DNA of 63,396 nt, the filler included, from Olpidium bornovanus S191 (lineage: Eukaryota > Fungi > Olpidiomycota), in assembly GCA_017911155.1 (NCBI GenBank). It is 30 parts of 30 records of this genome, joined end to end, with 100 filler letters (N's around TTAATTAATTAA, not from the genome) between each part and the next. Parts side by side here need not be neighbours in the genome. Positions count along the whole stretch, not along the records: positions 55,548 to 57,670 come from JAEFCI010007362.1; 29 more parts are not named here. One strand, 5' to 3'. The notes below the pieces were generated by a model, which was not told the DNA's origin, searched no databases, and saw only the letters and a list, made by a program, of their open reading frames with translations. Positions 1 through 63,396 of this stretch are shown here, one piece after another. Made by a program: the position numbers and the translations under genes. The number at the start of each line of letters is the position of its first letter. Positions within the stretch are counted from its first letter, which is position 1.

Positions 1-1189
1 CCGCCGCAACGCCAACCATTATGCCTATTTCTTTTTTTTTTTCGGGACGGTCGTTCGAAAAAATAATTCCCCGAAAACTCACAAACTGCTGCTCGGTGCT
101 CGGCCGCCGCGCTGTGCATGACCTGCCGATCGAGATCCGGCGGCGGCAAATTCAAGAGCACCAGGGCGGAGTCGCTCGAATGGTGCCGGATCTCCGCCTT
201 GAGGGCGGCTATCATTTTCGCGTGCTCGAAACTCGCTCGCGTCCGAGCGGCAGGCGTCGCTTTCCGTCGCCGCGGAGTTGGCCCCTCGCGTGCTGCGCAC
301 GTGAATGTGCATGTGCACATTAATGCAAAGAATTTGCACGGGCACGCAAACGCACAGAAAAAGAAAAATCCCGGCAAATGCGCGTAATCACGAATAACCC
401 GCGCGACGTCGCGGAAGTATTCCCAGTTTTCGGCCTACCTTCTGGCATGCTCGGCATGGCGAACTTGACGCGGCCCGATCCGCCGGGCTTCTGAAAATCG
501 CCGCTGGAATTCCCTGCGATTTGACCTTTCCCAAATTGCCCGGGCATCTCTCCCGGGAACGACGCGCCGCCCGCAGCAGCATTTGCGGGGGACGCCCGGC
601 GCTTCCGAAAAGTACGGTTAGCCTGGCGTCTATAATATACTTCTTCGCCGTCTTGTGTTCGCCCCAAAACGCTCCCGCTACCTGTTCAATTGGGCTGCCG
701 TCCGTCGGGAAAGCTCCCTCATTCGCCGACGGTGCGCGCTTGCGTGTCTGGAACAATGGCGACCTCAGGCTCGCGTCGGACGGCGAGGGAAACGCCGGCC
801 GCGGCTTGCTCTGCGTCACTTCGTAGGAAAACTCCCGGGAGAGCGCGTATTCCGGATCGGGGATTTCCGATGACGGCACTTCGCCGTCTCCGGGGGCCAA
901 AGACGCCTGCGCGAACCAGATCAGCAAAACCCGCCGCCGCCCGTTGCGCGCCTAAAAGAACGTTGGCTGACACTTGCCGGAGTGTACAACGGAAGTTGTA
1001 CGACGGTCACCAGAGTCACCTATCGGGGGGCGTATGAAACGTTACGACCCCGCGTGGAGTGGCGCAAACCAATCCACCTTCCGGCATTTTTTCCTTGCAC
1101 AAACGTACTCGTAGGCGAAGAAGCTCCAGGTGGTGTACTAAGGACCTTCTGATAGACTCGGGATCTTCGGACATCCGCGCCACCATGAA

Positions 1190-1289
1190 NNNNNNNNNNN
1201 NNNNNNNNNNNNNNNNNNNNNNNNNNNNNNNNNTTAATTAATTAANNNNNNNNNNNNNNNNNNNNNNNNNNNNNNNNNNNNNNNNNNNN
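1190..1289. other. Artificial contig-joining spacer (first of 29 identical 100-nt spacers)
   Basis: N44-TTAATTAATTAA-N44 recurs between all segments; the 12-mer puts a stop in all six frames. Confidence 0.98.
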
Positions 1290-2044
1290 CATGGCCAGGA
1301 GGGCGGGCTTGCGGCCTACGCACGGGGCGATTCTTGCGGTTGTGAACGCGCGCGACCCCTCCGCGCACCGCGTGGCCCCTTGCGCCTCGCGTCGGCTTCG
1401 GTTCTGCGTCTAGAAACGCGCCCGCCCCTTTCTCTTCAATTTTCCGGAGCACAGGCAAGACGTGTTGGGCGGACAGAGGGTTATTAGATACGGCGGCAGG
1501 GCAGGGTCCGATTCGGCGGGCGGCCCGACGGCCCGCCTGCTTGAGCATTTACAAGGAGTGCAAACATGCGCCGCAAAAATCCGACATTTCTCCGGCGCAC
1601 GGGCTCTCTAGCCGCGTTGTCCCCAGCAAAAGGGGGGAAAAAAAGCAAATTCAGCGCTCGCACTCCCCAAACCGTCGCCGTATATTCGTGTCTTGCACAC
1701 GAACAACCGGGCGTCGTCGTCAGGCCTTTTCCGGAAGGGCGCAGGTTCTCGGCCTTCACGCCCTGAAGTCGTCATTTGACGTAAAAACCACCTCCAAAGA
1801 AACCCAAAGCTCCCGGCTCGGTCTCCAAACCAACCCGGCCGCAGTCGCGGGGTCACCTTCGCGTTACGCTGCGATTCTACTGCGGGGATTGGGATCCGAA
1901 ATTAGAACGCCCGTGCGGGATGATCGACGATATTCCCTCGGCGGCCGGCGCGCTTTTTCCGCGGAGCGCGATCAACTGGACAACGTCGTGAGCTGCAAGT
2001 CACCACGAGCGATCAGCAGGCGCACAGGCGTAAGCGAAACGCAC

Positions 2045-2545
2045 CTTTTTTTTGACGCCGTACGCCGACCTGCCGGGCAACAGCTCGGATAATTCTGCCC
2101 AGTTGGAAGACTCCCTCTTCTCATCTAGATATTTCAAGAGAGTCTTGATCTCAGTCGATGTCCATTTCTTCCTCGCCTGAGTAATGCTTTTGTACTCCCC
2201 GATGGTTGGAACGCGAATCGGCGCGGTGCATCCACGTTTCTGAAGTCGGAAATACTAAAATTTTCTCAGCAAGCCCTAAAACAAACACGATCGGAAGTAA
2301 ACAACTGCACAAACCTTATGCACGCATGCTTTCGGACTTCGCCCAAGAGTTTTGCTGATGCGTAACCAATCAACTATCATGTGCTCAGAACGCAAAAGCA
2401 CAAGCTGCTTCATGTCCTCCTCATCCCACTTTCTCATGTGCTTGACCGGCAGCGGATCCGAATAACCTTCTCGCCCCGTCACCCGGCTGACATTCAAAGG
2501 CTCTTTGAAATGAAATGGGGTGCTTCGCAGAATGGATCTATGGCC
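2045..2545 (-). CDS. Myb/SANT-repeat DNA-binding protein, partial and spliced
   Basis: One exon encodes KWDEEDMKQLVLLRSEHMIVDWLRISKTLGRSPKAC. After a GT-AG intron (2314..2240), exon 2239..2045 encodes KWTSTEIKTLLKYLDEKRESSNWAELSELLPGRSAYGVKKK. Both show the W-x(18-20)-W Myb spacing and the frame is kept across the splice. Confidence 0.75.
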
Positions 2546-2657
2546 TGTTGAAACANNNNNNNNNNNNNNNNNNNNNNNNNNNNNNNNNNNNNNNNNNNNT
2601 TAATTAATTAANNNNNNNNNNNNNNNNNNNNNNNNNNNNNNNNNNNNNNNNNNNNCC

Positions 2658-2721
<64 letters not shown>

Positions 2722-2838
2722 CCCGCCCGGTTTCTGCGTTTCCAGCCGCCTCCCGCCTGCCCGCCCTTACCTCCCTCAATCGCGCGCGCCTTACTCCCAA
2801 AGGACAACAGCAACAACAGTAACAACAAAAAAAGACAA

Positions 2839-3333
2839 ATGAGGCTCTCCACCTCCGCCGCCGTCGCCGCCGTCGGCATCGCCGCCGCCGCGCTTTCGGT
2901 CGCGGCCGCCCCAGTCGCGGCGCCCGAACCCGCGCCCGGGTACGGCGGGTACGGCAAGAACCTCAAGAACGCCCGGCACAACAACGCCGCCGTGAAGAAG
3001 AACGCAAACGCGGCCGCAAAGAATAGCAAGTACGACAACCACGTGGCCGTGAACCAGGGGTGAGCGTTCTCGTTTTTTTTTTGCCGTCTTTCTTTTCGTC
3101 GCCCGCGCGGTGCCACTCTCCGCCGTGTCTTGCACACATCGAACTGACACCTGCACACCCTCCTCCCATTTCCCAGCTTCGCTTACAACCAGGTGAAAAA
3201 GGACACGCACGCAAAGGCCAACGCGGCGAAGAAAAACTTCGACCACGCGGCGATCAAGAACACCCAGAAGAAGTCCAATTACAACAACTTCGGCTATCCC
3301 GGCTACAAGGGAAAGGGCTACGGCGTCTGGTAG
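2839..3333 (+). CDS. Small secreted N/K/A/G/Y-rich protein, 125 aa, join(2839..3059,3177..3333)
   Basis: Signal peptide MRLSTSAAVAAVGIAAAALSVAAA, then PVAAPEPAPG. A phase-2 GTGAGC..CCCAG intron keeps the frame to ...GYPGYKGKGYGVW*. Third codon positions are strongly C/G. Confidence 0.85.
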
Positions 3334-4579
3334 ATCCCCCGCCGCCCGCTCCCCGCGGGGCGGGCGGAGCAGAAACTGAGAATCTCCCCACCCCTCCACC
3401 TCCCGACGAATGCTTAAACTTATTTTTTTTGGGCGAGGACAAAAATGCAGCTCCTTTTTGTATCGCTTTATTTTTCGGTCAAATTACTGGGTTCCAGTGA
3501 CACAAAGTCTGAATCCAGGGCCGCTTGTCATGTTTCTTTTATCTTGTCATGAGCGCAATCTCGCTCTTTCACTGTGTAATTTCGGCTGCACTAATTGCGG
3601 AGAAAAAACATTCTTTTATTATTGGTCATTGCGCGATCTTCGCGTTTTTTTTACCTGCATGAGATTACCGGAACAAAAAAAAAAGAAATTTTGCCGATTC
3701 GGACCTCAATTGCGTAGTTTTGCGCAACCAACGCGCTAAATGTGGACAAAAAGAAAATTGCGCCGATTCGGACTTCNNNNNNNNNNNNNNNNNNNNNNNN
3801 NNNNNNNNNNNNNNNNNNNNTTAATTAATTAANNNNNNNNNNNNNNNNNNNNNNNNNNNNNNNNNNNNNNNNNNNNCATGATCGCAAATATATTAATCCA
3901 AAGCGTAACCACCGTAGATCGGCTCCTGAACTTGTCAGAAAAAGGGAATGGAGCTCAATTCGTCGGCCGCCGCGCTTCGTGCCCCGGAAATTAATCCGAA
4001 AACAGCCGCAATCGCTTACTGACGGCGCGCCGTGCCGTGCGGTGCGGCCCGGTTTCATTTACGCACCGCCGCGAACCCGGACGTTCGACGGCCCGAGCCG
4101 TCTCGGGCATATCCCGCCAGGCATCGGAGACGGCTTGCCTTGCCGGCTGATCACGCAACTTTTGACGAACGGCAAAATCGCGCGTGCGTTATAAACCACC
4201 GGCAGAAAGCGGCGGGGAGAAAAGGCGCAGTGACCGACGGCCTTAAGAAAAGCGGTGGAGGTCGCCGTTGGGGTTTGTGATACAGACGGGGAGGGGGTGG
4301 GGACGCGGGGGCAGGTGCGACGTCAGTCAGCCGCGCGGGGATTTTTCGAAAAGGTCCGCCCTTCGCTTTTACCAGATGCCCTCTCGTTTCAAGCGACGCG
4401 GTTCACGCGGGCTTTCTGGATGACCGCTGGCCGCTGCGTGCCTCGTAATTTCTTGGAGCGCTACCTCCTGCGCCGGGTTTGCCTCGCTCTCGCAGATGTG
4501 ACGCCGTGGGGGAGGTAAAGGAAAAAGGGGGTGAAGAAGGGCGGGGTAAGGGCGGCTTTGATGTGCAAAACGTGTGCCC

Positions 4580-4675
4580 TCCGCACACACGCACACACGC
4601 CCTCCGCACACACTCCCACACGCCCTCCGCACACACGCGCACACTGTACACACTCACCACACACACACACGCACA
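4580..4675. repeat. Degenerate (CA)n/(CACG)n microsatellite
   Basis: Runs of acacac/gcacac. Confidence 0.7.
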
Positions 4676-4979
4676 CATCCCATCCCCGAGCAAGAACGAA
4701 CTGAGTTAGGTGGGAAGTTTTTTTTTTTTTTTTTTTACTGCGGTAAGGGCGTTTAGGCACAAGATGTGCCCTGATTTTGTCACCTCGCGGCTCCAGTCAG
4801 ATACACCAGACCAGGACGGCCTTGGGGTCATTTTAAACCGCTTCGGCCGATTGGCTCTTCTCCAGTCTGATGTGGTTGCTCTCCGGTGTTTCTTGGGCAC
4901 CGTGGCTGTAAGCCGAAGGTGATCCTCCATTTTACGACTAGATCTCAGACGGTTAAATTAGCTTGATGTGCGCGTGACT

Positions 4980-4988
4980 TCACGTGAC
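4980..4988. promoter_or_regulatory. TCACGTGAC extended E-box (Cbf1/USF-type)
   Basis: Sequence TTCACGTGACC; function is inferred. Confidence 0.3.
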
Positions 4989-5899
4989 CTGGTGCGGTTA
5001 GACAGAAAGCCCGGTGTCACAGTTCAGGAATGTGTTCGGAACCCCAAAGCCGGCACAGGGTAGCGCGTCATTCCTAAAAGCCCAAAAGACAGAGACAATG
5101 CGGCACAGAAACGCCGATCCCTCTGCAGAGCGCAGTCTTCTTAGGCGTCATCTGGTAGCAACGCCTACTTTTGGCTTGCTGAATGCATTTAAAAAGGCTC
5201 AGGAACGAAAGAAACCAAGAGCCACGCTGTAGCAGTTCTTCAGAGCGAAGACTCCCGCGGGCGTAAAATTCTCTGTCGTGTCCCCTGTCAAAACCACATG
5301 CTGTCGCAGATCCGCAAAGAGGGCTTCCGCAGGTGTTGAGGCACCTCATCCCGAACAGTTCACAGCTAAGAAGAAATTTGAAATCTCGAAGAGCGAAATT
5401 GCTGCAAAAGGACAGGTCCCTGTGTATTGCCCGGCGCATCTGGTCTTACGGCACAGTCCTCTGGCAAACAAAGAGCCAAGAACTCCGCGCCCTGAAGCCA
5501 TCATCTAAAGCGCTTAACTTTGATCAAACATTGTGTGATTGCCACACAAAAGGAAGAGGAACCTGTGGGAAACCAAACTGAAATGGACCGGCCACGAAGA
5601 TTTCCAGGTAGACTGCCTGGGGGAGACAGATCGCAATTAACATCAGGGCAGGGTGACCTGTGAGTGACCAAACCCAAGGGTATTGCGTAAAGCTTGATTC
5701 AGGGCGAAAGCAAAGCTGAAGCTGAAAACAAAAAAGCCCGGACTTCTTATCATGGNNNNNNNNNNNNNNNNNNNNNNNNNNNNNNNNNNNNNNNNNNNNT
5801 TAATTAATTAANNNNNNNNNNNNNNNNNNNNNNNNNNNNNNNNNNNNNNNNNNNNCGCCCCCCCCCCCCCCCCCCCCCCCCCCCCCGCCGGCCCCCCCC

Positions 5900-5930
<31 letters not shown>

Positions 5931-5931
5931 T

Positions 5932-5974
<43 letters not shown>

Positions 5975-6002
5975 CTGTCTGCCCGACCTGGCGGCGAGGC
6001 GA

Positions 6003-9000
6003 TCATCAACCCTGGCTCCCGCCCCGGGCGCCTTTGCTGCGTCTCCCGCGCGCCTCGTCTCGACCGATGGCCTCGTCTCGCTGCTGCTGTCGGTGGCGAG
6101 CGACGCGGCCGTCGTCTCGTCGAAGCTCGACGACGGCGGGGACTTTCTCGCCGCGGTCGCGGAGATCAAAAACTCGGTGCTCGAGCGCAGGGCCGACATG
6201 ACCCGCATAACGGCGGACTGCGGCGGCGGCGGCGGCGGGCACCACCGCCCTTACGATCACCACGGCCGCGCGGACGGCGGCCCGGCCGCCGCGGCCGACG
6301 TCGTGAGGCACATGGAAATCCTCCACGCGAAGCTCTTCGTGTTGGACGAGAAGATCAAGAGGTCCGGCCTCTCACCCACATCCAATTTCCCCACCCCCAC
6401 GCATCCCTGCGAACGGAGGATTTCCCGAGGGTTACTTTCCTTTGACCGGCAATTTCCCCCCTCCTCCTTTCATTCCCTCCACCTCCCGTAATCCGGGCGT
6501 TTGATCCCACCGCAGCATTCTCAAGATCACGTTTGTCACATCGGCGGGAAGGCGGAGAAAGCTGGAAAGGAAAATGAAAGGACTACGAGAAGCGTGGAGC
6601 AACCTGGTGAGCACCTGTGCCTCCCAAGTGTTCGCGGACACACTGCTGAAACCCCCCCCCCCGGCGGGGACCCCTGAATGCTCGTGCAGGACGCCATCGA
6701 CCTTTCGCGCTAACCCGCCAAGGGTAAATTCCTCCGGTTTGATTGTTCTTATTCGTGGTCTTTTCACCGCACGGGGCGCAAATCCGCTTGAGGCGCCCAG
6801 ATGATGGCCTTGACGCACGCGCTCGCACTGGAGTCCGCGAGGCGGGCGACCCTGGCGACGGAAGACGTCGCGAAGCTGGCGCTGGCGTCGGGCCACCCCG
6901 ACTGGTCGCTCTTCGAGGCCACGAGCTCGGCGGAGCAGATCTTCGCGCAGGCGGAGCGGCGGCTGCTGGGGCTCGGCTGCCCGCGGGCGCCCGACGTCGC
7001 CTTCCGCCTTTTCCTCGCCGCGGCGAAGGAGGGCCTGCCGGAGGCGTGCGTCATGGTCGCCAGCATGTACGAGCGCGGCGTCGGCAGGCCCGCGGACATG
7101 AGCACCGCGATGTACTGGTACCGGGAGGCCGCCCAGAGAGGCAGCCCCGAAGCCTGGAACCACCTCGGCCGGATATACGAGCGCGGGAAGGGCGTGCCGC
7201 CGGACTACCAGAAGGCCGCCGAATGTTACCTCCGCGCGTCGGAAGGCCGGGATCTGGACGCCATGACGAACCTGGGTAGGTCTCCTCCGCGGCGGTATTA
7301 GTAAAACACGCTCGATTGAGATCTCGCATTTTCGTCTGTGGTCGGGATGATTTTTTTTTTCCTGACCAGAATCAAGCGAATTGGTCTTTTTCCCCCTTCC
7401 CTTCCCCGGCCCCCCCGTTTCCCCCGCAGGGTATATGCTTGAGCTCGGCATCGGACGTCCGGCAGATCCCCAGAAGGCGGCCGGGTGGTATCGGCTGGCC
7501 GCAGAGGAAGGGTACGCCAGAGCGCAAAACTGCCTCGGAGCGCTGTACTACTACGGACGCGGCGTGCCGAAGGACCCGGCCGAGGCGGTCGTGTGGTGGA
7601 GAAAGGCGGCTGACCAGGTAGGTCAGACGAGATGTTCCTCCCCACGCGGCGTTGTTCCGCCCCTGGAGGCCAGCCGTTTTTTTTTTGTTTGTTTGTTTGT
7701 TTTCTGCCGAAATGACCGTGGGCGCCCCGGGCAGTTCGCCCGCCGGCCAACCTCTCAACCTTCCCGCGCCCTCCTCCCGCCCCCCTCTTCTTGCAATCCC
7801 GCCTCAAGGGAAATCACCATGCGCAGAACAACTTGGGCATCTGCTACGAGGAAGGAACCGGAGTCGTCAAGGATTATGTGCTCGCGAAGCTGATGTATCA
7901 GGCGGCCAAGGACGGAGGGCACGCCAGCGCGACGAACAACCTGGGCTATCTCCTGTGGCTCGAGGGGCCGTGAGAAAATACCCTCCCCCCCCGAGTTCAA
8001 ACCTGGCTTCCCCCGCGAGGTTCGCGGCTTGACGGGAGACTGTTTTTTCCGCAATTTCTCGCGCGCGTGCTCCCCATTTACCCGTCGCCGCGCCCCAGCA
8101 CAACCACGCGGAGGCGTTCAAGCTTTTCAACCTGGCGATGTCGCTCGGATCCGTCGACGCGATATACAACCTCGGGTCGATGTACGACACAGGGTGCCAC
8201 GCCGGCCCGGACTCGGCCCGTGAGCCGGAGGTGGCCGTCCGGTACTTCCTCGAGGCCGCCCGGAAGGGCCTGTTCAAAGCGGTCCTGCGGGCGGGGACGA
8301 TGCTGACGACGGGCGACGGCTGCGAGCAGAACCCTGCGGCGGCGCATGCGCTGTACAGGCCAGGGGCCGAAAAGGTGTGTGTGTACGGGGAACGGGAAAG
8401 GGGAATGGGGCGGGGTGGATCTCAGCAGCGAGAGGAGCCGTGAGCGCTGCGTACGAAAAAAGGGTTCCTCCAGTGATGCGCGCGGAAATCGGAGGACGAC
8501 TCGCGCGCCACGCCGCTCACGCGGGAGATCTCTTGCCCGTCTTTTTTGCCAGGGCGACCCGGCGTGTCAAAACGCGATCGGAGAACTGTTTGAGCTTGGC
8601 CTCGGCACCAAACAGGACCTGAAAGAAGCGAGGCGGTGGTACTCCCGGGCCGCGGCCGGAAACGATCCCAAGGGCGCGTTCAACCTCGGGGCGCTGTACG
8701 AAACGGGATCCGGCGTCGAGCGGAACCTAGACCGAGCCGTCGGATTGTACTTGAAGGTCAGGGAGTGGGTCGCGGGGGCGGCGGACGAAGTCGGGCTTTC
8801 CCCTTTTTGTTGTTGGCCGTGTTGTTTTGTGACCACGTAATCGAACGGCAGCACAGGATCTGGCCAGAAATTTTGCAAACCTCTGAGTAGAGTCTCTCTC
8901 TTTTTCTCTTTCTATCGCGCCCGCTCGCTCGCTCTCGTAAGGCCGCGGAAGGAGGAAACGAAGACGCAAAGCAGCGGCTGCAGGCGCTGCAGAAGTACGC

Positions 9001-9208
9001 GGCCTCGACGCGAACGTCCTCTGCCCGTTCGCGGAAGAAGTCGGCCGTCGCGCCGGCGACACCGGGGCCAAAAAGCCGGGCGCGAGAAGACGCGCTCGGG
9101 ACGATTCCAAACGCGTTCGACTTAGACACGGACGAAGAAGACGTCGAGGCGGCCGCGGCGACGAAGGAAACACACCGGAAGCGCTCGACGATCTCGGTGG
9201 CCGACTAG
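6003..9208 (+). CDS. Sel1-like repeat (SLR) protein, multi-exon, 5' partial
   Basis: About 9-10 SLR motifs across GT-AG exons, e.g. AWNHLGRIYERGKGVPPDYQKAAECY, AQNCLGALYYYGRGVPKDPAEAVVWW, AQNNLGICYEEGTGVVKD, AFNLGALYETGSGVERNLDRAVGLY. The last exon ends ...STISVAD* at 9208. Confidence 0.9.
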
Positions 9209-9544
9209 GAGTGCCGCCCGCCCCCCTTTCTTCCACGCCCCCCCTGCCCGTCGGGATTCGCGTTTTTGCCTGCCGGTGTTCAGAAACGATTTATTTTTTT
9301 TTTTTCCGGGGGGTTCAGGAACGCGAACTTTTTCCGTGCTGTTTGTTCGTGTCTATATTTTACAAAAACATCCTGCAACCCGCACACGCATATTGCAACG
9401 GTTTTGTCCCGTGATCACCGCAAAAAAACGAGGAGCTTGAAAAGAAAGAACGAAACCAGAACACTTCTTCATTTTGTCCTGCACGCAAGGCTGCCGAAGT
9501 CCTAAGGATGCGGGACTCCTCCTCCTTCTCCTCCGTCTCATCTT

Positions 9545-9630
9545 TCGCTCTCTCTCTCTCTCTCCTTCTCCGTCTCCTTTCTCTCGTCTCTCTCTCGTCT
9601 CTCTCTCGTCTTTCTCTCTCTCTCTGTCTC
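9545..9630. repeat. (CT)n microsatellite
   Basis: ctctct runs interrupted by cgt. Confidence 0.7.
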
Positions 9631-9721
9631 CGTGTGTGTGTGATGAATGAATAAAGCAGAGAGGGAAGAAAAAGAACCAGAGAAAAGTGACAGAAGAGCT
9701 TCCCGCGAGTCTCTCGCTCAA

Positions 9722-9811
<90 letters not shown>

Positions 9812-10048
9812 ACCCCGCCCCGCCCCGGCGNNNNNNNNNNNNNNNNNNNNNNNNNNNNNNNNNNNNNNNNNNNNTTAATTAATTAANNNNNNNNNNNNNN
9901 NNNNNNNNNNNNNNNNNNNNNNNNNNNNNNAGGCGGGGGAGGGGGGGGGGGTTTTCCCCTCTTCCAGGTTTTGATTGCGCGTAACCCTCTCCGTTTTGGC
10001 CGCAACCTAATCCCGCTTCCCTGCTCTCCCCCTTCCCCCCCCCCCCCT

Positions 10049-10084
<36 letters not shown>

Positions 10085-10089
10085 CCCCC

Positions 10090-10138
<49 letters not shown>

Positions 10139-10196
10139 CCTTTTACGCCTCCGCTTCTGCGCCCGTCCCGCTTCCCCTCTCCCGGACTTCCGACAG

Positions 10197-10339
10197 AGTA
10201 TGCGATCAACAGGTAAAAAAAAGAAGACGCTTTCCGGGGCTTTTGTCCGAGAACAGGACTTGCCTTACCCCCACACTCTCGCGGCCCCTGGAGAATCACG
10301 CACACGCACACGCACACTCGCCGCCGCCGCCGCTTCTCT

Positions 10340-10375
<36 letters not shown>

Positions 10376-11426
10376 CGCGGGTCGTGTAATTCCTTTTCCG
10401 GGCTTTTTTTTTCCCCACCCGGGTCCGGAAAGCATTCTCTTCCAGCGGGGCGTGTACCCGGCGGACGATTTCCGCATCGCCAAGGCGTACGGGACAAACG
10501 TGCTCGTGACGACGGACGAGAACTTGATTGCGTACCTCAGAAGGTTGTGCACGCACCTCGAAAGTACGCGTTGGCGGGGCGACGTGGCTCCGCCTCCCCC
10601 CGCCCCCACCCCTTCCCCCGTCGCTGTCGGCCCGGTTGAGCGGGGTTGTTCGAAGTCGAAGGCCTCTTCATCAACCCAACGCTCTCGTCCCATTGACCCC
10701 CCCCCGCCCCAATTTGCGCGCACCGGGGAAAACAGAGTGGGTGCTGGCCGGCAAAATCACCAAGATGGTTATGGTGATCAAGTCGCGCGACACCTGCGAA
10801 CCCGTCGAACGGTGGCAGTTTGACATCCAGCGCGAGGACGGAGACTCGGAGAGCCGCGAAGACAAGAAGGGGTAGGAGCGGGAAAGTTTCGATTCGCCCT
10901 CCCCAAGCCAATCGATTCGTATCGCGTTTTTCGCTCTCCAAGCCGGACAACGACGGCTTTTCCGTTCGAGTCGCGCTGGTGGTCTCATCTCTCTCTCTCT
11001 TTTTTTTTTTTTTTTTTGTTTTTTTTCACACGCAGCAGAGGACCGAAAACAGAAAAGGAAATCCAAGCCGAGATAGGCCAGCTGATGCGGCAGATCACGT
11101 CTTGCGTCACCTTCCTGCCCAGCTCGAAAAGCAACTGTGAGCCCGCGCGCCTTTTCGTCGACTCGTCGACCCGGTCGAAAAAGGCCTGTTCTCGGACGTC
11201 GCGGTGCCCGCCCGGCTGACGCACCCCCCTCTGCGCCGCGCGCGCGACTTTTACAGGCACGTTCAACGTCCTCGTGTACGCGGAAAAGGATGTCGAGGTC
11301 AGCGCGGACTGGGCCGATTCGGAACCCCACGTGCTCAAGAACTGCCAGCAGGTCAAGCTGCGGTCCTTCTCCACCTCGGTGCACAAAGTCGAAGGGATGG
11401 TCGCGTACGTCCCGGAGTCCGAATAA
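10197..11426 (+). CDS. MAD2: Spindle checkpoint HORMA protein Mad2, 5' partial
   Basis: Spliced exons give EYAINS-ILFQRGVYPADDF...VERWQFDI...IGQLMRQITSCVTFLP...TFNVLVYAEKD...WADSEPH...VKLRSFSTSVHKVEGMVAY, all hallmark Mad2 motifs. Confidence 0.95.
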
Positions 11427-11617
11427 AGAAAGCACGAAAAATAGACCGTAAAAAGAAAAAAAAAAAAAAGTAAAATAAAAAACACCCATCGCGCAGGTTC
11501 ATTCTAAACGACTAGCGCCACGCGCCCCTCGCAGGCGGCGACCGCTTCGGGCGGCGCGCGCGAAGGGACATGACGCGGACACCGCCCGGGGCGCGCCTGC
11601 CTGATGCGGCCAGCCAG

Positions 11618-11650
11618 TAACCCTAACCCTAACCCTAACCCTAACCCTAA
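11618..11650. repeat. Interstitial telomeric tract (TAACCC)5.5
   Basis: taaccc x5 plus taa, with unique sequence on both sides. Confidence 0.9.
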
Positions 11651-13054
11651 GCCCACCCAGTTCCCCGTGTTGTCAGCGGAAAACGTTTATCACCAGAACC
11701 ATGAAGGGGTTGTCGTAAGTTGAAACGAGGNNNNNNNNNNNNNNNNNNNNNNNNNNNNNNNNNNNNNNNNNNNNTTAATTAATTAANNNNNNNNNNNNNN
11801 NNNNNNNNNNNNNNNNNNNNNNNNNNNNNNCGAAGGCACTTAAACATATTCGATAGAAAACTTAAACCAGCGCCGCTAGCTGGTCAGGCAAAAGTTTTTA
11901 AGTGCTATCAATAATATACCTGTGGTATTGGTGGCAATGCCGGCGCATGTTGGCCGGAAAAAAAATCTACTCTGCTTTGGCGGACACTGGGAATTGCCAA
12001 CAGGGGGCAAAAAAACGACGGCCTGTCGCAGAAAGCGTGGGGCGACTCCGCGAAACGGGGATGTCGGAAGGAGAGGGAGTTTCGCCAAGGATTTTTTTTG
12101 CGGGGTCCATTTTCGAGCGGAGTTATAAACGCGGGAAGGAGAAAGGGAGAGAGAAATCAGCGGGCGCGCGTCTTGTCGAGAGAAGCCCCGCGGAGTTCGG
12201 TTGCATTGGAAACGGGGGGGGAAGGGACAGGCTATTTTGGGCGTGTCGCGCACAAGGTCGGAAATTGGCACGATGGGTCCAGGGTGTAACCAAAAACGCG
12301 CGATCTCGGGGCCATAGCAACGAACACCCCCCCCCACCCCCCCACCCCCCCACCAAGCGAATACGCACACCTCGCCAACGCAAATTTTTCCTAGAGGAAC
12401 GAGTCACGTTGACTGGTCCCCGACCAGCCAGATTCTTGTCCTGAGGGAGGAAAATGTGGTGATGGTGGTGGGGGGATAGGCCGACTGCACGGCGGATCCG
12501 AAACGCAAACGCCTCCTCCCTCCATCTCCGCCTTAAGCCCGGAGCATTATACTTAGTGATACGAATACGGGAAATCCACTCAAAAGGGAGACTTCAGTTT
12601 CGATCAAATTTTCTCATGAAAGGCTAGAACCGAGCGGTTTAGAAACTGTACCTCTGAGCGTAGTCATCAACGGCCCGTCCACGCAGACCGTGGGGCAAAG
12701 GCAGCGCTTGGCTCTTATACCCTCGACATACGCCGTACTGCACCGGCGCCTTCCAAAAAACGCCCATCCCCCCGATCCCCCCCCCCCTACCCCGCTCCTT
12801 CCTTGAAAGCATAAACCTTCCCAGTAGACGTACACCGGTCAGAGGTCTCATACTAAGCCCGCTGACCGAACACGGCACATTCTAGTGGGGGCGGGAGCAA
12901 TCGTTGCGAAACAGCGCAATATGGCTTTGGTTGATTTGATTTGCAACGAAGATTCTTCCTATCTGCATATGAAAGAAATGCTCGCGGCAACGGACTCCCC
13001 CGTTCGACGGCAAGCGGAAAGAAAAGCAATGTCCCTCCCTCAAACATTTGGACC

Positions 13055-13472
13055 TCAGGACTTAAATCCGATTCCGCACTGCTTGACCCTGCGCGCGGCC
13101 ATGCCGCTCTCAAATTGCTTCTGCAGATCGTCCTGGATGCGCTTGTTTACCGCCGGGTTGATCGTCGAAGCGCGCATCTCGCGGCGGTCACTGGCTTCAT
13201 CGAAAAGGTGGAAACTGCAATCGAGACCAGGCAGTTTGCTTACCGTGAGGCCCGGTCGGCTGGAAGAGGGTGGGAGGAGGCGCCACAAATAACGTAAAAG
13301 ATGTTAACAGGAGACCTTTGCCAAGTTCGCCCTTCAGCTTTTTGGTCGCATTTTGTTGACGGTGCTTTTGTAATTCCTGGTGCGTGAGGTTTCCGGCAGG
13401 CGCGACGGGATCGTTTGTGTTGCGTGATAGTGGCATAGCATTCACAAACACTTTGGTCATGCACAATGCCAA
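13055..13472 (-). CDS. Small acidic protein (SMAP/C11orf58-like) domain protein, C-terminal part
   Basis: Splicing through a 16-nt exon (13259..13244) gives GELGKADRASRFHLF...NKRIQDDLQKQFESGMAARRVKQCGIGFKS*. This resembles SMAP DLGNEERKQKF...KINEELESQY...RHCGLGF. Confidence 0.6.
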
Positions 13473-13889
13473 CAGGCTCTCCCAATTTTTTGATGTGTGG
13501 GCGGAATCACCCGGTGTGTGATACGAAGTTAGGAAAAGATCTGGTGCGTAGACTTGTCCGTAGCCGTGTTGGCCTCACNNNNNNNNNNNNNNNNNNNNNN
13601 NNNNNNNNNNNNNNNNNNNNNNTTAATTAATTAANNNNNNNNNNNNNNNNNNNNNNNNNNNNNNNNNNNNNNNNNNNNCCTGCCGTACATGTCATAATAA
13701 ACATGTCATGCAGTGCGTGGATGCGTCCTCTCCCCCGGCCGCCGGCGGCAACCAACCGCCCCCCGCATTCCCTGCCTTTTCCGCTCCTGCCCCGCTTCCT
13801 TCTCCGGACCCCGCACTCCCTCTTCCCGCCACCACTCGTAGTTAAGCTCGTTGACGCGAACGGAGAAACAGAAAGAGCAAACTGCGAAG

Positions 13890-15489
13890 ATGTACCGCGC
13901 GAATATAACCGCAGCTGCCGCGGCTGCCGGGAGAAGGGCCTCCTGCGCGGCACCGGTTCGTCCTGCCGCCGCCGCCGCCGCCCGTCGCGGGAACACGTTT
14001 TGGCGTGGGATCGCCGCCGCGTCGACAGTATGCCATTCCAGGTAAACGCGGGCGCCCGAAGGCAGGCAGCCTGTTAGCCAGGCAGGATACTGACGGGTCT
14101 TGCCGTTTTGCGCCCTGCAGGATGGCGTTGGCACGCGACCGCCCAGCTCTTGGCAAAAAAATTGCCGCGACGCCGCGCGACGTCATCCGCAGCTACAGCG
14201 CGAAGTGTACGTCGGTCTTCGGAAATTAACGGATGATGCCGCGTAGCGCGAGTCCGCGGACATTTCAGGAGGAACGAAACGAGCTGAACGGTTCTGCGTG
14301 CACGCGGCAGTTGCTTTTGTGAACTATATCTAACTTGAAAAATGCGTTCGACGTCCCCAGCCCTGCCGCCGAACATTGTTATAACGATGCCGGCGCTTTC
14401 GCCCACTATGACGCAAGGGAACATTGGCACGTGGCACAAGAAGATAGGTGACAAGGTCTCCGCTGGCGATGTTTTGGTCGAAATCGAGACCGACAAGGCG
14501 CAGATGGACTTTGAATGTCAGGACGAAGGTTACCTCGCCAAAATTCTTGCGGAGACCGGAACGAAAGATGTCCCTATCAACAGGGTCAGTTTGAAACATC
14601 CCGCCTATTATATGGCCAAAAATTAACCGTGGAAGTCGTTTCTGGCAGTGCTTTAGTGCTGACTTCCACCCCCCACCCCCCCTGAAAATATAATACGTAG
14701 CCCATTGCTGTATTTGTTGATGAGGCTGCGGACATAGCGAAGGTAGCCGACTTTGTGCCAGAGGAAGCTGAAGGCGTTGCTCCGGTCCCATCGAAATCGA
14801 AGCCGATTGCGGACGTCAAGCAAGAAACTCAGAAAGTGGAGGCTCCTTCGTTTGTTGCCACCTCCTCTGGGCCACGGGAGGCGAGTAGCCGGAAAATTGC
14901 CAGCCCGCTTGCGAAAGTCTGTTTTACAATTGGACGCTCTGCATTGGTTGCAAAATTTTAATGACATATGCTGAGCGATTCCGGGTTTGCCTTCGTCAGG
15001 TTCTCGCGGCGCAAAAGGGCATCAATATAAACGATGTCGAGGGTAGCGGACCGAACGGTCGAGTAATCAAGGCCGACATTGAACAGTTCGAGCCGTCCTC
15101 GAAGGCTAAATCGGCGAAAGCAGCTGCGCCTGAAGTTACCGCCGCGTATACCGATGTTCCACTTACAAACATGCGCAAGGTCATTGCACAACGTCTCACA
15201 CAAAGTAAGCAGGAAGTCCCGCATTACTATCTGACCGTTGAGATCGAAATGGACAAGATTTTGAAGTGCGTCCTTTTCTTCGCTCGCATTACTTGGCGTT
15301 TGGCTTTCGTTTTGCATGCGTGAACCGCATCCTGTTTGAATCAACCTTCATTCGCATGATTGCGTTCACATGATCAGGCTTCGTGAGGTTTTAAATCGCG
15401 ACGCCAGAAATGGAGCTCCCAAGCTTTCCGTCAACGACTTTGTCGTCAAGGCTTCTGCCCTCGCCTTGAAGGCCGTTCCTGAAGCGAAC
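13890..15489 (+). CDS. LAT1: Pyruvate dehydrogenase E2 (dihydrolipoamide acetyltransferase), 3' partial
   Basis: Mitochondrial presequence; lipoyl domain [14 protein letters not shown]...[12 protein letters not shown]; E3-binding region ASPLAK...[13 protein letters not shown]; catalytic start [21 protein letters not shown]...[10 protein letters not shown]. Confidence 0.96.
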
Positions 15490-16439
15490 NNNNNNNNNNN
15501 NNNNNNNNNNNNNNNNNNNNNNNNNNNNNNNNNTTAATTAATTAANNNNNNNNNNNNNNNNNNNNNNNNNNNNNNNNNNNNNNNNNNNNCGGCGGAAGGG
15601 GGCTGTACGGTGGAGCTGCCATCGCCGAGCGGCCGAGCGCGCCTTCGTGCAGAGAGGCTCTGCAGAGAGACGAAAAGGAGCGGGGGCGTTCGTTTTTTCC
15701 CTCGCTTCGAACCCCGCCGCGGCGCCGCTGTCCCCGGTCTACTTCCTCGCGACAAACCGCCCACGCGCGCCGCACAAAAGATCCTGACCCCTTCTTTCCT
15801 TTTATCCGCTTCTTCCCTTTTTCACCCCCCGCGCACGCCACACACGCCAAGGGCACACCGGCCAAAACGGAGACCATCAAGAATTCTGGGCCGAGCAGGT
15901 GAAGCGGGCCTTTTTTTCGGGATGCACGGGGCTACGGGCCGCCATAAACGTTCTTCGTGTGCGGCGCGCCGCACTCCAGCCTGCGCCACCGCCGCAAGTC
16001 GCGCGTTATAGCCAAAACGGCATTCAGGCATGATATGCTCCTCTGGAATCAACAAGAAAACATCTTCTCTAGGTGGAAATAAAACATGTACTGGGCCTTT
16101 ATATGATGCATAATGCTCCTGGCATGAGGAAATCGAAAGGAAATCCGCCGCGTTGATGACAACACCTACCGCTGGACACTCTTGCTCGTGGAAGTGACCG
16201 TCATGTGAGCAGCAGCCTCAGGTCTGGGGGAAGGAGAAACGAGACAACACACTGGATGAAGGCATCAACTGATGATGTATAGATAGCGCTTTACGAATAT
16301 TCAGCGGCGTTCAAGAAGAAGCACAGGTTCACGTATTAATGTCGTTAGTGTTGTCGTGTTGCTGTGTCAATAATGCGCGGGAAGTAAGGAAGAGGAAAAA
16401 ACCTCCGCCTGTTCCCGTGCCGCACGCTGTTGTCCGCCG

Positions 16440-16478
<39 letters not shown>

Positions 16479-17412
16479 AAAAACAAAAGAAAAGAAAAGG
16501 AAAAATGCGGGGGTGGATGGGGCGGGAGTCCCGCGGTTTTCGCTTCTCTTTTTTTTTTTTTTTCTCGGCCGGAAGAAAATTGGTCGACTTTACCGCTGCC
16601 TTTGCGATTGTTTTTCCCCGGTCCCTCTTTCTCGCGGGTTCGCCCCCCCGCGGAACCACAACGTAACCGCCCGCGGAGGAGGGAGCAACACGGCCGCCCG
16701 TCAACGTTCGCCGCCCGCACCAGAGATCGCAGGTCACCGCCCGCGGCTGCGGCTTAGGGGGGGGGGTGGGGGGTGGGCGAGGCCGCGCCCGCCGAGACGC
16801 CGCGCCGTGCCGCCGCCGGCGCTCCTGCGACGCCCGCACCGGCAGACCCGGGGGGGGGGGGAAGGGGGTGTGGGAGTGGGGGGGGGGGATTGCGACGCCC
16901 NNNNNNNNNNNNNNNNNNNNNNNNNNNNNNNNNNNNNNNNNNNNTTAATTAATTAANNNNNNNNNNNNNNNNNNNNNNNNNNNNNNNNNNNNNNNNNNNN
17001 CCTCACGGACCTCCAGAATCCTGTACTCCACGTACACCAGACCCAGATCCAGAGCTAGACGGCGAATACAATTAATCTCCAGGCAGTGCTACGCGCAGAT
17101 TACGTAGTTCGCACGTTACATCGGTCACAAGCCCGGATAAAAGCAGAGTGGCCGGGAATGTTTCGAGCTTTCTTACATCCCAGTTGCCGATTCCATAACA
17201 GCATCCCCAGGTTTCCAGTTCTCATACACAAAATGAGGTAAGATGTCAAATAGCAGGAATTATATCTACGTTGTTTACATTCCCACTAACCTTTAACTGT
17301 AGCTTGGTTTCTTAACATCTGCTTGTGCTTTTTGTAGGATTCTAGCTTTTTTCAACACAAAAACACTCATCGGTCTGCAACACGAAGCCGTCCGTCGATC
17401 AATAACGGTCTT

Positions 17413-17496
17413 ATTGAACCGTCCATTGAACCGTCCATTGAACCGTCCATTGAACCGTCCATTGAACCGTCCATTGAACCGTCCATTGAACCGTCC
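17413..17496. repeat. Perfect 12-bp minisatellite (ATTGAACCGTCC)x7
   Basis: Seven identical copies counted directly. Confidence 0.95.
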
Positions 17497-17498
17497 AT

Positions 17499-17725
17499 CG
17501 AGCGGCCGGTGACAGGCCAGTGAGGGGCCGGTGTGCGGCCGGTGAGCGGCAGCGTCGGCCGCGGCGATGAGCAGCCGGTGAGCGGCCGGTGAGCGGCCGG
17601 GGAACGGCGGTGGCGGCGACGGCGGCCGCCAGTGAGCGGCGGCTGGAGAGAGGGGCAGCGGCGATGAGCGGCCGGTGAGCTGCGGCTGGGAAGAGGGGCA
17701 GCGGCCGGTGAGTGGTGGCGGCGAT
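17499..17725. repeat. Degenerate GC-rich repeats of GCGGCCGGTGA
   Basis: Several gagcggccggtga-like units directly follow the 12-bp array. Confidence 0.6.
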
Positions 17726-18201
17726 GAGCCGCTGTCGGCGGTAAAACCGACGCCGCAAGCAGATCGAGTCCAAGCGGCAGGGAAGGCAGGGTCGGCTTCG
17801 GGCCCGCAGGGGGCTCTGGGCGATCCGGTTGATAGGCGGGCTTGCGCGTCGCACTCAGATCGACGTCGACAGCTCTACGACGCGGCCTCGAACTCCTCCG
17901 CAGCCGGCGCCGCGCGAAAGGACGAGAAAAGAAAGAAAACAGAGAGCAGCCGACGCTGCTGGACCCGTAGCGGCGGCCGACGCCTCTGCTCGAACGGGAC
18001 CGAAGGGGAATACGACGCTCGAATAAGCCTGACGGCTTTGTTTATTTTGAAGCGAACGGATCAGCTATGGTAGAGTTTGGGTGGTTTTGCGTTGCGTTTG
18101 ANNNNNNNNNNNNNNNNNNNNNNNNNNNNNNNNNNNNNNNNNNNNTTAATTAATTAANNNNNNNNNNNNNNNNNNNNNNNNNNNNNNNNNNNNNNNNNNN
18201 N

Positions 18202-19388
18202 CATGCACCAGGCAATTGTCAAGGTGAGCATCGGCAAAGGGCACATCGGCCCAGACAAACTACGAGCGCGGCATCAACCGAGGGTTCAATCTCAAGGGTC
18301 CGTACCTTGAACGCTTACGACTCGGGCATAGTCGCCGACAGCAAAACGGGAGCGGCGTCACTGAGCCCACGGTGCACTCTTTGTCAGCCCCGACGTTGAC
18401 CGCGGCGTCTATATTAACAACCGACTGCCGCGGTTCCTCGGACCAGGCTCAACCAAGCGGTGTGGGCGCCACCTCCTGGTCGGCAGGGTCAAGGCGGCAC
18501 CCCATTCAGCCTACGGTACGACTCGATGTTCCGCAGGTGTAGCATCAGTTGGACAACCAACGTGTGACAGCGCGGGGCACCGTTTCCGCCCGAGGTAGCC
18601 CCTGAGATCCTCTGCGACACCGGGCCATGTTCACTGCGGGCGCGCCGGTGAATTCTCCGCCGAGCTGTTTGCCGCCACAGGAAACACCTGTGCCGTCAAA
18701 CCCGGCGCGCGCAAGCAACGGACGTGCTTCGACTTCAATCGACGCGTCACGGTCGACGTCTACTCTTTCCTGGTCTAGAAAGGCTGACGACCATGCAGCG
18801 GCAGATTGCTCGGCTGCAAAAGCGTCAGCCGGAGCAGGAGATGGAAGCGGAACCGGAGCCAGCGAAAGGCAGCGCCACGAGGAGATGCAGACGGCCGAGG
18901 AAAAAGGCGCAGGGAAAGAAATGGCGAGCGCGAAAGGCCAACCATTGACAAGCGCCTCAGCGCCCGTCACGATCGTGTGGAAGCAATCGTCCGGGGGGCG
19001 CACAAACGCCGTTGCCAACCATTGCATCAGGGAGCACGACCCCATCGTGCTGCCTGAGTTCTGATAACAAAGATGGTGCGGAAGCGACGGACGCAGGTAA
19101 AGCTGCCACTGCTGATGGGGAACGCGCTCGACGGGAAAAAACCACCCCGAGACGGGACGCTTTCGTTGCAACAAGACGACGCGGAAGGCAATGTAGAACG
19201 TCTCGCACTTTACGTTCCGGCAACGCCTCATTGCGAAGGCGGTCGCGGACACTCAGAAGCGCATGAGCATGGTGATCACGACGGAGGAAAAAACAACGAA
19301 GCAATGCCCGTACTGCAAATCCGTCCGCCACAAGATTGGCTGCAGCAAGACCTTCAAGTGTGACAGTTGTGGTTTTGTTTTGACGTTA
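18202..19388 (+). pseudogene. Fanzor2 / TnpB (IS200/IS605 OrfB)-like RNA-guided nuclease relic
   Basis: Stitched across frameshifts: TNYERGINRGFNLK; FSLRYD; TCAVKPGARKQRTCFD (RuvC-I, D site reads K, 18689-18706); VEAIVRGAH/NAVANHCIREHDPIVLPEF/ITKMVRK; KTTRKAM*NVSHFTFRQRLIAKA; ITTEEKTTKQCPYC...IGCSKTFKCDSCGFV (zinc ribbon). The contig ends GAC-GTT-A (D-V-N of RuvC-III) in a shifted frame. Confidence 0.8.
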
Positions 19389-19803
19389 NNNNNNNNNNNN
19401 NNNNNNNNNNNNNNNNNNNNNNNNNNNNNNNNTTAATTAATTAANNNNNNNNNNNNNNNNNNNNNNNNNNNNNNNNNNNNNNNNNNNNCATGAATTTTTT
19501 TTTAATGTGGGTTTGGCTTATCAAACCTGTACATCCACTGTGTAGATTATATCGCGCCGTCCCAGGTACTACCCACACAGCATTCGCCGGCGGCTGCCGC
19601 ATCCGTGCTCGGCTTCTCGGCCAACTCCCACCCCAGGCTTACCGCCTCCTCCCCGCTTCGCCGACCCGGGGCCGCCGGACCCGCGGCGGCGCTGCCCCTT
19701 CTGCGAGGGCGACGGAGGGGAAAAGGGGCGGCGGCGGAGGCGGGCTCGGGAGGCAGACGGCTTTTGCAGGGCGGCGGGAAAGACCGGGCTTCGGAAAAGG
19801 GAG

Positions 19804-21084
19804 ATGATGCGCTTGACGCACCGCTTCACGTGGCCGCTGTCCGTGGCGGACGCGGGCCGGCCGCGGGCCGGCCACCTGCGCCTGGTGTTCTGCGCCTCCG
19901 CCGCCGCCTTTGCGACACTGCTCGCCTTCAATTATTTCCGCCAGCCGCTGCCGACGGGACCGCCTCTGGTCACCATCGTCGATGCCGACCAACCGCTCAG
20001 GTGCGTCCAGGGGCTCAAGAACGCCGCGGCCCGGAACCTGGCGGTCGACCCGGCGCTTCGTGACGCGATCACGCTCTTGGCCGACACCTTCGACTACGGG
20101 CAGGCGTCCGCGTTCCGGGCGGAGCTGAACGCGACGATGCACCTGGTCACTGCCGAGGACGTGCGCCGGAGCGTGGAGGCGTCCGGCAGCCCTTGTTCCG
20201 GCGGCGGCCTCCCGCGCCTGGCCGTGTGCTCCCTCGCCTCCTCCTCGGCGCCGTACGTGCAGGAGTGGATCGCGCACAACATCCTCCTGGGGGCGACCAA
20301 GCTCGTGCTCTACGATAACGACGACCCCGCCTCCACGCCGTCCCTGGAGTTCCGCCGCGCGGTACGCCCCTTCGCGGAGGCCGGATACGTCCACGTTGTG
20401 GACTGGTATTTCCAGCCCACGGAGCGTGACAGGGACACCTTCCGGCAGGTCGAGGCCCAGAACCACTGCCTGGATATGCACAGGTCCGACGTGGACTGGA
20501 TCGCCTTCATCGACCTCGACGAGTACATCGTCCTCCACCAGCCTCCAATGCAGACCGCATGCCTGACGCAGGTCCTCGCTGGCCACCGCGACGAAGTGGG
20601 TTTTGTCGTCCCTTGGCGGGACTTTGGCCCGGTGGGCGTAGCTCGCCACGACCACCGCAGGACCTCGCTGGAGCAGTATCGCTGGGCGGAGATCTCGCCG
20701 CATAATGCGTCCGTCGAGGGGAAGTCCATCGTGAACACCCGTTACGTCAAGAAAATGATCCATCCCCACTTCGCGTCGTACCCCCCGTTTCGCTACGCCG
20801 TCGACGCGCTCGGAAATCCGGCGAACGAACACATTTCGTTCCGGCCGAAAGGCTGGGTGGGTTACTGGAACCCGCACGCCAACGTCGAGCTCCGGCACTT
20901 CTGGGGCCGGGACGTGAAGTTCACGTTATCCGATAAAGTCTGCAGCTTTTCCTACGAGAGAGACATGTTCTCGGACATCCGCGCCGCAAAAGCTGTCCGG
21001 CTCCTCAACTCTAGACAACTCGTGCGCGACCCGGATCTCATGGAGCACCACCAGGTGGCGCTCGAGCAGTTTCTCTGGGGGTGA
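19804..21084 (+). CDS. Glycosyltransferase family 92 / DUF23 (GT-A fold), type II membrane, intronless, 426 aa
   Basis: N-terminal TM segment LVFCASAAAFATLLAFNYF; motifs LAVCSL...PYVQEWIAHNILLGATKLVLYDN, Q..AQNHCL, DWIAFIDLDEYI (DxD), KSIV. Confidence 0.8.
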   Translation: MMRLTHRFTWPLSVADAGRPRAGHLRLVFCASAAAFATLLAFNYFRQPLPTGPPLVTIVDADQPLRCVQGLKNAAARNLAVDPALRDAITLLADTFDYGQASAFRAELNATMHLVTAEDVRRSVEASGSPCSGGGLPRLAVCSLASSSAPYVQEWIAHNILLGATKLVLYDNDDPASTPSLEFRRAVRPFAEAGYVHVVDWYFQPTERDRDTFRQVEAQNHCLDMHRSDVDWIAFIDLDEYIVLHQPPMQTACLTQVLAGHRDEVGFVVPWRDFGPVGVARHDHRRTSLEQYRWAEISPHNASVEGKSIVNTRYVKKMIHPHFASYPPFRYAVDALGNPANEHISFRPKGWVGYWNPHANVELRHFWGRDVKFTLSDKVCSFSYERDMFSDIRAAKAVRLLNSRQLVRDPDLMEHHQVALEQFLWG

Positions 21085-21307
21085 TAACGACGAACAGTGA
21101 AATATAATGATGTGAAAACACTGTAGAATTCTGTACAGATTAACTTCCACCCTCCNNNNNNNNNNNNNNNNNNNNNNNNNNNNNNNNNNNNNNNNNNNNT
21201 TAATTAATTAANNNNNNNNNNNNNNNNNNNNNNNNNNNNNNNNNNNNNNNNNNNNCATGAAAACGCCGCAATCTATTCTGATCACTGCTCCGTGAGCAGT
21301 TTGCTTT

Positions 21308-21455
21308 GGTGCGTTTCCTTATCGAGCTAAAGAGCGCCCTAGGAATCGCGGGAGGACGGTGCGTTCTCTAATCGAGAAAGAGCGCACTAGGAATCGCGGG
21401 AGGGCGGTGCGTTCTCTAATTGGGCGAAAAAGCGCACTAGAAATTGCGGGAGGGT
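21308..21455. repeat. Three imperfect 48-50 bp tandem repeats, each with an internal inverted repeat
   Basis: Units start GGTGCGTT at 21308, 21358 and 21406; GTGCGTTCT can pair with AGAGCGCAC within a unit. Confidence 0.85.
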
Positions 21456-23136
21456 AGGGTTAATGTAAAAAGTTTTAAAAAAAGACGCTTGCCCAAGAGG
21501 TGCAAGCAGAAGGATGCGCGCCGGAAAGGAGGAAGGGACGGGGCGCGCAGGAGGAGACGGATTTTCCTGTCGGGAGAGCGTAAATATGCTTCCTTTTCCT
21601 ATTTACTGTATTTGGAGGTTTGGTGAGATACACGCAAAGAAAAATGACAACCACGTGATGTGTGCCGCTGTTCCTAATTTAGCATGCTTTTTCTGCTAGC
21701 TTTTGATTGACATTTATGTCTGGGTACTTGTCCGGTGAATTTATGGTGTGGGGAAAGTAGCAATCAAAAAGACTTTCCACACGTAAGAACGTTTTACAAG
21801 TGACCAAGAACGTACTGTTTTGCTTGGCAGAGCCAATAGTCGATGACGCTTTGAATTGTGGTTGCACTTCATGCTAACTGATCGCTTTGGGCACGGCCTT
21901 TTCATGTTCCAGGACGAAGTCTCGTAATGGGTTTTGGCTTCGGATCGCAAGAAGGCCTTGGCCGGGTTACGAATGACTTACTCCCCAAGATTCATTTTAC
22001 CGTGTTTTGCGTGGCGTCTGTGACCGTCCATGACTTTGACGAGTGAGCCTTGTGGTGAATCCGAAGCACGGCCAAAGCCAAGAAGATAAGAGCTGCTGTC
22101 GAGTTCTGGTGGGTTCGGCAGATTTGGCGAGGCTTTCGGAGTAGGAATTGGTCGCGACGTGAGATTCTTGACGACAAGGGACAGCAGCCAGCTTCCGTTC
22201 GTCGGTGTTCACCTGGTTGCAGCGGGGTTTTTGTAGCTGGCCTATCGAGATGATAACAGAGAACCACGGTTGGTCCCGTCCCAGGGACATTTCGCGATCA
22301 TCCTTTGCCCCTCCTTGCAGTTGCGGCACGCTTGCGGCGTGCGGCAAACAGCGCTTTCGCGCGCAATTCCGGGAGGAGTCTGCCTCGAACCAATGGCTCT
22401 GCGCGGTCCGTCGCCGCAACAAACCCCGTTAACCGACGCCTGCAACGGCCCTGTCCGCAAATCCGGTGTGGACGGCCACGACGGGGTCTACACAGTGCGG
22501 CGCCGTCTGAACCTTTTGGGGTCGGAGAGCCGACGCCGGCGTCGGCTGCGCGTTACGCGCGAGCCAGTTGACGACCGTCGCAACGTTATGGGCCGCTGGT
22601 CTGACCGTTGGGCTGAGTGCATCCGCGGAACAATCCCGGAACGTTCGACGCCTCGGTCGCCGCCGCTGTCGCTAGTCGCTTCTGCCACCCCCTAGCTCTC
22701 TGCTCAACAACGTCACGCTTTTGGCCGCATACAACGGCAGCACGCTGACAGCCGGCGACGACGCGTCTGCTGTTTGCGAGGACGGAACACGGCGGCAACG
22801 GCGGAAACGCGTTGGCAAGTCGCCGCCGCTTGCCGCCCGTTCGAGATGGGTCGAGTTGCCAAGCAACCGACGGGCTTCGCGCTGACCAGACAAAACCGCG
22901 CGGTTGCCACGCGCTGCACCGTGCAGCACAACGCGCACCCTGCCATGCGAGTGGGTGCGGCAGGCGCGCGAAAAAGGGAAGCCCGCGGTTGCCCCCCCCC
23001 GCCGCGTCCGACGTGCTGCACGACGCGCCCTGCACGACCTGCCGCCAGAAGCACGAGCACCGTCGTCCCCCTGCGACGCTGAGGACGCCGAGCTGCCGCA
23101 CGACCTTATAATCGGCTGACCGAACTTGCCTCAGAT

Positions 23137-23975
23137 ATGGAGACTTCGACTGCGCCCGGCACTGATGCACTCCACCCCGCAGCGACAACGGCCGATCCCG
23201 AGGCAGCAGCTGGCGGCGCTCATCGAGGCGCCGCCGGGGGGGCCGCCGATGACTTTGACTTTGACAGCTACAACGATGCGGCGCTGGTCAGGGCGCTCAA
23301 GGACCTGGAGAAGAAAAACTCATTCTTCGAACTTGAGAACCGGCTGTTCCACTCGTATCTGAATCGGGTCGCCCCTCACGCGCTGAAGGGCGAAGACGAG
23401 GCTGACGAGAAAGCGGCCGCCGCAGCAGCTCCTGGAGGCACGGGCGCATCCGCCCCGGGCGTCCGGCACGCCGAGAAGGAGGGCCGGGCAAAGAAGAAGC
23501 GGGGCGACAAAAGCAAGGAGCAAGAAAAACCCGTTTTCCTCACCACGGACCAGAAGAGCGAGGTCGCCACCCGGGAGCTCGAGGAGCTCAGAGACGAAAT
23601 CGAGAAGCAGAAGGCGGATTGGGAGAAGATTATGGACAACCTCAAGGTCGACACGTGCGCACGCGTTTCGTACTGTGGTGGGGGGAAGGGGTGAATTAAT
23701 TATGTAGAGGTTGTGACCGATCGCGGTCAATCCCGTTCTCGTTTTTAGGCCGAGTTAGAAGAAATTGAGCTTCGAAACGGAGAAATCAGGAAAGCCATGT
23801 ACGAGTTCCGGCGAGACATTGTCCAGCAGGCAGTGAACCCGAGAACGGGTAAGATCATGGCGGAACGCGTCGTGAGGTACTACGAAGACACCATTCGGGC
23901 AAAGGTCAGTTCACAGACTTTGGACACAGATGTCCGACGGCTGAATGCTGACACTGACGTGTTTCGCATCAAGGA
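23137..23975 (+). CDS. CCDC113: Cilia- and flagella-associated protein CFAP263/CCDC113, 3' partial
   Basis: KNSFFELENRLFHSYL...LTTDQKSEVATRELEELRDEI...AELEEIELRNGEIRKAMYEFRRDIV...KIMAERVVRYYED. GT-AG introns follow 23646 and 23904. Confidence 0.8.
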
Positions 23976-24725
23976 NNNNNNNNNNNNNNNNNNNNNNNNN
24001 NNNNNNNNNNNNNNNNNNNTTAATTAATTAANNNNNNNNNNNNNNNNNNNNNNNNNNNNNNNNNNNNNNNNNNNNAGGGATGGTCGGAGTAGGACCCGTC
24101 AAGGCTGTGAGCAAGCAGGGTCAGACGTAAAACCGCCAAGGGGCAACAGGGCGGAAGGGAAAAGTCATATATTTCATAGTTTTTCGGGCTGACATGGGCA
24201 GTGGCGCGCCCAGTGAGGAGGGGTGTAGAATAAAGGGGGCACTGAGCGCACCCGCCCGCGTTACCCCTGCGTAGATTCTTTAGTCGCCGCCATATAAAAT
24301 AGAGCCAGGGGAAACTAGTAAACAAACACAGCGAATACAGTTCTCCTTTCTTCGCCTTCTTCTTCGACTCGGCTCCAACAGTTTAAACGCCACAGGCGGG
24401 GCGGGTCACGTACGCCAGGCTGGTTCCGGAACGGGGGGAGCTCGCGGCGAACAACGAAGAGAAGTCAGAGAACGAACGACAAAAAAAAGACCAGGGCCGG
24501 ATACCGTCCGGTGCGGCAACGCAGCCGCGCGGCAGCTCTAGTGGTATGGTTAGGTTACAACACGATTGCGCGGGCCTCTTCTCGCACACAAAGCAGACGG
24601 AAAAAAAAATATGATTTGAGAAAAAAGGAGGGCGGAGCTGGGGGAGGAGGGCGGGAGATATGCTTGTTGCGTTGAGAGCGGGACGTGAAGAAGGACACTG
24701 TACAATAAAAGGCTAACAAATTTGT

Positions 24726-25574
24726 TCAGGTGAAAGCCCATATATCACTGTAGCCGGCAGCCTCTTCCGTCAAGCCCGGTTGTGCCTCGATAGCAACTGG
24801 CGGGGTCTTTTTGGGCGGACGAGAAACGTCGGCCTCAAACATCTGAAAAGAGCGAAATCGATCTCGTGAGTAGGACGGCTCAGGGTTTACGCAGGCAGAC
24901 CCCAAGCTCTGCAAGGACGAGGCACGAAAACCGTCTCGAGCGGGCCCGTTGAGCGGCAAAAGACGCCTCGCAGCAGAAGAGAATCGAACACTCACGGTGG
25001 CATACGTGTGATCCAGGAAGTCCTCAAGGGCGTACCCGGGCTTATTAAACTTCTCCTCAAACATCTTCGCTAGACTGGACACGTTCGGCGCGTAATGCGA
25101 CCGTAGCGACACCAGCTCCCAGAGGCTGCTGTCGAGCGCGCGGCACTGGGCAGGGTTCCTCTCTTGTGGATCGTAGGGATCCGGTCCTCCCGCGTATTCC
25201 GTGCACTCCGTGTCCTCGGCGAACAGGCCGCCCTTCTGCGGCCGGTGGATCAACTTCATCAGCGTGGGGTGACGCTTCAGCAGGTTGTAGACCAAAGCCA
25301 TTATCACGACATCCGCAGCGGGGGGCGCTGCCAGCGAGAGACGCGCGAGCCGCTTCACGAACGCGGCCACAACGTATGCCGGGAGATGGCTGGTTGGTTT
25401 CGGACGTCAGCTGGAACGTAACAGGGAAAAATGGGCGACGTGATGCCTTCGCCTCAGACTCACGTAGACGTTAGGAACAGGTCGAGCATCCGGAAGAACC
25501 GCGACCGGTACTTCACGTGCATGACATCAACGTCAAGCAGCGCGTACAGCTTGGTGTAAAACTCGGGATAGTCG
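24726..25574 (-). CDS. NOC4: Nucleolar complex protein Noc4/Utp19 (CBF/Mak21 family), 5' partial
   Basis: DYPEFYTKLYALLD...KYRSRFFRMLDLFL-STHLPAYVVAAFVKRLARLSL...DPYDP...CRALDSSLWEL...HYAPNVSSLA...LEDFLDHTY. Confidence 0.92.
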
Positions 25575-26136
25575 CTGTTTACGATCGAGGGTATAAGCGA
25601 TCAGCAAATAAAGAGAAAGAGGTTCCGTAATTGAAAACANNNNNNNNNNNNNNNNNNNNNNNNNNNNNNNNNNNNNNNNNNNNTTAATTAATTAANNNNN
25701 NNNNNNNNNNNNNNNNNNNNNNNNNNNNNNNNNNNNNNNGGGAGGGGGGCGGGGGCGGGGGGGGGGGGGGGGGGGAGGGGATTAACGAAACGAGCCGGGA
25801 AGACGAAGGCAGAGCCGGGGACTGAGGCCGAATGCGCAGACGCAGAGCTCGAGGCGAGATGGGAAGCAGAGTTGACGTACTTTTCTAGGAGATTCTGTAG
25901 GGGGGACCGCCGCTTCTTTTTTTTTTTCTTTAGTGCAGGTTTCCTAGCGAATTCTTTAGGGGGAAGTAATCTTTTTGGCGCGTGACGTACTTGGATTTGG
26001 CCTGGGCCCCCACTATTGCACCCTGCGCCCGGCGACCGGCGGCCCCTGTGAGGAGTGTTGACGAGTTGCGCTTGCTTCTTTGGACGACTGGGGGTCTACG
26101 GGAAACAGGTGGTTCGGTGCTTTTTATAGAGCCCGC

Positions 26137-26148
26137 GGTCACGTGACC
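26137..26148. promoter_or_regulatory. GGTCACGTGACC palindrome (Cbf1/USF-type site)
   Basis: Perfect 12-bp palindrome about 140 bp upstream of a candidate ATG at 26286. Confidence 0.45.
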
Positions 26149-26285
26149 TTGCCCAACGAGGCGCAGGTGACAATGAGGGGAGCAGTATTTCAAAGTGTGT
26201 GGCGTTCGCCGCCGTCGTCTGCTGCAGGCCTGTTTTGCGGATGGGAAATCAGACCGAAAGGACCAGAAAGGGGCAACAAACAACG

Positions 26286-26559
26286 ATGGGCAAAATGTGC
26301 GCGCGCAGGGCGTCCGCGCCGTCGGCCTCCGCCTTTTCCCACTTTATTTCTCGCAACACAACTCACACCCCCCGCCCCCCGCCCCACCGCTACCCCCTTT
26401 CCCCCTCCCTTTTTTTCGTTGTTTCCTTGTTGTAGTTCGGAGCCGAGACTTCGAGCACCACCGTACTCTTTCCTTGCATGTCACCCGGGGCGGCGCCGTC
26501 CGTCGACCCGTCAACTTGATATGGGCCCTATTCACCCCCAGCCGACTCCTCGGCTTCGA
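26286..26559 (+). CDS. Candidate first two exons of an unidentified gene (MGKI-RSRDFEHHRTLSLHV...)
   Basis: ATG GGC AAA AT|GTGCGC...TTGTAG|T keeps the frame; next donor GTGAGC at 26560. Product not recognised. Confidence 0.3.
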
Positions 26560-27876
26560 GTGAGCCCTTCCCTGAGTAGGGCGCGTCAATTGGCATTCAG
26601 GTGATGATGCCGATCGGCCTTCGCCCCCATTATCCCCATTCCCCTGCGATCCGTGCAGCCCAGGTGGCCCATCCGGCAATCATTTGCCAGATCGCCCCGC
26701 CGTAGAGGTCCGTAACACTATCAAATTTCGCGGCGGCCCACAACCTGCAAGGCCAGAAAGCACACCCTCCCACTGGTCGAAAAAGAAAAACTCTTCTCTC
26801 GTGTACAGAGCGCCATCTTGGAATAATTTGCAGGCGAGAAGTTATTTACAGGACGATATTATACTCATGTCCTTTCCTTCCCTGCAGAGGAGGAAACCAG
26901 AGCGGGGACAATCCACCGGAACAGTGGACACGCCAGTCAGTCCCGCACAACCAGGCAAGCGAACAGACATTTTGATTAGACGCACCNNNNNNNNNNNNNN
27001 NNNNNNNNNNNNNNNNNNNNNNNNNNNNNNTTAATTAATTAANNNNNNNNNNNNNNNNNNNNNNNNNNNNNNNNNNNNNNNNNNNNCCGACTCTCCCCCC
27101 CCTTTTTTTTTTAGCTCGTGCAGTTCTTAGGAGACTGCCATATAAAATAAGCCTGACGTAGCTAGCCCGAGAACAAAACAACGAAACGTTCTCCGTACGC
27201 CTGCTCGTCTTCCTTTTGGCGCCTCCGCGCTTCCGCCCGCCTGCTGCCCCAAAAGTACAACAGGTGGGACGATGGGTGTTCCGAGTGAACACTTTGCTTG
27301 ACACAGTGACAGGTTTACCACAGTATGTGCCACAATGACATTCGGGACCCTGCCTGGAATTTCCGCGCTGCGACCACCGGACATTTCCCAAATGCACAAT
27401 TGGAAGGATTTGGCGAAATGACAATTGGTTAAATGACATCTCGCCACGCTTTCGTACGTTCCCGCTAGGAAGAAAAAGTTAGATTCAAGAAATAAGACTC
27501 CAGCTTTCTACCGCAGAACGGCCAATAGCTCTCAAAACCCACAAGCCAAGCGTTTATAATACGTTCCTACGGATTTCAAACACATACTTAGACATATACG
27601 TTGTTCCCAATTTATGTGGTGGTCCGCTGTTGAAATAAAGAACCGCCTAAACTTCCTTTCGGCTTCATCAACTTCGGCACCGTATTCCGCATTTTCCGCG
27701 TACTCGTTGGACCCCCAGCTTGCAACGTTCCCGTCGAGACGACGGGCACGATGTCTCTGAAACAAATAGCCTATGGCCGTTTATCAGCAGACCATGCAAA
27801 TATGTCCCCGCACGACAGGCAGCTCCAACGGACGACCTTGAGTGCCAGTTTATGTCCGCCGACCGACAAGGACCTG

Positions 27877-29428
27877 TTAGGACACGCTGACGAGAAAGCC
27901 AGGAAACTCAAGCGGCATGTCCACGTCAAAGTGTTCGCGCGGTTGCTTAATGGGGATCGGCAGCTCAAGGGGATGTGCGGGTAGAGGATTCATGAAGAAG
28001 TAGGGATCAAGAAGCGCCTGGGGGATGTTTCGAAGCGCAAAGCATTTTAGAGCGCGCGTTGCAATTTCGAAGCTCCTCCAGATTCGGCAACAGTGTGTAC
28101 AGGGAACATGCCGGCGCATATTCGCAGCACCTCGTCCTGGCTTACCTCTTTCGCTGATATTCTGTCGTTACTTCTGTATATGAGAAACCGCTTCAGCAAA
28201 GTGATCGCCTCAGCCGGCGCGTCCGGTACCACTTTCGCGGTAGGCACCGCTGGCAACGGGGGAAATGTAATTTTATTGTAGTCCGGCAGAGCTTCCATTT
28301 CCTAATTTCGAGCACCAACGCGCTGAGATTGAGCTTTCCGTGAAAATGCATCCCTCCAACTGTTGCCGCTCCGACGGCCCATCAAGCAATAAGTTCGCGC
28401 TTTCGTCGGATACGTCCTTGCTTCGAGAAGTGACCTACCGGCCAGCTATTTCTCGTTGGGGTTCCCAGCGTGCCCAGCACGCAATACAGCTGGTCAATGT
28501 CATTTTGCCCTGGAAAAAGCGGGGCGTGGTTTAGCAGCTCGCCGAAGATGCAGCCGACGGCCCACAGGTCGACGCCCTGGTCGTACTTCCGGGCCCCATA
28601 AAGGAGCTCCGGAGCGCGATACCATCTGGCGGGTGACATCGCGGAGCGAGCAACGAAGATGCCAACAGTCAGTTAAACTTCCGCGACGGCAGATATTCGC
28701 GACGTCCGTTTCGCGTCCTCAAGGCACACACCGCGTCGCCACCTGGTGGCTGTAGACCCTGCCCTTGTCCCACCCTTCGTTTGAATGCACCCTCGCGAGA
28801 CCAAAATCCGCAAGCTTCAAGATTCCAGAGGGGCTGATGAGGAGATTTGCGGGTTTCAAATCGCGGTGGACTATTGCCTTCTCGTGGACGTACGCCACTC
28901 CCTTGAGCAGCATGAGCATGTAAGATTTTACGTGCGAGGCGGACAGCGGTCGCTGCGCGTTGCGGAGGACTTCGGCCAGGTCCGAGAGCATGTATTCGAA
29001 AACGAGCACAAAGCCCGCCGACTGCGGGAAGAAAGCGCGGAGTTTCACAACCTGGCAGGAAACGCGGCACAGTAGTCGGCAAAACCGCGGCTTCATACGA
29101 ACACCGCCGTCTCCCTCCCCGCCCTCCTCGGGCACAACCAGTGTACGTTTTGGTGGTCGATCTCCTGCAGCGCCTTTATTTCCCGCAGTATGGTGTTTGG
29201 TATGCCGTCCTCCAGCCGCCTGAGGGGCACTTTCTTCAGCGCCACCATTTCCCCTGTCTCGATCACTTTCGCTTTGAGAACCACACCGTGCGCTCCTTCG
29301 CCGATCCGGCCTAGGACCTTGTATCTTCGTTTCGTGGCAAAGCCCGATGTGAGTTCAGTGCACCGGGGGAGGGAGGAGAGCGTAACGGAACAGAGGCGAA
29401 CGCCCACGTACTGCTCAAGGCTGTCCAT
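27877..29428 (-). CDS. CDK20: Cyclin-dependent kinase 20 (CCRK/LF2-like)
   Basis: [24 protein letters not shown]...[29 protein letters not shown]...[10 protein letters not shown]...LADFGLAR...[29 protein letters not shown]...LPDYNKITF...[14 protein letters not shown] and YSHQVATRW are CCRK-type. Confidence 0.9.
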
Positions 29429-31164
29429 TCTCCTTGACGGCCTCGGGAGCGGGGTGGCGGAGTCCGTTGTCAGAGAGTAATGACGATCTGGTACCATGCG
29501 GTCGCGAAGTGTCAGAGCGCGTGGGCGGGCGCGAGGCGCGATGGCCGCTTGCAAGGCATCGGCCCTACGGGTTTCTCGACATTCCGCGCAGTCCGCATTC
29601 GCAGAACCCGTGAAGTAACTCGCCTGTTTTCCAAGCGGCATCGGCCGCACTCTCCTCCCACGGGTTACTGGTGGTATTAGTTCCCGGTCGCAGGCCGAAA
29701 AGTATCAGGCCGCAAGGATATTCGGACGAAGCAAAGCACGCGCAGCTGAACGAAAAAGAGATCATCGATCCGTTTAAGGAGCGTGAAACGAAGAGAAAGG
29801 GGCTGAAAATGAGGAGGAGTAGGTCGTGCAGATCGCAGAGGTAGTGGCTCACAATTTTTGAGATAGACGTCATTCGAAATATCTTCCGTCCATTTCCTCC
29901 GGTTTACTTCCCTATGATAGAAGCCTCCCTCTGATAACTAATATCTCCCAAAATTTCTATAAGACATTTTTAGTTTTCGCCATAGAACGGGTACGGTGAA
30001 AGCTGAATTCATCCATAACCGGATGTCTAGTTACGGGCGGTTTAAGAGGGATGACTGTACAGAGCGAGTGGAGTGAAAAAGGGGAATGAGGGCATCGCCG
30101 CAGCCCTTGTTGTTTCCGAGTAACCAATGTCCAGTAAATGTCCCCCAGTCGAGTGTTTTTTTAGTCAGCCCCTCTCTCCTCCGCCGAAGCTACATACACA
30201 TAATCCTCAGAGTAAGTTTTGCCTCTCTGTCTGAAATCATTTTCTCTCTCTTGCTTAACACCAGCCGCGACCCGGCGGATTGCCCATCTGTTGTCCTGGT
30301 CAGCCAGCCGGTTTTGGAGATGACTAGAGACAATGTTGCGGAGGCAGGCAGGCTGGGGAAACCGCCTCTCCGTAAACACACTGGTTTGCCTTGCGTGTAC
30401 TGCAACTCGACAAATGGCCCTGAACACGTTGGTTAAAGAAGAAGACGGGGAGGGGGGGGGAAGGGGGAGGGACCTGGTGAGAGAAGATTCCCGGCGAGCA
30501 AATTATCTTCGCTGAAGACCCGGACCTGGCAAACCTACCACACAACAAACAAGAAGATTACGCTGCGACTTACCAGGGCAATGGTCTCCTTCCTTCAGTA
30601 GGGGCACGTCCCGGTCGCGGCCATCGCTTTTTTCCTTCCGTTCATTGACGGCGACAGCTTAATTGAAACCTTCCGCGCATCCTCACCATCCTAGAGTGGA
30701 TGCCTGTCGGACGTCCTTGGGGGGGGGGGGGGGGGGGGGGGCCAGGAGAAAACGGATCGCTGTTGGGGGGCGAGTCGCCAAACGGGTATGGCCAGGGCCG
30801 AGAATGTTGGTCTGGCTGCAGAGTGATGGGACCTCTGGAAGGCTGCTTCCGCGAAGAGGACGGCTCAGCCATGCTTAGAGAACGCCGCTCCGTTTTCGAC
30901 GAGGAGCGCCGGCCCCGGCCGTCCACGGAGAGCGCGCGGTTTGCGTCACCAACGAGAGCGGGGGATTTCATCATCCGCGCGGCTGCCAAGNNNNNNNNNN
31001 NNNNNNNNNNNNNNNNNNNNNNNNNNNNNNNNNNTTAATTAATTAANNNNNNNNNNNNNNNNNNNNNNNNNNNNNNNNNNNNNNNNNNNNCCAAACATAG
31101 TGGTGGCTGGGTGGCGCGGCGGGCGCGCCCTACGGTCAGCGGCCGGGCCCGCCCCCCCCAGCTT

Positions 31165-31195
<31 letters not shown>

Positions 31196-33086
31196 ACCCC
31201 CCGAATTTGACCAGACATACAGCCCGGTGATGGATGCGGTGACGTTCTGCTTCCTAATTGGCGTGGGCGGTTACGCATGGCCTTGAGATGCGCTTGATGG
31301 ACATTGTCACAACATACTTTTACGGTTTCCTCGACGTCGACCTCTACATGAATGTCCTGTCCGTACTTGAAGCTGCATGCTCCGGAACGCCTGTTCTTTC
31401 CGATCACCATGACCGACACCGTGGTGTTTAGCTTAAGCGAGCCATCTACTTGGGGGCCGGACGAAAGCGCCTTTTGACCGCGGTGTTGGGGTGGCGATTG
31501 TGGCCGCGGCCGCGGACGCATTGACGGAATTGCGCCTTTTTGCCCATCCAAAATAAACGCTTCCAAATAAACGCTTCCACCTCGGATTTGCACGGGAGAT
31601 ATATGGGGCAGCAAACAGTAACACCCATCGCCGCCAAAGCAAAAACAAACCGCTCCCGCACAATCCTAAACGTCCCCGGCTGTCAGAGGTATTGCCCAAC
31701 TGTCAACCCGACAAGGGGGGGGGGTTGGGGGGGGGGGGGTCGTCAAGGTTGGGGCCCTTGGCCGACCGGTGCAGTGAGGATGAAGCCGAGTTGATTCAAA
31801 AGTAATCGTTCAAGTCGTATGGCATGGTCGACGGGCGCATCAACGGCCGTCGTTATGAGTTGGCCCCGCCTACTACTGCCTCCCATATCTTCAGGAATAC
31901 CCTTCGACGACAAAGGCCCGGCAGCGGCGCCCTTCGAGCACGATCAAGTGGTTCCGGGCACCGCCAGCGCATGTGCCGTTGTTTGGGGGCGGGGGGGATT
32001 CGACGTTCGGCAAAGAGTGCATAACAAACGGAGCGTGCGGCTAATCGGACACAGAGACGGAACGTTACCCGCAGTGGGGGGCGGCACGACNNNNNNNNNN
32101 NNNNNNNNNNNNNNNNNNNNNNNNNNNNNNNNNNTTAATTAATTAANNNNNNNNNNNNNNNNNNNNNNNNNNNNNNNNNNNNNNNNNNNNCATGGAGCCC
32201 TTTTTGGTTCGTCAGGAATACTGGCGCAGCAGTTTGTCGAGCTTAGCGCAAGCTGTAATAATTGCAAATATCTGAGGACAAAATTAGCAGCAGAAACAAT
32301 TGTATTGTGTGGTCTTAGCTATGTAAAGTTTGAGAGAAGTCACGCCGCCAGTCCCGTCGTGTTTTAGGACTTCATTAAGCAGGGGTTTGACCATACTGTC
32401 GGCAGACTTCGAATAATCAGTAGTACAGCGAGACAATGCGGAGTCATTGCAAAGAGGAATCAACGTCAGGGTCCTTTGCGTGTGGTCCCAGTGACCTAGG
32501 CATTGTGAACGTAGACTAGGCCCCCTCTGTATTCGTCAGCGTCCTTTTCCTCGTCTTTGCAATTGTCGCTCGGGTTTTTCCCGACGATAGAAAGCGTCGA
32601 AAAGATGATTGTACAATTCTGCCTGTTGTTGGAACCTGGTTGCCGTCTCTTGTTCGCGTTTAAACTCGCGCTCATGCAAAAGAGACGGCGGTTGGGTTGA
32701 TTGCTCCAACGCCATGGTTGTGGCGACGGTAAGTGAGAGGTTTTCTGTAATAACTGAAACCGTGGGAGTACCACCATCCAACGAGGTTGACGGGAGAGTG
32801 TCGACCTCAGACCGCAGAGGGCTGCGGGCCATGGCGGCGCTCACGAGGCCCGGAAGAGGCGCATTCGGCATCGGCGTCCGTAGCAGGCGTGGGGGCATTC
32901 TGGGGAAAGCGCGCAGAAGCGGTGCGAGAAAAGGGACTTTGCCGGAAGAAGCGAGGAAGAAGGAAAAGAAGAGAGCGCGTGGAAGCAGTGAGAAATGTCG
33001 AAACAATTTTTTTTTCTTTGGTTATGAAGAAGGGCGGCGCCGGTTGATTTTCGCCTTGGTTTTGCGCTTTGTAAGGGTCGAACTCG

Positions 33087-33250
33087 TCAATCTTCACGTC
33101 GTACCGTTTGACGACCTTGCCTGTAGTCAGGTCTTCCGAGTCTAGAGGCTTTGAGTATCCAACAAAAATCGGTTTCTCTCCCGTAGGTGCATATTTCCCG
33201 ATGCTGTTTCCCCGATCCTTCCTCAGGAGCCACACGTACGCCGTGTTCCC
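33087..33250 (-). mobile_element. Ty1/Copia relic (post-integrase SH3-like segment)
   Basis: AYVWLLRKDR...KYAPTGEKPIFVGYS...TTGKVVKRYDVKIDE resembles Copia AYVHIP..KR.KLDP....IFVGYS...V..SRDV.FDE. Confidence 0.6.
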
Positions 33251-33379
33251 GGCGGCAGGAATAGCGGGTGCAGAACGGGATGGCAGCATGGTTGGGGCCA
33301 GTGGACCTGCGATGCCAAGTGGTCCTTCGTCGGTGGGGAGGTGGAAAGTGGGAAGGTCCTCTCACCCGACAGAGACAAT

Positions 33380-33389
33380 GTCACGTGAC
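33380..33389. promoter_or_regulatory. GTCACGTGAC site in the TUF1 promoter
   Basis: Perfect 10-bp palindrome about 105 bp upstream of the EF-Tu ATG. Confidence 0.5.
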
Positions 33390-33494
33390 CCGCTTCAAAA
33401 AAAGTTCAGCGGGGATCCCAAACGTAACAAAAAAATAAATAGCGAAAGTAAAAAACCAACAACCAAAAAAAAAAATCACGAAAAGCGGGCCAAC

Positions 33495-35663
33495 ATGGCC
33501 GCCCCGCGCTCTCTCCTGTCCTTGGCGAACTGCGTCGCACCCGCCGCAGGTGCCACCTCCGTGGCCACGACCACTCGCCTGCTTACTCCCTCCGCGCCTG
33601 CGGCCGCTGTGCTTGCGCCCCGGGGGGCGCGTTGCTTTTGTGGTGAGTGTGTCGGGAAGAGACGTTCCGTCTGCGCGGTGCAAACTTTTTGTTTGGGGGA
33701 GGGAGAAGGGAGAAAGCAAGGAACGGTTGCCCTTGATCCTCTGCTTTATTTTGCGTATGCCTGTGAGCGGTGTGTGTTAAAGACATGGTCTGCTGTATGG
33801 GAGATGTAACGAGAAGGGGAAGTAAAGGTGACCATTTTGCATGACGAAAGCTGCTGACACCGCGTATTTTTCCGCTGCTCCGTGTCAGGAAACAACGCTG
33901 CGCTCCCGCTTCCCGCGGTCCGTGTCGCAGTGAGTAGTTGTCTAACCTGCAGACTGCTCCTAGCGCGCGACATTCCTTTTCGGGTGCGTTCCTTGACCAA
34001 TTGCGTTACGAATTCTCTTGAAGCCGGGAGTAGCGCGCTCCTTTTTGCGGAACAACGGACCTCGTTGTACGCGTTCGGTCCTTTCCAGGAAGCCACTTTA
34101 CTCTAACGGCGGTAAGTTTTACGTAGTATTTCATGGTGCTTTCTGCGGCTGTACGTGACGATGGTTTGATGTTTTGGTTTGGTTGTAAGTCGCACGTGGT
34201 TATGCCACGGAGAAATTCGTTCGGGAGAAGCCGCATGTCAACGTCGGGACGATCGGTCACGTCGACCACGGCAAGACTACCTTGACCGCGGCCATCACGA
34301 AAGTGCTTGCCGAGCAGGGTAACGCTAAGTTCAGGGACTACTCGTCCATCGACAAGGCACCAGAGGAGAAAAAACGTGGTATTACCATCACCGCCTGTAA
34401 CGTAGAGTACCAGACGGCCGCCCGACACTACTCGCACGTCGACTGCCCCGGGCATGCGGACTATGTGAAAAACATGATTACTGGTGCTGCCTTGGTCCGT
34501 GAAAGTGACTATTCTATATTTGAACAGTTGTGAGTATCGGCGTGAGGTTCTAACAACAACCACCTTGGCTTGCGTGGTTGTCGCAGATGGACGGTGCTAT
34601 CATCGTCGTCGCAGCTACTGACGGCCAGATGCCCCAAACGCGTGAGCACTTGCTGCTTGCCAACCAGGTCGGCATAAAGAACATCGTCGTGTTCATCAAC
34701 AAAGTGGACGCCATTGACGACCCGGAGATGTTGGAACTCGTGGAGATGGAGATGCGGGAGCTTCTGACGCACTACGGTTTTGACGGGGACAACACACCGT
34801 TTGTTAGTGGGTCAGCTCTCTGTGCGCTGCAGGACCGCGACCCGAAGATCGGCAGGGACAAGATTTTGGAATTGCTAGACACTGTGGACAAGCACATCCC
34901 TACCCCCGTCCGCGACATGGAAAAGCCTTTCCTCATGTCGATTGAAGGTGGGCGCGGACTGGTCACCCCCGTTGATTGGTTGATTCCTTCGATTTCACCA
35001 AGTTGACTCCCTGTCCACCCACGCGCAGAGGTCTTTTCGATCGCGGGACGTGGTACCGTGGTTTCCGGTCGTGTCAACCGTGGCGTTATCACGAAGAACC
35101 AGGAAATCGAGATTCTCGGCTTAGGCGCCAATTACAAGACGGCGGTAACTGGCCTCGAGATGTTCCACAGGGAACTTGATCAGGGCCAGGCTGGTGATAA
35201 CATGGGTGCTCTGCTTCGGGGCATCAAGCGGGAGCAGCTCCGCCGGGGCATGGTTCTAGCGGCTCCGGGTTCAATGAAAACAACGAAGAAGTTCCAGGCG
35301 CAGGTCTACATCCTCACCAAAGATGAGGGCGGCCGCCATACCCCGTTCACCAACAACTACCGGCCGCAGATGTTTTTGCGCACTGCTGACGTAGCCTGTT
35401 CTCTTACAATTCCGGAAGACGTTCCGGACCGCAAGGACAAGTTGGTCATGCCCGGTGACACCATCGCGCTCGATTGCGAGCTCAACCACGATTTGCCGGT
35501 CGAGCCCGGTTTGCGGTTCACTTTCCGTGAGTGCGGGAAGACCATTGGGACAGGTGAGATCTGCCGGTGCGTTACGTACACTCGATGTACGCATAGCTTG
35601 CTGACGACCTCTTTTTTATAAGGCGTAATCACGAAGCTCTACGACGATGTAAAGAAGGCATGA
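33495..35663 (+). CDS. TUF1: Mitochondrial elongation factor Tu, multi-exon
   Basis: Presequence, then [74 protein letters not shown]; ends [13 protein letters not shown] at 35663. Confidence 0.97.
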
Positions 35664-36342
35664 TATTCCGTATCGGAAGTCGTCCATAAAAATCACCTGA
35701 CCTTTTCTCATCGACGGTTTTTGCATAATGGAAAACCTCACCCATATTGCCATTTGGAGATTCTTTGTGTCTATCGTCNNNNNNNNNNNNNNNNNNNNNN
35801 NNNNNNNNNNNNNNNNNNNNNNTTAATTAATTAANNNNNNNNNNNNNNNNNNNNNNNNNNNNNNNNNNNNNNNNNNNNCAAGGGGGGGTTAGGGGGGGTT
35901 AGGGGGGGTTAGGGGGTAAGGGGGCGGAGGGAGGAAGGAAGGAGAAGGAAGAGGCTCCCCGGAGGGGAAGAGGGGAAAGGGAAGGTTTTCGGCTGCGGAC
36001 GCTTGTCCGGTTCGTTCCGTTGGTTCGTTCGTTCGTTTCGTTTCGTTTTCGCTGCGTTTTCGTTCTCTTTCCTCTCCGGCGAGAGAGAGGGAGGAGAAAC
36101 AACGGGGCAGGCGGTTTGCAGCCGGAGCGGGAGAGAGAGAGAGAGGAGAGGGGGGGCGGGGGGGGGGGGGGAAAAGGGGGGGGGGGGGGGAGGGGGGGGG
36201 GGGGGGGGCGGCGGGGGGGGGGGGGGGGGCGGGAAGGAGGAAAAAGGAGGTTAGGGGTTCAAGCGCCCCCTTTTTCTTCCTTTCCGACCTTTTTCTTGCG
36301 CGCCTCCCCTTTCCCTTCCTCCCCAACCCAACCCAGCCGGGG

Positions 36343-36376
<34 letters not shown>

Positions 36377-36731
36377 CGGAAGGGGGGGAATGGGGGGAAG
36401 GGGGCAGAGCTGCAGGAGGCGGGCCCCCAGGAGGGGAGGGGGAAAAGGGGGAGGGCGGCGGCGGCGGCGGGGGCGCGGAGGAGAGAAACGCCCGCCGCAC
36501 GTCCGGTTCGAGAAAGAGCTTTCTCTCCTCCTCTGACCGAAACGGCTTCGGGCGGGTGTCTCAGGGGCTCTCGTGCCGAGGCGCGCACCTCAGGAAATCC
36601 CCCCCCACCCACCCTCGACCCGTGACCTCGCTTCCCCGGCCACGCTGCGCGGCTCCTTTTTTTCTTTTTACTTTTCTTTTTCTTTTTCTTTTTCTTTTTC
36701 TTTTTCTTTTTCTTTTTCTTTTTCTTTGTTT

Positions 36732-36766
<35 letters not shown>

Positions 36767-36793
36767 CCCAAAAAAAAATTCGGGGGGGGGGGG

Positions 36794-36843
<50 letters not shown>

Positions 36844-37176
36844 GCTTCTTCCCCCTCAAAAGCAACTCTCTCGGCGCTCGGGAAGGAGAAAAGGGAGAGG
36901 CGCTCGCCAATAGGCCAAAAAAAAAACCAAAAAAACACATTCTACAGGCTTTCTCGACACCCCAACCCTTTCCGGCTCGGCCCCCGTCGCAGCTAGAAAG
37001 AGGAATATTTGCTCTCGGCGCACCCCCCCCCCTCTTCCCTCCCTCCTCCATCCCTCGGGGCGCGCCCTCCCCGATTCTCATAAACTTCGCAAAAGAAAAG
37101 AAGGAAAAAAAAAAAATCAATTCGCGAAGCGGCGGGCGGGGAATTATACCGAATAAAAAACATTAAAAAGAAGGAA

Positions 37177-37842
37177 ATGCCGGGTGAACCGGCGGTCGCT
37201 AGGAAGAAGGCGTGGGCAAAGCGCGCGGCCGCAGCCCTCCTCGCCGCGGCCGTCGCGCTCGCCGGTCCCGCGGGTTCGCAGAGCTCGGACCCGTCGCCGT
37301 CCTCGGACGCGCTGCCGCCGGCGGCGACTCCCGCCGTCGACGCGGCAGGCGCGGAGGCGACGCCGTCATGGCAGCCCGGAGACGCCCAGCCTTCTCCGTC
37401 GACGGACCCCTTCGCTGCTCCTGGAACGACCGCGGAGGCTGCGATGTCGAGCGCGGAAGCTCCCGACGACGGACCGATCACGATCTCGACAGACTTCACC
37501 GTCACGGTCCCGAAAACGATCCAGACGACGACCACCGAGCTCATCATCTTCATCAGCACCTCCGTTGTGATCAAAACCGCCATCGCCGTGCCCAAGACGG
37601 AGACCAGCTACGCCACCAGCATCTCCACGGAGACGGTCAGCACGGTCGTGACCGAGGTCTCAGTGGGCACCACCGTCATCCTGGCAACCCCGAGCCCGGA
37701 GGGTCCGCCGCCACTGCCGCCGGCCGGAGCCGCCGGGTTGTCCTCTGACGTCGCCGGCGCGGTGGCCGATGCTGCCGGACCTGCCCACGGCGTGGTCGTC
37801 GGCGTTGCGGCCGCCGGGTTTCGGGCGGCTCGAGCCATGTAG
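37177..37842 (+). CDS. Secreted Ser/Thr/Pro-rich cell-surface protein, possibly GPI-anchored, 221 aa
   Basis: Signal peptide AAAALLAAAVALAGPAGS, an S/P/A-rich stalk, a T/V/I-rich block and a hydrophobic C-terminus GVVVGVAAAGF. Single exon. Confidence 0.6.
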   Translation: MPGEPAVARKKAWAKRAAAALLAAAVALAGPAGSQSSDPSPSSDALPPAATPAVDAAGAEATPSWQPGDAQPSPSTDPFAAPGTTAEAAMSSAEAPDDGPITISTDFTVTVPKTIQTTTTELIIFISTSVVIKTAIAVPKTETSYATSISTETVSTVVTEVSVGTTVILATPSPEGPPPLPPAGAAGLSSDVAGAVADAAGPAHGVVVGVAAAGFRAARAM

Positions 37843-38369
37843 TCGTTTTTATTTTTTTTTACATTTTTTTTTTTTTTTTGCTTCCGCGTACGGCGTAGTC
37901 CGAGCCCACCGGGTTTCCAAACTCCTCTCATCCCCCCCTCAACGTCCTCCCTCCCGTCCCGCGGACTCGGCATGGTCGCGGAGGCTTTGTACCATACGTT
38001 TTGTATATGTACATATATGTAAATCTGGGTCGCCCGGCGATTATATTGTTCCGCTCACACGCAGCCCCTCACAACCGGGGCGGGGCAGCGAACAGAGAAA
38101 ACGGGGACCGGAAACCCCGCAGGCTTACGCACCCTGGACGCGCGCACGCATGTATGTTTCGCCGCACAGACACGTCGGCCTTGCGAGTGATGGTCGCAAA
38201 CGCTCGCGGGCGGGTGGAGGAGGACGAGGGATTATGCGGGGTGGAGAGCGGGCGTGCGGTTGCCGAGACNNNNNNNNNNNNNNNNNNNNNNNNNNNNNNN
38301 NNNNNNNNNNNNNTTAATTAATTAANNNNNNNNNNNNNNNNNNNNNNNNNNNNNNNNNNNNNNNNNNNN

Positions 38370-38475
38370 TTTTTTTTTGCGACGTGCGAATCTTCGTTTT
38401 TTGCGACGGGCGAGTCATTTTTTTTTCCGACGAGCGAATCTTCTTTTTTTTTGCAACGTGCGAATCTACTTTTTT
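38370..38475. repeat. About 4 degenerate copies of T(n)GCGACGTGCGAATCTTC
   Basis: Read directly at the contig start. Confidence 0.6.
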
Positions 38476-39361
38476 ATTGCGAGCACATGCCACGCTCCTT
38501 AGTGTCAACATTGTTGGTGCAACAACAAGCAAAAAGCAATGACTGCAGCGCACCAGTCTTTTATTATGTCGAGGAAATTGCTGTGGGCCGTAACAAGGGT
38601 CTGTTGAGCGTGGCATTTGTTGAGAACGAAGTTTACTATGAGATAATTCAGGGGAAAAGTGAACAAAAGCAAAACGAAGAAGACTGTACCTTGATAATTT
38701 CATCTCTCTGCAGCCGACGTTATTGCAAGAAGTGCAAAAAAGGTCAACTTGGAACAGGCACGGAAAAATGGAAGGAATTGGCTGAGTAAATATTTGTACC
38801 TCGTCCACTTTGGGGCGTTTCTGGTGTTTGGGATTTGCAGAAATTGGTTAACTCTGTTGGCTTGTTCCACCAGCCTGTAAGACGCGCAGGTTACGTACCA
38901 CAAGAGGTGTTTCAACATCGTCCTCCTCGGGCTTCCTCTTCTAGGATTGGGAGCACGTTGGCTTACAGCTGCTTGCAGCGCATTAGCGCGTTGCGCAGCT
39001 TTCTTACGTTCCCCCGTAGCAGAGTTGGTGCTGGCGAGCTGTATTGGACAACATTAGTATCCCGGCTTTAGACTGCCGCGGGCACGCGACGCGGAACGTT
39101 GACGCGCACCAGGCACAGTGCCCACGCGAACGAGAAGACTCACAAGCTCCAGCTCCCGCTCCAGTTCTTCTTTGGCCAGCTGGGCAATCTCCTTGTCTTC
39201 GCTCTTGGCGAGTTCGTGGAGGGCGCTGCGAAAGACGTCTTCGCCCCCTTCCCCGAACTTGGCGGTGAAGCGGGCCGGTCGCCCATTGGTTGGGAGACCG
39301 TCCTTGAGGACGCCGCCGCCAAAACCGCCGCGCACCCCATGCTTTTGTGAGCTGTAAGTGA

Positions 39362-39411
39362 CGGGGGAGTTTGTGAGCGGCGGGGGAGTTTGAGAGCGGC
39401 GGGGGAGTTTG
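39362..39411. repeat. 19-bp tandem repeat CGGGGGAGTTTG(T/A)GAGCGG x2.6
   Basis: Units start at 39362, 39381 and 39400. Confidence 0.85.
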
Positions 39412-39856
39412 GGGGCCTCCGATTTTTGACCACGTACAGAACGTTTCCCCCCCCCCCCCCCCCCGCCCCGGGCGCTTCGCCGTCACATACACCCCGCCCC
39501 CAACCCAAAACCCCGAAACCCCCAAAACGTCCGGGGAAGTTGAAGGAAAGTACAACGAAGCAGAGGACAAGACCGGACGCGAACCCCCATCTCCCGTCTG
39601 TCACGCTTTTCTTTCCCACCCCCGCTGGCAGAAGTTGCCCGGTATCTACCGCGCCACGCGCAAGGTGTGCATGACCACAGCTCCAGCGCCCGGCAAGCGA
39701 AGTCGAGGCAAGTGTGACGCGTCTTTTTGCATTTTGTTGGAAGGGGAAAAAACAGCGAAAGGGGCGGCCGCATGCTCTGCGGAGTATAGTGTTCGTGGTC
39801 AAGGCTGCAAAGGTGGCACTGGTGCACAGCCTTCTCTGGTCAGTTGTCCCGCAGTG

Positions 39857-40010
39857 CGGCAACCGGGAGGTTACTTGCCTTCGGTAACTCGGGTTGTCGA
39901 GTGTTGCGGCGCGGCAACTGGGAGGTTACTTGCCTTCGGTAAGTCTCGGGCTGTCGAGTGCTGCGGCGCGGCAACTTGGAGGTTACTCGGTGGTAACTCT
40001 CCGGTTTCCG
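39857..40010 (+). repeat. Three 55-57 bp tandem units, each folding into an irregular hairpin
   Basis: Units start at 39857, 39912 and 39969. Outer stem CGGCAAC(C/T) pairs with GGTTGTCG, GGCTGTCG or GGTTTCCG; inner stems GTTAC/GTAAC or ACTTGC/GTAAGT. Confidence 0.8.
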
Positions 40011-40363
40011 AGAGCTGCGGGCTGCTCCCGGTGGGCCGAAGGGGACCTGTGTCGCCTGGTACTGGGTACTGGTGCGCTTTTGTGGGGCTTGGAATTCTCT
40101 ACCGGTTTTCGGCCGGGTACCGCGCGTGGCTTTGCAAATGTTCTTTGCACTTTTGATCACCGCAAAGCCAGCCCGCCAAGTTGCCGCCGTGGAACTCTGT
40201 TAACTCATGGGGGCAGTGCGTCAACGGGCTGGTCTGGGGCGGGTTTGTCCTCTAGAGTATACTGCACTGCCCCTCCCTTGAATATGAACGATTTGGCTAA
40301 CCAGTACCGCTCTTCCCTGGGGTTTTTTTTACCCTCCGCGAGGGTTTTTTCCTAATAAAAAAA

Positions 40364-40433
40364 GGGAAGCTTGTCAAACACCTCCACGCGTTGCTTCCTG
40401 GGCAACGGTTCCTCAGGAACCGGCTAAGTTTGA
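40364..40433 (+). ncRNA. HDV-like (delta-like) self-cleaving ribozyme
   Basis: P1 GGGAAGC/GCUUCCU with G1.U wobble; P2 UCAAAC/GUUUGA; P3 ACC/GUU (central C.U mismatch); L3 UCCACGC; P1.1 CC/GG; GGGCAAC into P4 CGGUUCC-UCA-GGAACCG; J4/2 G-C-U-A-A with the catalytic C at 40424. Element lengths match the HDV antigenomic ribozyme. Confidence 0.85.
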
Positions 40434-41554
40434 TATTCCGACTCTGAGTAGCAAGTCGTGTCCTGGGACGCCGTGATCGTCCCAGTTCATTTTTCATTTT
40501 TTGCGCGCCGCAGAATTCTTTGTCTCATTTTTTATGCGAGATATCCTGGATTTTTTTTCTTTTTTGCGAGATCCCGGGAATTCACTCCGACGTTTTTCTT
40601 TCGGATTTCGCTGACCTTATTTTTTTGCTGGATATGGGGATTGTTCTGCTTTGCTTCTTTTTTTGCTGGATTTGCTGGGCTTACTCTCCATTTTTTTTAT
40701 TGGCAAGGCTTTTATTCACAGGGTGCTGCTTGGGTTCCCGGCTCGTCCAAGAGGGGTGTTCCGGCAGCCTGCACCAGAGCCCCCTTCCGTCACCGCAAGC
40801 GCCAGTTGGCACGTTGACCGCCGTGCAGGATCTAGCCAGCAATTGGCACCTTAACAGTGTGAAGGATCAGCTGCGGGACTTTGATCTGGCTTGGCGCGCC
40901 AACAGCCTTCTTCCGCCAATACGGGCATCATCGGTTAGGAAATTGACCACCGCGCAGGATTTAGCCAGCAAGCGATGCTTCAAATGTGTCCTATAGGTTC
41001 CGGAGAACGTTGCGGAGGGACCAACGGCGGTCCCGAACGCCTCGGGAAAGCCGGCAAGGCACGGTACACTGCAGTGCACCTTTCCCCTCACCCTGTTCGT
41101 GGAAAGGGTACCACCCGCTGCAGAAAGGACACTCGGGCACTCCTCTTCCTTTTGTAACGAGGAAATCGGAAGCTCAACTAGTGGTTGGCCGACGCGCGTG
41201 TTGCGAGTTGGCGGAGAGGGAAAGGCTTGCCCGGCGTTAGCCTGAACAAGTGCCGGTCAGGAGTACGCGCGGCGAGACGCTCCTCCGCACACACCCCCAC
41301 ATTTATCAGGAAGGGAAAGGAAAGGGAGCACCCCTGAGACAATTGGAAAGTCCCAACGTGACAACCCACGCAAACTCCACAACCCGGGCGCGCGCGGGGC
41401 TGAGGGTGGAACAGGTGGCGGTCGCCGGCAGGGATGACGGGGAAAAAAATAATAAAACTGCGAGAGTGGTGAAGGCGGAAAGACCACGTGCGGCCCCGAC
41501 CGGCGGGCAAGCGGGGCCGGTCGTGTCAATCCGCAAAGTACGAGCGGCGTGACG

Positions 41555-41575
41555 GTCACGTGACGGTCACGTGAC
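41555..41575. promoter_or_regulatory. Two tandem GTCACGTGAC sites (Cbf1/USF-type)
   Basis: GTGACG-GTCACGTGAC-G-GTCACGTGAC, 11-bp period. Confidence 0.5.
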
Positions 41576-41651
41576 AATCAAGGTAAGCTTCGTCCCCCTC
41601 CCGCACACGTTTGCGAAAAACGCCTCAATTGCATTGCGCCGTCGGAGGGGG

Positions 41652-41687
<36 letters not shown>

Positions 41688-42688
41688 NNNNNNNNNNNNN
41701 NNNNNNNNNNNNNNNNNNNNNNNNNNNNNNNTTAATTAATTAANNNNNNNNNNNNNNNNNNNNNNNNNNNNNNNNNNNNNNNNNNNNAAAATATCCGAAA
41801 AGGAGCCCTTTCGTCAATTTTCTTCCCCGGCGGGTTCGGCCTAGAACTTTTTTCCGCCCCCCCCCCCCCCCCCTTCCCCACCCCCTTCGCAGCAAAAATG
41901 CCGTCTACAAAACCTTAAGAAATAGCTCAAAACAGGCGTGGGGGAAAAGGGCCGTCGGCGATGTCGAAACCTCAGATGTCGGGAAAAAAAGAACGCTCTC
42001 GCTCACCGGGCACCGCGCCGGACGGGCTTCCGGTTATGTTTTTTTTTTCGACCGCAGCGGGCTGGGGCGCGGGTGTGGGCGCGGTGCGCATTTGTCCGGC
42101 GGGTTGAATCTGCGTGGGAAAAAAAAGTAGGAATAAGAAAAGTAACTAGAGCTGCTCTCGGTGCAATTTTCGCGCGTGCTGTGGGGTAAAAAGATTGCGG
42201 GAAAGGGGGTCCGATTTCCGGAAGAGACCGCTGACCATCTCACAGTAATCATCGCACGGGGAAACAAAAAAAAAAAACAAAAAAAAATTTGCGGGCGGGG
42301 CGCTTTCTCATCATCCGAAGAGCGCATCCACGCCCGCACACGGCGCCCGCGCTCTCCGCTGCCCGCCTTTTCTTCCCTTTCACCCGCCCCGGCCATTCGT
42401 CCGGCCTCCGCAGACCTCTTTACCCCGCGGCAGACGGAAGACATCTGCGCGGGCTGCGCGCGCCGTCACTTCCCCGCACCCCTCGCCACCGTCAAACCCC
42501 CCGCGCTGTGACGAAAGGCGGCAGGCACCCCGCCCGCCGGCGCGTGATGAAAGCCGCCACGGCGCGCCGGTGATCGCTTTTCCCGCACAGGACGCCGCCA
42601 CCCGGCTTTTCTGCGAACGAAGGTGAGCTGGACCTAGTTCTCCCCCCACCCGCACCCGCGCCTCCCTTTATCCCTTCTTCCTTCCTTC

Positions 42689-42762
<74 letters not shown>

Positions 42763-42786
42763 CCGGCCAAATTTTCCGCTCGGAAA

Positions 42787-43365
42787 ATGCGAGGGCTGGC
42801 TGCGTCGCGCAGCTTGCGCTCCGACAACTCTTCCTGCAAACGTCCGCACGTCGAAAAATACGACGAGGAAGGCTCAACACGTTTCTTATTCTTGCTCAGA
42901 TGCGATGCGCTTGCGGCCGCCGACAGAAAACCCCGGCCTGCCTCGGCGGTCCCGCCGCCGCCTACTCTCTCCCCGCCTCTTCCTCAAAATGGAAATTACA
43001 TGCCGCTTCCGCGCGCGATCGACGTCCTCGACGACAAACAGGTGTTCCGCCCGAACGCCGGCGCCATCCGCGGCTTGCAACTCGGCATTGCCGCTTTACA
43101 AAATTTCGCGATACGCTCTCGGAACGAGTTTATGGCACTGGAGGATCTGGCAAACGAGAAACATGTTGCAAAAAGGCACGACCAGGAGGGGAAAGTGACT
43201 TACGCAAAGGAGTATACTAGAGGCAAAACAGGACGGCAGCTACATTACGTAAAGGGTAGAAGGGAAAGAGCGTCGTTTGCCGCGGCTCAGGCATTCGAAC
43301 GCCACTCAGTCGTTTATAACGGCTTTGGATCGAACGAGACTCTGAAGATGGGAATGGCGGCGTGA
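42787..43365 (+). CDS. Hypothetical 192-aa ORF convergent with the ART gene
   Basis: Open frame with a protein-like middle (PLPRAIDVLDDKQVFRPNAGAIRGLQLGIAALQNF). No family recognised. Confidence 0.25.
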   Translation: MRGLAASRSLRSDNSSCKRPHVEKYDEEGSTRFLFLLRCDALAAADRKPRPASAVPPPPTLSPPLPQNGNYMPLPRAIDVLDDKQVFRPNAGAIRGLQLGIAALQNFAIRSRNEFMALEDLANEKHVAKRHDQEGKVTYAKEYTRGKTGRQLHYVKGRRERASFAAAQAFERHSVVYNGFGSNETLKMGMAA

Positions 43366-44222
43366 TCGTCGTAAATGACGGCGACATTCCCCGATATGCT
43401 GGAAAACCCAGGGCCTCGCCCGTTCGACCCGATAGCGACGAGCGAAAGGAGCATCTCGCCGTCGTGAGCGTAGTCGAACGAAACGCTGGCATCCGTCGAA
43501 AACCAAATTCCAGATCCACTCCGCGACATACACTGCCTGAATCCCTCCAAACAAATCGAATCACACCAGCTAGTACCGTGCCATAAAAGCGCAAGTTTCC
43601 TTCCTGCCAAAAGTGGTCTTTGCGACAACCATTCGATTCCGTAGGGTCCCGGATCCAAACGTTTCGCGTACGCTTCGAATCGGCTCAACAGGTTTGGATT
43701 CCCGAAATCGACTTTGGTGCAATCTGTGACTTTCGCTATAGGTTGAAAGTTGGCGCGGCAGGTCTCTTCAAATTGTGCTCGCACCCACGCTTCTTCGTTT
43801 CCGCCGCCGGCTTCGCGGATGACGTAAAAAACTTTTTCGAGCACCGTCCGTCTGTCGGTGTCGGTATTGCGGAGCCCCAAAGCCTGCGACGAACGGGCGC
43901 TTGCCATTTCCGCGTCGCTGTGCGCGGCTAGTCGTCTTCCCACAACAGCCGACGTGACCGGCTGGCCACCGCGTAGAACTGCTGCGGCGGCGGCCGTCTT
44001 CCCGGCGTTCGTCTTCTTCTCCGCCTGCTCGTAGGAGGCGGCGCACGTCGCGGCCTTGCTTTTCCGGGGTTTTCGGAGGCATCGGAATATAGCCTTCGCG
44101 GGCGGCGGCGGCGGATCGGATCTTCCAGGCTGGGCCAGGCGGCACCGCGATTTGCCGGGCCCTCCGAACGCCGGAGCCGCCGCCACCGACGCCGCCCCCG
44201 CAGCAGCAGCAGCCGCGGTCAT
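43314..44222 (-). CDS. PARP-like (diphtheria-toxin-type) ADP-ribosyltransferase domain protein, intronless, 302 aa
   Basis: LLWHGTS...ICLEGF...GSGIWFSTDASVSFDYA...EMLLSLVAIG...NVAVIYDDHAAIPIFRVSF follows the HGT / GxGIYF..S..Y / MLL..V..G / EYVVY..Q..P.Y.I.F order of PARP catalytic cores. Confidence 0.75.
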   Translation of the reverse strand: MTAAAAAAGAASVAAAPAFGGPGKSRCRLAQPGRSDPPPPPAKAIFRCLRKPRKSKAATCAASYEQAEKKTNAGKTAAAAAVLRGGQPVTSAVVGRRLAAHSDAEMASARSSQALGLRNTDTDRRTVLEKVFYVIREAGGGNEEAWVRAQFEETCRANFQPIAKVTDCTKVDFGNPNLLSRFEAYAKRLDPGPYGIEWLSQRPLLAGRKLALLWHGTSWCDSICLEGFRQCMSRSGSGIWFSTDASVSFDYAHDGEMLLSLVAIGSNGRGPGFSSISGNVAVIYDDHAAIPIFRVSFDPKPL

Positions 44223-45604
44223 AGCTGCCGAGAATGCCGCGGCGACGCCGCCGAAGGTATGTAGTAATATTGTGGAGGAAGCGCCCGCGGCGGCGGGCGG
44301 GAGGCGGGAGCGGGGGAGCCGGGGCCGACGCCGGGGCCGACCCCGCAGCAGCGATTGCGGACCGCGTTTGGCCGGTCGGTTTCTCTGTGCCGGGGGGAGT
44401 CAGAGCGAAAGCGGGGCGGGGGTGGGTGGGTTTTAGCTGTATACGCGAGGGGTTTCCCTGCCTGCGGAACCCTCCTTACTGCCGACAAATGCACACAAAG
44501 AAAAAAGAAAACCGCTTTCCTTTTTTTGCGCGCAAGGAGGGGGGGGGAAGGGGGAGGTTGGCAACGGCGGAATCGGACAAGCGGAAAGCTGGGCGTTGCG
44601 GAAAAACGGACGCGCGGGGGAGGGGCGAGATCGGCCCGAGACGCAGGACGAAGGTCCGCCTCCCGTCCGCCACGGCTGCGCGGGTCCTTCCGCGACCCAG
44701 AGAGTTCGATTGCAAGTGTCACCCACGTGCGCGTTTGTTTGGCTCAGTTTGTTTTCTCGAACGCGGAAGAAGCTTAGGCTGCCTGCACACTCCCCTTCCC
44801 CCCCTCCTCCCCACCCGCCACCTCCCCGCTTCCCGCGTCACGCGACCAAGCCATCACCACCCCATCTCCTGCCCAACCGCTCGCCGCCCGCGTTCCACTC
44901 CCCCCCACCCCCCCCTCCCGCCGCGGCTTCGCGGCTTTACAGGCTGGGTCCGGCCGCGCGTTTCCGCCACAACCCACCCGCCCCGGCCGGCCTGCCGGCC
45001 CGGGCGGTTCGGGGGGGAATGTTTTAGAAATCGGTCGGAACGCACTATGCGATATCCGGGGGAAGAAGACCGCCCCTCGGGTTCTTTTTTTTTTCTTTTT
45101 TTCTTTTACCCACAGCGTGTCCTTCGAAAGTTCCCTTCCCGTCAGCTCAGGGGTTTTTCTCTTTTCTTTGCGACCTACCCGAACTTTTTTCCCCCCACTT
45201 ACACACGAGGAAACGGGGAAGGGCGGTCCTGGCCGAGAACGGCGCGTTTTTTTGTTTTCTTTTTATTTTCTTCGTTATTATTTTGCATTATTTATTGTTT
45301 TGATTATTCGTACAGTTTCTGTTTCAATTATTTGTACAGTTTCTGTTTCAATTATTCTTTTAATAATTTTTCGCCATATGTGCCATGGTTTTACGCTAAT
45401 TCGGACTCCGATCTAGTTCTCCCGCTTTGACAAGCTCATCGTGGCTGAGGTCACGAAGTCGAGGAATCTCCCATACGATGCGCCGTTGTTCCAGTTCGGA
45501 GCGGNNNNNNNNNNNNNNNNNNNNNNNNNNNNNNNNNNNNNNNNNNNNTTAATTAATTAANNNNNNNNNNNNNNNNNNNNNNNNNNNNNNNNNNNNNNNN
45601 NNNN

Positions 45605-46505
45605 AAACATCGACACCTGCGCATCTGAGCACACGTCACCGACATTGACAGGTGCAATCGAGCTGGATACCACGAAAACACGTCGTTTGTTCTCTACAAC
45701 CTTACCCACTCCGTCCCAAACCATGGGAATGGGATTAATTCGCGTTCACAGCGATCACATGAATTTTTAATTGAAAAACGCACTTCACGCCCCCAACCTA
45801 CGCCACGCTGTTGTCTGCTGATCAGGCAATCTGCCAAGGCATCCAAGTCGTGACGTTGGGCCCCTGTCGATTTATCAAAGACTGCGCGTCATAATCGTTA
45901 CTGTTTATCTCAACAAACAACGCCTCTACGTACTAAACAAACGTGACGAAGAATCACTTGTGAATATTGGAAATCCTGCGCACCCGACAACATCAGCGCA
46001 CCCGAGTCTTGCCTTGGTCATATCAAGCGCTCCGACTGTATCCGTTTCCGCAGATGCTTTGCAGATGAGGGTCTGGCATAACCGTCTCGGTCATTTGGGG
46101 ACGACTAATTTTCTTCACTTGTCAAATCTGGCTTCCGGCGTTGCATTCCGCGATCCCCGACAACACCAGCGCATCCGAGTATTGCCTTGGTCATATCAAG
46201 CGCTCCCACCGTATCCGTTTCCGCAGATGCCTTGCAGATGAGGGTCTGACATAACCGTCTCAGTAATTTGGGGACGACTAATTTTCTTCACCTGTCAAAT
46301 CGGGCTTCCGGCATTGCATTCCGCGATTCCATCAAAGACTGTGATTATTGCCTAATTTCAAAAACGGTGCAGCGCTCATATCCGCTTTCCGACACACACC
46401 TCTTGCGAACTGGCAGAACTGATCCATGCATCATCACCCATTCCCCGTCAGCATCGACGGTTCCAAGTATTACATTGCTTTTATTTGACATTGCTTTTAT
46501 TTGAC
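45605..46505 (+). mobile_element. Ty1/Copia pol relic (protease, GAG-pre-integrase, integrase start) with internal tandem duplication
   Basis: IDTCASEH (protease D-S/T-G-A-S motif); GMGLIRV; LKNALHAPNL; VWHNRLGH; CDYCLISK; PFPVSIDGSKYYIAFI. Stops and frameshifts throughout. Confidence 0.85.
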
Positions 46506-47669
46506 ACCATCCAGAAAGCAATCAAATGCACCACAGGCATGCCGGAGAATCTAAACTTACTAATCACTTTACTCCGATGCGATGAATGCATGCTTGCTAA
46601 GTTTTATTGACTACCACATCCTCCAAGCAGCACAACATATGAGCTCAGTGAACTTTTCTATTCTCATCAGCGGCGCATCTTCAGCCCCTCTGGCTGTCGT
46701 TTCACTTCGAACGGCCGGTGTCGCGCGTCTTGCGCCGCTTTCGCGGCGTGCGGGAAGTCAACAGGCGGACGACACGTATCATCGCTTTCCACACGAGTTT
46801 AAAAAATTATATGGGGAAAGAAAGAGTGTGGAGCAGGAAATTATGTTATGGGATGTATTAACCGCCCTCCAAAAAACTACCCCGCCCGCGCCTCCCTCGT
46901 GCTCTTTGTGCAGCGGCAAAATGTCCGTCGCAACAATCATCTGCGCCCTCTGCTGAAAGGCACACTGGAAGACAGGAAACCCCCCCCCCCCCCCCCCCAA
47001 GCCCTTTCGGCCGCTTTCCTTGTTCCTCGACGCCCGGGGGGCACTGATTTGACCTAATTCGGCGCCTTGCGAGCATGAGCAGAACGAGCCCGGCCGGGTC
47101 TTACTGGAAAGTGCCGTTGATTCGCCCGGCGTTGCAATTTTTGTTTGCTTGGCCCGTTCGCAAACTGCGTGCTTTGATGAGACCGCGCCTTTCAACTTCT
47201 TAGGATTTCCGCCGCGTCGTGTTCCTTCCCCCCCCCCCCGCATAACCGCGTGGATCTCTGCTTCGCTGTTTTTGCACGCCGCCGCCCCGACCGTCGGGAA
47301 AAAAAAAATTGAAAAAAAAAAAAAAAAAAGAAAAAAAAAGGAAAAAAAGAAAAAAAAGAAAAGAAAAAGAAAAAAAAGAAAAGAAAAAAAAAAGAAAAGA
47401 AAAAGAAAAAAAAGAAAAGAAAAAAAAAAAAAAAAAAGGGAAAAAAAAAGAAGGGAAAACCCCTCGCTGTTCACCGGCCCCGCCCACACCTCACTTCCGG
47501 CCCCCCCCCCCTCACTTGCTTCCCCCATGACTGCCGAGGCCACCGCGCAGCCGACGACGCCCGTCCCNNNNNNNNNNNNNNNNNNNNNNNNNNNNNNNNN
47601 NNNNNNNNNNNTTAATTAATTAANNNNNNNNNNNNNNNNNNNNNNNNNNNNNNNNNNNNNNNNNNNNCA

Positions 47670-48449
47670 TGGAGGCGCGCGGTCGAGCAGGACGACGTGC
47701 TTTGCATCGGCCGGCCATACAAAATCAGAATTAACGGCAAGTTCGTCGCCGACTACCTCCGCTTCTCGTCGACGGTGACAGCGGTGGGCGACGCCTGGCT
47801 GAAGCGCAACGGCCTCGGCCCGGGGCGGCAGGATTTCATCGGCGCCCACATCCGCCGCGGCGACTTTGTGATCTACTACTGCGAAAAAAAGAACTTCCCC
47901 GAGGAAACGTGCAACCCGACGTACGACCAGATGTTCGACCAGGTGGACGACATCGCGAGGCGAGCGGCGGGGCTCCCCGCGCCGGCGCCGGCGGCGACGG
48001 GCGGGACCCCGGCGGAGGGCGAGGAAGGACAGCGGAAGGGGGAGGGGGAGGGCGGGACGCAGAGGCGGCCGCCTCCGCCGGCGTCGGCGGGCCCAGTCCC
48101 CGTCGTGCTCATGACGAACGAGAGGAGCAAAGCGGAGCTCGCCCGGATGGCCTCGCGTGGGTGGCTCCGGTTCTCTCCGTCGGGCGCCGACGTCCGGATC
48201 CTGATTCGCCACGGGGCGGCGCTGGGGATCCCCGAGCACGGCCTGAACGGGGAGATGCCGCGCTTGCCCACGCCCGGCGAGCTGTCGATGCTCACGATCC
48301 TGGTGGACCAATACATTGGGACGAAGGCGACATATTTCGTGGGCAACAGGCACTCAACATTCACGCTCGTCATCTGGCAGTTTCGCGACTGCCGGCGGGC
48401 GATTGCATGCAAGCATTGGGGCGAGCGGCGGATTGGTGAATCCGAGTAG
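47670..48449 (+). CDS. GDP-fucose O-fucosyltransferase family protein (GT-B), 5' partial
   Basis: YLRFSSTV...FIGAHIRRGDF...VVLMTNE...LVDQYIGTKATYFVGNRHSTFT. The HxRRGDF and D....A..FVG...STF motifs bind GDP-fucose. Confidence 0.85.
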   Translation, partial: WRRAVEQDDVLCIGRPYKIRINGKFVADYLRFSSTVTAVGDAWLKRNGLGPGRQDFIGAHIRRGDFVIYYCEKKNFPEETCNPTYDQMFDQVDDIARRAAGLPAPAPAATGGTPAEGEEGQRKGEGEGGTQRRPPPPASAGPVPVVLMTNERSKAELARMASRGWLRFSPSGADVRILIRHGAALGIPEHGLNGEMPRLPTPGELSMLTILVDQYIGTKATYFVGNRHSTFTLVIWQFRDCRRAIACKHWGERRIGESE

Positions 48450-49032
48450 GTGCAAATGGAGGAAAAAAACTACAAAAAAAGGCATTGCCTCTTCCCCCCC
48501 TTCTCCGCTCTTCCTCTATGATCTCAACTTCCTAATTTATTTCGGGATCATGACAAGCTTGCGCATTCCCTTTTTATTTTTTTTTTTTCGTTTCCAGCAA
48601 TTCTAAGACACTATGATACCCCCCTCCCGCATAGCCACCCATCCCCTCCACCCACCCCCTCCTCCCTCCCTCACCCCAACATTTAGTCCGTACTTTGTAC
48701 TAATCTTCAGGATTCACACGAGTGCTCGCGGGGGCCGGAAGGGTGTACGACCACCTCGCGGCGCATTCTTGGTAATTTACCTTAAAGCGAGAGTCAATCG
48801 CGGACGTTGGGGTTCGGGGCTCTTGGCTGGTTCAAGGTTGCGCAGTGGAAAAGAACGTGCCATATTTGGAGGGTGAACCGCGCCAGTGGGGGAAGAATTG
48901 CCGAAAAAAATAAAATAGAAAGAGGGTGTTGGAAAACGGAGCCTGTCCGTTGTTGTGTTTGGTGCTTATTGTGCTTATTGTGCTCTGTGAGTAAACCGGA
49001 GGGGAAACGTAAAGAGGCTCTCATATATCTCT

Positions 49033-49240
49033 CCATGGCTCCTTCCATGCCTCCCTCCATGGCTCCTTCCATGGCTCCTTCCATGGCACCACGGCGGCGC
49101 GCCATAGCGGAGAGGGTCCCCGTGGCGCCATGGTGCCATGGCGGAGGGGGTCCCCGTGGAAGTCCTCGTGGAGGTCCTCTTGGAGGTGCTCGTGGAGGCC
49201 TCGTGGAGGTCCTCTTGGAGGTGCTCGTGGAGGCCTCGTG
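49033..49240. repeat. Two adjacent 12-bp-period arrays: (CCATGGCTCCTT)x~4 and (GTGGAGGTCCTC)-type x7 with a 35-bp higher-order unit
   Basis: 49033-49086 and 49156-49240, read directly. Confidence 0.85.
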
Positions 49241-51663
49241 TTCCACAACAGAGAGCGTTGCTCCGGCCACATCCGCCTTTCGGTTCGCACACACCGCTTT
49301 CCCCGCCACTGAAACCCGCTGCCGAAAATGCGGGGACGCGGCGACGCGGTGAAGCCCACGTAGTCCGCCGTGCGATGATCAGCGCCGGCAACAAAGGCAA
49401 CTATTTTCCGCACCCAACGAGTTCGGCTTCGACTTCGAATTCAAATTGCTCGTAACTGCCATGCCCGTTGAGGTTGGCAACGCTCCCCGAGCGCCTCGCT
49501 CAGCCCCCTCCCCGTACCTTCTATTGTCGCACACATGGAAACTACACTGCACATGCCGTTTACAACACAGCTGGTGTTGGCGCTCTCAGCGATCTCACAT
49601 GCAGCGGGACCTCCGTGAGTGGAGTTTCCTGCCACACGACGATCACGTGAACTCCGCGGCCGTCCCCCGTCCAACGTTGAATTGGTTCAGGATCTTACAC
49701 AAGAAGCATGAGCCAGCTCTTGCGCGAGGGTATGTAGCTGATCCCGTAGCATACTCTGTTGACGAGAAGAAGGACTGTCATGACATCCTTGGAAGTTGCT
49801 GAAGCGTGATTGCCATCGTGGCAGAACATCCTAAGGTGCAGCCGCTCCGGCCGTCATTGGCTTGTCCAGCCACCAGCGGACAGCGAAGTCCTCCATTCNN
49901 NNNNNNNNNNNNNNNNNNNNNNNNNNNNNNNNNNNNNNNNNNTTAATTAATTAANNNNNNNNNNNNNNNNNNNNNNNNNNNNNNNNNNNNNNNNNNNNCA
50001 TGTATTTTCGACAGCCGCCGGCGTACAGAAAGCTAAATGCGCGAAAATGCTCGGCAAGCCTTCTCTCACGCGGGTTTTCCCTGCAGGACCCTGCGCAGGG
50101 AACCGTGCTCTTTTTTTACGTATTTTTTTTTTTATTTTTGTCCCACCGCATTTTTACCGACGAGTTTTTTTGATTAGGCAGCGATTGATTATGCAGCGCA
50201 TCGAAATCGCTGGCGCTGACGCGATGCCTATTTTTTTTTGAAGTTGTCAGTACGAGTATATCTGTACGAGCGATGCTTTTGGCCCGCCGCGTGCTTCATT
50301 CCCTCAAAAGATTGCATCGGGGTTTACCTTAGGTTTCCGACGTACTTTTTTCTTTTTGTTTATACGACCGCGACGTACCATTCTTTTTCTTCCTTTATTC
50401 TAATCTTTTCTTTTCTTTTCAATTTTCATTTTTCGATTTTCTTTTTTTCTTTTCTTTCCCGCATTTATATGCGTGTAAATGAGAAGAAGGGTAATTGGTA
50501 TCCATCCAATAGATACAGCTCATTTGATTGCACCTTAATTCGATATAAATGGTGTAATGATTTACATTAAATAGAATAATTATAAATAGATTAGTTGATT
50601 ATTTGTAATGCTATTAATAGTGTAAGAATTGGAACAACACTAAAATGGGGGGCGAAGCGTCTGATTGGGGGGGGGGGGGGTCGAATCCTGGTTGTGCCGA
50701 TTACAGTGCGCAGATTGCGCCGGGCTTGGACACGGGCCGCGCCGCGGGAGGCCAGCAAGGGGAAGGGCGGGGAGAGGAGAGGAACTAGAACTAACCTTGC
50801 AGCACCGCATAAAGCCCTCCCAGAGCTTTGCGCTATTTTCCGCGTGTTGGGTAGTATTGGTTATGACCCGGGTATCGATGGAATTCGGCCGGGTGCGCCC
50901 GGCACGACGAGAGCCAAGGATTCTCTCGACCCCGCGCTCACCCGTTCGCACGCGGCCACCACTGGGTTTACTCAGCTAGGTTTTTAACGAGGCAGAGCTC
51001 CACTCCGTACGCCTACGGCACGAAATAACTATCGCCTATGGCATGGAATTCGTTGTCTACGACACGATCTGAATCACGTATCTCTTTGGACTGCATCGTA
51101 TTTATAGAAGTACTCGCAAAAGAGGAGTGTGAAACGTAGATTCAGACCAAAAATAAACAAAACACAATCAAACCGCAACAAAAAGGAGAATATAAAAAAA
51201 TTCAAGAAAAGCAAATAAAGGCGAAAAAAAATGTATGGGGCGCTTGTCGGAAATAAAAACTGCGCAATATGTTGTACGCAATACAACCACACACAAGTCC
51301 AGTAGGTGTAATAGTCTGGTTAAGACGTCCTTCCTCGCGTTCGTTCTGCACCGAACTCAACTCTTTCGGTTGATCGCATCGTGTTCTGGCTCTTACTTTA
51401 CAAAAATCTTATCCTAACGGCTATTTATAATCCACAATGTCACATGTCGCAAGTCGCAAAGCAGTCATTTTTTAGAGAACAGGATGCTTGAGCGGAAGCG
51501 CCGGTGGTAGAAGCGAGGGAAAAAATGGGAAAAAAAAATGAAACACAAAAGAAAAATTATTCANNNNNNNNNNNNNNNNNNNNNNNNNNNNNNNNNNNNN
51601 NNNNNNNTTAATTAATTAANNNNNNNNNNNNNNNNNNNNNNNNNNNNNNNNNNNNNNNNNNNN

Positions 51664-52730
51664 CTCGACAAATATGTCTGCAGTCTGGTATCGTATGCCG
51701 TCCGGCACCTCGGCGTTGTCCGGGCTAGGATTCGGACAAAGTCAGCATTTGGCAAAAGAAAATCGAAATAAAGAACCGCATGAGTAGAACAGGTTGACTT
51801 GCTAAGGCGCACCTCAGTGGTATACGTGACATGATATCGGCAAAGCGGCAAATATCGTCGTTGGCCCAATCAGATTCAGTGAGGATAATGAACGACTGTT
51901 TCAGGATTTTGCGCATGAGCATATAAAATTTATCAAGTCTTTACGAAAAAAGAGATTGGAAGTTAATAAGCAAATAGTCTTCTTTCGGTCGAGCGGCGTC
52001 CAGCAGTCGCAGAAAACGGCCTTGGGCGAGTCGTTTACCTCAAGCGGTCGATGTTCGGCCATTCCCTGGAGAGTGTCTCCCAGAAGTAGCGGACATACTC
52101 CCACACGTTTTCCTTTTTTAGTCTGCTGGATAATGTCGCGAGCTTTGCAGCAAGTTCCTGCTGCACCAAGGGCTTGTCCGACATCCAAAAGCCTTTCACG
52201 ACCGCGGGAAGAAACGCGGTTGAGCGTCCAAGCGCAGACAGCAATCAAGGCGGCGGCGCCCGAACAAGCCTCCAAGATGTCTCTCACAATAAAACAGCCC
52301 CTTCCACAGTTTGAGCCACTCCAGCCTGTTCAAGTCCTTGTGCTGCAACCAGGTGGTCAAGTTCTTCAACGCTGCGTCGCGGACCTTTTTGTCTGCGCAC
52401 GCGAAGAAAGAAAAATAGCGAGGGTGTAAAGAAACCAAACGCGGACAGGAAAGCAGACCGCGATCGCCGCAAGCGGATGCTCAGCGTCGGAGAGGTCGGC
52501 GGCCGCGTGCGCTCACCGCTGTGCGCAAGCCTCTTTCCGAACGGCGAAGGGTCGGCGCCCGCACTGTTGCCCGTGGCGCCCACGGCACCGGCGCGGCCAG
52601 GGCCAGTTCCATCGAGGGAGTTGATTGCCCCCTTGTTCTTTTTACTTCGACGCCTGGCGCTGCCGCTCCGTTTTCTCTTGGTGGACTCTCCGGTCCCGTC
52701 GACGGCGGCAGGGGCCCCCGTCTTGCCCAT
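51664..52730 (-). CDS. RRP1: Ribosomal RNA processing protein Rrp1/Nop52, 3' partial
   Basis: FGKRLAHS-DKKVRDAALKNL...[24 protein letters not shown]...[25 protein letters not shown]. Confidence 0.93.
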
Positions 52731-53196
52731 GGCCAGCGGCTTGCTTGGTCCACGCGGTGACTCCCTTTTGTTCACCAGGCTTCCGTGGATTTTTTTTTTA
52801 AATTTTTCTTTTTTTTTTTGCAGGAGAAGGAAGGGAGAGGACGCCGGAGATTGCGCCTTCCGGACAGGCCCCGCATTGCACAACCGCCGACCCGCCCTGC
52901 GTTCGTTCCTCAGGACCGTGCACCCTCGTCAACCGCAGCAGCACACCCCTCCTCGGCCGCTTTTCTACATGGACCCCGTTCGTTCGCAGTGAGGGCCGAC
53001 GGGGTGGCCAGAGCTCTAAAAGGAAAACCACCCCTAAAAGAGGAAAATCAGCCGCCTGTTTGTTAACTTTGCAGGCACTGTCAACATCNNNNNNNNNNNN
53101 NNNNNNNNNNNNNNNNNNNNNNNNNNNNNNNNTTAATTAATTAANNNNNNNNNNNNNNNNNNNNNNNNNNNNNNNNNNNNNNNNNNNNACCCAAAG

Positions 53197-53250
<54 letters not shown>

Positions 53251-53291
53251 CGCCAAAACCCCTTTTTTCCCGGGGGCCCCCCCCCTTTTCT

Positions 53292-53332
<41 letters not shown>

Positions 53333-54059
53333 TCAAGCGGAAAGCCGGCAAGGGTTCGAAAAGAAATCTTCTTTTTTGTTTCTGCAAAAATAAACCGGTC
53401 GAGGCAGGTCGTGTGGGACGTCGTCATCGCCGGAACGGGGGTGGAGTGGGGGGTGGGGGGTTGTGCCGAGGCCAACGGCGATATTTTGCGGGTTCTGCCG
53501 AAGCGGGGGTCCCTCCCCCCCCCCACCCCCTGCCCTCTTTGAACTCGCCCTTCGCTCGCCCCCACAACCCTCTTTTGCGCGCAACGCTTTTTTTTTTTCT
53601 CCGAGAGGTAAACCGAAAAGAAAGCGGGCCCTTCCCCCCCCCCACCCCCTCCCCTCCTTTCCCCCCTCTCTTCCTCCTCCCCACACCATCCTGGGGAAAG
53701 CCGTTATATCCGGTTTACCAGAAAAATACAAAAAGATTTAAAAAAAAACCAAACCACCACTTCCGGGAGAACGGTTTTTTTTTTTCGGCGAAAGCGCGCG
53801 CGAAAAGGATTAAATAGCCCAGAAGACGCTCTTTTTTTTTTTTTCTTTTGGGGGGGGGGGTATTTTTTTTCGGGCGGGCCGCTCGCGTCGGCCAGCCCCG
53901 TAAACGGGGACGCGGAAAACCCCGAAAACCTTCCCGCTTCCCCCTTCCTCCCCCCTTTCCTCCCCCCAGAAAGATGTTCGGGGGGCCAGTTGGGGAAGAG
54001 GCGACATAGTTGGGGGAAAAAGAAAAAAGAAAAGAAAACAAAAAGAAAATAGTCCAAAA

Positions 54060-55330
54060 TTGTTGGAAAGTCCGTTGAGCTCAGGCAGATCGGGAACGTA
54101 CGGTGTTTCACCCAGCATCGGATCTCAGGAGCTCGGCTTGTAGTACAAATGACTATCTCGTCGGGCCGCAAAAAAACTCAAATCTTCCTCGGCCAACCAA
54201 GTTGCGCCGCGTGACGCCTCTCGTCCCGTCCCCCCATCCCAAGAGGAATCCTCGTGTGGAACCAAACTTCAAGCGGATTCGGTAACGAGTGAGCTTCCCG
54301 TGGCACAGCAATCCTCGGATCGTTTCGTAACCGAGCAACCGCATCGAAAATTCTGGCAGACAGAGAGTAAGAAGCCAGGGAAAGCGCGCCAACCTCCCGC
54401 TCCCCACCCCCCCCCCTTCTCCAACACACATTCAAAAAAAAAGAAAGCCGACGCAACTTTACTGGTATTTACATCTGCAAATATATATGCAGCGGGTGGG
54501 ATGTTGTTCACGGCCCCCGAGCGGTGGCCACCCTCCAGAACACCCGGTGAACGGGGAAGAACAGCTCGTTCAGGATGAACCCCGTGTTGCCCCAGGTGAC
54601 GTCCTCCCACCGGAATTCGGGAAAAATGACGTCAACCACGCCGGCCGAAACAGGGAGGGGTATGGGCAGGGCGAGGGCGGCCGCGGGGTCGCGGTCGTCC
54701 GCCAGCCGCGGTTTTCGCCGGCTCCTCTCTTCCCCCTCGCCCAACCCGTCGTCTTCTGCCTTGCGCTTGCGTGCCGGCTCGTCGCGAACCTCAGTCGCGG
54801 CTCCTGGCGGTTCCGCTTTCATCTCAACGGCATCCGCGGTCGAAACGGCGTCCGCAACATCGGCGAAGCCGCCAGCGTCCGTGACCGGTCGCGATCTCTT
54901 GCTTTCGGCGCTCAGATTCACAGTCGAGTTCACAGCAGCTAACCGGAAAACAGCGCTACTTGCAGGCGATCGGGATAGTTCGTACCTGCAACAAATGTCC
55001 AAACGCATTTTCGTCAGCAAATGAAATGCCAGGCTGCTTTCGTTTAGATTACTCGTGGCTCTCGCAAAGAGGTGCACGCGTAATAACGGGCCACACCTGT
55101 ACTGTTCGTTTTCCAGGTAAAGGACTTGGCTCTCGAACCGGGAGAGCGTTGCTTCCAGGTTTCGCTTTCCTCCGAAAGTATCACGCCAGTAGACGTACCT
55201 GCGATCAAGCGTTGCTCGGTCAGGTCTCATTTCCCAGTCTGTACGCAACGATGGCGCACGGGGAGCAGTACGATGGATCCCGATCCTTGTTGAACGTCAA
55301 CTCGTCTCCCTGGATGAACGCGGGCTCATG
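54060..55330 (-). CDS. Unidentified multi-exon gene fragment
   Basis: Long open frame 54508-55248 with GT-AG sites and an ordered-looking block (FPEFRWEDVTWGNTGFILNELFFPVHRVFW). Family not recognised and exon structure unresolved. Confidence 0.35.
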
Positions 55331-55547
55331 TCGTTCTCGGTTTTCCTAAACGGGCTCGTAACGTACGAAAAAAAAAAAAAATGAGAACCAGCCGGGTCCG
55401 GCGAGTTGCGACCGCGGACAGCGACACCCCCTGTATCTCACAATCTCNNNNNNNNNNNNNNNNNNNNNNNNNNNNNNNNNNNNNNNNNNNNTTAATTAAT
55501 TAANNNNNNNNNNNNNNNNNNNNNNNNNNNNNNNNNNNNNNNNNNNN

Positions 55548-57574
55548 CATGCGCATCACCTCTTCTGGCACGCCGTCCGGCAGAACCTTTGCGTGCCTGC
55601 TGCGCTTTAGGGCGGAAGGATACTCCGGAATTTCGTTCTCCTTTCCTCCCAGGCCTCTGATAGGCGACGGACGCCGAACGGTGAAGGGTGAAGCCTCATT
55701 TAAACTGATCGCTGTAAGCGTGCGCATCGCCTCCTCTGGCGCGCCGTCCGGCAAAACTTTGGCGCACCGCTCGCGCTTTCGGGTGGGGGGACACTCCGAA
55801 ATTTCCTTGATCCGGCCTTGAGACCTCGTGCGTCGGCAGAAGGGTTCTGACCGGGCGGCCTCGGGGCAGCGGGGAATGGCGGTCGTGGCGTCGGCCGACT
55901 CCGTTAGATCAATCACTGGAAAGCAAAAATACGGCGAGGATACGGTCCAGAAAAAAACAGGGATGAAAAGCAATATCAACAGAAAAGTAAATAATAAACG
56001 GAACGAGCTTCAAGCTCAATTTGCTCTTCTCCCCGTCGCCGAAACGGCCTACGCAGATTCCAACTCACCCTGCCTCGGTTGGACGCGGCTCTCGTTTCCG
56101 TAGTCGTCGAGAGATATCCAACGGAGCGCGGGTCCGCAAGCTTGTCCGGATTCCACCGGATGAAACCGCCGGAGGCTTGGGCCACCCCTCACGTATTTGC
56201 TGTACTCGCAAAGCGCGTGTTCGAGATCGATTCCACGAAGGCGCGGCACATCGGAAGGCAAGCGAGCGTTGACGAGTCGTAGAAGACAGGGTAAATCACC
56301 GTCCATTTTGTATCCGCATGCCCGGAGGCCGGCCTTCCCTCCGGGGCCGAGAATCGCCCATTCCCAGTCTTGCAAGTAAGCAACGCCATGCAAAAGCCCG
56401 TCGGCGGCGATCTGAAACGCCAAAAAGTTACCCAATCCTAAGAAAATTGTATGCAGCCAACGAGAGGGAGGTCGCGCATTAGCGAATTCACTGATGTTGA
56501 TCACGCAGACTCAGAGCGCAAAGGGAAATTTGAGTTTGAACGCAGGGAATTCCGAAACCCGGTCAATTACCAGGAATCGGGCAGTTTGCTGCCATCAGGA
56601 TTTTATATATCCTTTTGACAGACGGCTTTCGTGTACCATCTGCCGTAATCTTAGCCCAGATCTCTTCACCGTGCTCGAAGGCTGCCCGCCATTGAGCTTT
56701 CCTAAGGATAATGGACGTACAGCTGGTAAACGCCCCCTGCTCAAACGAACGCAAATGTCAGCGGGCAGTCCTCAATTTCTCGTTGACGAGACAGCACAGA
56801 AATTCGCGGGTATGGAGTAGTCTTGGACGATACGGGAAGTCGCGTTACTCACGGTTGCGATGGGGAGGCCATCTCGTTTTCGGCGGTCAAGGACTCGTAG
56901 CGCGCGCGAGCAGTGCTTTACAAACCCAAGCTCGTCATTGAACTCAGGCCGCGACACCAGGCGATGCACGACCATATTCGCGAAGAACGTCGGATCAGAC
57001 TGGTGTCCGTGCAAGATGTCGCGGATCAGAACGGACGTCCGGTCTGCTTCGCGGAAAATCTGCCAGACGAGCGTGACAGCGCGTCAGCGACAGCCAAAAG
57101 GTTCGGCAACGGCATGATCGAACCGCCGTTAGTTACGACGGACGCGTTCGCGCGAAGTTTGAGGGGCCAGGGGGTGGGGGGACGTGGGGTGCCAACTAAA
57201 ACCGCCCTGACTCCCAAGCCACGGGTTACGAAGGCGCAGAGACAAGCGGGGAGTCGCGAGGAGCCGCTCACGTTGGTGAACCGTCTGGTGCTCAAGAGGG
57301 GGTCGTCCGTCCAGGGGAACGGCCGGCCAGCCGCGCGCCGGTTGTGGATGCGGTGCCGCTCGACGATGAAGTATAGCAAGCGGCGCGGCACTTCGCCGGC
57401 GCAGCCAGAGCGGCGGGTCACGGCGCAGGACGGCACAACAGCCCCTGCGCGCGGCCCGCCGCCGGCGGTATGCGTCCGCTTGGTGCCGCCAATGCCGCTC
57501 GCTGCTGTCCGGCGCGCGGGCCGCGAGGCTCCAACTGTTGCAGAAGCCGGAGTATGGCGGGAACGCAGCTTCAT
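55548..57574 (-). CDS. 5-hmdU DNA kinase helical domain / alpha-glutamyl/putrescinyl-thymine pyrophosphorylase clade 1 protein, 5 exons, 3' partial
   Basis: Exons 57574-57272, 57059-56853, 56736-56571, 56437-56069 and 55915-<55548, all GT-AG with consistent phases. They encode YFIVERHRIHNRRAAGRPFPWTDDPLLSTRRFTN-IFREADRTS...PIAT-GAF...IP-GLGNFLAFQIAAD...LGPGGKAGL...DLEHALCEYSKYVR. Confidence 0.88.
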
Positions 57575-58159
57575 CCTGAGATCCTGCACGGCGCTTGCGC
57601 TTACAGGGCGCCAGCTACGGAAACTGAGCGTGCCCAGTAAAAAAACGAGAATCGAGAATTGGAAAACATGNNNNNNNNNNNNNNNNNNNNNNNNNNNNNN
57701 NNNNNNNNNNNNNNTTAATTAATTAANNNNNNNNNNNNNNNNNNNNNNNNNNNNNNNNNNNNNNNNNNNNCCAGGCCGTCGTCGCGAGCGCCGCCCAACG
57801 GCGGGCCCGGGCTGGACGGTCGAAGAGGACAAAATCCTCCGGCCCGGGCCGCCCCCCAACGAGACTGTGGAGGCCAGAGCCCAATGGACTCCTTTCCCCC
57901 TGGGCTGCCTGGAGACATTAAGTACTTAATGCATCGACCGCCCGGCGGCCCAAGGGGGAGGAAGACGGCAGGTGCGCGACAAGACTTTCCGCAGCCAGAA
58001 AGTACGGGGGGTGTGCTGTGGCACGGCCCGAGAACCGTCCGCCGACCAACGCCACGGAAGGCGGGCGGCGGGCGAAGAACAGCGGGCGAAGGGCGGAGGC
58101 GGCAGCGGTGTCGAGGGCAGGACGGGCCCCCGAACCCGGGGGTCAACCAATAGAATAGT

Positions 58160-58240
58160 CCCCCTCGAAGCCCGCCAATCGAAGAGCGCTTCCCCCCTTC
58201 CCCCCTCGAAGCCCGCCAATCGCAGGGCTTCCCCCTTGCC
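58160..58240. repeat. Two imperfect ~41-bp direct repeats (CCCCTCGAAGCCCGCCAATCG...)
   Basis: Read directly, at the end of the Gypsy relic. Confidence 0.6.
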
Positions 58241-58292
58241 CCCTTCCCCCCCCAGAGCCGCACGTGGGAACCCCCACCAACCGTAACCTTGC

Positions 58293-59600
58293 TTAACCTT
58301 GCCGCAGTACAAATAAGCACACCGTGCTCGCGCACAACGCGCTGGACGAGTGTATACGACGTTTCCTCTGTTGGTTTGTTCCTGGTGCGGTGGCCGACGA
58401 CCCAGCCGGAGAGGTGTTCCACTGCGATCTGGAAGTAGCGAAAGCCCGCGGAGGGGAAAAGTGCCCCGCTGCTGTCCAAGTGCCATACTTCAAAGAAACC
58501 CGGGAGCGAACTCGAGCCTTCCGACGGGGGGTCCTCGTCGCGCGGCTTCCCGCGCCATTGACACATATCGCAGCTCAGGACGTAGCTGCGCACGTCCTCC
58601 TCGATCCCCGGTCAAAACTAGCGCGTGCGGACGCGAATTAGGGACGACCCGCTCCCATAGTGCCCTTGGCGATCGTGGAGCTCCTCTAGAATTGCCGTTT
58701 TCTTGCGCTCGTTGCAGCCCAGGACGACACGGCGCGGCGGCCAGTCTGGTGTGCGCTTGTGCAGTAGCCGGCCGACAAGAAGAAACCGGGACAGACGACG
58801 ACGGAGCCGGGGCGGGAGAGTACTCGGTTTTTCCTGGTCTAACGCTTGGCCGATGGAGACGAGGTCGGAGTCCGCGGTGTTCAGGAGCGGACTGATCGCA
58901 ATTGGCGGATTGAGACCGCTCGGCGTTCCGGCAGCGGAGATGCGCACTGCCAACACCGGCCATCTCGGAATGCCAACTGCGATCTGGTTGTCTGTGTAGC
59001 CAGGAAGAAACAGGTCAAAATCGCGAGGAAGGCGCGAAACCACGCCGGGTGGAGCTTCCCGTCGGAGGTTGAAGTGCGTGGGCGTGCACGGTGGGCAAAC
59101 CGATCGGTGTCAATGGCGTCGTCGCGGGAAATGGAAGACGTGCGCAGAATCATCGGAACAAAACATCCCTCGGGGGTGCGAAGAACGCCCCCAAAATCAT
59201 CACTTAACAGAACGTTATCCTCCACGCCGTCGTCGAGCAACCCGACGTCCTGCGGCCTCTCCCCCTCCTGCTTGTCGACGGGGTGGAGGCGGGAGAGCGC
59301 GTCCGCATCGCGATGGCGGGCAGCGCTGCGTTGGCGGCAGTCGAAGGGGAAGTCAGCCAAGAACATGACCCAGCGGGCGAACTTCCCACTCAAGTCTGGC
59401 TTCTTGATTAAGTCGACGATCGCGGTGCAGTCGGTCCATAGTATAAACGGATTATGGAGAAAATACAGGCGGTATTCCCGGCAGGCGTGAACGACGGCAA
59501 GGCATTCCCGCTCCGGCTGGCTGTAATTCCGCTCCGTACGCAAAAATTTCCAGCTGCCGTAATAGCAGACGCGGTGGTGGCCGCTGTCATCGTGTTGGTA
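58293..59600 (-). mobile_element. Ty3/Gypsy pol relic (RNase H, integrase H2C2, rve start)
   Basis: ERNYSQPERECLAVVHA...F.LWTDC.A...ARWVMFLADF...DADALSR; ILEELHDRQGHYG...F*PGIEEDVRSYVLSCDMCQ; FEVWHLD...RYFQIAVEHLSGW. Frameshifts and a TGG>TGA stop. Confidence 0.92.
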
Positions 59601-60943
59601 AAGGTTTCCGGAAATGGTGAACGGCCTGGTGTCGGGAGACTGCTGACTCCGACGGGGTTGTGGCAGGCTGGGACGGGCAGCAATGGGCTGTTTTACGCGT
59701 GCGGATTGCCGTAGGTACGGGTGCCCGCGCGACAGCGGGGTCCTCTTCTTGCCGTTATCGCGGCTCTCTTCGACGCGGGCTTCGGCGCGCTCCCCTTGCT
59801 CCCCAATACCGCCCTCCAACCCCAGGAGCAGCCAACCGCCCACTCGAAGGGNNNNNNNNNNNNNNNNNNNNNNNNNNNNNNNNNNNNNNNNNNNNTTAAT
59901 TAATTAANNNNNNNNNNNNNNNNNNNNNNNNNNNNNNNNNNNNNNNNNNNNGAAAGGGCAGCAGAGGAAAAGGGCAAAAAGGGAAAGGGAAAAAAAAAAA
60001 AAAAAAGGGCGGGGAGAGGGGGAGAAGTGGGAGGGGGGAGATGAGGAGGGAAAACATTAATTTCCACGCATGAAAGGAAGTAATATGGAACCGAAAACCG
60101 CTGAGGTTGGGAGGGGAAGGGGGATCTGGAATACGCGCCTCGGGAAAGGAAAAAAAAAAAAAAAACAGGAAACGAAGACCGCAAAAGAAAAATAAGCAGA
60201 AAAGCTCCCTACGTTTTCGTGCAAATCACGGTAAGCAAGGGAAAGCGCGAGAGAGAACGAACCAACCCGTCGAAAAGGAATGATTGGAACGAATGGAATA
60301 AGATATACAGAGGCGTCTTCGAAGGAGGGGTGGGGGGTGGGGAATCCTGCTAAAGTTGCAAAAAAAAAGTTCCAGTTTTTCCCGCCTGACAAAGACGACG
60401 AACTACCGTTATAGACTAAGAGGGAAACGGAAAAGCAGAAGGAGATGCAAAAGAAAAACAAAAGGAAGGGCGGGAAAGAAGGGGGAAGGGAGGGGGGAGA
60501 AAAACCGGCATAAGCAAAACAGGAGCGAGAGGAAACGGGCGGGGGTGGGGGGGGGGGGAAGCAAGAGGGAGGGAAAAAGGAGAAATGTAAGAGGGGGTTA
60601 TTCGTTCGCCCATCTTGGAACATTACAAAAAGGTAAAATCGTTGTAGGCTCGTCCGGTAGAGGGGTAACGACGCGTAACAGCGGATCACCCAGCGCGCGC
60701 CCCCAGTGGTCTCATTGCTCTAGGCTCAGCCGGTTCATCGGTACGGGTGTGAACGTGGCCAGGTCAATTCCTCGGCTTCGCAGCTCCGCTTCGGCGTGCG
60801 GCGGGACCAGCTTCTTGTTGAGTTCTGGCCGGATTGATAACTCTGCGAGCACCAAGTTACGCGCGGAATCCAGGCGTAGAGGCAGCCGACAATCAGCTTC
60901 CTCTGCATTGAGAGGGGGGGGGCGGGGGGGGGGGGGGGGGGGG

Positions 60944-60976
<33 letters not shown>

Positions 60977-61097
60977 GCCCCCCCCCCCCCCCCTTGCNNN
61001 NNNNNNNNNNNNNNNNNNNNNNNNNNNNNNNNNNNNNNNNNTTAATTAATTAANNNNNNNNNNNNNNNNNNNNNNNNNNNNNNNNNNNNNNNNNNNN

Positions 61098-63335
<2,238 letters not shown>

Positions 63336-63341
63336 GAGAGG

Positions 63342-63384
<43 letters not shown>

Positions 63385-63396
63385 AGGAAGGGGGGA

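Follow-up and report, generated by a model that had tools for sequence, protein, structure and literature searches.

The contig described here occupies positions 18202-19388 of the window, by which the whole analysed stretch of 63,396 nt (filler included) from Olpidium bornovanus S191 is meant; it measures 1187 nt, contains no N and has a GC content of 59.6%. It very probably represents the decayed and truncated nuclease gene that an IS607-type transposon carried, of the Fanzor2 type within the TnpB superfamily and from a long-form (~680 aa) chytrid lineage. The longest open forward frame has at most 152 codons and the motifs are scattered over all three frames; their coordinates are summarized in Table 1. 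An earlier interpretation of the same DNA (the sequence-only reading) had proposed that a nuclease relic fills the whole contig and had named a frameshift-aware search and profile matches as checks; the proposal was borne out by both. Frameshift-aware local protein-to-DNA alignment (BLOSUM62, gaps 11/1, frameshift 14, stop -8) gave a score of 687 with the intact relative P0004 (193 of 428 columns identical) and scores of 620 and 610 with P0161 and P0163, respectively. The corresponding controls scored 52 (reversed protein), 40 (reverse-complement DNA) and 33-41 (six shuffles); the match to P0004 is far above chance. With tblastn, successive parts of the proteins of the P0004 family matched the piece in three different frames. 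About 250 N-terminal and about 25 C-terminal residues (including RuvC-III) are absent, as are the element ends, and the contig ends about 26 codons short of the expected stop codon.

The last stop-free piece (19197-19388, 64 aa) matched PF07282 with 27.3 bits against a curated cut-off of 26.3. This domain (Cas12f1-like TNB, formerly OrfB_Zn_ribbon) is the zinc ribbon of the TnpB superfamily and was found in all relatives. The NCBIfam models IS607_TnpB and guided_TnpB matched the same piece weakly, and the ten best ESM-Atlas clusters with a family assigned were all PF07282. The seven stop-free pieces upstream yielded no Pfam or NCBIfam match because they are too short and broken. Neither the piece nor the loci of five relatives yielded a match in Rfam. 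Two antisense ORFs, 18545-19252 (-) with 235 aa and 18957-19331 (-) with 124 aa, cross the pseudogene; neither has a Pfam match, and both probably result from the GC content of 60%.

Table 1. Features of the contig (window positions) and non-coding modules of related loci (positions within each locus). A2, family alignment of 15 members
Feature	Position	Strand	Remarks
Pseudogene body	18203..19379	+	Matches P0004 (686 aa) residues 249-661; both contig ends cut the gene
Ten frame changes	18230..19172	+	Near 18230-51, 18291-300, 18373-79, 18488-95, 18661-67, 18776-77, 18826-934, 19004, 19062-63 and 19157-72
QTNYERGINRGFNLKG	18252..18299	+	Family motif QTNYExGxNxGYE; N18 and G22 invariant in A2; NYERGINRGFNLKG = 18258-18299, frame 2
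FSLRYD	18505..18522	+	Frame 0; family F-x-I/L-R-Y/F-D, Phe invariant; beta-strand region ahead of the RuvC core
In-frame TGA	18565..18567	+	Trp at the aligned position of P0004
In-frame TGA	18649..18651	+	Nearly invariant Trp (W211 column of A2)
RuvC-I block CAVKPGARKQRTCFD	18689..18733	+	Frame 1; family SIDPGxRTPWTCFD; catalytic Asp -> Lys (AAA, 18698-18700)
IVLPEF	19044..19061	+	Pro 19053-55 on the canonical RuvC-II Glu position; P-E-F invariant in the family
In-frame TAG	19194..19196	+	Trp or Ser in relatives
EE of TTEEKTTKQC	19284..19289	+	Second Glu (19287-89) aligns with the relocated catalytic Glu of ApmFz2 (NEYLTTKTC)
C4 zinc ribbon CPYC...CDSC	19305..19370	+	Intact; PF07282 E 4e-6 on 19197-19388
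Non-coding module, about 90-98 nt	L001 7076-7166		
Non-coding module	L003 3654-3744		
Non-coding module	L010 4272-4357		
Non-coding module	L002 and L008 8628-8716		
Non-coding module	L012 5156-5243		
Non-coding module	L005 12300-12381		
Non-coding module	L013 4688-4775		

Frame-by-frame translation and alignment placed all motifs that the sequence-only reading had stitched together where it had located them, among them the Pro of RuvC-II, the Glu pair ahead of the zinc ribbon and the AAA codon of RuvC-I. At the DPG site the Pro-Gly is retained (18701-18706) and the Asp, nearly invariant in the family, is Lys, which is read as decay and not as the sign of another family; the aligned counterpart of this block in the mimivirus nuclease ApmFz2 is CGIDPGLRDFLTVY. 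The relic carries both the inert RuvC-II residue and the relocated Glu, in VLPEF and TTEEKTTKQC, respectively, both of which are invariant in A2, and Glu 19287 lies five residues ahead of the first Cys of the zinc ribbon. The stretch RVEAIVRGAH / NAVANHCIREHDPIVLPEF / ITKMVRKRR spans the frame changes at 19004 and 19062-63, and the TAG is flanked by KTTRKAM and NVSHFTFRQRL. The D-V-N reported for the contig end had to be abandoned: the two codons on which it depends follow CGFV in a different frame, the alignment extends only to 19379 and the Asp of RuvC-III is unreadable.

Relatives and their genomic settings

A phmmer search with the 64-residue piece against 1.84 billion cluster representatives yielded 179 matches at E≤1e-3, the best of which were long proteins (686-883 aa) with 55-65% identity; the nearest relatives have about 680 aa. 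Named relatives occur in Borealophlyctis nickersoniae (at least five divergent paralogues), Geranomyces variabilis, G. michiganensis, Thoreauomyces humboldtii and Rhizophlyctis rosea, and further ones in soil metagenomes. The scan of JGI metagenomes gave three loci only, two of them contigs already indicated by the protein matches. In the family, RuvC-I reads SIDPGxRTPWTCFD and two further motifs are invariant: VLPEF, which places Pro at the canonical RuvC-II Glu, and TTEEY-TKQ-C, whose Glu stands five residues ahead of the zinc ribbon. The four Cys of the latter follow, and then RD-x-VGAFN (RuvC-III).

In the relatives the nuclease is directly preceded by, or in the gene model fused to, an IS607-family serine recombinase that combines a MerR HTH with a resolvase (NF033518, E 1e-15 to 2e-20). 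In L001 the recombinase (4438-4989) is located 12 nt upstream of the nuclease gene (5001-7067), and in the gene models P0003, P0163 and P0016 TnpA is joined to the nuclease. The copies of Borealophlyctis and Geranomyces sit among ordinary eukaryotic genes (Zwilch, histone deacetylase, SH3, RCC1/WD40, pseudouridine synthase, mitochondrial carrier). The family therefore resides in the nuclear genomes of fungi and does not stem from contamination.

In a tree of 47 rows (database hits only, with X at every break in the relic) the copy fell inside a core clade of chytrid and soil sequences (SH-aLRT 98) as the sister of P0004 (94). An extended clade (support 100), at the level of which the tree is a polytomy, adds P0002, P0130, P0180 and Tilletia. 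The extended family is thus also present in many copies in a basidiomycete (smut) genus, as a more distant branch; the P0110 cluster (31 members of at most 887 aa, many of them fragments) comprises Tilletia controversa, T. laevis, T. caries and T. indica (L015 3001-5617, T. controversa).

Some individual copies show further peculiarities. The Borealophlyctis element copies L002 5779-8714 and L008 5702-8714 are 93.6% identical over 2.83 kb. The natural stop of L008 (8614-8616, VLL*) is Lys in L002 (VLLK), the frame of which continues to 8682, and the nuclease frame of L002 is split into two ORFs at about 7934-7948. The resolvase part starts past the catalytic-Ser motif, and the gene models fuse it with the nuclease. 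P0014 (3205 aa), in which 10 separate stretches match the 64-aa zinc-ribbon piece (E 5e-11), has the appearance of either an array of repeated TNB-like zinc ribbons or a chimeric gene model.

An arrival of the Olpidium copy with an integrated giant-virus fragment, or its membership in one, would be compatible with the Fanzor2-type assignment and is regarded as improbable. P0180 (636 aa, gene 6523-8433), a distant member of the extended clade, is encoded on L004 (JGI Ga0157370_10002347), a 22.8-kb soil contig with a GC content of 40% and dense short genes (BTB, F-box-like, two KilA-N, SET, GT25, NADAR), which looks like a giant virus. The nearest Atlas clusters of one of its KilA-N proteins belong to the Nucleocytoviricota with a score of 0.82, which is a lead only. 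Copies of the P0002 type adjoin an ankyrin gene, several ORFs without Pfam match and an ORF of great length. Giant viruses are on record from zoosporic fungi (PMC12247965). Against this origin, four scans of IMG/VR, queried with the piece, a profile of the family, P0180 and P0002, yielded no relatives; the copies in chytrids form a diverse set of paralogues flanked by host genes; and the polytomy concerns the very level at which the virus-like members join. A viral link of the family appears plausible, and the available genomic contexts are only suggestive of a giant-virus transfer.

Breaks, decay and origin of the contig

Each of the three references (P0004, P0161 and P0163) gave 10 frame changes, at approximately the same places, and three in-frame stops, at each of which at least one aligned relative has Trp. 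The sequence-only reading had listed at least five frameshifts and the TAG at 19194; the breaks and the TAG stand, the number of frame changes was an undercount and the TGA codons at 18565 and 18649 had been missed. Introns were considered as the cause of the frame changes and rejected, as each switch is local and of 1-2 nt, and no intron-sized stretch remains unaligned. The relic retains 40 of the 52 covered invariant columns of A2, and two of the 12 changed ones are Trp -> Cys. With 10 frame changes, three stops, Lys in place of the RuvC-I Asp and RuvC-III past the contig edge, it does not encode a functional nuclease, in agreement with the earlier view that the copy is dead.

A gene that is intact in the organism, and broken only by sequencing or assembly errors on a low-coverage contig, is very unlikely. 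The contig is short and the indels are as read from the assembly, which leaves some room for such errors. However, most of the frame changes lie outside long homopolymers, the three stops are substitutions independent of the indels, the Asp-to-Lys change at the catalytic site required two steps in the codon, 12 family-invariant columns are altered, and the end branch of the relic is three times that of its sister (0.89 vs. 0.29 for P0004). This long end branch within the core clade is a pseudogene signature, and the relic is neutral and without function, an ordinary transposon fossil.

The GC content exceeds that of the chytrid and soil relatives (46-53%) and the TnpB superfamily is mostly prokaryotic, both of which could point to a bacterial TnpB on a contaminant contig. 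Yet the close relatives are all located on chytrid nuclear contigs or in soil metagenomes, a long branch with a support of 100 sets the clade apart from other TnpB-like matches, and no relative was detected in 185,579 prokaryotic species genomes scanned with the patterns of the family; contamination is accordingly most improbable. Some zoosporic fungi, e.g. Allomyces, are comparably GC-rich.

Comparison with known nucleases

The profile of the family (not of the broken copy) was compared with the PDB and matched ApmFz2 (9B0L) with E 4e-21, Cas12f with about 5e-8 and TnpB with about 1e-4, whereas SpuFz1 (8GKH) gave no match at E≤1. Foldseek with the AlphaFold (AF2) model of P0004 (pLDDT 74, pTM 0.67) also returned 9B0L as the best hit (E 3.6e-16, TM 0.62 by target), with Cas12f at 1.7e-11 and without 8GKH among the top 50. 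In the HMMER alignment the IDPG of ApmFz2 falls on the DPG of the family and the Glu of its NEY on the second Glu of TTEE. The literature defines Fanzors and pro-Fanzor TnpBs by two features, DPG and a Glu shifted towards the C terminus (Yoon et al., bioRxiv 10.1101/2023.08.09.552727).

ApmFz2 (protein L79 of Acanthamoeba polyphaga mimivirus, from the IS607-type ISvMimi elements) shares with the family the DPG of RuvC-I, a non-acidic residue at the canonical RuvC-II Glu position, the relocated Glu just ahead of a C4 zinc ribbon, the RD of RuvC-III and an IS607 TnpA partner. It differs by its length (~500 aa vs. ~680 aa) and by Gly416 where the family has Pro; the family differs from it by another N-terminal part of about 250 aa and a Lys/Arg-rich linker, the aligned identity is about 16%, and the relic, unlike ApmFz2, is dead. 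The N-terminal ~150 residues of the family, which lie outside the window piece, are predicted to form long low-confidence helices; Lys/Arg-rich runs in them (e.g. KRKRK...KKVRRSKKLR), at residues ~40-155 in the model of P0004, look like nuclear localisation signals. Bacterial IS607 TnpB and pro-Fanzor TnpBs have both active-site signatures and the same type of TnpA, whereas the NCBIfam model IS607_TnpB matches the family weakly (15-27 bits vs. a cut-off of 350). ISDra2 TnpB (PDB 8H1J, 8EXA) has the same core fold of RuvC and zinc ribbon (Foldseek E 4e-10), in contrast to its canonical RuvC-II Glu, its tyrosine-type (HUH) TnpA of IS200/605 and its length of ~400 aa.

The dead relic is assigned to the Fanzor2 type because of the IS607 recombinase of the relatives, the motifs and the best solved match 9B0L, and its position in the core clade agrees with this. 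The sequence-only reading had reached the same assignment partly for a wrong reason, as it took Pro at the canonical RuvC-II Glu for a mark of Fanzor2 and Gly for one of Fanzor1; ApmFz2 itself has Gly416 at this position (bioRxiv 10.64898/2026.06.23.733943), and Pro versus Gly therefore does not discriminate between the types. SpuFz1, from the chytrid Spizellomyces punctatus, resembles the family in its host, its rearranged RuvC and its similar length. An affiliation to Fanzor1, which is on record for chytrids, Spizellomyces among them, would suit the length of the family, which is near that of the 633-aa Spizellomyces Fanzor1 SPu-1-1p, and the list of Bao and Jurka (2013), in which chytrids have only Fanzor1; it is nevertheless excluded, but for a very slight residual chance, because of the TnpA type and the sequence and structure rankings, in which ApmFz2 came first and SpuFz1 did not appear. 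Fanzor1 is carried by eukaryotic transposons with terminal inverted repeats, not by IS607 (Bao and Jurka 2013); such transposons also have target-site duplications.

Putative 3' RNA module and significance of the family

In the relatives, the 94-108 nt from the stop codon to a boundary at '...ATAGGTG' are conserved about as well as the best-conserved coding DNA, even between copies whose proteins are only ~50% identical. Conservation drops off abruptly past this boundary, and the similarity between the Borealophlyctis copies L002 and L008 ends there as well. A covariance model (R1) with a nested structure of four helices was built from seven copies; it retrieved the module of L013, a locus outside the model building, with 39 bits (E 1e-7), and its match on the giant-virus-like contig L004 was weak (E 0.39). 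In an alignment of nine sequences, which are few and were fitted to R1, 81% of the cells pair, versus 38-54% with slid partners, nine pairs change on both sides and the covariation score was reached by none of 500 shuffles. From a plain MAFFT alignment of the 3' regions RNAalifold recovered a 3-bp helix only, and single-sequence folds were no more stable than those of shuffles, except for L004 (z -2.2). The module is thus at most a candidate for the 3' part of an omegaRNA. In a Borealophlyctis subclade (L013 3544-4775; P0009, P0007 and P0008) about 1.1 kb separates the end of the nuclease core from the RNA-like module; gene models render this stretch as a long protein tail in which Ser, Lys, Glu and Asp abound.

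By analogy with TnpB and Fanzor2, an intact element would be an IS607-type transposon moved by its serine-recombinase TnpA. The 3' end of such an element would be transcribed into an omegaRNA, which its nuclease would bind and presumably be guided by; the nuclease would cut DNA adjacent to a TAM, using a rearranged RuvC site made up of the Asp of DPG, the Glu five residues ahead of the zinc ribbon and the Asp of RD. Such cutting may bias the retention or the spread of the element, which would be its role in transposition.

According to Saito et al. (2023), Fz2 is widespread in fungi. The papers and supplements that were searched, some of the latter being partial, contained no mention of Fanzors from Borealophlyctis, Geranomyces, Rhizophlyctis or Tilletia. 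The relic is a new, dead member of a known nuclease type, and its long-form family may be undescribed. We tentatively suggest, as a possibility with somewhat less than even chances, that a long-form (~680 aa), IS607-linked Fanzor2 lineage, of which the searchable papers gave no description, is common to chytrids of the Spizellomycetales and Rhizophlyctidales, to Tilletia and to giant-virus-like contigs, and has its own structured 3' RNA module of ~98 nt that ends exactly at the element boundary; its intact members (e.g. P0004, P0162 and P0166) could be active RNA-guided nucleases, with giant viruses of zoosporic fungi as their vectors.

The relic itself is ordinary, and the intact members of the family are the part worth following. 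Its value lies in having pointed to a coherent family in early-diverging fungi, which includes intact members, is partnered by an IS607 transposase and carries a conserved RNA-like module at the 3' end. Families of this kind are candidates for genome editors adapted to eukaryotes, and they bear on the movement of IS607 elements between giant viruses and fungi.

Follow-up and report, generated by a model that had tools for sequence, protein, structure and literature searches.

The HDV-like ribozymes form a class with known members in viruses, bacteria, phages and many eukaryotes, to which the addition of one more family is unsurprising. Those at the 5' ends of the non-LTR retrotransposons R2, RTE and L1Tc share the fold described here, are likewise multi-copy and expressed, and are expected to free the RNA that follows them from a co-transcript (PMC3774820, PMC3185411). 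That a single ribozyme can be joined to unrelated downstream bodies is already known from R2 and the R2/R1 SIDEs (PMC3414825). In phage and bacterial DNA, theta ribozymes come immediately after tRNAs, whereas the ribozyme described here lies in intron-bearing eukaryotic DNA (PMC10879173). Retrozymes, which are non-autonomous, carry hammerhead ribozymes and involve circular RNA, resemble the present family in being non-coding repeats with a small self-cleaving ribozyme, but they need two ribozymes in direct repeats, and the locus examined here has one, of another class (PMC4918200).

The ribozyme was found in a window of 63,396 nucleotides from Olpidium bornovanus S191 (GCA_017911155.1), which consists of 30 parts of the genome joined by filler, and all positions given below count along this window. 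It lies on the + strand at 40364-40433, within a 3.3-kb piece (38370-41687, JAEFCI010007172.1) that has a GC content of 55% and in which all ORFs are of 240 aa or less. It is a true member of the HDV-like self-cleaving ribozyme class and belongs to an expressed, multi-copy family, in a eukaryote that has introns. On balance we think it probable, though by no means assured, that the locus holds an impaired copy of a dispersed, expressed HDV-like family which likely spread with non-LTR-type elements.

Structure of the ribozyme

Reading the sequence reveals each element of the nested double pseudoknot of the HDV type, in order, across 70 bases. P1 is a helix of 7 bp with 7/7 positions paired (GGGAAGC, 40364-40370, with GCUUCCU, 40393-40399) and has G40364·U40399 at the cleavage site; the predicted cut falls immediately 5' of G40364, between 40363 and 40364. 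A 3-nt J1/2 (UUG) leads to P2, in which UCAAAC (40374-40379) and GUUUGA (40428-40433) form six Watson-Crick pairs, extendable to 7 bp by a G40373·U40434 wobble that reaches 40434. P3 is formed by ACC (40380-40382) and GUU (40390-40392) around L3 (UCCACGC), and P1.1 by C40384 and C40385 with G40400 and G40401. J1/4 (GCAAC) is followed by the P4 hairpin at 40406-40422 (CGGUUCC-UCA-GGAACCG), a variable peripheral helix of 7 bp (40406-40412 with 40416-40422) with the loop UCA. J4/2 (GCUAA) contains C40424, the presumed catalytic cytosine of the GGCUAA motif, which is equivalent to HDV C75/C76 and aligns with the corresponding position of both Rfam models described below. P1 and P4 were also recovered in the MFE fold.

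The helices listed by the first-pass annotation were all found at these coordinates, and the mismatch that it had named as the sole defect, C40381·U40391 in the middle of P3, was the one found on re-reading. The class is characterised by a P3 of 3 bp closing an L3 of 7-8 nt; the 40364-40433 copy departs from this, and no other register gives it three P3 pairs.

Searches with Rfam models gave two matches running end to end. The best was to RF02682 (HDV-F-prausnitzii) at 40364-40435 with 34.4 bits and an E value of 6e-4, followed by RF00094 (HDV) at 40362-40437 with 30.1 bits and an E value of 0.11. Both models align at the expected coordinates, and both scores fall below the gathering scores (44 for RF02682 and 50 for RF00094). 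The core letters UCCACGC, GGGCAAC and GGCUAA align to the consensus of each model, the C·U pair is flagged in both, and neither model scores P2 or P1.1. Over both strands of 38370-41687 this was the single HDV-like match, and at E values up to 10 none to another ribozyme family was obtained. A structure-only descriptor, comprising the helices and the CC/GG pairing of P1.1, was also run on 300 dinucleotide-shuffled versions of the piece and matched 4 of them, so that the helices alone are weak evidence.

A family of expressed copies

Contigs of the public run X1 were aligned to the piece at 85% identity or more, a threshold that places copies of lower identity outside the count, and all statements about the family rest on the contigs of this one run. 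Run X1 looks like RNA, because in its contigs the GT..AG intron at 38599-38713 is missing and the match to the genome ends at a GTAAGC donor. Besides the contig of the locus itself, at least 22 contigs share a block that starts at about 40357/40361 and extends to 40410, 40414 or 40433; beyond it their flanks differ from each other and are unlike the window. Together with the Rfam alignment and the helices, this recurrence supports the call of an HDV-like self-cleaving ribozyme made by the first-pass annotation.

Differences between the copies were reported in two places. At 40391, where the U of our copy breaks the middle P3 pair, G is read in 22/22 of the other contigs aligned, which indicates that P3 is intact, as ACC/GGU, in the consensus of the family. 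G accounts for 827.3 of the 935.8 units of depth at this position; the remaining 108.5 units belong to the contig of this locus, so the P3 defect appears private to the 40364-40433 copy, which was the sole mutated copy seen among those aligned from run X1. The second site of variation is the P4 loop, where other copies have 2-nt insertions or a 1-nt deletion at 40411-40416. Across P4 the depth falls from 936 to 354 to 184 and many alignments end, meaning that copies are no longer alignable there. Retention of the core together with a freely varying P4 is the mark of a constrained, functional HDV-like ribozyme, and the family is accordingly a genuine one.

Outside run X1, a family-specific 28-mer had no match in public genome, viral and metagenome contig collections, and no other copies emerged from exact look-up of 10 ORFs, spurious ones over the ribozyme and leader among them, or from protein searches with these. 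The ribozyme sequence was not found in the published literature. Three raw RNA runs with the same species label (X13, X16 and X22) gave no reads anywhere on the piece.

Predicted activity

The family consensus ribozyme is probably active. In comprehensive mutagenesis the 3-bp P3 of HDV and CPEB3 proved "highly sensitive to individual mutations" (PMC9901934), and because a P3 of this length tolerates single changes poorly, the G-to-U change at 40391 probably makes the 40364-40433 copy slow or inactive. The J1/2 is 3 nt long, and a short J1/2 favours fast cleavage in HDV-like ribozymes (PMC4908430).

A further element may bear on folding before cleavage. The sequence CUCUUCCC at 40310-40317 (+ strand) is complementary to the 5' strand of P1, and in the MFE fold of 40290-40500 it pairs with 40364-40370 and displaces P1. 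It is therefore a possible anti-P1 element, and the model suggests that it could provide a competing pairing in the uncut co-transcript.

Transcripts on either side of the cleavage site

The region before the ribozyme is transcribed from the + strand. A spliced RNA with exons at 38503-38598, 38714 to about 38785 and from 39478 onward was seen at a contig depth of 20-35, and the transcribed stretch 39478-40363 belongs to it. Its intron at 38599-38713 has GT..AG ends and a pyrimidine tract. One contig connects about 38784 directly with about 39477; the ends of this junction are non-canonical, and it lies beside a masked C-run. A 23-nt C-run occupies 39447-39469. Several repeats lie in this region. 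Just before the first exon, 38370-38482 holds 4.5 copies of a T-run-led 24-nt unit, TTTTTTTTTGCGACGTGCGAATCTC; a 19-nt unit, CGGGGGAGTTTGAGAGCGG, is repeated 2.6 times at 39362-39411, and a 57-nt unit is repeated 2.4 times with a 92% match at 39856-39987, both of them, like the 23-nt C-run, inside the transcribed region. A protein-like 93-aa ORF on the minus strand (39054-39335), which ends at GTGAGT, has no match in Pfam or PDB, and contig depth is zero from 38808 to 39337.

Sequence inspection and a terminator-like scan identified a composite motif at 40331-40363 that runs up to the cut site. It consists of a hairpin at 40331-40345 (ACCCTC-CGC-GAGGGT), T6, CC and an A-rich run, TAATAAAAAAA, which ends in A7 (40357-40363) exactly at the cut. 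In 7 of the other contigs, CCCGTCGAGGGGTTTTTTCCCCAGGAAAAG and TTGTCCTCTCAAGGGGTTCTTTTCCCCGAA are read directly before the shared block, with the elements in the same order as in 40331-40363; the consensus of their loose ends is GAGGGG-TTTTTT-CCCC-AGGAAAAG and AAGGGG-TTCTTTT-CCCC-GAA. Up to the cut, these seven thus carry a GAGGGG-T-run-CCCC-purine motif like 40340-40363, and in one further copy the upstream flank is unrelated, though A-rich at its end. Sharing of the motif by seven contigs suggests that, for some of the copies, the repeat starts about 35-45 nt before the cut. Such sharing would be unexpected among independent insertions with their start at the cut, except under site-specific insertion or where one unit lies behind another. 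The possibility of two related units arranged head to tail in the piece was examined and rejected: 38370-40363 and 40434-41687 have no significant similarity beyond T-run repeats.

Downstream of the ribozyme, one 3064-nt contig with a depth of 108.5 covers 40361-41582 without a mismatch. It then leaves the genome at a 5' splice site, AAG|GTAAGC (41582/41583), and continues into CGACCATGCCGAAG, which is absent from the piece. The exon reached from the 41583 donor lies outside the piece and begins with ACCATGCCGAAGAGACCGCCGAAGGGC. Positions 40434-41582 of the + strand therefore form a transcribed, non-coding, single-copy leader that behaves as a 1.2-kb first exon spliced to an exon opening with ATG. 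In run X1 the contig depth is 20 upstream of the ribozyme site and 108.5 downstream. The ends of contigs at 40361/40388 say nothing about RNA ends because a de Bruijn graph branches at shared words; unlike them, the fivefold step in depth at the site is suggestive.

The leader has some features of its own. Thirty nt past the ribozyme, 40463-40485 holds a GC-rich hairpin of 8 bp (CTGGGACG...CGTCCCAG) and, after it, a T-rich stretch, mirroring the hairpin and T-run that precede the ribozyme. Looser T6-9 GCGA/GCTGG repeat units occur at 40490-40700, and the palindromic CGTGACGGTCA is repeated 2.5 times at 41548-41575. A tandem repeat scan also found that the piece ends in a run of A36 (41652-41687, + strand), about 70 nt inside the intron used in RNA. 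This run is preceded by a CCCCCTC...GAGGGGG inverted repeat, whose stem was seen in a chance alignment to mir-320. It may be a poly(A) tail left by a retroposed unit, or else a homopolymer of the intron at which the assembly broke. Since the A36 run closes the piece, there is no sequence past it in which a target-site duplication could lie.

Origin and possible role

The first-pass annotation proposed that a retroelement or a retrozyme-like RNA has its 5' end at the cleavage between 40363 and 40364, and the surroundings of the ribozyme do not bear this out. Unlike R2, RTE and L1Tc, the locus has no RT/EN ORF downstream, where the longest ORF is of 158 aa, and no shared body, as no other contig of run X1 aligns to 40434-41582 at 85% identity or more (a level at which older copies are missed). 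Ten ORFs of the piece gave no Pfam match and the most protein-like of its ORFs no match in PDB. The downstream RNA is instead a leader spliced to a coding exon, and several copies share sequence 5' of the cut site, which again sets the family apart from these elements. The retrozyme alternative fails on the number of ribozymes, since a retrozyme has two flanking the unit in direct repeat and a single one is present in the 3.3 kb, whichever strand of 38370-41687 is considered. A retroelement origin of the ribozyme family as such is nevertheless a reasonable guess.

The mechanism that we favour can be set out as follows. RNA of the family consensus would fold into the nested double pseudoknot, with P1, P1.1 and P4 in one stack and P2 and P3 in the other. 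The cytosine of GGCUAA (C40424 in our copy) would take part in cleaving the RNA immediately before the first G of P1, and the cut, by analogy with the class, would release the downstream RNA with a 5'-OH from the upstream transcript. In the 40364-40433 copy the change from G to U at 40391 would open the middle P3 pair, leaving it probably slow or dead. The family would most likely have been spread by non-LTR-type retroelements, or by short non-autonomous derivatives of these, for which it would serve as a portable module for 5' processing, an origin suggested by the known elements. At this locus the module would sit within a transcription unit of the + strand, at the head of the 1.2-kb non-coding exon, whose splicing partner is a coding exon.

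An alternative is that the host has adopted the module and that no retroelement is involved today. The ribozyme and its upstream motif would then cut read-through or co-transcripts ahead of cellular leaders and so insulate the downstream mRNA. The single-copy, non-coding downstream region joined by splicing to an ATG-bearing exon fits this well, as do the separate spliced RNA upstream on the same strand and the rise in depth from 20 to 108.5 at the site. Maintenance of the core, and not of the flanks, at 22 or more expressed loci points the same way, and so does an upstream motif common to at least 8 copies. Against it, a cut would leave an mRNA with an uncapped 5'-OH end, the P3 defect argues against selection at this locus, and the divergence of the flanks may merely reflect several element subfamilies, among contigs that were limited to 85% identity or more. 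We consider this alternative unlikely. Its strongest form, in which the host keeps a cassette at 20 or more loci so that mRNA 5' ends before spliced leaders are made by an HDV-like ribozyme and not by transcription initiation, is improbable.

More doubtful still is a role in making 3' ends, in which the cut would define the end of an upstream RNA terminating in the hairpin, U6, CC and A-rich sequence, in the manner of phage theta ribozymes, which trim RNA on their upstream side. It would account for an upstream motif that copies share as far as the cut and for an encoded A-run that stops exactly there, and it has a parallel in HDV-like ribozymes directly after tRNAs in phage contigs, both found here and described before (PMC10879173). 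Yet the piece contains no tRNA or known small RNA upstream of the ribozyme, one copy has an unrelated upstream flank, the motif is only loosely conserved, and the upstream side is the one of lower depth.

Finally, a chance look-alike without function, as might be suspected from two Rfam scores below gathering, a descriptor match in 1.3% of shuffles and an imperfect P3, is contradicted by the contigs of run X1 and appears excluded, because the conserved core letters are present, the 6-bp P2, which lies outside Rfam model scoring, is perfect, and a block of 50-77 nt recurs in at least 22 differently flanked contigs, in which P3 is intact in 22/22 and the differences cluster in P4.

Under the reading that we favour, an impaired copy of a dispersed family, the locus offers a natural experiment: the catalytic core is kept in about 23 expressed copies, of which the one at 40364-40433 has lost a P3 pair and stands before a well-expressed spliced leader. 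Comparison of RNA 5' ends between intact and defective loci would reveal the effect of cleavage on the transcript that follows. Should the upstream motif prove to be shared, and the downstream sequences single-copy, across the genome, the family would be an example of a ribozyme module that serves outside classical retrotransposons.

Comparison with known HDV-like ribozymes

When the core pattern was loosened to CCTCCWCGCGGT-N7-GGGCAAC, 61 viral and 44 bacterial loci were retrieved, many of which are clean HDV-like ribozymes with ACC-UCCACGC-GGU, with chance matches among the rest. Phage contigs from about 30 IMG/VR loci, in addition to the locus L004, carry a pair of clean HDV-like ribozymes, 2.66-4.86 kb apart within tRNA arrays. 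In L004 the two lie on the minus strand (9121-9146 and 11783-11808), and one of these directly follows a tRNA-Thr (11825-11897), which is the known theta arrangement (PMC10879173). A theta-type, tRNA-linked context was ruled out for the locus studied here, as there is no tRNA in the piece.

The 40364-40433 sequence was aligned with 16 bacterial and phage HDV-like ribozymes (alignment A1). It keeps G59, G60, C61 and A64 of this alignment, the first three of which are nearly invariant, and the P1.1 pairing is invariant throughout. It also pairs in every helix except the middle of P3, its C·U being the sole unpaired P3 cell in the alignment; pairing counts for P1 and P2 in A1 are circular because the comparators were picked for pairing in these helices, a requirement that did not extend to P4.

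Among known systems, the minimal HDV-like ribozymes of bacteria and phages (RF02682, of the F. prausnitzii type, and theta; PMC10879173) come close in their core, as their P3/L3 block, ACC-UCCACGC-GGU, is identical to the family consensus and they also have GGGCAAC, GGCUAA or GGCUGA and a short P4, as found here. The sequences of P1, P2 and P4 of the 40364-40433 copy are unrelated to theirs. HDV itself (RF00094) and the CPEB3 ribozyme have the same double pseudoknot, with a G·U at the cut, UCCNCGC in L3, GGGCAAC in J1/4 and GGCUAA in J4/2. Compared with both, P4 of the 40364-40433 copy is much shorter and its P3 pair is broken. CPEB3 is present as a single conserved copy, whereas the family described here is multi-copy and encoded in genomic DNA.

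Follow-up and report, generated by a model that had tools for sequence, protein, structure and literature searches.

Does the genome of the early-diverging fungus Olpidium bornovanus S191 hold a nuclear gene of its own for a protein of a phage DNA-modification family and, if so, where did the gene come from and what might its product do? The question arises from a window of 63,396 nucleotides, filler included, in which 30 parts of 30 records of this genome are joined end to end, and all positions given here count along that window. We examined the piece from 55548 to 57670 (JAEFCI010007362.1), in which the gene lies on the minus strand, as do all of the features described below.

Structure, splicing and transcription of the gene

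Reading of the reverse strand and scripted joining of the exons give one gene with an ATG at 57574, five exons and four introns, in which the joined frame of 471 codons contains no stop and is open at the edge of the piece (55548). A transcribed 5' leader occupies 57575–57670, with transcript contigs reaching 57665 and 57670, and on translation it contains a 22-codon upstream reading frame (ATG at 57669 to TAA at 57603–57601) that is out of frame with the main ATG. The coding part of exon 1 (57272–57574, residues 1–101) specifies an N-terminus of 64 amino acids rich in Ala, Arg and Gly, after which the PF18723 domain begins with its ERHRI, PWTDD and RFTN motifs. Exon 2 (56853–57059, residues 102–170) carries FREAD and HRLVSR, and exon 3 (56571–56736) supplies residues 171–225 and the first base of codon 226; both are supported by transcripts and by alignment with homologues. 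Exon 4 (56069–56437), placed by transcripts and by Pfam, encodes a hairpin-like segment, GLGNFLAFQIAAD, together with LGPGG and EHALCEYSKY. The codons for E298-H-A-L-C302-E303-Y-S-K306, which include a Glu-x3-Cys motif, lie at 56196–56222 with the Cys codon at 56210–56208, and the domain ends at about residue 320 (coordinate 56154), within the same exon, in which a C-terminal extension also begins. The extension continues, rich in Arg, Pro and Glu, through exon 5 (55548–55915), where the frame is open at the edge. Exon 5 matches no Pfam family at its cut-off and contains an 88-nt unit twice (55550–55637 and 55721–55808), the two copies being 171 nt (57 codons) apart and 78% identical; no tandem array was seen in the piece by Tandem Repeats Finder.

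The four introns all have GT and AG ends and were each placed by transcripts. Intron 1 (57060–57271, 212 nt, phase 0) falls between RFTN and IFRE, intron 2 (56737–56852, 116 nt, phase 0) between T and GAF, intron 3 (56438–56570, 133 nt, phase 1) within the Gly codon where IP meets GLG, and intron 4 (55916–56068, 153 nt, phase 1) within the sequence for the C-terminal extension. Transcript contigs from two RNA runs of two independent studies (X1, 2022; X2, 2025) align to the piece in five blocks and skip all four introns exactly, and the skipped stretches have CT and AC ends on the plus strand. The contigs differ from the genomic piece at three bases, two of them synonymous changes in the conserved domain and the third an Ile to Val change in the tail. 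They extend 472 and 942 nt past 55548, and the 3' end of the gene therefore lies outside the piece. Two further RNA runs available as raw reads (2026), sampled to only about 6% of each run, placed no reads on the locus. This fungal gene is genuine, and it is both transcribed and spliced.

A preliminary description of this locus had proposed four GT-AG introns with matching phases, some of which split conserved motifs, and had suggested RNA as a check of the junctions. The contigs of the two studies agree with that proposal at every junction; the motifs that it quoted are all present in the spliced protein, and introns 1, 2 and 3 do divide conserved motifs. Its further statement that the exons form one intact protein holds for the 471 codons that join without a stop up to the edge of the piece, beyond which the 3' end lies.

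Membership of the PF18723 family

Exon 1 matches Pfam PF18723 with 41.3 bits over profile positions 6–42 and exon 4 with 41.2 bits over positions 176–273, each above the cut-off of 25 bits. Exons 2 and 3 have no Pfam match alone and are collinear with full-length homologues, between exons 1 and 4. The closest of these homologues, the phage protein P0001, aligns with residues 66–321 of the spliced protein (blastp 1.8e-61, 43% identity over 259 aa), and proteins of Ambispora, Basidiobolus and Geosiphon match at 1e-55 to 1e-60. Within an 86-row family alignment 23 positions are near-invariant (at least 90% conserved), comprising R, PWT.D, F.N, RE.D, R, A, G.F, D, GPG...G and LCE..K, and at every one of the 23 the Olpidium protein agrees with the consensus. 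Because of the Pfam matches, the homology across the full domain and the retention of these residues, assignment of the protein by its sequence to PF18723 (aGPT-Pplase clade 1, now named 'HMUDK_hel') is secure. The same assignment had been made beforehand from motifs, with a profile search put forward as the way to check it, and the two exon scores bear it out.

The family is overwhelmingly viral, and kinship with the phage proteins is clear only when full-length homologues are used: a tblastn search of phages with exon 4 returned a single weak match, and a search of a representative library with the exon-4 piece gave 12 matches, none near-identical. A profile search with an alignment of the fungal clade yielded, for the most part, M6-like proteins from phages and added no eukaryotes. 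IMG/VR contained no close relatives of P0001, and the relatives found in a metagenome scan are only 29–38% identical and probably viral. Compared with the phage members of PF18723 (M6 gp55, PhiW-14 gp72 and the C-terminal half of SP10 gp186; PHROG 2396), the Olpidium protein belongs to the same Pfam family, has a conserved domain of the same length and has all 23 near-invariant residues in common with them, and its nearest relatives in sequence, P0001 and a second protein, P0014, are phage-encoded. It differs in being encoded by a nuclear gene with four introns, in its low-complexity N- and C-terminal tails, in being 30–44% identical to any phage member, and in that no gene for a kinase, a dUMP hydroxymethylase or a transferase is visible beside it in the piece.

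Other eukaryotic carriers of the domain are already present in public databases: the Basidiobolus protein has an automatic UniProt name, and basidiomycete and algal versions are found in the ESM Atlas and the AlphaFold DB. Two aspects of the present analysis are modestly new, namely that the clade of early fungi is tied by a shared intron to a specific phage lineage, and that the putative catalytic residues are all kept where no kinase is visible.

Predicted fold and possible function

An AlphaFold2 model of P0001, the 43%-identical phage homologue, was used to stand in for the Olpidium protein. It was built from an alignment of 84 rows, which includes the Olpidium exons and from which two rows from annotated phage records were left out, and has a mean pLDDT of 93.9. 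The solved structure that it most resembles is PaMx11 gp46/PUGT (Foldseek probability 1.00, TM 0.56), a 5-phosphomethyl-dU glycinyltransferase that belongs to the clade 2 amino-acid:DNA transferases (PMC11472151). VIA-align superimposes the model on this enzyme with a Z of 12.1 over 215/259 residues, although helical folds, of which the P0001 fold is one, can reach Z near 12 by arrangement alone. The next matches are HhH-GPD glycosylases and a queuine-salvage enzyme, with Z of 7–9. The match to PUGT nevertheless spans the whole domain and scores above all of the others, and PUGT is the relative that would be expected biologically. An all-helical, DNA-glycosylase-like fold is thus predicted for P0001 and, by proxy, for the fungal protein. 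A search of PDB sequences with the family profile gave nothing relevant.

The clade-2 enzymes flip the target base out of the helix and are proposed to attack its C6 with a Cys (PMC8989533, PMC11472151). M6 gp51 and ViI gp247 lose their activity when this Cys, or a Glu close to it, is mutated (PMC8989533), and the PUGT residues E243 and C247 contact DNA (PMC11472151). The corresponding motif reads VETVLCKWK in M6 gp51, LEHALCEYxKY in clade 1, and E298-HAL-C302-E-YS-K306 in Olpidium. Alignment of the clade 1 profile with eight clade-2 sequences by hhalign is weak (P 0.019, probability 2%), but it places LEHALCE over VETVLCK with the G-x-G-x-aromatic hairpin also in register; the same comparison with only one clade-2 sequence told us nothing. 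In the VIA-align superposition of the model (5..244) on the apo structure 8z2m (5..256), the ranges end, on the C-terminal side, with the same 12-residue offset as in the hhalign register. Among solved structures, clade 2 (PF18724; PaMx11 gp46/PUGT, PDB 8Z2M and 8Z2N; M6 gp51) comes closest to the family model, and it has the hairpin and the E-x3-C motif in common with clade 1, in the same register by a weak profile match, whereas at the level of sequence the identity is about 10%, the profile similarity is marginal, and PF18724 matches no exon piece of the Olpidium gene, the control M6 gp51 matching at 1.4e-46.

From the clade-2-like fold and the in-register Glu-x3-Cys motif we infer that the Olpidium protein may bind DNA, flip bases and use Cys302 and Glu298. 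The reading that we favour, with a probability of about 0.6, is that the locus is an expressed, old, phage-derived nuclear gene whose product, a stand-alone PF18723 domain between low-complexity tails, is either a base-flipping enzyme acting on a C5-modified pyrimidine in DNA or a reader of such a base. The protein would bind DNA and flip out a C5-modified pyrimidine, perhaps 5hmU or a derivative of it. It could then carry out chemistry at C5, with Cys302, a putative catalytic residue like Glu298, attacking C6, or it could serve as a specific reader of, or helper for, the modified base.

Another account, possible but in our view less likely, dispenses with catalysis of this kind, which the domain would have lost or never possessed in fungi, and with a dedicated pathway: the fungal proteins would be DNA-binding readers of, or repair-type glycosylases for, pyrimidines that damage has oxidised or otherwise modified, 5hmU among them. 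The predicted fold is consistent with this, being related to that of the HhH-GPD glycosylases (Ogg, AGOG, EndoIII, MutY, AlkA/Mag), with which the model has in common a general helical two-lobe arrangement and a hairpin DNA-binding motif at Z of 7–9, although there is no kinship at the level of sequence and the glycosylase catalytic residues were not identified. Elsewhere among eukaryotes, family members carry the chromatin reader PHD or Chromo as a fusion partner, no partner enzymes are seen beside any fungal orthologue, and M6 gp55 is not needed for catalysis in vitro (PMC8989533). However, the family-invariant polar residues, those of Glu-x3-Cys included, are all kept in four fungal lineages, which is more than simple binding should need.

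The favoured reading of a base-flipping enzyme or reader can be taken further, to a proposal that we regard as speculative and rather doubtful. Early-diverging fungi (Olpidium, Glomeromycotina and Basidiobolus) would have kept, since before they split, a phage-derived, Cys-dependent enzyme that modifies pyrimidines in DNA. Its role would be to make or remove, in their nuclear DNA, a hitherto undescribed mark in which thymine or uracil bears a C5 substituent, and it would be independent of the versions that are fused to Chromo or PHD in basidiomycetes and algae. Should a modified pyrimidine depend on this gene, a new mark would be added to those of eukaryotic DNA; otherwise the locus would still represent a well-supported ancient capture of a phage gene by a fungus.

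Much less probable is that the Olpidium protein is itself a 5-hmdU DNA kinase that phosphorylates 5hmU in fungal DNA and so starts a hypermodification pathway. The Pfam name, '5-hmdU DNA kinase, helical domain', invites such a view, as do the fusion of the domain with the kinase in SP10 gp186 and its place beside the kinase in M6, and the preliminary description had stated that the family phosphorylates 5hmU in DNA. That statement does not stand, since kinase activity maps to a separate P-loop domain, PF18748, whereas PF18723 is the helical domain that lies next to it or is fused with it. In our Pfam searches of reference phages M6 gp54 is PF18748 and the adjoining M6 gp55 is PF18723, and SP10 gp186 is a fusion of the two (PF18748 at residues 35–193, PF18723 at residues 313–598). 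Together with the clade-2 enzyme gp51, gp54 suffices for the first two steps of the pathway, gp55 being dispensable in the reconstitution (PMC8989533). For SN1, an M6-like phage, a genome note also lists aGPT-Pplase1 and the nucleotide kinase as separate genes, and PHROG 2396, the PHROGs entry for the PF18723 family, is labelled 'unknown function'. The kinase family PF18748 (HMUDK_HMUD1; M6 gp54, ViI gp67/gp243, the N-terminal half of SP10 gp186) thus acts in the same phage pathway and often adjoins or is fused to PF18723, but it has another fold and belongs to another family.

Neither PF18748 nor any other P-loop family was found in any exon piece at E<=1, a search that covers the visible part of the protein and in which the positive controls M6 gp54 and SP10 gp186 both match. 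The four fungal orthologues likewise consist of PF18723 only, with no kinase domain. A search in fungi, word-limited and with only 14 candidates, found no homologue of the kinase beside P0001. The predicted fold resembles that of a glycosylase or transferase and not that of a kinase. The PF18723 domain is not the kinase, and the name 'HMUDK_hel' reflects the context in which the domain occurs rather than its function, which corrects a trap in the naming. Conservation of the domain, with every invariant residue, in several early fungal lineages where no kinase partner is visible suggests that it has an activity of its own, and the fungal proteins may offer a clean system in which to find the activity of clade 1.

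Ancestry of the fungal gene

We constructed two trees of the family, a quick one of 83 rows and a careful one of 46 rows. In both, Olpidium, Geosiphon, two Ambispora sequences and Basidiobolus group with P0001 and P0014 in a seven-member clade on a long stem; the quick tree supports this clade with an SH-aLRT of 100, the careful one with 100/100. The pair P0001 and P0014 (98/90) is sister to the fungi, which are monophyletic in the best tree with a support of only 77/46. On its 99-kb contig P0001 is flanked by primase/DnaB and a family-A polymerase, with RecA, RuvC, Vsr, thymidylate-synthase-like and dUTPase-like genes in the vicinity and a dNMP-kinase-like P-loop gene adjacent to it, and P0014 lies in a similar compact cassette. 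We take both to be phage genes because of their setting in such replication-gene cassettes.

The phase-0 intron between FTN and (I/V)FRE, which is intron 1 of the Olpidium gene, is common to Olpidium, Basidiobolus, Geosiphon and Ambispora, as established by exact reconstruction of the exon chains in the three annotated orthologues. It measures 71 nt in Basidiobolus, 67 nt in Geosiphon and 76 nt in Ambispora. The neighbours of the fungal orthologues are ordinary nuclear genes, including those for midasin, Med31, a gamma-tubulin complex protein and P450s. The presence of one intron at the same place in four fungal lineages argues for a single, old nuclear acquisition, and the most economical history has the gene captured once, from a phage or else from a bacterium that carried a prophage, before the lineages diverged. 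Under this history capture would have been followed by gain of the intron and vertical descent, with three further introns presumably gained in the lineage of Olpidium, and transfer would have run from phage to fungus. The spliced RNA, the shared intron and the phage sister pair agree with the earlier view of the locus as a genuine nuclear gene of phage-type ancestry, and the seven-member clade comes from the kind of tree, with phage and fungal homologues together, that had been recommended for it.

It is highly improbable that the gene instead travels with a mobile element or arrived only recently by horizontal transfer. Such an origin might be suspected from the overwhelmingly viral distribution of the family and from the closest single sequence being on a phage contig, and the piece is too short for neighbouring genes to show. 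However, the gene has four spliceosomal introns, one of which has the same position and phase in three other fungal lineages, its orthologues lie amid housekeeping genes, and there is no transposase and there are no repeat ends within the piece. Contamination with phage or bacterial DNA, or a dead pseudogene, has a negligible probability and was rejected, as in the preliminary description for contamination: nothing but the viral affinity of the family speaks for it, and it is refuted by the spliced transcripts in the contigs of two studies, by the intact 471-codon frame and by the retention of all of the near-invariant residues.

The old nuclear acquisition that we favour is separate from the other known eukaryotic occurrences of the domain. 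It had been proposed that fungal homologues are found mainly in basidiomycetes; basidiomycete homologues do exist, but they form a different clade, of Chromo-fused proteins. These Chromo-fused members (mostly of Basidiomycota) and the PHD-fused members (of marine protists) are also eukaryotic carriers of PF18723, whereas the visible Olpidium protein has no chromatin-reader domain. A tree in which the early-fungal and the Chromo- or PHD-fused members form one clade is rejected with an AU p of 3e-7, for a group that was defined post hoc, after the tree.

Genomic context and fusion partners of PF18723

The closest homologue of the window protein is the PF18723 (aGPT-Pplase clade 1 / HMUDK_hel) protein P0001, whose gene and neighbours occupy positions 4937–11310 of the phage contig L003. 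A dNMP-kinase-like P-loop gene (PF21448, PHROG 139) lies directly downstream of the P0001 gene, and thymidylate-synthase-like and dUTPase_2-like genes are close by. No genes for the P-loop 5-hmdU DNA kinase (PF18748) or the clade-2 amino-acid:DNA transferase (PF18724) were found within 10 kb on either side. In phages of this lineage, clade 1 may thus work in the absence of the usual DNA kinase and transferase partners. In eukaryote-type proteins, the fusion partners of the family are chromatin readers, with PHD domains in P0005, P0110 and P0112, and Chromo in P0127; one ESM Atlas cluster has 139 Chromo-fused members, mostly from Basidiomycota. A metagenomic family member, P0035, is fused to a GNAT acetyltransferase.

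Transcript and reading frames of the window gene

The transcribed 5' leader contains an upstream ORF of 22 codons (57601–57669, minus strand; translation MFSNSRFSFFYWARSVSVAGAL*) in a different frame from the main ATG at 57574, and this might be either a translational control element or a chance occurrence. An open frame of 269 aa on the plus strand (56913–57722) runs antisense to exons 1 and 2 and extends into the artificial linker; because the G+C content of this region is 60–73%, it is most likely a composition artefact. At three positions (55802, 56196 and 56985), transcript contigs from both of the RNA studies depart from the window sequence: the first change is Ile to Val in exon 5, and the other two are synonymous, in a Lys and a Phe codon respectively. 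These mismatches probably arise because the assembled genome and the sequenced RNA come from different strains.

The C-terminal extension and occurrence in soil

The C-terminal extension contains two copies of an 88-nt unit (55550–55637 and 55721–55808), spaced 171 nt apart with 78% identity and encoding the peptide ...KR.R.AKVLPDG.PEE.MR.... Since the first copy abuts the edge of the piece (the part of the window carrying the gene), the array may continue past this edge. Between 5 and 23% of sampled words from the piece are present in several soil-metagenome DNA runs and, judged by these sequence matches, the soil samples contain the window organism or a very close relative.
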